Shown here one piece after another: positions 1 through 4,824 of a DNA stretch of 4,824 nt. The translations under genes and the position numbers were made by a program. The DNA lies in IMG/VR virus record IMGVR_UViG_2534682256_000009, one strand, 5' to 3'. Numbering within the stretch: the stretch's first letter is position 1; each line of letters starts with the position of its first letter. Below the pieces are notes generated by a model. That model ran no database searches and had not been told where the DNA came from. It saw only the letters and a list, made by a program, of their open reading frames with translations. The DNA is from a virus (taxonomy: Duplodnaviria > Heunggongvirae > Uroviricota > Caudoviricetes).

Positions 1-215
1 AACGTGACGGACGTAACCACCGCGACATGTGCGTGCTGTTCCGCTGGGCATGCCAGGACAACTTCTGGTCCGGTAACGTGCTAAGTCCGGCCAAACTCCG
101 CGACAAGTGGACCCAGCTCGAAATCAACCGTAACAAGCAACAGGCAGGCATGATAGCCAGCAAACCAAAACTCGACCTGACAAACACTGACTGGATTTAC
201 GGGGTGGATTTATGA
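1..215 (+). CDS. O: Lambda-type replication initiator protein O, C-terminal fragment (5' end lies upstream of the window; first complete in-frame codon starts at nt 3)
   Basis: Frame is open from the window edge (no stop between nt 3 and the TGA at 213-215). The C-terminal peptide ...KPKLDLTNTDWIYGVDL matches my recollection of the lambda O C-terminus. The stop overlaps the next ATG in an ATGA arrangement, as in lambda O/P. Sampled 60-bp window 1-60 is about 62% GC. Confidence 0.82.
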   Translation, partial: RDGRNHRDMCVLFRWACQDNFWSGNVLSPAKLRDKWTQLEINRNKQQAGMIASKPKLDLTNTDWIYGVDL

Positions 216-913
216 AAAACATCGCCGCACAGATGGTTAACTTTGACCGTGAGCAGATGCGTCGGATCGCCAACAACATGCCGGAACAGTACGACGAAAA
301 GCCGCAGGTACAGCAGGTAGCGCAGATCATCAACGGTGTGTTCAGCCAGTTACTGGCAACTTTCCCGGCGAGTCTGGCTAACCGTGACCAGAACGAACTG
401 AACGAAATCCGCCGCCAGTGGGTTCTGGCTTTCCGGGAAAACGGGATCACCACAATGGAACAGGTTAACGCAGGAATGCGCGTAGCCCGTCGGCAGAATC
501 GACCATTTCTGCCATCACCCGGGCAGTTTGTTGCATGGTGCCGGGAAGAAGCATCCGTTATCGCCGGACTGCCAAACGTCAGCGAGCTGGTTGATATGGT
601 TTACGAGTATTGCCGGAAGCGTGGCCTGTATCCGGATGCAGAGTCTTATCCGTGGAAATCGAACGCGCATTACTGGTTGGTTACCAACTTGTACCAGAAC
701 ATGCGGGCCAATGCGCTGACTGACGCGGAATTACGGCGCAAGGCTGCCGATGAACTGACCTGTATGACAGCGCGAATTAACCGTGGTGAGACGATACCTG
801 AACCAGTAAAACAACTTCCTGTTATGGGCGGTAGACCTCTAAATCGTGCACAGGCTCTGGCGAAGATCGCAGAAATTAAAGCTAAGTTCGGACTGAAAGG
901 AGCAAGTGTATGA
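212..913 (+). CDS. P: Lambda-type replication protein P (DnaB helicase loader), full length 233 aa
   Basis: 233-aa ORF beginning MKNIAAQMVNFDREQMRRIANNMPEQYDEKPQVQQVAQIINGVF, recognised as lambda P by sequence recollection, and the length matches lambda P. ATGA overlap with O upstream and with ren downstream; GGGGTGG-like SD upstream. Confidence 0.9.
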   Translation: MKNIAAQMVNFDREQMRRIANNMPEQYDEKPQVQQVAQIINGVFSQLLATFPASLANRDQNELNEIRRQWVLAFRENGITTMEQVNAGMRVARRQNRPFLPSPGQFVAWCREEASVIAGLPNVSELVDMVYEYCRKRGLYPDAESYPWKSNAHYWLVTNLYQNMRANALTDAELRRKAADELTCMTARINRGETIPEPVKQLPVMGGRPLNRAQALAKIAEIKAKFGLKGASV

Positions 914-1212
914 CGGGCAAAGAGGCAATTATTCATTACCTGGGGACGCATAAGAGCTTCTGTGCACAGGACGTTGCCGCGGTAACAGGTGCAACCGTAA
1001 CCAGCATAAATCAGGCTGCGGCTAAAATGGCGCGGGCAGGAATCCTGGTCGTTGATGGTAAGGTCTGGCGAACGGTGTATTACCGGTTCGCTACCAGAGA
1101 AGAACGGGAAGGAAAGGTGAGCACGAATCTGATTTTTAAGGAGTGTCGCCAGAGTGCCGCGATGAAACGGGTATTGAGGGTATATAAAAGAACATCAATG
1201 GGTACACAATGA
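910..1212 (+). CDS. ren: Ren-like protein (lambda ren homologue), 100 aa; extreme C-terminus may be altered by the downstream insertion
   Basis: ORF starts MTGKEAIIHYLGTH...VTSINQAAAKMARAG...VWRTVYYRFATREEREGK, recognised as lambda Ren. ATGA overlap with the P stop (910-913) and an AAGGAG SD upstream. Lambda ren is 96 aa by my recollection, whereas this ORF is 100 aa and ends where composition shifts. Confidence 0.8.
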   Translation: MTGKEAIIHYLGTHKSFCAQDVAAVTGATVTSINQAAAKMARAGILVVDGKVWRTVYYRFATREEREGKVSTNLIFKECRQSAAMKRVLRVYKRTSMGTQ

Positions 1213-1229
1213 TGAAACAGGTGAGTTGA

Positions 1230-1264
1230 GTTCAAACTGTAGTACAATTCTCTCCAGTTTGAAC
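1230..1264. repeat. Perfect 10-bp inverted repeat GTTCAAACTG-N15-CAGTTTGAAC at the left composition junction, 16 bp upstream of the emrE start
   Basis: Read directly: gttcaaactg (1230-1239) and its exact reverse complement cagtttgaac (1255-1264), separated by a 15-nt spacer tagtacaattctctc that contains a TACAAT hexamer (1243-1248). Confidence 0.7.
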
Positions 1265-1279
1265 AGGAAAGAATATGTT

Positions 1280-1612
1280 ATGAACCCTTATATTTATCTT
1301 GGTGGTGCAATACTTGCAGAGGTCATTGGTACAACCTTAATGAAGTTTTCAGAAGGTTTTACACGGTTATGGCCATCTGTTGGTACAATTATTTGTTATT
1401 GTGCATCATTCTGGTTATTAGCTCAGACGCTGGCTTATATTCCTACAGGGATTGCTTATGCTATCTGGTCAGGAGTCGGTATTGTCCTGATTAGCTTACT
1501 ATCATGGGGGTTTTTCGGCCAACGGCTGGACCTGCCAGCCGTTATAGGCATGATGTTGATTTGTGCCGGTGTGTTGGTTATTAATTTATTGTCACGAAGC
1601 ACACCACATTAA
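1280..1612 (+). CDS. emrE: EmrE, small multidrug resistance (SMR) family efflux transporter, 110 aa
   Basis: Translation from ATG 1280 is MNPYIYLGGAILAEVIGTTLMKFSEGFTRLWPSVGTIICYCASFWLLAQTLAYIPTGIAYAIWSGVGIVLISLLSWGFFGQRLDLPAVIGMMLICAGVLVINLLSRSTPH, recognised as E. coli EmrE with the membrane-embedded Glu in the first helix. AGGA SD about 10 nt upstream. The longer 128-aa ORF in the track starts at an upstream TTG (1226) and is not the likely start. Confidence 0.93.
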   Translation: MNPYIYLGGAILAEVIGTTLMKFSEGFTRLWPSVGTIICYCASFWLLAQTLAYIPTGIAYAIWSGVGIVLISLLSWGFFGQRLDLPAVIGMMLICAGVLVINLLSRSTPH

Positions 1613-1641
1613 AAATAATTTCTTTTAAAAGACTGCAATAT

Positions 1642-1675
1642 GGCGGTTCATATCTTTACATGGGCCGCTTTTGTT
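1642..1675 (+). terminator. Candidate intrinsic terminator downstream of emrE
   Basis: Imperfect hairpin 1642-1650 / 1661-1669 (core GCGG/CCGC plus A-U, C-G and wobble pairs, 10-nt loop) followed by TTTTGTT, about 30 nt after the emrE stop. Stability not computed. Confidence 0.4.
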
Positions 1676-1856
1676 AATGTTTTTAGTTTTTGTGTATTCT
1701 TTTGTGCCTTCAAGATTATTGCGTAAGCAAATTGCAATACGATTATTGTTGTATATTCAAGATAGTGTGATCGTAATTGTCTTTTTAAATAAAAATTAAA
1801 CAAAAATTATATCTCACCACTAAGGTTTATAAAAGCATAAGTTAGCAGGTGTCACC

Positions 1857-3383
1857 ATGAAAAAAGCCATAGCATATATGCGATTTTCATCACCAGGTCA
1901 GATGTCTGGCGACTCATTAAACCGACAGAGAAGACTTATTGCTGAATGGTTAAAGGTAAATAGTGATTATTATCTTGATACCATAACATATGAAGATTTA
2001 GGATTAAGTGCATTCAAAGGAAAGCATGCACAATCAGGAGCTTTTTCGGAATTTTTAGATGCTATAGAGCATGGTTATATATTGCCAGGAACTACATTGT
2101 TAGTTGAAAGTCTGGACAGACTTTCAAGAGAAAAAGTCGGTGAAGCGATTGAACGTCTGAAATTGATTTTGAATCACGGTATTGATGTTATAACTCTTTG
2201 CGACAATACAGTCTATAATATTGACTCTTTGAATGAGCCATATTCATTAATAAAAGCCATACTTATAGCACAAAGGGCAAATGAAGAAAGCGAGATAAAG
2301 TCAAGTCGGGTTAAATTATCATGGAAGAAAAAACGGCAGGATGCACTGGAATCAGGTACGATTATGACGGCGTCTTGTCCGAGATGGCTCTCCTTAGATG
2401 ACAAAAGAACGGCTTTTGTTCCAGACCCCGACAGGGTGAAAACTATTGAGCTAATTTTTAAACTCAGGATGGAAAGGCGCTCATTGAATGCAATAGCCAA
2501 GTATTTAAATGATCATGCTGTAAAGAATTTCTCAGGAAAAGAAAGTGCATGGGGGCCTTCTGTAATTGAAAAATTATTAGCGAATAAAGCTCTGATAGGT
2601 ATATGCGTACCTTCATATCGTGCAAGAGGGAAAGGGATAAGTGAAATCGCTGGCTATTATCCCAGAGTCATATCAGATGATTTGTTTTACGCTGTACAGG
2701 AAATTCGGTTGGCACCTTTTGGTATTAGCAATAGTAGCAAGAATCCTATGCTAATAAATCTACTTCGAACAGTTATGAAGTGTGAGGCTTGTGGTAATAC
2801 CATGATTGTTCATGCGGTATCTGGAAGTTTGCATGGCTATTATGTTTGTCCGATGAGAAGATTACATCGATGTGACAGGCCATCAATAAAGAGAGATTTG
2901 GTTGATTATAATATCATTAATGAATTGCTTTTTAATTGTAGCAAAATTCAACCAGTTGAAAACAAGAAAGATGCTAATGAAACTTTAGAGTTAAAAATTA
3001 TTGAGCTTCAGATGAAAATTAATAATTTAATCGTTGCATTGTCTGTCGCGCCTGAAGTTACCGCTATAGCAGAGAAAATAAGACTATTAGATAAGGAATT
3101 ACGAAGAGCTTTGGTATCATTGAAAACTTTGAAGAGTAAAGGTGTAAATTCATTCAGTGATTTTTATGCTATTGACTTAACCAGTAAAAATGGACGAGAG
3201 TTATGCCGTACACTTGCCTATAAAATATTCGAAAAAATCATAATTAATACGGATAATAAAACCTGTGATATCTATTTTATGAATGGCATTGTTTTTAAAC
3301 ACTATCCTTTAATGAAAGTAATATCCGCCCAGCAGGCGATAAGTGCTCTCAAATATATGGTTGATGGTGAGGTTTATTTTTGA
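1857..3383 (+). CDS. ybcK: Large serine recombinase (resolvase/invertase catalytic domain, recombinase domain, zinc ribbon, coiled coil), 508 aa; corresponds to DLP12 ybcK
   Basis: N-terminus AIAYMRFSSPGQ...SLNRQ aligns with the resolvase catalytic motif YxRVSTxxQ (putative nucleophile Ser11). ESLDRLSRE matches the conserved DRLxR motif. C-terminal half has a Cys cluster KCEACGN...YYVCPMRRLHRCD and a predicted coiled-coil stretch. AGGTG SD 5 nt before the ATG. Strongly AT-rich codon usage. Confidence 0.9.
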   Translation: MKKAIAYMRFSSPGQMSGDSLNRQRRLIAEWLKVNSDYYLDTITYEDLGLSAFKGKHAQSGAFSEFLDAIEHGYILPGTTLLVESLDRLSREKVGEAIERLKLILNHGIDVITLCDNTVYNIDSLNEPYSLIKAILIAQRANEESEIKSSRVKLSWKKKRQDALESGTIMTASCPRWLSLDDKRTAFVPDPDRVKTIELIFKLRMERRSLNAIAKYLNDHAVKNFSGKESAWGPSVIEKLLANKALIGICVPSYRARGKGISEIAGYYPRVISDDLFYAVQEIRLAPFGISNSSKNPMLINLLRTVMKCEACGNTMIVHAVSGSLHGYYVCPMRRLHRCDRPSIKRDLVDYNIINELLFNCSKIQPVENKKDANETLELKIIELQMKINNLIVALSVAPEVTAIAEKIRLLDKELRRALVSLKTLKSKGVNSFSDFYAIDLTSKNGRELCRTLAYKIFEKIIINTDNKTCDIYFMNGIVFKHYPLMKVISAQQAISALKYMVDGEVYF

Positions 3384-3736
3384 GTAATAATCACTTTTTC
3401 AACCGTGCTATGGTATGAAAGTAAAGTAACTACTATGATATTAACTATCGAGCAAGAATATCCCCAGGCACTCAACAGGGCGCAGGTCAACGTGAATCGG
3501 TCATGACACGACACCGATTTTGCGGAATCAATGTTGCTTATGAATACAACATCCCGCTTAGTACATGTTCAACACATCAGCAAATTTTGAACTGGGTGTG
3601 GCACTTAACTGAAAAAACATGGATGACACAAAATGTTACTCGTCGCTTCATTGAAGTAGCTTGTGGATATCACAAGCTAGACTATCGCCAATGATATTCA
3701 ATTTTTGATTTTTTAGTATCAACCTTCCATAATAAT

Positions 3737-3765
3737 GTCACCGGAGCTTGAACAACTCCGGTGAC
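3737..3765. repeat. Perfect 10-bp stem hairpin GTCACCGGAG-N9-CTCCGGTGAC; function unknown (RNA structure, protein-binding site or recombination site)
   Basis: Read directly: gtcaccggag (3737-3746), loop cttgaacaa, ctccggtgac (3756-3765). Followed by ttctgcgcattt, not a clean U-tract. Lies about 25 bp upstream of the ylcH-like start. Confidence 0.6.
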
Positions 3766-3789
3766 TTCTGCGCATTTAAGGGGACTTAA

Positions 3790-3888
3790 ATGCGACCACA
3801 ATCTGAACTCCTTACCTTGTCACAGATGCAGAAATGCACCTGCGATGTCTTGCATCCAGCGTTTGATCTCTGCGGAGGTGAAGCGTGA
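3790..3888 (+). CDS. ylcH: Small ORF (32 aa) translationally coupled to the downstream gene; ylcH-like
   Basis: ATG at 3790 preceded by an AAGGGGA SD. Encodes [32 protein letters not shown]. Its TGA (3886-3888) overlaps the GTG start of the next gene (GTGA). Position matches the small ylcH gene upstream of ybcN in DLP12 by recollection. Not in the supplied ORF track, presumably because of its size. Confidence 0.45.
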
Positions 3889-4340
3889 ACCTCCCACAAG
3901 ATGGCATCAAATTACATCGCGGTAACTTCACCGCTGTCGGTCAGCAGATCCAGACTTATCTGGAAGACGGCAAATGCTTTCGCATGGTGCTTAAACCGTG
4001 GCGCGAGAGACGCAGTCTTTCCCAGAATGCACTCAGCCACATGTGGTACAGCGAAATCAGTGAATACCTCATCAGCAGGGGGAAATCGTTCGCTACTTCA
4101 GCATGGGTAAAAGATGCTCTCAAACACACATACCTCGGTTATGAAACCAAGGACCTGGTTGATGTCGTAACCGGCGAAATCACTACTATCCAGTCGTTAC
4201 GCCATACCTCCGATCTTGGTACCGGAGAGATGTATGTCTTCCTGTGTAAGGTTGAAGCCTGGGCGATGAATATTGGCTGCCACCTGACTATTCCACAGAG
4301 CTGCGAGTTCCAGCTGCTGCGTGACAAGCAGGAGGCGTAA
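3885..4340 (+). CDS. ybcN: YbcN-like nin-region protein, 151 aa (DLP12 ybcN, reported as a DNA base-flipping protein)
   Basis: 151-aa ORF with GTG start and a strong GGAGGTG SD 6 nt upstream. Length and position (before ninE) match DLP12 ybcN. Stop TAA overlaps the ninE ATG (TAATG). Confidence 0.78.
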
Positions 4341-4510
4341 TGGCTACACCGCTTATTCGTGTCATGAACGGACACATCTACAAAGTACCAAATCGTCGTA
4401 AGCGTAAACCTGAGCTGAAGCCATCCGAAATACCAACACTGCTCGGATATACCGCCAGCCTGGTTGATAAAAAATGGTTGCGACTGGCAGCAAGGAGGAA
4501 TCATGGCTGA
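4340..4510 (+). CDS. ninE: NinE-like protein, 56 aa
   Basis: Translation [56 protein letters not shown], recognised as the DLP12/lambdoid NinE family. AGGAGG SD 5 nt upstream. Not in the ORF track, presumably because of its size. Confidence 0.8.
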   Translation: MATPLIRVMNGHIYKVPNRRKRKPELKPSEIPTLLGYTASLVDKKWLRLAARRNHG

Positions 4511-4824
4511 TTTGAGAAAAGCAGCGCGTAGTCGGGAATGCCAAGTAAGAATCCCTGGCGTATGTAATGGCAACCCTGAAACGTCTGTACTGGCACATAT
4601 CCGGCTGACTGGATTGTGCGGCACCGGTACCAAACCGCCAGACTTGATTGCCACCATTGCATGTTCTGCCTGCCACGACGAAATCGACCGCCGCACACAT
4701 TTTGTCGATGCTGCATATGCAAAAGAATGCGCGCTGGAAGGTATGAACCGCCCCGGGTTTCCTGGAGAGTGTTTTATCTGTGAACTCAGGCTGCCAGATC
4801 ATCGTTTCCGATGGAAGCATAATA
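4503..4824 (+). CDS. ybcO: YbcO-like Cys/His-rich protein (DUF1364-type putative zinc-binding nuclease), 5' partial: open to the window end with no stop in 107 codons
   Basis: ATG 4503 with AGGAGG SD 4 nt upstream, overlapping the ninE stop by 8 nt. Translation MADLRKAARSRECQVRIPGVCNGNPETSVLAHIRLTGLCGTGTKPPDLIATIACSACHDEIDRRTHFVDAAYAKECALEGM... matches the YbcO family by recollection. Frame stays open to nt 4824. Confidence 0.7.
   Translation, partial: MADLRKAARSRECQVRIPGVCNGNPETSVLAHIRLTGLCGTGTKPPDLIATIACSACHDEIDRRTHFVDAAYAKECALEGMNRPGFPGECFICELRLPDHRFRWKHN

Follow-up and report, generated by a model that had tools for sequence, protein, structure and literature searches.

The low-GC emrE–ybcK block between ren and ybcN of a lambdoid prophage: a probable mosaic moron cluster with an intact serine recombinase gene

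Gene content, composition and borders of the ren–ybcN slot

The stretch of DNA analyzed here, referred to as the window, comprises 4,824 nt of a caudoviral sequence (IMG/VR record IMGVR_UViG_2534682256_000009). It matched E. coli O157:H7 chromosomes with 100% identity, and the prophage carrying it there adjoins icd. The host prophage of the block described below is lambdoid and of the DLP12/Bievrevirus type. Phage replication genes and ren are followed in the window by emrE, a ylcJ-like small ORF and ybcK, and then by ybcN, ninE and ybcO (Table 1); the sequence parts from the annotated locus L001 at position 4745. The K-12 start codon of the ylcJ-like ORF was lost through a 10-nt deletion, as seen in the alignment. 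The dN/dS of P between alleles was 0.02–0.08. The number of promoter-like sites was not above that in shuffled sequences, and an Rfam search of the window yielded zero matches at E ≤ 1, the hairpin upstream of emrE included.

Table 1. Features of the 4,824-nt window. Positions count from its first nucleotide; LSR, large serine recombinase.
Feature	Position	Strand	Match or basis
Lambda O-like replication initiator, 3' end (cut by window edge)	1–215	+	End of RefSeq 'replication protein', identical O157:H7 record
Replication protein P	212–913	+	Pfam Phage_lambda_P, E = 9.5e-62
ren (Ren-like exclusion protein)	910–1212	+	phrog_142, E = 6e-42
emrE module	1203–1620	+	Stretch in common with the emrE copy that about 2,900 genomes have without ybcK
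Hairpin between ren and emrE, 13-bp stem	1230–1264	+	Inverted repeat I5, 92% complementary, 9-nt loop
emrE CDS, 110 aa	1280–1612	+	Pfam Multi_Drug_Res PF00893, E = 2e-35; RefSeq name EmrE
ylcJ–ybcK unit, by comparison	1621–3449	+	Missing between emrE and ybcL at the fliE–yedK locus
Intrinsic-terminator-like hairpin with T-run just 3' of emrE	1642–1669	+	10-pair stem, then TTTTGTT
ylcJ-like small ORF, 40 aa (49 aa in K-12)	1677–1799	+	Pfam YlcJ, E = 1.7e-18; RefSeq hypothetical protein, identical coordinates
ybcK, LSR, 508 aa, no internal stop	1857–3383	+	Pfam Resolvase, Recombinase and Zn_ribbon_recom
P22AR C-terminal-domain (antirepressor-like) gene remnant, 37 nt	3447–3483	+	P22AR gene interior of L005, L006, L010 and L097
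63-aa phage-family ORF, no RefSeq feature	3503–3694	+	phrog_2559, full length, E = 4.4e-51
Conserved region 5' of ybcN	3704–3884	+	Right joint common to all slot variants
12-pair hairpin within the conserved region	3737–3765	+	Hairpin scan
ybcN (NinB/Orf-like)	3885–4340	+	phrog_72, E = 5.9e-51; NCBIfam PRK09741
ninE	4340–4510	+	Pfam NinE, E = 4.9e-5, 23.6 bits (25-bit curated cut-off narrowly missed); RefSeq annotation
ybcO (DUF1364), IS-truncated	4503–4744	+	RefSeq annotation in L001
IS3-family element end (IS1203/IS629)	4745–4824	.	100% identity to IS1203 termini of numerous chromosomes and plasmids

The GC values confirmed the cargo block of foreign composition that the first-pass annotation had described at the 3' end of ren. 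The region from about 1186 to 3703 has a GC content of 36%, with flanks of 53% (left) and 50% (right). The block as first drawn, from 1213 to 3440, has 35.6%, compared to 52.6% for O'-P-ren (1–1212) and 49.7% for ybcN-ninE-ybcO (3704–4744). Likewise, GC3 is 0.35 in emrE and 0.29 in ybcK versus 0.57 in P and 0.60 in ybcN. The drop at the end of ren is abrupt, but the value of 62% first given for O-P-ren holds for a single 100-nt window (21–120) only, the module as a whole having 53%. Both borders required revision. On the left, the block does lie at the 3' end of ren, but the joint in the alignment of ren alleles falls about 30 nt further left, at about 1177–1185 within the last approximately 10 codons of ren; from there on all ren alleles diverge mutually, and these codons are part of the variable block. 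On the right, 3440 corresponds to the joint of the ylcJ–ybcK unit (3422 when compared to K-12, 3449 when compared to the remaining variants), but the low-GC slot runs on to 3703/3704. In all prophages compared, whether or not they have emrE and ybcK, homology restarts at 3703–3705.

The slot between ren and ninB (ybcN) was variable in prophages without the recombinase, too, being either empty or occupied by unrelated cargo in other E. coli prophages. Two hypothetical genes come after ren in strain 124, DUF4145 and other genes in PEC131, and DUF6864, IS481' and P22AR in EF7-18-58; UM146 represents the empty slot, with ninB located 73 bp after ren. All four rejoin the window at 1177–1185, and those that have ybcN also do so at 3703/3704. 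Thus, genomes with an empty site or alternative cargo, which had been predicted for a recombinase-delivered block, were found. Both joints (1177–1185 and 3703) are common to recombinase-free prophages. Different left-hand cargo beside the same recombinase was not encountered: every ybcK locus examined has an identical left context. Lying between conserved phage genes, deviating in composition and being replaced in relatives, the slot has the characteristics of a moron cluster.

The emrE module and the DNA right of ybcK

With a length of about 110 aa and a match to the SMR profile, the emrE product was assigned to the SMR transporters. In prophage Perceval, EmrE has been described as a moron, and its induction in a Perceval lysogen has been reported (PMC9928086). 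About 2,900 genomes matched the emrE stretch 1203–1620 alone, at about 91.5% identity and with no adjoining ybcK. One of these loci, L003, was annotated; it shares exactly 1203–1620 with the window (91.9% identity), and its emrE is followed by ybcL-ybcM and lies between fliE and yedK in a decayed DLP12-like prophage. Traces of an LSR gene were absent from this E. coli fliE–yedK remnant. Relative to the ybcK-less copy, the dN/dS of emrE was 0.02–0.04. The hairpin upstream of emrE is kept in the ybcK-less locus according to the alignment and was therefore counted with the emrE module. The terminator-like stem 3' of emrE survives base changes in the K-12 and 4A7 alleles, among them one change of an A-T to a C-G pair (read by eye from the alignment).

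In phages of the esterase type, e.g., 4A7, the 3' end of emrE recurs as an orphan second copy 283 nt past ybcK (38 nt, 84% identity, z = 10.5). This remnant points to a parent phage in which emrE was followed by the esterase gene, without ybcK. The copy was absent right of ybcK in 12 other slot variants, the window and K-12 included. It was considered as a general att-like repeat, but since it was significant in the esterase type only, it was interpreted as a scar left by unequal crossing-over.

At least 13 length variants were distinguished for the DNA right of ybcK. Their joints are scattered and nested, lying 50, 66, 260–285, 326–334, 417–428 and 486 nt past the ybcK stop codon, and cut the P22AR gene at its nt ~299. 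Judged by its sequence, the DNA between ybcK and 3703 in the window consists of deletion remnants. The idea that cassettes are captured in an integron-like manner at one fixed site after ybcK was rejected because of the scattered, nested breakpoints of the 13 variants and because recombinase-free phages have the same right joint.

These findings bear on the proposal of the first-pass annotation that emrE and ybcK constitute one cargo island, which YbcK integrated at the ren 3' end and which might still be excisable. Such an island would fit the abrupt fall in GC content at the end of ren, the intact ybcK and the existence of empty and alternatively filled slots, as well as the presence of ybcK in 12 of the 12 phage records with emrE and the co-inheritance of both genes in about 98% of the ybcK-positive genomes. 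We nevertheless regard it as highly improbable. emrE occurs without ybcK in the approximately 2,900 genomes mentioned above and probably did so in the parental phage of the esterase type, as indicated by the emrE remnant right of ybcK; the joints of the slot are not peculiar to prophages with the recombinase; no repeats link the end of ren with 3641–3740; deletion remnants occupy the DNA up to 3703; and a single insertion context was observed. Excision of the island as drawn in the window appears unlikely, since the ybcK unit is now followed by gene fragments in place of the DNA that formerly lay to its right, with no recognizable right partner site and no att-like flanking repeats.

The ylcJ–ybcK unit and its recombinase

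The LSR domains of YbcK are complete. PF00239 matched residues 4–161 (E = 5e-19), PF07508 residues 191–284 and PF13408 residues 302–357, and the protein matched phrog_95 ('integrase') with E = 7e-120. Among 20 relatives, R9, S11, D87, R88, R91 and E92 as well as the zinc-ribbon cysteines C309, C312, C331 and C339 are invariant. In the AlphaFold (AF2) model (pLDDT 79), a coiled coil is predicted at 367–427 (helices 367–397 and 401–427). A sequence search against PDB chains returned nothing at E ≤ 0.001, and a fold search was needed to find relatives: the top Foldseek matches of the model were serine-integrase/att complexes (E = 8e-19), with full-length matches to 9dxd, Bxb1, PhiC31 and 4kis. 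The first-pass view of an intact recombinase was thus borne out by the full-length ORF, the catalytic Ser, the zinc ribbon and the coiled coil. The dN/dS of ybcK was 0.06–0.08 at dS values of up to 0.18, equal to that of the replication gene P, when the 478-aa allele L100 was excluded, the unaligned comparison of which gave invalid values. Phage 4A7 possesses its own tyrosine Int/Xis and an icd fragment in addition to ybcK. Since dN/dS is as low as for P, all LSR domains are present and the gene is carried by infectious phages with a tyrosine integrase of their own, YbcK is, as far as such comparisons can tell, a complete LSR of the phage-integrase type and not a relic. In agreement with the first-pass remark that its activity is undefined, the literature search retrieved no published description; integration, excision or inversion activity, a directionality factor or a phenotype of YbcK was not reported in the literature searched.

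ybcK was detected in 1,426 of 5,426 complete E. coli genomes, at a median of one and a maximum of two places per genome, and 1,393 of these 1,426 genomes contain the contiguous stretch ren-emrE-ylcJ-ybcK. emrE was the left neighbor of ybcK in every locus annotated or scanned, including 80 of 80 IMG/VR loci wherever the DNA left of ybcK was present. Neither a second location nor an independent insertion of the ybcK/ylcJ unit was observed across the 1,426 genomes and the loci annotated or scanned. Among the matches listed from these genomes, no ybcK module was broken at a host junction, apart from an IS1-associated truncation. The divergent alleles of P0003 (91% identity) and NCTC9100 (95%) were considered as possible cases of a different context and rejected, their context being identical.

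By comparison, ylcJ–ybcK is a separate unit of 1.8–2.1 kb. The DLP12 prophage of K-12 has the order emrE-ylcJ-ybcK-ybcL-ybcM and is about 97% identical to the window over 999–3422. Positions 3780–5875 of the K-12 locus are absent between emrE and ybcL in L003, with few or no target bases lost, so that K-12 has the look of a clean insertion of about 2.08 kb, approximately 8 nt past the emrE stop codon (partly read manually). The empty emrE–ybcL site belongs to a lineage that has diverged by 8–10%. A right-hand piece of 281 nt, found in 675 genomes, is confined to the K-12-type arrangement. The approximately 130 nt upstream of ybcK are about 3–4-fold less diverged than the synonymous sites of ybcK; this conservation could reflect a bound site rather than coding constraint on ylcJ alone. 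The K-12 ybcK leader holds a Rho-dependent terminator that silences ybcK (PMC4150792).

Relatives of YbcK share 38–60% identity with it. The genes of two lie about 250 bp past yedK orthologues, that of a third closes a prophage 540 bp from ssrA, and further relatives follow tail-fiber genes. Judging from their location, the relatives that neighbor yedK or ssrA at the ends of prophages are placed like integrases. In four loci the recombinase gene is flanked by homeologous direct repeats of the end of a neighboring gene (181–229 bp in L015, 377 bp in L033, 248 bp in L034 and 376 bp in L024); relatives flanked in this way sit within a DUF1367 gene, the replication gene P and one further ORF, which may be DUF2280-like. 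The module borders of related copies lie 68, 120 or 175 nt upstream and 0 to 66 nt downstream. A conserved pairing of the LSR with an alpha/beta-hydrolase (4A7, L026, L029) was rejected, the sole BLASTP match being that between 4A7 and L029 (30% over 86 aa).

Terminal repeats, inverted or direct, did not rise above the level of shuffled controls at any of five candidate border pairs of the window and K-12. The inner ends of the K-12 ylcJ–ybcK unit are joined by no inverted repeat and no significant direct repeat, and no long inverted or direct repeat pair is present in the whole 4A7 genome except for the 38-nt emrE-end repeat. Next to the recombinase genes of 18 family members, no non-coding motif extended beyond close relatives. 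The absence of repeats is a weak negative because att sites of LSRs are short and share little sequence.

The contrast between the occupied emrE–ybcL site of K-12 and the empty one of L003 would also be expected if the ylcJ–ybcK unit of about 2.1 kb were a serine-recombinase element of its own, site-specifically inserted a few bases past the emrE stop codon. The K-12 type, with both ends kept, might then still move, the right end having been lost in the window. The restriction of the 281-nt piece to the K-12-type arrangement, the integrase-like positions of relatives (yedK, ssrA, tail-fiber genes), the gene-end repeats around four of them and the unusually conserved ybcK leader are in line with this reading. 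It is doubtful, however, given the lack of repeats at the K-12 ends, the single target context across 1,426 genomes and the lack of a family-wide non-coding motif. Moreover, the differing borders of related copies fit mosaic joints better than fixed ends, and the repeats in relatives and in 4A7 are equally explained by unequal crossovers between co-linear phages. Generalized to the family, the emrE–ybcL contrast, the gene-end repeats, the placement by yedK and ssrA and the purifying selection on ybcK would describe integrases of small elements that nest in temperate phages by inserting where a phage or moron gene ends, with ylcJ–ybcK as one such element that is still active; this we hold to be unlikely.

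Finally, YbcK may have been recruited for another job, either as a second integrase using an alternative bacterial site or as a recombinase acting on host or rival-phage DNA during induction. Its dN/dS as low as that of P, its retention in infectious phages that already have tyrosine Int/Xis, its orientation with the O-P-ren-nin-Q early-right operon together with Rho-dependent silencing in the lysogen, and the location of family members at prophage ends would suit such a role. The reading is improbable, though, as the module is never broken at a host junction among the matches listed, save for the IS1-associated truncation, 4A7 has no long repeat pair usable as a substrate, and the literature found reports no phenotype.

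Assembly of the cluster and comparison with known systems

The region from about 1186 to 3703 is probably a composite moron cluster in the ren–ninB (ybcN) slot that was built by ordinary lambdoid mosaic recombination, and YbcK would not have delivered emrE. The joints would be illegitimate or homeologous and lie at or inside gene ends. Three pieces can be proposed. First, emrE would have come with its own upstream hairpin and putative terminator. Second, ylcJ–ybcK would form a piece of its own. Third, the 'P22AR fragment and the 63-aa phage ORF would be filler. In the most likely history, a serine-integrase gene with short flanks landed immediately 3' of an emrE that was already there. It would have been either what was left of a collapsed integrated element or the product of an unequal crossover between two phages, and ybcK would thereafter have been co-inherited with emrE. 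YbcK is probably made mainly on antiterminated read-through from pR, as suggested by its orientation with the early operon and the Rho-dependent terminator in its leader. The phages would retain YbcK under strong purifying selection despite integrating by their own tyrosine integrase.

Some features of the unit, among them the conservation upstream of ybcK, sit less easily with a mosaic origin. The linkage of emrE and ybcK is near-perfect in present-day phages, which is compatible with joint movement in the past. The apparently clean insertion in K-12 would also be expected of a site-specific event. Strong purifying selection implies that YbcK does something, a role that mosaic recombination leaves unexplained.

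If the cluster is a mosaic, normal lambdoid mosaicism explains a conspicuous GC island and corrects the tempting idea that a neighboring recombinase mobilizes the drug-efflux gene emrE. In infectious phages, emrE would then spread with the whole phage and not as a self-mobile cassette. YbcK appears to be a complete serine integrase that is present in about one quarter of complete E. coli genomes and in infectious gut coliphages and is conserved like a replication gene. Should its sites come to light, the toolbox would gain a natural serine integrase of E. coli, and the role of a second recombinase in a lambdoid phage would be revealed.

The cluster resembles the lambdoid morons of the nin region (P-ren to ninB) in its position between conserved early genes, its GC content below that of the flanks, its emrE with hairpin and putative terminator, the alternative cargo at identical joints in relatives and the dispensability of the cargo for lytic growth. 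In contrast to a typical host-benefit moron, it holds a full-length, strongly selected site-specific recombinase. YbcK has the catalytic N-terminal domain, recombinase domain, zinc ribbon and coiled coil of the serine integrases of phiC31, Bxb1 and Listeria A118/LI, its modeled fold matches solved LSR–att complexes, and its relatives occur at prophage ends; unlike these integrases, it is encoded inside an early operon, away from the phage attachment site, in phages with a separate tyrosine integrase. SCCmec with CcrAB is a serine-recombinase element at the 3' end of orfX/rlmH. The ylcJ–ybcK unit similarly abuts the 3' end of emrE, a conserved gene that is left intact, but integration-site repeats flanking it were not found in K-12 or the window, and it occurs in a single context, with no signs of repeated insertion or tandem arrays. 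The closest known arrangement is DLP12 of K-12, with the same gene order ren-emrE-ylcJ-ybcK. P and ren are intact in the window, whereas ren of K-12 is interrupted by IS3; the window has the 'P22AR remnant and the 63-aa ORF instead of ybcL-ybcM and the 281-nt piece; and its prophage is located at icd, not at argU.

Composition and borders of the slot

The low-GC island with emrE and ybcK, the gene of a 508-aa large serine recombinase, is an ordinary, composite moron cluster. E. coli O157:H7 chromosomes were 100% identical to the window, and in the O157:H7 record the host element is a lambdoid prophage that adjoins icd and encodes a tyrosine integrase and an excisionase of its own. At the right edge of the window, an IS1203/IS629 end (4745-4824) truncates ybcO; compared to strain 7.1_Anguil, 393 bp are gone beside the IS, i.e., the remainder of ybcO and a partial rusA.

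Features of the window and repeats flanking relatives of ybcK at other loci
Feature	Locus	Position	Remark
O'	window	1-215	
P	window	212-913	
ren	window	910-1212	
emrE	window	1280-1612	
ylcJ-like small ORF	window	1677-1799	
ybcK	window	1857-3383	
Filler	window	between ybcK and right joint upstream of ybcN	~320 bp
P22AR remnant	window	3447-3483	37 nt, from inside the P22AR C-terminal-domain gene; part of the filler
63-aa ORF	window	3503-3694	full-length phrog_2559 member, E=4e-51; unannotated in the identical RefSeq O157:H7 record
ybcN	window	3885-4340	
ninE	window	4340-4510	
ybcO	window	ends 4744	truncated by IS1203/IS629 end
Repeat	L015	7623-7851 / 10609-10831	5' part of DUF1367 gene; 181-229 bp, 82-86% identity
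Repeat	L033	9281-9657 / 12216-12592	3' part of P; 377 bp, 75%
Repeat	L034	9273-9519 / 16149-16394	5' part of an ORF, presumably DUF2280-like; 248 bp, 84%
Repeat	L024	8621-8996 / 20129-20503	376 bp, 92%; spacing 11.5 kb

The GC content was 35.6% at 1213-3440, as compared to 52.6% in O'-P-ren and 49.7% in ybcN-ybcO, and third-codon-position GC was 0.29-0.35 within the block and 0.52-0.60 outside. Thus, the compositional island of the first-pass annotation was real and correctly placed; the value of about 62% GC given there for a sampled stretch of O-P-ren was the peak of one 100-nt window and does not represent the whole module. The left joint was located at about 1177-1185, since all ren alleles compared were co-linear up to this point and divergent beyond it, and therefore the last ~10 codons of ren are already part of the variable block. 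At the right joint (3703-3705), homology returned in every prophage compared, with or without emrE/ybcK, and a conserved hairpin (3737-3765) follows just past it, upstream of ybcN. Between these joints, strain 124 carried two hypothetical genes, PEC131 carried DUF4145, a theta-subunit pseudogene and one further gene, and EF7-18-58 carried DUF6864, an IS481 fragment, the antirepressor-like gene P22AR and one further gene. The slot was empty in UM146, with ninB 73 bp past ren. An empty site and other cargo, both envisaged earlier, were thus found in genomes. Because the content between the same joints differed or was lacking, the block occupies a slot that lambdoid phages use for accessory genes in general, the variability of which is independent of any recombinase.

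emrE, the ylcJ-ybcK piece and the DNA to its right

The emrE gene is intact in the window. Some part of window 1000-2100, which spans the ren end and emrE and reaches into ybcK, was matched in 4,301 of 5,426 genomes, and a single place covered at least 80% of it in 1,393 genomes. The best match reached only 90-95% identity in 2,958 records; those of this kind among the matches listed, 31 in number, all comprised emrE alone (1203-1620; ~91.5% identity). It had been proposed that YbcK delivered emrE; the emrE-only match of ~91.5% in about 2,900 genomes argues against this, since emrE is separable.

A ybcK-less emrE locus was annotated in one genome (E. coli PK-F-10132; L003), where ybcL-ybcM come immediately after emrE, in the interval from fliE to yedK. 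Its positions 6001-8252 are a DLP12-like prophage, decayed and with extensive deletions, that ends close to yedK; pieces from upstream of ybcN and of nmpC and from the Q 3' end are also kept. An IS200/TnpB element lies beside yedK. The left homology end of the block (window 1203) nearly coincides with the ren joint of the slot, at a distance of about 20 nt or less. A hairpin with a 13-bp stem between ren and emrE (1230-1264) is kept in this locus; no Rfam family matched it. It may act as a terminator for the early operon or in the regulation of emrE. In the terminator hairpin after emrE (1642-1669), pairing is kept between alleles despite base changes, with one A-T to C-G pair change in an alignment read by eye.

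In alignment, the ybcK-less locus lacked ~2.1 kb of K-12 (K-12 locus positions 3780-5875), which contain the terminator, ylcJ, ybcK and another 281 nt, with the junction ~8 nt past the emrE stop codon. In the O157:H7 allele, a 10-nt deletion (1671-1680) takes out the K-12 ylcJ start codon, shortening YlcJ to ~40 aa. An origin of the ylcJ-ybcK unit as a small serine-integrase element that inserted just past emrE is a rather unlikely reading. When the inner ends of each candidate unit were compared, inverted repeats did not exceed shuffled sequences in the window and K-12, nor did direct repeats flanking the units. Phage 4A7 and other esterase-type phages contain a 38-nt, 84%-identical copy of the emrE 3' end and downstream sequence (39549-39586 and 41622-41659 in 4A7). 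The orphan copy is located 283 nt past ybcK, between a 5'-truncated P22AR remnant and the esterase terminator, directly before the latter. This repeat, highly significant in the esterase type (z=10.5), was absent from the 12 other slot types. Its simplest reading is an unequal crossover between a phage with emrE, ylcJ, ybcK and truncated P22AR and an emrE-esterase phage without ybcK, and the orphan end is a second sign that emrE occupied the slot earlier than ybcK.

Among 5,426 complete genomes, 1,426 had ybcK, the median number of places per genome being one and the maximum two. Its left neighbor was emrE at every annotated locus, the most divergent alleles examined included; the same was true of the 80 viral-contig loci, as far as their left flank was present. 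In addition, 12 of 12 phage records with emrE also had ybcK. Thus, emrE and ybcK are tightly co-inherited today. Both genes move with whole phages that insert at different sites (argU for K-12 and icd for both O157:H7 and 4A7) by means of their own tyrosine integrases.

The conserved ybcK unit ended 39 nt past the ybcK stop codon in K-12 and 66 nt past it in the other variants. To its right, 13 length classes of 281-3,149 bp were found among 80 IMG/VR loci, with contents including ybcL-ybcM, a 5'-truncated P22AR with a hypothetical gene, and an alpha/beta-hydrolase; the version in the window is the shortest. Truncated P22AR was present in all non-K-12 variants with the same cut point (nt 3124 of L097, a slot variant with P22AR). 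The breakpoints were nested and scattered (50, 66, 260-285, 326-334, 417-428 and 486 nt past the ybcK stop codon), and one cuts P22AR at ~nt 299. This pattern is that of successive illegitimate deletions and replacements, not of recombination at one fixed site. Because the DNA right of ybcK in the window is a set of remnants, the suggestion that the island is still excisable was disfavored. In K-12, the ybcK-ybcL interval (5595-5875) is a 281-nt non-coding piece. It occurred at full length and as a single copy in each of 675 genomes and is missing from the ybcK-less locus and from the other ybcK variants. It holds a 13-bp perfect inverted repeat (5752-5764 / 5789-5801).

Integrity and expression of YbcK

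As previously proposed, the recombinase gene is intact. YbcK comprises resolvase, recombinase and zinc-ribbon domains and retains every residue invariant in 20 relatives, including R9, S11, D87-R88, R91 and four Cys. Its AlphaFold model (pLDDT 79) shows a long E-helix and a coiled coil at 367-427, and the best structural matches were solved serine-integrase/att complexes, i.e., 9dxd (E=8e-19), followed by Bxb1, PhiC31 and 4kis. Between allele groups, ybcK dN/dS was 0.06-0.08 at a synonymous divergence of 0.12-0.18, as compared to 0.02-0.08 for P and 0.09-0.21 for ybcN, and the ~130 nt upstream (ylcJ 3' part and leader) differed by only ~4-5% between the same alleles. Judged by these sequence comparisons, ybcK is not a dead gene. 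Infectious phages with ybcK are 4A7, 4C10, Perceval, Turner, D2, 1W, 3W and PhiR phages.

In K-12, ybcK is kept off in the lysogen by a Rho/NusG-dependent terminator in its leader (PMC4150792). Because ybcK is oriented like the early-right operon, its expression during induction would be expected from antiterminated transcription. The only genetic test of YbcK found was negative, for an unrelated island (PMC5426353), and no report of its recombination sites or activity was found among the papers searched. It is quite unlikely that the phage retains YbcK for another recombination task. Under this reading, as under an origin from a small element, YbcK is an intact, strongly selected serine integrase, so far uncharacterized.

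Location of YbcK relatives

YbcK homologues (38-60% identity) occurred across Enterobacterales, and the position of several resembles that of prophage integrases. A prophage whose tail and baseplate genes are Mu-like has one of them as its last gene, 540 bp from the ssrA 3' end. Two others (~50% identity), from two genera, start ~250 bp downstream of yedK (SRAP) orthologues (L019 9741-9998, L022 9766-9998), one then being followed by phage tail genes. The 3' ends of these orthologues are unlike that of E. coli yedK. Both loci suggest a putative serine-integrase attachment site at the yedK 3' end. As a separate observation, yedK also borders the E. coli emrE remnant. Other relatives were placed after tail-fiber genes or umuDC cargo, one adjoins a tyrosine integrase, and further ones are located in lambdoid prophages, within the nin region (L015, L018 and L033).

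At four loci, the recombinase and some cargo lie between homeologous direct repeats of 75-92% identity, the repeat being a partial copy of a neighboring gene in three of them (L015, L033 and L034). Site-specific insertion that supplied a replacement gene end could have left these repeats as scars; unequal crossing-over of co-linear phages fits equally well. The borders of the shared recombinase module varied from pair to pair (upstream -68, -120 and -175 nt; downstream 0 to +66 nt), which favors mosaic joints.

Follow-up and report, generated by a model that had tools for sequence, protein, structure and literature searches.

The emrE promoter of a DLP12-like lambdoid prophage overlaps a perfect inverted repeat whose symmetry is not conserved

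Background

Lambdoid phages carry morons, among them bor and lom of lambda and the morons of the HK97 type; the latter were reportedly described by Hendrix and colleagues. The emrE gene studied here resembles these elements in that it lies between conserved phage genes, is absent in close relatives, has a lower G+C content, a promoter of its own and a hairpin that resembles a terminator, and is transcribed and expressed while the phage is a prophage. It differs from them in two ways: in phages a gene for a large serine recombinase accompanies it, and the emrE cassette by itself persists in another prophage remnant of the chromosome, by fliE.

Palindromic operators overlap the core promoters of some efflux genes, examples being the IR1 site of QacR at qacA and the tetO site of TetR. 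The dyad upstream of emrE likewise extends over the -10 hexamer and transcription start of a gene for drug efflux, but its arms are 25 bp apart from centre to centre, its symmetry is not conserved, and we found no cognate repressor.

Serine recombinases act at sites of 26 bp (hix and gix), 28 bp (res site I) or around 40–50 bp (attB and attP of the large serine integrases). The repeat at the emrE locus is similar to these sites in overall length and in its inverted-repeat character, and a large serine recombinase gene lies 0.6 kb away from it. In contrast to such sites, the repeat described here has an odd spacer and no conserved partner, lies off the module boundary, and is kept where the recombinase is lacking.

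Quasipalindromes that are hotspots of template switching in E. coli have reportedly been characterized by Ripley and by the Lovett laboratory. As in those cases, the repeat upstream of emrE is imperfect in relatives and perfect here, and three differences in its right arm appear to run toward complementarity. Its 15-nt loop is, however, longer than in the classic quasipalindrome reporter hotspots, and the direction of change is not securely rooted.

The emrE product is a textbook small multidrug transporter, and the regulation of its gene has barely been described. We have analysed emrE and its surroundings in a 4,824-nt stretch of viral DNA (the window). A first-pass annotation, made from the letters of the sequence, had pointed to a perfect inverted repeat with a -10-like hexamer in its spacer, and had offered two readings of it, an operator or a serine recombinase crossover site. 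The present analysis locates the promoter for future work: emrE is probably a self-promoted moron, with its transcription start inside a palindrome that is not conserved.

Results and discussion

Organization of the emrE locus

The window belongs to a DLP12-like lambdoid prophage. The gene order, established from the list of open reading frames (ORFs) and from annotated matches, is replication protein P, ren, emrE, ybcK, ninB and ninE. The principal genes are:

212–913, replication protein P (ORF list and annotated matches)
910–1212, ren (ORF list and annotated matches)
1280–1612, plus strand, emrE coding sequence, a 110-amino-acid SMR efflux transporter (ORF list and RefSeq annotation of identical DNA)
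1857–3383, ybcK, a 508-amino-acid recombinase (ORF list and annotated matches)
3885–4340, ninB/ybcN (ORF list and annotated matches)

A DLP12-like defective prophage adjoining icd in O157-type E. coli matches the window with 100% identity. The identity of the window to the DLP12 prophage of strain K-12 is 97% over positions 999–3422, and the K-12 DNA has no differences from the window over 1203–1276, repeat included. The order ren-emrE-ybcK is also found in viable lambdoid phages, namely 4A7, Lambda_4C10, 1W, 3W, Perceval, Turner and the PhiR phages.

Several minor features accompany these genes. A small ORF between emrE and ybcK (1671–1799) corresponds to ylcJ in the K-12 annotation or to a hypothetical protein in O157-type strains, and the emrE-ybcK spacer is reported to be bound by H-NS and to contain an RpoD SELEX promoter (PMC3946193). 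Within emrE, positions 1302–1318 read GTGGTGCAATACTTGCA, a published sigma-54 ChIP-seq site that is intragenic and in the sense orientation in K-12 (PMC4591121). Just 5' of ninB/ybcN are two adjacent perfect 10-bp inverted repeats (3737–3765 and 3771–3794), the first of which is called terminator-like on the minus strand; both sit where homology to other nin regions picks up again.

Boundaries of the island and of the emrE cassette

Base composition changes across 1100–1400, where the G+C content falls from about 0.50 to about 0.36; the island as a whole ranges from 0.28 to 0.46, against about 0.50–0.57 in its flanks. The island junction was placed by BLAST and alignments:

1185–1203, unstranded, left junction zone of the island

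Homology to the ren genes of phages that lack the island (lambda, 21, H-19B, HK140, SfI and others) stops at 1185, within the 3' end of ren, and nin-region homology picks up again at about 3703. The last nine ren codons (1186–1212) are therefore island DNA. It turns out that the inverted repeat, which had been placed at the left junction of the island, begins 45 bp downstream of the point where ren homology ends. The Ren proteins of island-bearing phages are chimeric, with a slightly longer C-terminus (100 amino acids in all).

A cassette with emrE and without ybcK, corresponding to positions 1203–1620 and 92% identical to the window, is present in around 2,500 of 5,426 complete E. coli genomes, including 536 and CFT073, and sits there between fliE and ybcL-ybcM; 1203 is the point from which the fliE-locus copy and the window have sequence in common. 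Since the repeat lies inside this cassette, it is to be assigned to emrE rather than to the recombinase. The ybcK module is separate and extends from about 1621 to 3422–3449; the sequences that follow beyond about 3449 fall into at least four unrelated right-flank families. The module boundaries are thus 1185, 1203, 1620 and 3422–3449. In E. coli 536 the fliE-yedK region (L001, 5001–7150) holds an emrE-ybcL-ybcM-porin remnant that has diverged by around 8% from the phage-borne emrE.

A perfect inverted repeat between ren and emrE

The 10-bp inverted repeat described earlier is present and perfect, in the form GTTCAAACTG-N15-CAGTTTGAAC at 1230–1264. Its parts, read directly from the sequence and numbered also from the mapped transcription start (see below), are:

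1230–1239, unstranded, left arm GTTCAAACTG, -26 to -17
1240–1254, 15-nt spacer TAGTACAATTCTCTC
1255–1264, unstranded, right arm CAGTTTGAAC, -1 to +9, holding the transcription start

The arms cannot be extended, because positions 1229 and 1265 are both A. Fifteen nucleotides separate the repeat from the emrE ATG at 1280.

As a control for chance, 500 dinucleotide shuffles of the window were searched for perfect 10-bp repeats with spacers of 3–30 nt. The shuffles contained 0.18 such repeats per window on average, and 60 of the 500 (12%) had at least one, against four in the real window (1230–1264, 2104–2127, 3737–3765 and 3771–3794). For a stretch as short as the 67-nt ren-emrE spacer this corresponds to around 0.0025 expected repeats, a value computed after the repeat had been seen. 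A chance occurrence of the repeat in the ren-emrE spacer is unlikely.

Promoter and transcription start of emrE

The second feature noted earlier, a -10-like hexamer in the spacer, is borne out by transcript data: TACAAT lies at 1243–1248, and a start mapped by Cappable-seq follows 7 nt downstream. The elements in and around the repeat are:

1221–1226, plus strand, candidate -35-like hexamer GTGAGT, weak (three of six matches, with a TGA core), 16 bp before the -10 hexamer
1243–1248, plus strand, -10 hexamer TACAAT, five of six matches to TATAAT, at -13 to -8 (sequence and mapped start)
1256, plus strand, primary emrE transcription start, an A (Cappable-seq; 5' untranslated region of 24 nt)
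1265–1271, plus strand, Shine-Dalgarno sequence AGGAAAG, directly after the right arm and conserved in all Escherichia copies
1642–1669, plus strand, terminator-like hairpin followed by a T-run, 3' of emrE (consensus match only)

Cappable-seq, which captures 5'-triphosphate ends only and was used with an RRS cut-off of 1.5 (corresponding to about 20 reads), identified a 5'-triphosphate start in E. coli K-12 at U00096.2 position 567514 on the plus strand, with an RRS of 12.9 and a log2 enrichment of 3.77. The emrE ATG is at U00096.2 position 567538, so that the start lies 24 nt upstream of it, at A1256 of the window. The start maps are K-12 data and were carried over to the window through identical DNA. 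Kim et al. (2012) gave a start at 567508, 30 nt before the ATG and equivalent to C1250, from two reads, and the upstream sequence that they printed ends in GTAGTACAATTC.

A start at A1256 makes TACAAT the -10 hexamer. The start has the preferred pyrimidine/purine pair, with C at -1 and A at +1, and the locus shows two marks of a sigma-70 promoter, a -10 hexamer close to TATAAT and a 5'-triphosphate start within the expected 6–8 nt beyond it. From the sequence we infer that GTGAGT serves as the -35 element and that the promoter depends on sigma-70; the left arm then falls between the -35-like and -10 hexamers. This -35 element is rated weak because a promoter consensus scan of the window called no promoter at the 5' region of emrE. 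TTGAGT (1226–1231) and TTCAAA (1231–1236) were also considered as -35 hexamers and were set aside, both having the wrong spacing to any -10-like hexamer.

The promoter and start of emrE are already in public start-site datasets. The first-pass annotation, which took the site to be unreported, was mistaken in this respect; its claim stands for the palindrome itself, of which we found no description in the literature.

Folding of the repeat in RNA

Transcription could also enter emrE from the phage early operon through ren, and in such read-through transcripts the repeat may form a hairpin, directly 5' of the emrE ribosome-binding site, that affects stability, processing or translation. The 35-nt RNA alone does fold as a stable hairpin (-11.9 kcal/mol, z = -5.2), which ends one base before AGGAAAG, and in one survey of promoters renD-emrE counts as a single transcription unit. 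However, the same region within a 101-nt context is unremarkable (z only -0.29), the hairpin leaves the ribosome-binding site and start codon free, and it is lost in other Escherichia species. Furthermore, the emrE promoter's own mRNA starts within the right arm and lacks the left arm, and hence cannot form the hairpin. We give such a regulatory hairpin only a slender chance of being correct.

The repeat has no U-tract and so is no terminator. A role as intrinsic terminator for ren was set aside in particular, since the AT-rich stem is followed by AGGAAAGAAT, with no T-run, and the site is absent from the terminator scan. An Rfam search of the whole window returned zero matches at E <= 1, which speaks against a known RNA family or riboswitch.

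A conserved RNA stem was considered as well. With G-U pairs allowed, 83.8% of cells were paired, a value reached by none of 500 shuffles, and a few positions had changed on both sides of the stem, although the sequences are related and the structure was taken from one aligned row. This candidate was rejected: the count is inflated by G-U pairs and relatedness, and by folding the hairpin is gone outside E. coli.

Conservation of the promoter and of the symmetry

The upstream regions of emrE were gathered irrespective of the repeat, with one genome per species, which gave 80 emrE-like loci. A homologous upstream region was found in E. whittamii, E. ruysiae, Escherichia sp. E1V33, E. albertii and Citrobacter murliniae. 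Conserved among the Escherichia copies are GGTGA, the left arm (changed in E. albertii), TAGTASAAT and the ribosome-binding site; TAGTASAAT, around the -10 hexamer, is kept in all of them and in Citrobacter murliniae also. The left arm reads the same as in the window in E. coli 536, E. whittamii, E. ruysiae and Escherichia sp. E1V33. The right arm varies more than any other part of the region. In strain 536 it is CAGTATGAAC and nine of ten positions pair, which is also the state of the repeat in the roughly 2,500 E. coli genomes that have emrE beside fliE and lack ybcK; in E. whittamii, E. ruysiae and E1V33 it is CGGTATTAAC, with seven of ten Watson-Crick pairs; and in E. albertii the right arm CGGAATTATC pairs at five of ten positions with the changed left arm. 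Starting from the perfect form of the window, the predicted hairpin energy goes from -11.9 through -8.2 to -2.3 kcal/mol across these lineages, and E. albertii is without an equivalent hairpin. Judged from these alignments, the pattern of conservation reads as that of a promoter, and not as that of a palindrome.

Within the lambdoid lineage the repeat is nearly uniform. Of around 121 ren-linked viral contigs, 108 have the perfect form, 11 carry TTTCAAACTG and two carry GTTCAATCTG, and every ren-linked genome inspected has a perfect repeat apart from the single-arm variants given below. A comparison of other copies had been proposed as a check on the repeat: the perfect form recurs in 108 of the 121 ren-linked contigs, and in the other emrE lineages pairing falls to between nine and five of ten. 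Five single-arm variants were found in E. coli and its phages. The left arm reads TTTCAAACTG, GTTCAATCTG or GTTTAAACTG in three of them and is interrupted by IS2 in a fourth, while the fifth has CAGTATGAAC as its right arm; none of the five has a compensating change in the other arm. The IS2 element is found in strain SF10 (L223, around 2490–2505), within the left arm after a point equivalent to about 1233 of the window. Together with a 9-bp insertion in a paraquat-evolved K-12 line (see below), it makes the repeat region a recurrent insertion target.

Between the E. whittamii-type and the window-type right arm there are three differences, all of which raise complementarity to the unchanged left arm; on the sequence evidence these could reflect selection or template-switch correction of a quasipalindrome. 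In the emrE tree, strain 536 falls outside the clade of E. whittamii, E. ruysiae, E1V33 and the ren-linked copies, and the direction of change is consequently ambiguous. A directional perfecting of the palindrome is therefore suggestive, yet it was not adopted, the ancestral state being ambiguous on this tree. Compensatory flips at arm positions 2 and 7 in E. albertii were likewise discarded: position 2 is a G in another E. albertii-like sequence (L197), and the double-flip signal is thus unstable. No other relevant locus came out of the one metagenome scan.

More distant emrE-like genes in Citrobacter and Kluyvera (L013–L020; 75% amino acid identity) have an upstream region that is otherwise unrelated, yet it holds GTTCAAACTC. 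The region also has a repeat of its own, TTGTGA-N21-TCACAA, around a -10-like hexamer, 60–100 nt before the start of the emrE-like gene.

emrE as a probable self-contained moron

We consider it likely that the 35-bp segment is the core promoter of emrE together with its first transcribed bases, that emrE is a self-contained moron between ren and the nin genes, and that the symmetry is young and most probably neither a dedicated protein-binding site nor a recombination site. In the proposed mechanism, sigma-70 RNA polymerase would use TACAAT (1243–1248) as the -10 element, with a weak -35 element near 1221–1226, and transcription from A1256 would yield a leader of 24 nt that carries AGGAAAG as its ribosome-binding site. 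Functionally, the arms would then be distinct, the left one being promoter spacer DNA and the right one the start site and initial transcribed sequence. The perfect symmetry would be young in the E. coli/lambdoid lineage and would not be maintained by selection; it may be fortuitous in origin, or may have arisen by quasipalindrome correction through template switching. The comparisons suggest that no protein binds the repeat.

The unit matches a classical moron, that is, an autonomous transcription unit within a phage operon. Conserved phage genes flank it, related phages (lambda, 21, H-19B, HK140 and others) lack it, and it has its own start site, deviant G+C content and, by consensus match only, a terminator-like hairpin at 1642–1669. 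The paper on prophage Perceval found emrE to be expressed in the lysogen and termed it a moron, and emrE has been described as a resistance gene in two lambda-like phage genomes.

A possible operator at the emrE promoter

An alternative is that the repeat is an operator, at which a dimeric or tetrameric repressor (from the host or the phage, possibly YbcK) covers -26 to +9 and shuts the emrE promoter until its release. With one arm before the -10 hexamer and the other at the mapped start, the dyad overlaps the core promoter as an operator does; the repeat stands out statistically and is shared by almost all ren-linked copies; and its perfect form accompanies ybcK. Slight support comes from a paraquat-evolved K-12 line without emrE amplification, which has a 9-bp insertion 39 bp before emrE, at around 1241 of the window and hence in the spacer. 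The authors of the paraquat study deem this insertion consistent with IS1 insertion, and they report that the transcript was unchanged with it, which counts against an operator.

The comparative evidence also runs against such an operator. The lasting symmetry that would mark one was not found: in orthologous promoters pairing declines from nine to seven to five of ten, and the variants are uncompensated. The arm centres are 25 bp apart, around 2.4 helical turns, so that the two half-sites would point to different sides of the helix. We found no cognate repressor, whether adjacent or already known. A ChIP-exo study covered YbcM together with 39 further candidate regulators; in the accessible part of it, emrE is absent from the targets, and YbcM was set aside as a regulator of emrE on that ground. 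The same arms at other spacings occur in viral contigs at chance level only; these scans gave five unrelated matches, approximately the chance expectation, and so no sign of a regulon. As to the co-occurrence of the perfect form with ybcK, copies without ybcK being imperfect, we give it little weight because it comes from a single lineage.

The expectation that a dimeric protein bound here would occlude the promoter thus holds as far as position is concerned, the arms at -26 to -17 and -1 to +9 covering the core promoter, but there is no sign of a protein that uses the symmetry, and the right arm decays without compensation. On balance an operator is unlikely. A more specific version, in which the palindrome is a recent operator of the lambdoid lineage, bound by YbcK or another phage or host protein and tying emrE expression to the state of the prophage, we regard as distinctly improbable. 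If true, it would explain why the perfect form occurs only beside ybcK and why insertions arose under paraquat selection. An operator would also imply a specific regulator of emrE, the first of its kind, and would show a prophage in control of a resistance gene.

The repeat and the serine recombinase gene ybcK

The other reading offered for the repeat was a crossover or binding site of the adjacent large serine recombinase, YbcK, which would mark one end of a mobile island made up of emrE and ybcK. In YbcK the Resolvase, Recombinase and zinc-ribbon domains are all present, and 35 bp is within the size range of serine recombinase sites. Moreover, the recombinase-proximal flank, with which a comparison had been suggested, does contain a second repeat, GTTCAACA-N10-TTTTGAAC at 3567–3592, on the other side of ybcK. 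The two repeats have a GTTCAA/TTGAAC core in common, and no hexamer of the window apart from GTTCAA has two repeat sites of this kind. The chance expectation of the second repeat in the window is around 0.015.

The second repeat is, however, restricted to the right flank of the O157 type, and was rejected as a partner recombination site for this reason. It lies within a segment (3450–3703) found in O157-type prophages only. K-12 DLP12, the phages 4A7 and Turner and 72 of the 80 viral contigs with ybcK all lack this repeat; in the eight contigs that have it, it stands at two distances, +184 or +1078 from the ybcK stop codon. The two sites also differ in overall length (35 versus 26 bp).

The repeat upstream of emrE fares no better as one half of such a pair. 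It travels with the emrE cassette in around 2,500 genomes without ybcK, and it is not at any of the module boundaries (1185, 1203, 1620 and 3422–3449). All ybcK copies found are ren-linked, and so give no sign of independent insertions. With arms and spacer of 10, 15 and 10 bp, the dyad of the 35-bp repeat falls on base pair 1247 and not on a central dinucleotide, which makes it unfit for a symmetric 2-bp staggered cut, although this is weak evidence since natural sites are imperfect. A partner site, a dyad on a central dinucleotide and a module boundary linked to the recombinase, as would be seen at a crossover site, are all lacking here. The proposal of a serine recombinase site is thus not supported, given the retention of the repeat without ybcK, its position off the boundary, the 72 of 80 contigs without a partner and the odd spacer; we judge it very unlikely and not worth further pursuit.

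Across 80 viral contigs the ybcK gene itself keeps an identity of at least 97%, and viable lambdoid phages carry it too. One DLP12-like prophage has a site-specific integrase as well.

Follow-up and report, generated by a model that had tools for sequence, protein, structure and literature searches.

The window, that is, the whole stretch of 4,824 bp that was analysed, was found by database comparison to be 100% identical to E. coli O157:H7 chromosomes. It derives from a cryptic lambdoid prophage of E. coli O157:H7 that resembles DLP12 but is not DLP12 itself, and that may be the prophage named CP-933C. In strain TR01, icd adjoins the integration site of this short prophage, which has the order int, xis, truncated O, P, ren, emrE, ybcK, a gap, a small ORF, ybcN, ninE, DUF1364 (ybcO), rusA, ylcG, Q and lysis genes. 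The genes in and around the gap were placed from the ORF list of the window, supplemented for ybcK with the RefSeq annotation of identical O157 DNA and for ybcN with the annotation of TR01:

212-913: P
910-1212: ren
about 1280-1612: emrE
1857-3383, + strand: ybcK, large serine recombinase of 508 aa, left border of the stretch 3384-3789
3503-3694, + strand: ORF of 63 aa starting at an ATG, the sole + strand ORF of at least 60 aa in 3384-3789
3790-3888, + strand: ylcH-like ORF of 32 aa (orf33 of phage 82)
3885-4340, + strand: ybcN, of the Orf/NinB family, first long gene of the nin module and right border of the stretch

ybcK is intact in the window. The ylcH-like ORF is annotated in O157 TR01, K-12 and phage 82, and its stop overlaps the GTG start of ybcN in a GTGA (3885-3888); YbcN is an established member of the Orf family (PMC4118853). 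The GC content of the stretch (0.39-0.43) lies between that of ybcK (about 0.30-0.38) and that of the nin genes (about 0.50), as had been noted in an earlier, sequence-only reading of this DNA. The same reading had recognised no convincing gene in 3384-3789, and indeed no intact one is present, since the 63-aa ORF is a truncated chimera (see below) and no PGAP/RefSeq annotation lies under the stretch in any O157 genome listed.

Five alleles of the slot between ybcK and ylcH were found, which bears out the proposal that the slot varies by presence and absence of cargo:

K-12: ybcL and ybcM, 1,939 bp versus 406 bp in the window
ST131: alpha/beta hydrolase, on the opposite strand
ST648: 108-aa Ant fragment and 118-aa gene
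UMB200201_11 and L003: 66-aa Ant fragment, 90-aa gene and 88-aa gene
O157: 406-bp scar

The statement that ybcL and ybcM occupy this interval between ybcK and ylcH/ybcN in the K-12 prophage DLP12 was thus correct. DLP12 shares the flanking genes with the window but carries this unrelated cargo, and is integrated at argU, whereas the prophage studied here lies next to icd. By BLASTN of window 3300-3900 against K-12 564000-576000, only the two flanks were aligned (3300-3422 at 86% and 3703-3900 at 81%), corresponding to the first ~40 bp after ybcK and to the leader from TTGAT onward, and no homology to ybcL or ybcM was detected in the slot of the window. Lambdoid prophages that lack emrE-ybcK carry other accessory genes in the slot, including the 88-aa gene, a full Ant gene and a HolE-like theta subunit. 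When each allele was compared with the long allele of L003, divergence started at L003 position 5152 for K-12, 5373 for ST131 and 5447 for ST648, and these differing cargo boundaries would fit exchange in patches, whether homologous or illegitimate, better than a single recombinase site. Position 3449, where the homology of the ST131 and ST648 alleles to the window also ends, was considered as a recurrent module boundary or recombinase site and rejected, since beyond it both alleles are still homologous to the long allele.

The closest known relative of the stretch was found in UMB200201_11 (NZ_CP049343.1; also contig JBAMEY010000455.1), which has the same backbone, P-ren-emrE-ybcK followed by ylcH-ybcN-ninE-ybcO-rusA. 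Every part of the 406-bp stretch is present there, in unchanged order and with 98.8-100% identity, but within a slot of 1,300 bp that keeps the 66-aa Ant fragment, the 90-aa gene (phrog_1258) and an intact 88-aa gene; these are annotated in RefSeq as a 66-aa 'P22AR C-terminal domain-containing protein' and hypothetical proteins of 90 and 88 aa. L003, an E. coli contig with the same backbone and the longer slot, was located via P0002, a homologue of the 63-aa ORF; its ybcK is followed by a 90-aa ORF, an 88/105-aa ORF and ylcH-ybcN. Alignment of its 1.3-kb long allele with the window by BLASTN gave three collinear blocks with 98.8-100% identity, separated by two junctions:

3384-3449 (L003 5114-5179): block 1, 100% identity, 3′ flank of ybcK, common to all ybcK-bearing alleles
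3447-3449: junction 1, ATC microhomology with a 3-nt overlap of the blocks, 228-bp deletion (L003 5180-5407)
3447-3528, + strand (L003 5408-5489): block 2, 98.8% identity, tail of an Ant-type pseudogene
3527-3528: junction 2, AT microhomology with a 2-nt overlap of the blocks, 661-bp deletion (L003 5490-6150)
3527-3789 (L003 6151-6413): block 3, 99.2% identity

Identity over 3300-3449 was 98% to the ST131 allele (L006) and 92% to the ST648 allele (L007). The segment lost at junction 1 is still present in three other alleles (L003/L004, L006 of ST131 and L007 of ST648), and because three independent alleles carry these 228 bp, their presence is the ancestral state. The second deletion, which took out the 90-aa gene completely together with codons 1-33 of the 88-aa gene, is polarised by the truncation of the 88-aa gene itself. 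Among 5,426 complete E. coli genomes, the intact long allele was found in six, none of them labelled O157, and the three-piece arrangement in about 300 with at least 99% identity throughout; no single-deletion intermediate ranked between the two groups. The O157 copies of the scar are clonal and essentially identical.

Judged from these alignments, the 406-bp interval from ybcK to the nin module is evidently the decay product of ancestral cargo that underwent two illegitimate, microhomology-flanked deletions, and 'deletion scar' is the correct one of the options (deletion scar, distinct allele or conserved non-coding sequence) that had been set out for an alignment with E. coli genomes and MG1655 DLP12. 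The ancestral 1.3-kb cargo consisted of the ybcK flank, a truncated Ant-type fragment, the 90-aa gene and the 88-aa gene. Illegitimate deletions of 228 bp (at ATC) and 661 bp (at AT) reduced it to the 406-bp O157 version, and the 661-bp deletion put a fortuitous ATG in frame with the last 55 codons of the 88-aa gene to create the 63-aa ORF. Taken whole, the stretch is very probably best explained as a double-deletion decay scar with a non-functional ORF remnant, followed by a conserved regulatory nin leader, and we infer with high confidence that its central 320 bp has no function.

The anti-repressor portion of the scar is confined to block 2, which consists of the last 19 codons of the fragment (IEQEYPQALNRAQVNVNRS), a stop at 3504-3506 and 22 nt downstream of it. 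These codons match those that close the 66-aa CDS annotated as 'P22AR C-terminal domain' in UMB200201_11. The 66-aa fragment is in turn only part of an Ant-type anti-repressor of 202 aa, which is intact in another lambdoid prophage (L005) and was matched by phrog_245 'anti-repressor Ant' (E 1e-54) and phrog_7640 (E 1e-58); a 33-aa ORF of the window showed a weak match to phrog_7640 (E 0.0014). In the window, 19 codons and the stop (3447-3506) are left of a complete gene with N-terminal Ant/BRO-type and P22AR_C domains, and by comparison with the 202-aa homologue the Ant-type gene is a truncated pseudogene already in the long allele.

The 63-aa ORF is assembled from two sources. Its codons 1-8 (MTRHRFCG) derive from the non-coding section of block 2 that follows the Ant fragment, with the ATG overlapping the stop of that fragment (TCATGA), and codons 9-63 encode the C-terminal 55 residues of the 88-aa gene. 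The DNA at 3527-3705 shows 100% identity to the 3′ portion of the 88-aa CDS annotated in UMB200201_11. The same ATG opens a frame of only 12 codons in the long allele, and was joined to codon 34 of the 88-aa gene by the 661-bp deletion. No AGGAG-like SD precedes the ORF (upstream bases gtgaatcggtcATG), in agreement with the sequence-only reading. The accompanying statement that the ORF belongs to no recognisable family was wrong, as it was matched by phrog_2559 (E 4.4e-51, spanning residues 1-63), by phrog_12459 (E 5.8e-26, residues 11-62 against profile positions 35-86 of 87) and by ten homologue clusters (E 1.6e-38 to 8.6e-17).

The 88-aa family (phrog_12459; function unknown) comprises 1,069 clusters at 50% identity, and a single fusion with DnaB_N (P0034) hints that its members may interact with replication proteins. 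In an alignment with nine full-length homologues of 75-105 aa, similarity to the 63-aa ORF begins at codon 9, and residues 9-63 align with the C-terminal 55 residues of the family. All invariant family residues from I34 on are kept, including WVWHLTEKTW, the most conserved motif of the family, but in place of the N-terminal 33 residues the ORF has 8 unrelated ones, and the full-length domain of about 85-95 aa is therefore not present. The AlphaFold2 (AF2) model of a full-length member (pLDDT 88) contains H8-24, E25-28, E31-35, E39-43, H44-47, H50-61 and H68-82 (H, helix; E, strand), and by this model the ORF is predicted to lack H8-24, E25-28 and most of E31-35, that is, helix 1, strand 1 and most of strand 2. 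When phrog_2559 was aligned with the full-length homologue P0003, positions 7-62 of 63 were matched and the first six were not, which suggests that phrog_2559 represents the truncated O157 form itself. No match to the 63-aa ORF was obtained by tblastn against 50,697 GenBank phage records, and the 88-aa family appears to reside in prophages and integrative elements, not in sequenced virions. Neither the 63-aa ORF nor the 88-aa, 90-aa and ST648 118-aa proteins had a significant match in Pfam, NCBIfam or PADLOC; a DDE_1 match below the cut-off (E 0.012-0.04) was set aside as noise.

Because the ORF lacks an SD as well as helix 1, strand 1 and most of strand 2, it is taken to be a non-functional remnant of the 88-aa family. 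Alternatively, it might encode a functional mini-protein, shortened or neo-functionalised, that keeps the C-terminal core of the family: the frame is open from an ATG and matches the 63-position phrog_2559 end to end, a small number of library representatives are of similar length (65-74 aa, aligned from about profile position 22-25), and with the invariant residues from I34 on, WVWHLTEKTW among them, still in place, some residual function may remain. This alternative is nevertheless improbable, for the first eight codons originate in non-coding DNA of the long allele, the SD and the N-terminal elements of a confident model are gone, PGAP leaves the ORF uncalled in every O157 genome listed, phrog_2559 is most simply read as the truncated form, and the ORF is confined to one clonal lineage. 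Retention of the centre for the sake of a small RNA, or of a ybcK terminator at 3495-3521, was likewise considered. Prophage small RNAs occur beside mobile-element genes, and the stretch is non-coding and adjoins genes of this kind; the sequence-only reading had named a small RNA, along with cargo exchange and recombination-site remnants, among the things to be expected in a variable slot next to a recombinase. The hairpin that it proposed as terminator does exist (a 7-bp stem and 11-nt loop, then TTTT), but the proposed role did not hold up: the hairpin folds no better than shuffles (z = +0.50; 138 of 200 shuffles at least as good), it was not detected by the terminator scan, which found no + strand terminator in 3300-3900, and its counterpart in the long allele is separated from ybcK by about 340 bp and falls within the tail of the Ant fragment, which is not the position of a ybcK terminator. 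The small RNA fared no better, since the folding of 3384-3704 was indistinguishable from that of shuffles on either strand (z -0.49 for +, -1.66 for -), while the covariance-model search that had been suggested gave no Rfam 15 match in 3384-3789 at E <= 10. A small RNA or terminator in the centre is consequently very improbable.

Little credence can likewise be given to the view that the stretch is the remnant of a site-specific recombination site of YbcK and that the deletions are products of this recombinase. The slot beside ybcK does hold different cargo in different strains, and in the long alleles a palindrome follows the ybcK stop at a distance of about 85-100 bp (L006, CTATAGTTTTACTATAG; L003, CTATGGTTTTGCTATAG). 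This candidate palindrome, however, belongs to the DNA lost in the first deletion and is missing from the window, and the two junctions share unrelated microhomologies of 2-3 bp (ATC and AT) and no common motif. The inverted repeats in 3384-3704 are short, with 9-nt arms (I4 and I5) inside the remnant of the 88-aa gene, direct repeats are absent there, and the cargo boundaries differ among alleles (L003 5152, 5373 and 5447). Double-deletion decay remains the preferred account of the centre, and it illustrates how small microhomology deletions erode cryptic prophages while the regulatory entry of the next module is spared. In O157:H7 genomes, the 63-aa ORF, which is the basis of phrog_2559, should be annotated as a truncated chimeric pseudogene of the 88-aa family, and the ybcK-ylcH interval should be labelled as a double-deletion remnant, not as unexplained intergenic DNA. 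In the literature on ylcH/DLP12, CP-933C and phi80 inverted repeats, nothing specific to the stretch was found. The sole Rfam match in the window at E <= 10 (snoR35, 1205-1292) was spurious, with 16.9 bits versus a gathering score of 40.

The right end of the stretch is of a different nature. Similarity resumes exactly at TTTGAT (3704-3709) in every allele and phage compared, whatever lies upstream, and 3705-3794 is the conserved 5′ leader of the ylcH-ybcN-ninE-ybcO-rusA operon, not debris. It contains the following elements:

3705-3733, + strand: sigma-70-like hexamers TTGATT-17 nt-CATAAT, left edge of the conserved nin module
3737-3765, + strand: hairpin 1, GTCACCGGAG-cttgaacaa-CTCCGGTGAC, perfect 10-nt arms
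after hairpin 1: linker GACTTCTGCGC, invariant in 13 BLAST-derived sequences
3771-3794, + strand: hairpin 2, CGCATTTAAG-GGGA-CTTAAATGCG, perfect 10-nt arms

The sequence-only reading had missed this conserved structured leader in the last ~90 bp. In the promoter scan, TTGATT-17-CATAAT scored 9/12 and was the sole promoter-like site in 3300-3900; a palindrome (TTGAT-N8-ATCAA) also lies within 3705-3733. The hexamers stand at a sigma-70 spacing of 16-18 nt and are conserved among relatives, as in a putative promoter. TTGAT and CATAAT were invariant in 13 phage and prophage sequences collected by BLAST, with a diverging spacer and upstream region. Hairpin 2 places the purine core of the ylcH ribosome-binding site in its GGGA loop and the ATG (3790) in its 3′ arm. 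The fold of 3734-3800 has an energy of -31.6 kcal/mol (z = -6.6 versus shuffles).

The leader was also found in phages 82, phi80, HK639 and HK225, Klebsiella phage KO-TP1 and Enterobacter phage CobraSix. A pattern search located it in more than 120 IMG/VR contigs, with 100 distinct versions among the 142 occurrences collected; for part of this set the pattern fixed CATAAT, TGAACAAC and CTTCTGCGC, whose invariance is an unbiased observation only in the 13 BLAST-derived sequences. The pattern TGAACAAC-N9-14-CTTCTGCGC applied to genome contigs gave chance matches in unrelated phyla among the matches listed and was uninformative. No curated RNA family of Rfam 15 matched the leader at E <= 10.

The stems of both hairpins covary, that of hairpin 1 around a conserved loop, and at least four classes of hairpin 1 and three forms of hairpin 2 were distinguished (5′ arm / 3′ arm):

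hairpin 1 class: GTCA(C/T)CGGAG / CTCCGGTGAC
hairpin 1 class: TCTGCCAGCGG / CCCTGGCAGA
hairpin 1 class: TCCGTCAGCGG / CCCTGACGGA
hairpin 1 variants: CATCGG / TCGATG and CACCAG / CTGGTG
hairpin 2 form: CGCATTTAAG / CTTAAATGCG
hairpin 2 form: GCGCTAAACG / CGTTTATGCGC
hairpin 2 form: GCGCTTTGAG / CTCAAAGTGC

Compensatory variants of hairpin 1 occur in phi80/HK225, CobraSix, L019/L023 and L173, and the three forms of hairpin 2 all retain the 10-bp stem and the GGGA loop. Over 40 distinct leader sequences, 94.9% of the paired cells were complementary, against 85.9% in column shuffles (none of 500 reached the observed pairing) and 19-37% with slid partners, and six pairs changed on both sides, a covariation that rests on few independent events (about 3-4 stem classes of hairpin 1 and 3 forms of hairpin 2). 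One pair is U-G in 22 of the 40 sequences and would be an A-C mismatch on the opposite strand, and the constraint is therefore on the + strand RNA.

With regard to function, we infer with moderate to low confidence that the leader is the regulatory entry to the nin module, with a putative sigma-70 promoter that is weak or conditionally used. The + strand RNA would carry the first stem-loop at or near its 5′ end, and the second would present the ylcH SD in its loop and pair the start codon. The stem-loops may thereby tune stability, read-through and the translation of ylcH, to which that of ybcN would be coupled through the GTGA overlap. Adequate expression of rusA, which lies downstream, depends in K-12 on a promoter brought in by an IS (PMC4118853). 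It follows that the native promoter-like element is weak, is repressed or is no promoter at all, and that the leader is not a strong constitutive promoter in the lysogen. A phage or host factor could recognise the invariant C(C/T)TGAACAAC loop of hairpin 1, in the manner of boxB-type hairpins. Tentatively, then, the leader may represent a cis-regulatory RNA of the nin operon that is so far uncharacterised and is shared by a large group of lambdoid phages of Escherichia, Klebsiella and Enterobacter, with a loop recognised by a factor; as such it would gate the stability or translation of ylcH-ninB, and would differ in this from a plain terminator or a DNA operator.

The main alternative for hairpin 1 (3737-3765) is an atypical tR2-like terminator of the nin module, in which case the promoter hexamers would be coincidental. 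In lambda, the equivalent position directly upstream of ninB is occupied by a canonical intrinsic terminator (AGGCCTGC-tggtaat-GCAGGCCT-TTTTATTT), and like it hairpin 1 has a strong GC-rich stem, with conserved pairing, and the leader is the last element before an Orf/NinB-family gene; the poor expression of the downstream operon in the K-12 lysogen (PMC4118853) would also suit a terminator. The sequence of tR2 is, however, unlike that of the leader, and lambda has a U-tract and lacks promoter-like hexamers, a second hairpin and a small leader ORF. A GC-rich stem-loop upstream of an Orf/NinB-family gene is thus present in the window, but the U-rich tract of an intrinsic terminator is not (tail TTCTGCGC): hairpin 1 is followed on the + strand by UUCUGCGC, not by a U-run, and the terminator scan reported a site on the - strand only. 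Moreover, the loop and GACTTCTGCGC are invariant in the 13 BLAST-derived sequences, neither of which a plain terminator needs, and TTGAT and CATAAT are kept at a spacing of 17 nt though the spacer varies. A tR2 equivalent is, on balance, unlikely.

To our knowledge, the silence of the nin recombination genes (Orf/NinB-family and RusA) in K-12 lysogens has long been known and has had no mechanistic explanation. The stretch as a whole is ordinary prophage decay with no new gene or RNA, and the leader RNA is a modest, testable side-lead; it is the only forward-looking element here, being widespread, supported by + strand covariation, absent from Rfam and located before recombination genes. As an observation, the leader is already known from putative features in the records of phages 82 and phi80. 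The nin region of phage 82 (X92588.1) is 82.7% identical to window 3703-3890 and has the same leader architecture; its record annotates a putative -35/-10, a 'possible regulator-binding site' (equal to hairpin 1), an RBS, orf33 and orf151, and these correspond in position to the hexamers, hairpin 1, the SD and the ylcH-like ORF of the window. The putative annotation treats the palindrome as a DNA site, whereas the covariation described above points to pairing in the + strand RNA. Hairpin 2 of phage 82 has the K-12/phage 82 form of the sequence, not the O157 form, and in the phi80 record hairpin 2 is marked as IR4.

The recombinase gene ybcK is itself in decay, lineage by lineage. The window has an intact copy and the O157 strain TR01 a frameshifted one; in Ecol_745 (ST131) the gene carries both a frameshift and an internal stop, and in many O157 genomes IS1203 interrupts it. 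Features of ybcK and its surroundings were located as follows.

Window 1671-1799: small ORF between emrE and ybcK
Window 3704-3722, with its homologues: dyad TTGAT-N8-ATCAA, which overlaps the leader's -35 hexamer
Window 4746-4824: end of an IS3-family element (IS1203/IS629-type), approximately 79 terminal bases, inserted in ybcO
L001 4478-6000: example of ybcK in another O157 genome
L003 5195-5215 and L006 (ST131 allele) approximately 3586-3602: palindrome approximately 85-100 bp beyond the ybcK stop in long alleles

The window match of most O157 genomes stops at 4745, and the tail from 4746 to 4824 matched thousands of loci annotated as "IS3-like element IS1203 family transposase". The small ORF upstream of ybcK is annotated in TR01 as a hypothetical protein (40 aa), corresponds in position to ylcJ of K-12, and is frameshifted in some strains.

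The palindrome downstream of ybcK reads CTATAGTTTTACTATAG in ST131 and CTATGGTTTTGCTATAG in L003, an E. coli contig with the long allele of the ybcK-ylcH slot. It is missing from the window, where it falls within the 228-bp deletion, and homology to a full-length anti-repressor gene (Ant) begins just to its right, at L003 5226. Speculatively, the palindrome could be the right end of the emrE-ybcK cassette, or a YbcK site.

A replication-linked role is hinted at for the 88-aa family, whose C-terminal remnant lies in the window slot, by two kinds of evidence: one member, P0034 (194 aa, from the representative library), carries a fused N-terminal domain of DnaB (PF00772, E 1e-24), and a P2-like phage and an integrase/primase island have other members in their replication or early regions.

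Among 40 distinct leaders, the arms of the TTGAT-N8-ATCAA dyad were near-invariant and the spacer was free, and the dyad may be a protein-binding site. The N8 spacing does not match an FNR site, in whose consensus the arms are separated by N4. In the IMG/VR contig L263 (5649-5764), a single leader copy has the loop of hairpin 2 and its closing base inverted (AAGTCCCCTT in place of AAGGGGACTT), which looks like a flip via the inverted repeat and by which the ylcH SD would be lost.

Follow-up and report, generated by a model that had tools for sequence, protein, structure and literature searches.

We have analyzed a 4824-nt window of viral DNA in which a perfect G+C-rich hairpin, here called H1, stands at the entry to a nin-type gene module and is followed closely by a second hairpin, H2. 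The question raised by this locus is what such a hairpin does at the head of an operon: whether it acts in DNA, as a palindrome bound by a protein or as part of a recombination site, or in RNA, as a terminator or some other regulatory structure. A sequence-only reading of the same DNA had offered all of these possibilities.

The prophage segment and its conserved leader

The window is a segment of a lambdoid prophage and is 100% identical to E. coli O157:H7 chromosomes; its features are collected in Table 1. The cryptic prophage DLP12 of E. coli K-12 has the same gene order, with ybcL-ybcM in addition between ybcK and ylcH, and the K-12 orthologue of H1 lies at NC_000913.3 572316-572344. H1 belongs to a conserved non-coding block of ~90 bp that heads the phage-82/DLP12-type nin module (ylcH-ybcN-ninE-ybcO), in which ybcN is the first large gene of the leader-controlled operon. 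The block occurs in lambdoid phages of Escherichia, Enterobacter, Lelliottia and Klebsiella. Homology to phages 82, HK639 and phi80 and to Enterobacter and Klebsiella phages begins abruptly at ~3703, which places H1 34 nt inside the shared region. In more than 100 IMG/VR contigs the sequence 5' of TTGAT is unrelated and the sequence 3' of TTGAT is a single conserved block.

Table 1. Features of the window (coordinates in nt from its first base)
Feature	Coordinates	Strand	Basis or remark
replication gene P	212-913
ren-like ORF	910-1212
emrE	1280-1612		in low-G+C island
ybcK, large serine recombinase	1857-3383		in low-G+C island
unannotated 63-aa ORF	3503-3694
-35 element TTGATT of nin-leader promoter	3705-3710	+	promoter scan; first bases of conserved block
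inverted repeat TTGAT-N8-ATCAA	3705-3722	.	overlaps -35 and spacer; arms nearly invariant, spacer variable
-10 element CATAAT	3728-3733	+	promoter scan; alignment
hairpin H1	3737-3765	+	loop 3747-3755 (CUUGAACAA); stem search, folding, covariation, covariance model
predicted transcription start, A (fourth base of left arm)	3740	+	homology with mapped K-12 start
conserved tail UUCUGC after H1	3766-3771	+	3770/3771 are counterparts of the K-12 RNA 3' ends
hairpin H2, CGCAUUUAAG-GGGA-CUUAAAUGCG	3771-3794	+	perfect stem
ylcH/orf33, small ORF, 32 aa	3790-3888	+	stop overlaps GTG start of ybcN (GTGA)
ybcN (NinB/Orf-family)	3885-4340	+	weak match to Pfam NinB; annotation
ninE	4340-4510
ybcO	from 4503

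A promoter scan identified a sigma-70-like promoter, TTGATT-17-CATAAT (9 of 12 matches), at the upstream edge of the block. Its -35 element is nearly invariant in 81 distinct homologues, and a putative -35 is annotated in the phage 82 record X92588. The unrelated upstream sequences keep a -10-like hexamer (TATAAT, AATAAT or GATAAT) at an unchanged distance from the stem. The short inverted repeat that overlaps the -35 element is putatively operator-like; in phi80 and in the locus L047 it has the version TTGATA/TATCAA. Some loci have a canonical terminator directly 5' of the -35 element, and one is found within 150 nt 5' of it in ~7 of 99 distinct contexts, a count that does not settle the question.

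The two hairpins are separated by 5 nt, and H1 ends 25 nt 5' of the ylcH ATG. The 5' arm and loop of H2 contain the Shine-Dalgarno sequence, and its 3' arm contains the ylcH AUG (3790-3792). Covariation is seen in H2 as well, at least four versions of its stem surrounding a constant GGGA loop, and H2 corresponds to the annotated IR4 in the phi80 record. The phage 82 GenBank record of 1996 lists the promoter as putative and describes the 29-bp repeat that is H1 as a 'possible regulator-binding site'.

Structure of the hairpin

The arms of H1, 3737-3746 (GTCACCGGAG) and 3756-3765 (CTCCGGTGAC), are 100% complementary across a 9-nt spacer, and the perfect 10-bp stem with 7 G-C pairs first recognized in the letters alone is thus upheld both by arm complementarity and by a folding energy of -17.1 kcal/mol for the 29-mer RNA. 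Two hundred dinucleotide shuffles had a mean of -5.2 (z = -5.7) and none of them folded as well. Perfect inverted repeats of at least 10 bp with arms no more than 20 nt apart number just three in the whole window, and two of these are the adjacent repeats at 3737-3765 and 3771-3794; by our own estimate, chance would supply ~0.05 perfect 10-bp repeats with a loop of 3-12 nt per 4.8 kb. The sequence 3' of the stem is TTCTGCGC, with no U-run. This tail, (G)ACTTCTGCGC or, as also given, (G)ACUUCUGCGC, is nearly invariant among homologues; it reads UUCUGCGC after the 10-bp form of the hairpin and GACUUCUG after a 7-bp form. The 10-bp form is confined to RNA that reads through from upstream, and the 7-bp form (3740-3762) is that of the operon's own transcript.

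Covariation, strand and the invariant loop

Homologues were gathered by means of a 25-nt anchor inside ylcH, which avoids bias, giving 122 loci and 81 distinct leaders; in 49 distinct E. coli-type versions, gathered without reference to the loop, the arms differ in sequence and stay paired. At least eight different stem sequences surround one loop, each with a matching right arm. The left-arm versions include GTCACCGGAG, GTCATCGGAG, TCTGCCAGcGG, GTCGCAGTCGG, TTGCTGACGG, GCCGCCGG and GTCTTGCCGTCGG, besides others. With the loop as the centre of the register, paired cells make up 75.7%, against at most 47% with the partner slid, and the covariation score is 0.54 against at most 0.23, a value reached by none of 300 column shuffles. 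The model-fitted alignment gives 70.4% paired cells against at most 54% (0 of 500 shuffles reach it); this figure understates the pairing, since MAFFT alignments and the covariance model leave the stem-length classes out of register, and the recount was made in the ungapped loop-centred register. Pairing with covariation extends 3-6 bp 5' of the transcription start.

H1 is an evolutionarily conserved stem-loop of + strand RNA. The assignment to the + strand follows from the wobbles, which are G.U on that strand: 56 G.U-type cells against 6 A.C at pairs 5-12. The RNAalifold table gives 86 and 4 for the two kinds. The variant met most often, GTCATCGGAG/CTCCGGTGAC, is imperfect as a DNA palindrome and, by U.G pairing, a perfect helix as + strand RNA. 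The covariance model finds one copy of H1 per locus, always on the ylcH strand. A scan of the - strand does call a terminator when G.T pairs are counted (12 pairs, loop of 5, tail ATTATTATGG), and some perfect variants have a slightly better folding energy on the - strand. A - strand terminator or antisense hairpin was nevertheless rejected as the selected form, because the + strand G.U wobbles become A.C there and the - strand copy of H1 is degraded by these mismatches.

The stem varies from 5 to 13 bp across the family and the loop is fixed. Its core is YUGA(A/G)C, with the U, G, A and C letters unchanged in all 49 distinct sequences. The invariant part is the loop and not the arms, which the sequence-only reading had missed; its suggestion of a regulatory RNA structure, on the other hand, is borne out by the conservation and by the compensatory changes in the arms.

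Rfam, searched at E values up to 10, holds no family matching H1, and the sole match in the window was a spurious snoRNA elsewhere. A scan of genome contigs with a loose pattern was swamped by chance matches; 3 of 120 were genuine, from Lelliottia, Enterobacter and Huaxiibacter. An upstream mini-ORF running through H1 (GGAG-N1-UUG/CUG...) was considered and rejected, as the Shine-Dalgarno spacing would be 1 nt and neither frame nor stop is kept between 82-type and HK639-type leaders.

The Klebsiella class

Klebsiella phages carry a more distant version of the leader, in which DNA-level similarity is limited to the 3' part of ylcH. A promoter-like TTGCAT-17-GATAAT is followed by the hairpin GUCAG-[Y]CUGRRCAA-CUGAC, of 5-7 bp and -5 to -8.5 kcal/mol, without a U tract, and then by an analogue of H2, GCGCCA-AGUGGGGACACA-UGGCGC, whose loop contains the Shine-Dalgarno sequence and whose 3' arm contains the AUG. 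Judged by the position of the -10 element, the hairpin begins at the predicted start site. The two classes have the bottom GTCA...TGAC in common, at spacings that differ by 10 bp. The E. coli hairpin is the Klebsiella hairpin lengthened by five base pairs on the inner side. Conservation is therefore deepest for the loop and for the location at the 5' terminus, and the long G+C-rich stem is specific to E. coli-type leaders. Since the Klebsiella stem has only 5-7 bp and no U tract follows it, termination cannot be a feature conserved throughout the family. The idea that YlcH is a CCHC zinc-knuckle RNA binder was dropped, as the Cys-x-Cys is absent from the Klebsiella homologues.

Transcription start, RNA 3' ends and expression in K-12

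Table S1 of Kim et al. 2012 (PMC3415461) places a transcription start at NC_000913.2 571542 (+), which is 572319 in NC_000913.3, and assigns it to ylcH with a 5' UTR of 49 nt; its 247 reads resemble those of talB or carA in the same table. The accompanying 51-mer, whose last base is the start, ends in ...CATAATTATGTCA, so transcription begins at the fourth base of the left arm, the A of GTCA, 7 nt after the -10 element. The nin-leader promoter of K-12 is real, and it had not been noticed from the letters that the palindrome overlaps it with the start inside the left arm. The operon's own transcript begins ACCGGAG... and forms a 7-bp hairpin of -10.6 kcal/mol with no free 5' nucleotide. No matching coordinate was found in Cappable-seq tables, the text of which may be incomplete.

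Adams et al. 2021 (PMC7815308, Supplementary files 1 and 3) include 572349 and 572350 (+) among their curated RNA 3' ends, in two of the three growth-condition sheets (the second and third, judging from file position). They are classed as 'orphan', 19 nt 5' of ylcH, and their Term-seq counts are low (~1,600-1,900 reads). The ends read ...GGUGACUUCUG(C), that is, +31/+32 from the start, 8-9 nt past the 7-bp stem or 5-6 nt past the 10-bp stem. Both kinds of evidence on which the RNA interpretation could have foundered, 3' ends just past the hairpin and covariation of its arms, are thus present. Up to 574366, the lists of Adams et al. contain no further 3' end on the + strand; they show no Rho-termination region near 572349/572350 and give neither a Rho nor an intrinsic-terminator score for the ylcH leader ends. 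H2 is at least as stable as the 7-bp form of H1 and no 3' end is reported 3' of it, which argues against simple exonuclease trimming. Downstream expression is poor: rusA, 1 kb further on, needs an IS-supplied promoter to be adequately expressed (Curtis et al. 2014).

Comparison with known systems

H1 resembles an intrinsic terminator in its G+C-rich stem, which falls within 5-14 bp (10 bp, the 7-bp form having -10.6 kcal/mol), and in the 3' ends found in vivo 8-9 nt after the 7-bp stem, within the 7-9 nt typical of terminators, these last in the K-12 orthologue only. It differs in its 9-nt loop with an invariant core, compared with 3-8 unconstrained nt, and in a tail with 3 U in 8 nt rather than at least 5. 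A terminator scan of the + strand of the window did not call H1, and the judgement that it is not a canonical terminator holds.

That the hairpin lies where lambdoid phages place terminators is also correct, the closest parallel being tR2 of lambda. The lambda ren-ninB gap contains this canonical terminator, AGGCCUGC-N7-GCAGGCCU-UUUUUAUUU, within an ORF of 26 codons, the stop of which overlaps the start of ninB, and the tR2 block, too, is the conserved head of its module, with differing genes upstream. Both elements are G+C-rich stem-loops on the rightward transcript, lie between replication/ren genes and ninB ahead of the ninB ribosome-binding site, and belong to a module head with a small ORF translationally coupled to ninB. 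The lambda terminator has an 8-bp stem, a 7-nt loop and the UUUUUAUUU tract, whereas H1 has a 9-nt invariant loop and the UUCUGCGC tail and overlaps a promoter whose start falls inside the stem. No homology was found between the two, the lambda sequence AGGCCTGCtggtaatcGCAGGCCTTTTTATTT being unrelated, and the lambda-type and 82-type leaders are separate conserved blocks. H1 thus stands in the place of tR2, at the head of a ninB module that is different from that of lambda and not homologous to it.

Like the 5' stem-loops of the ompA type, the stem of H1 begins at the first transcribed nucleotide, in K-12 by mapping and in the window by homology. Stem-loops of that type have no loop-sequence requirement and belong to long-lived, well-expressed mRNAs; the nin operon, in contrast, is poorly expressed in K-12. 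Like the nut boxB, H1 is a small hairpin of phage RNA whose conserved loop is rich in purines, CCUGAACAA resembling lambda boxB CCCUGAAAAAGGG in sequence. However, H1 has 10-13 bp and a 9-nt loop (7 nt in some variants) compared with 5 bp and a pentaloop, and a search for boxA (YGCUCUUWA) over 3400-4100 with one mismatch allowed gave no match. Nor is there conservation of the U-A pair needed to close a GAACA pentaloop: A or C occupies position 22. Identity with a nut site was rejected for want of boxA and of a conserved pentaloop closure. H1 is moreover present in phages of many immunity types, among them HK639, which uses put RNAs instead of N.

The put RNA consists of two stem-loops transcribed directly after a promoter (PMC9378689), and H1-H2 share the promoter-adjacent position and the two-hairpin layout with the put sites of HK022/HK639. 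The put RNA is ~70 nt long, with internal bulges, a triple helix and no ribosome-binding site, and it confers read-through by binding the beta' zinc-binding domain of RNA polymerase; H2, in contrast, holds both the Shine-Dalgarno sequence and the AUG; the poor expression of rusA in K-12 also argues against built-in antitermination. No Rfam match supported a relation, although Rfam may hold no put model; the HK022 RefSeq record has no put annotation, and the comparison was made by description. Nothing links H1 to put RNA beyond position and layout.

The arrangement of H1 and H2 may be likened to that of com/mom in phage Mu, where a recognition hairpin lies directly 5' of a hairpin that sequesters the ribosome-binding site and start codon, and where Com acts on mom mRNA; no Com-like protein was identified here and there is no sequence similarity. 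The loop C/U-U-G-A/G also agrees with the YUNR U-turn motif of antisense-RNA systems, reportedly defined by Franch et al. in 1999, and the invariant loop may be a candidate site for recognition or binding of a factor. A search for a partner loop found no conserved GUUCA on the same strand from -3 to +4 kb.

Function of the leader hairpin

The two DNA-level explanations fail, because the arms vary around a fixed asymmetric centre, the wobbles are strand-biased and phages without ybcK carry H1. The protein-binding palindrome proposed from the sequence, and in the 1996 phage 82 annotation, would be the site of a dimeric regulator overlapping +1. The palindrome does overlap the transcription start, and the bottom GTCA...TGAC recurs in both classes at spacings differing by 10 bp. 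A dimeric repressor's operator, however, is not expected to have arms that vary freely with complementarity kept around an invariant asymmetric spacer, nor to be imperfect as DNA in its commonest variant and perfect as an RNA helix, nor to show a bias of 56 to 6 in its wobbles; we regard this explanation as very improbable. A role as the other site of the recombinase, that is, an attachment or crossover site of YbcK at the right end of the emrE-ybcK island, has next to no probability. The right junction of the low-G+C island is indeed ~35 bp away, but H1 is found without that island in phages 82, HK639 and phi80, in Klebsiella phages and in many IMG/VR contigs; in K-12, ybcL-ybcM separate ybcK from the hairpin, and the 9-bp spacer gives no central dinucleotide.

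Among RNA-level explanations, the most likely, though held at somewhat less than even confidence, is that H1, a leader hairpin close to its promoter, acts by weak termination to attenuate transcription into the nin operon. It would be a cis-acting stem-loop in the leader RNA of the phage-82/DLP12-type nin operon (ylcH-ybcN-ninE-ybcO-rusA...Q). In K-12 the sigma-70 promoter starts transcription inside the left arm, giving a transcript that opens with the 7-bp G+C-rich hairpin, and many transcripts end 8-9 nt past it, at +31/+32; there the hairpin and the conserved GACUUCUG tail together would act as a weak non-canonical terminator or pause-release site. Transcripts arriving from upstream, from pR or from island genes such as ybcM, would form the complete hairpin of 10-13 bp and face the same barrier. 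The element would be sensitive to antitermination: the nin/Q operon would stay nearly silent unless RNA polymerase were termination-resistant, and H1 would be the functional counterpart of lambda tR2. H2, by hiding the ylcH ribosome-binding site, would add a translational block. We infer that the O157 copy behaves like the K-12 copy.

In favour of attenuation are the active K-12 promoter in front of a poorly expressed operon, the fact that +31/+32 are the sole mapped 3' ends, with none after the equally stable H2, and the fact that lambda has tR2 at this position, within a small ninB-coupled ORF. Against it, canonical intrinsic termination should be inefficient with a U-poor tail and a 9-nt loop, exonuclease stalling also leaves 3' ends 5-9 nt beyond a stable stem, a canonical terminator already precedes the -35 element in some loci, and the invariant loop YUGA(A/G)C has no role in a termination account. 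Our confidence is limited by the U-poor tail, by the low Term-seq counts and because a 5' cap or an exonuclease stop would explain the same ends.

That competing explanation, in which H1 is an ompA-like 5'-end cap that stabilises the operon mRNA, we consider rather unlikely. A stem starting at +1 would leave RppH and 5'-end-dependent RNase E no single-stranded 5' end, and the +31/+32 ends would be decay fragments left by stalled 3' exonucleases; the stalling distances of PNPase and RNase II do match a 3' end 8-9 nt past a stem. The mapped K-12 start is the first paired base of the 7-bp stem, the Klebsiella-class start predicted from the -10 position is likewise the first base of its stem, and it is structure that is kept, not stem sequence. 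Most 3' ends that are not terminators are moreover assigned to processing by Adams et al. 2021 (PMC7815308). A stabiliser alone, however, does not predict poor expression from an active promoter, nor the lack of a reported 3' end after the equally stable H2. The covarying pairs 3-6 bp 5' of the start would be useless to the promoter's own transcript, and loop invariance is unaccounted for. A further explanation is a recognition hairpin: the stem would merely display the invariant loop (Y-U-G-R, of the YUNR/U-turn type) to a conserved partner, be it a host or phage protein, an RNA or, as with HK022 put RNA, RNA polymerase itself, and binding would switch the leader, for example by opening H2 for translation of ylcH/ybcN, in the manner of Mu Com, or by suppressing the +31 stop. 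We judge it unlikely, slightly more so than the cap. The unchanged U, G, A and C in 49 distinct E. coli-type sequences, the motif YCUGRRCAA retained in Klebsiella phages on a stem of 5-7 bp, a stem free to vary from 5 to 13 bp around a fixed loop, and the position of H1 5 nt before a hairpin that sequesters a ribosome-binding site are all in its favour. It is weakened by the lack of a conserved complementary GUUCA on the same strand within -3 to +4 kb, of an Rfam family and of a nearby boxA, and by the failure of the Klebsiella class to keep the Cys-x-Cys of YlcH. The loop also lies at +8 to +16 of a promoter, and a constraint at the DNA level is possible instead. Finally, the module is found with varied immunity and antitermination types (N phages, the put phage HK639, phi80), so any phage partner would need to be a product of the module itself.

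H1 and H2 together could form an undescribed class of phage cis-regulatory leader RNA, in which a conserved factor of the host or of the module, or RNA polymerase itself as with put RNA, would read the invariant YUGRRCA loop of a 5'-terminal hairpin and switch the nin/Q operon between the +31 stop and translated read-through. We put this forward as a speculative proposal of low probability. If true, the switch would work in many lambdoid prophages, including DLP12 of K-12 and several prophages of O157.

Significance

The repeat has been annotated since 1996, and its start site and 3' end have stood unremarked in genome-wide tables. A full-text search of the literature on ylcH/ybcN regulation gave nothing specific and no functional study, and the papers on the prophage sRNAs Pas and HnrS do not mention the nin region. 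In the Term-seq work (PMC7815308) the K-12 orthologue is found among the curated 'orphan / upstream of ORF' ends and is not analysed individually. What is unusual in H1 is the transcription start inside the palindrome and the sequence-invariant loop.

Of 5426 complete E. coli genomes, 1813, or about a third, match the module headed by this leader, which is also present in Klebsiella and Enterobacter phages and in prophage-like regions of Lelliottia and Huaxiibacter genomes. Recombination genes (ninB/orf, rusA) follow downstream, as does the late-gene antiterminator Q; in Shiga-toxin phages Q governs the toxin and lysis genes. A gate at this position could partly explain why rusA of K-12 is silent without an IS promoter despite a moderately active promoter ~1 kb upstream.

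Translation starts of ylcH and ybcN

Just downstream of the hairpin under study lies a second one, H2, within which the Shine-Dalgarno sequence and AUG of ylcH are predicted to be sequestered. The H2 stem covaries, occurring in at least four versions around an unchanged GGGA loop. Its counterpart in phi80 carries the annotation IR4, and an analogue is present in Klebsiella phages. At the start of ybcN a further predicted hairpin has the SD in its 5' arm and the GUG start codon in its loop, an arrangement that suggests translational coupling of ybcN to ylcH. Lambda-type ninB modules (L179, which is lambda itself, and L301-L380) start with an unannotated 26-codon hydrophobic ORF that contains the terminator tR2 and has a stop codon overlapping the ninB ATG; its position before ninB parallels that of ylcH before ybcN.

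ylcH is a 32-codon ORF with a variable 5' half, and for such an ORF the DNA-level conservation of its 25-nt stretch TCACAGATGCAGAAATGCACCTGCG looks high. This stretch is without variation among four aligned phages, and over 120 viral contigs match it exactly. Folded as CAGAUGCA-GAAA-UGCACCUG, it would give a hairpin that is capped by a GNRA tetraloop and contains one A.C mismatch.

Features in the window and in comparison sequences
Feature	Sequence	Coordinates	Sequence or remarks
Low-G+C island	window	1213-3703	emrE, ybcK, 63-aa ORF
Canonical-looking terminator	window	1642-1669	GGCGGTTCA...GGGCCGCT then TTTGTT; shortly after emrE
Perfect inverted repeat	window	2104-2127	TTGAAAGTCTG/CAGACTTTCAA; within ybcK
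Perfect inverted repeat	window	3657-3679	TAGCTTGTG/CACAAGCTA; near 63-aa ORF end, close to island right junction
Inverted repeat	window	3705-3722	TTGAT-N8-ATCAA; overlaps promoter -35 and spacer
H2, perfect 10-bp hairpin	window	3771-3794	CGCAUUUAAG-GGGA-CUUAAAUGCG
25-nt stretch inside ylcH	window	3823-3842	TCACAGATGCAGAAATGCACCTGCG
Hairpin at ybcN start	window	3871-3891	GGAGGU-GAAGCGUGA-ACCUCC
Leader copies	L117 (viral contig)	506-539 and 2969-3002	
Leader copy	L090 (viral contig)	6847-6880	
Unannotated 26-codon hydrophobic ORF	L179 (lambda)	1084-1164 (lambda 40583-40663)	MTIYITELITGLLVIAGLFIWGRGKS

Promoter and pause-like sequences

The inverted repeat at the nin-leader promoter keeps its arms across homologues while its spacer varies, and by this pattern it looks like a putative operator. 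An alternative upstream type has TGATAATCATT, which resembles a Fur box. In K-12, the tail at 572339-572349 is a candidate elemental pause site. Its sequence agrees with the consensus G(-10)...Y(-1)G(+1) for such pauses; the U is at 572348 and the G at 572349, 1-2 nt upstream of the mapped RNA 3' ends.

Insertions at the leader

The G+C content of the island is 0.31-0.42 vs about 0.50 in its flanks, and its insertion point lies between ren and the nin leader. K-12 additionally has ybcL-ybcM, and the O157-type right junction is common to about 307 complete E. coli genomes. In some viral contigs (L117, L110, L101 and L090) the leader is present twice, at a distance of 2.3-4 kb, and a truncated ylcH and foreign genes come after the first copy. 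The conserved leader appears to be a recombination joint for the insertion of extra DNA.
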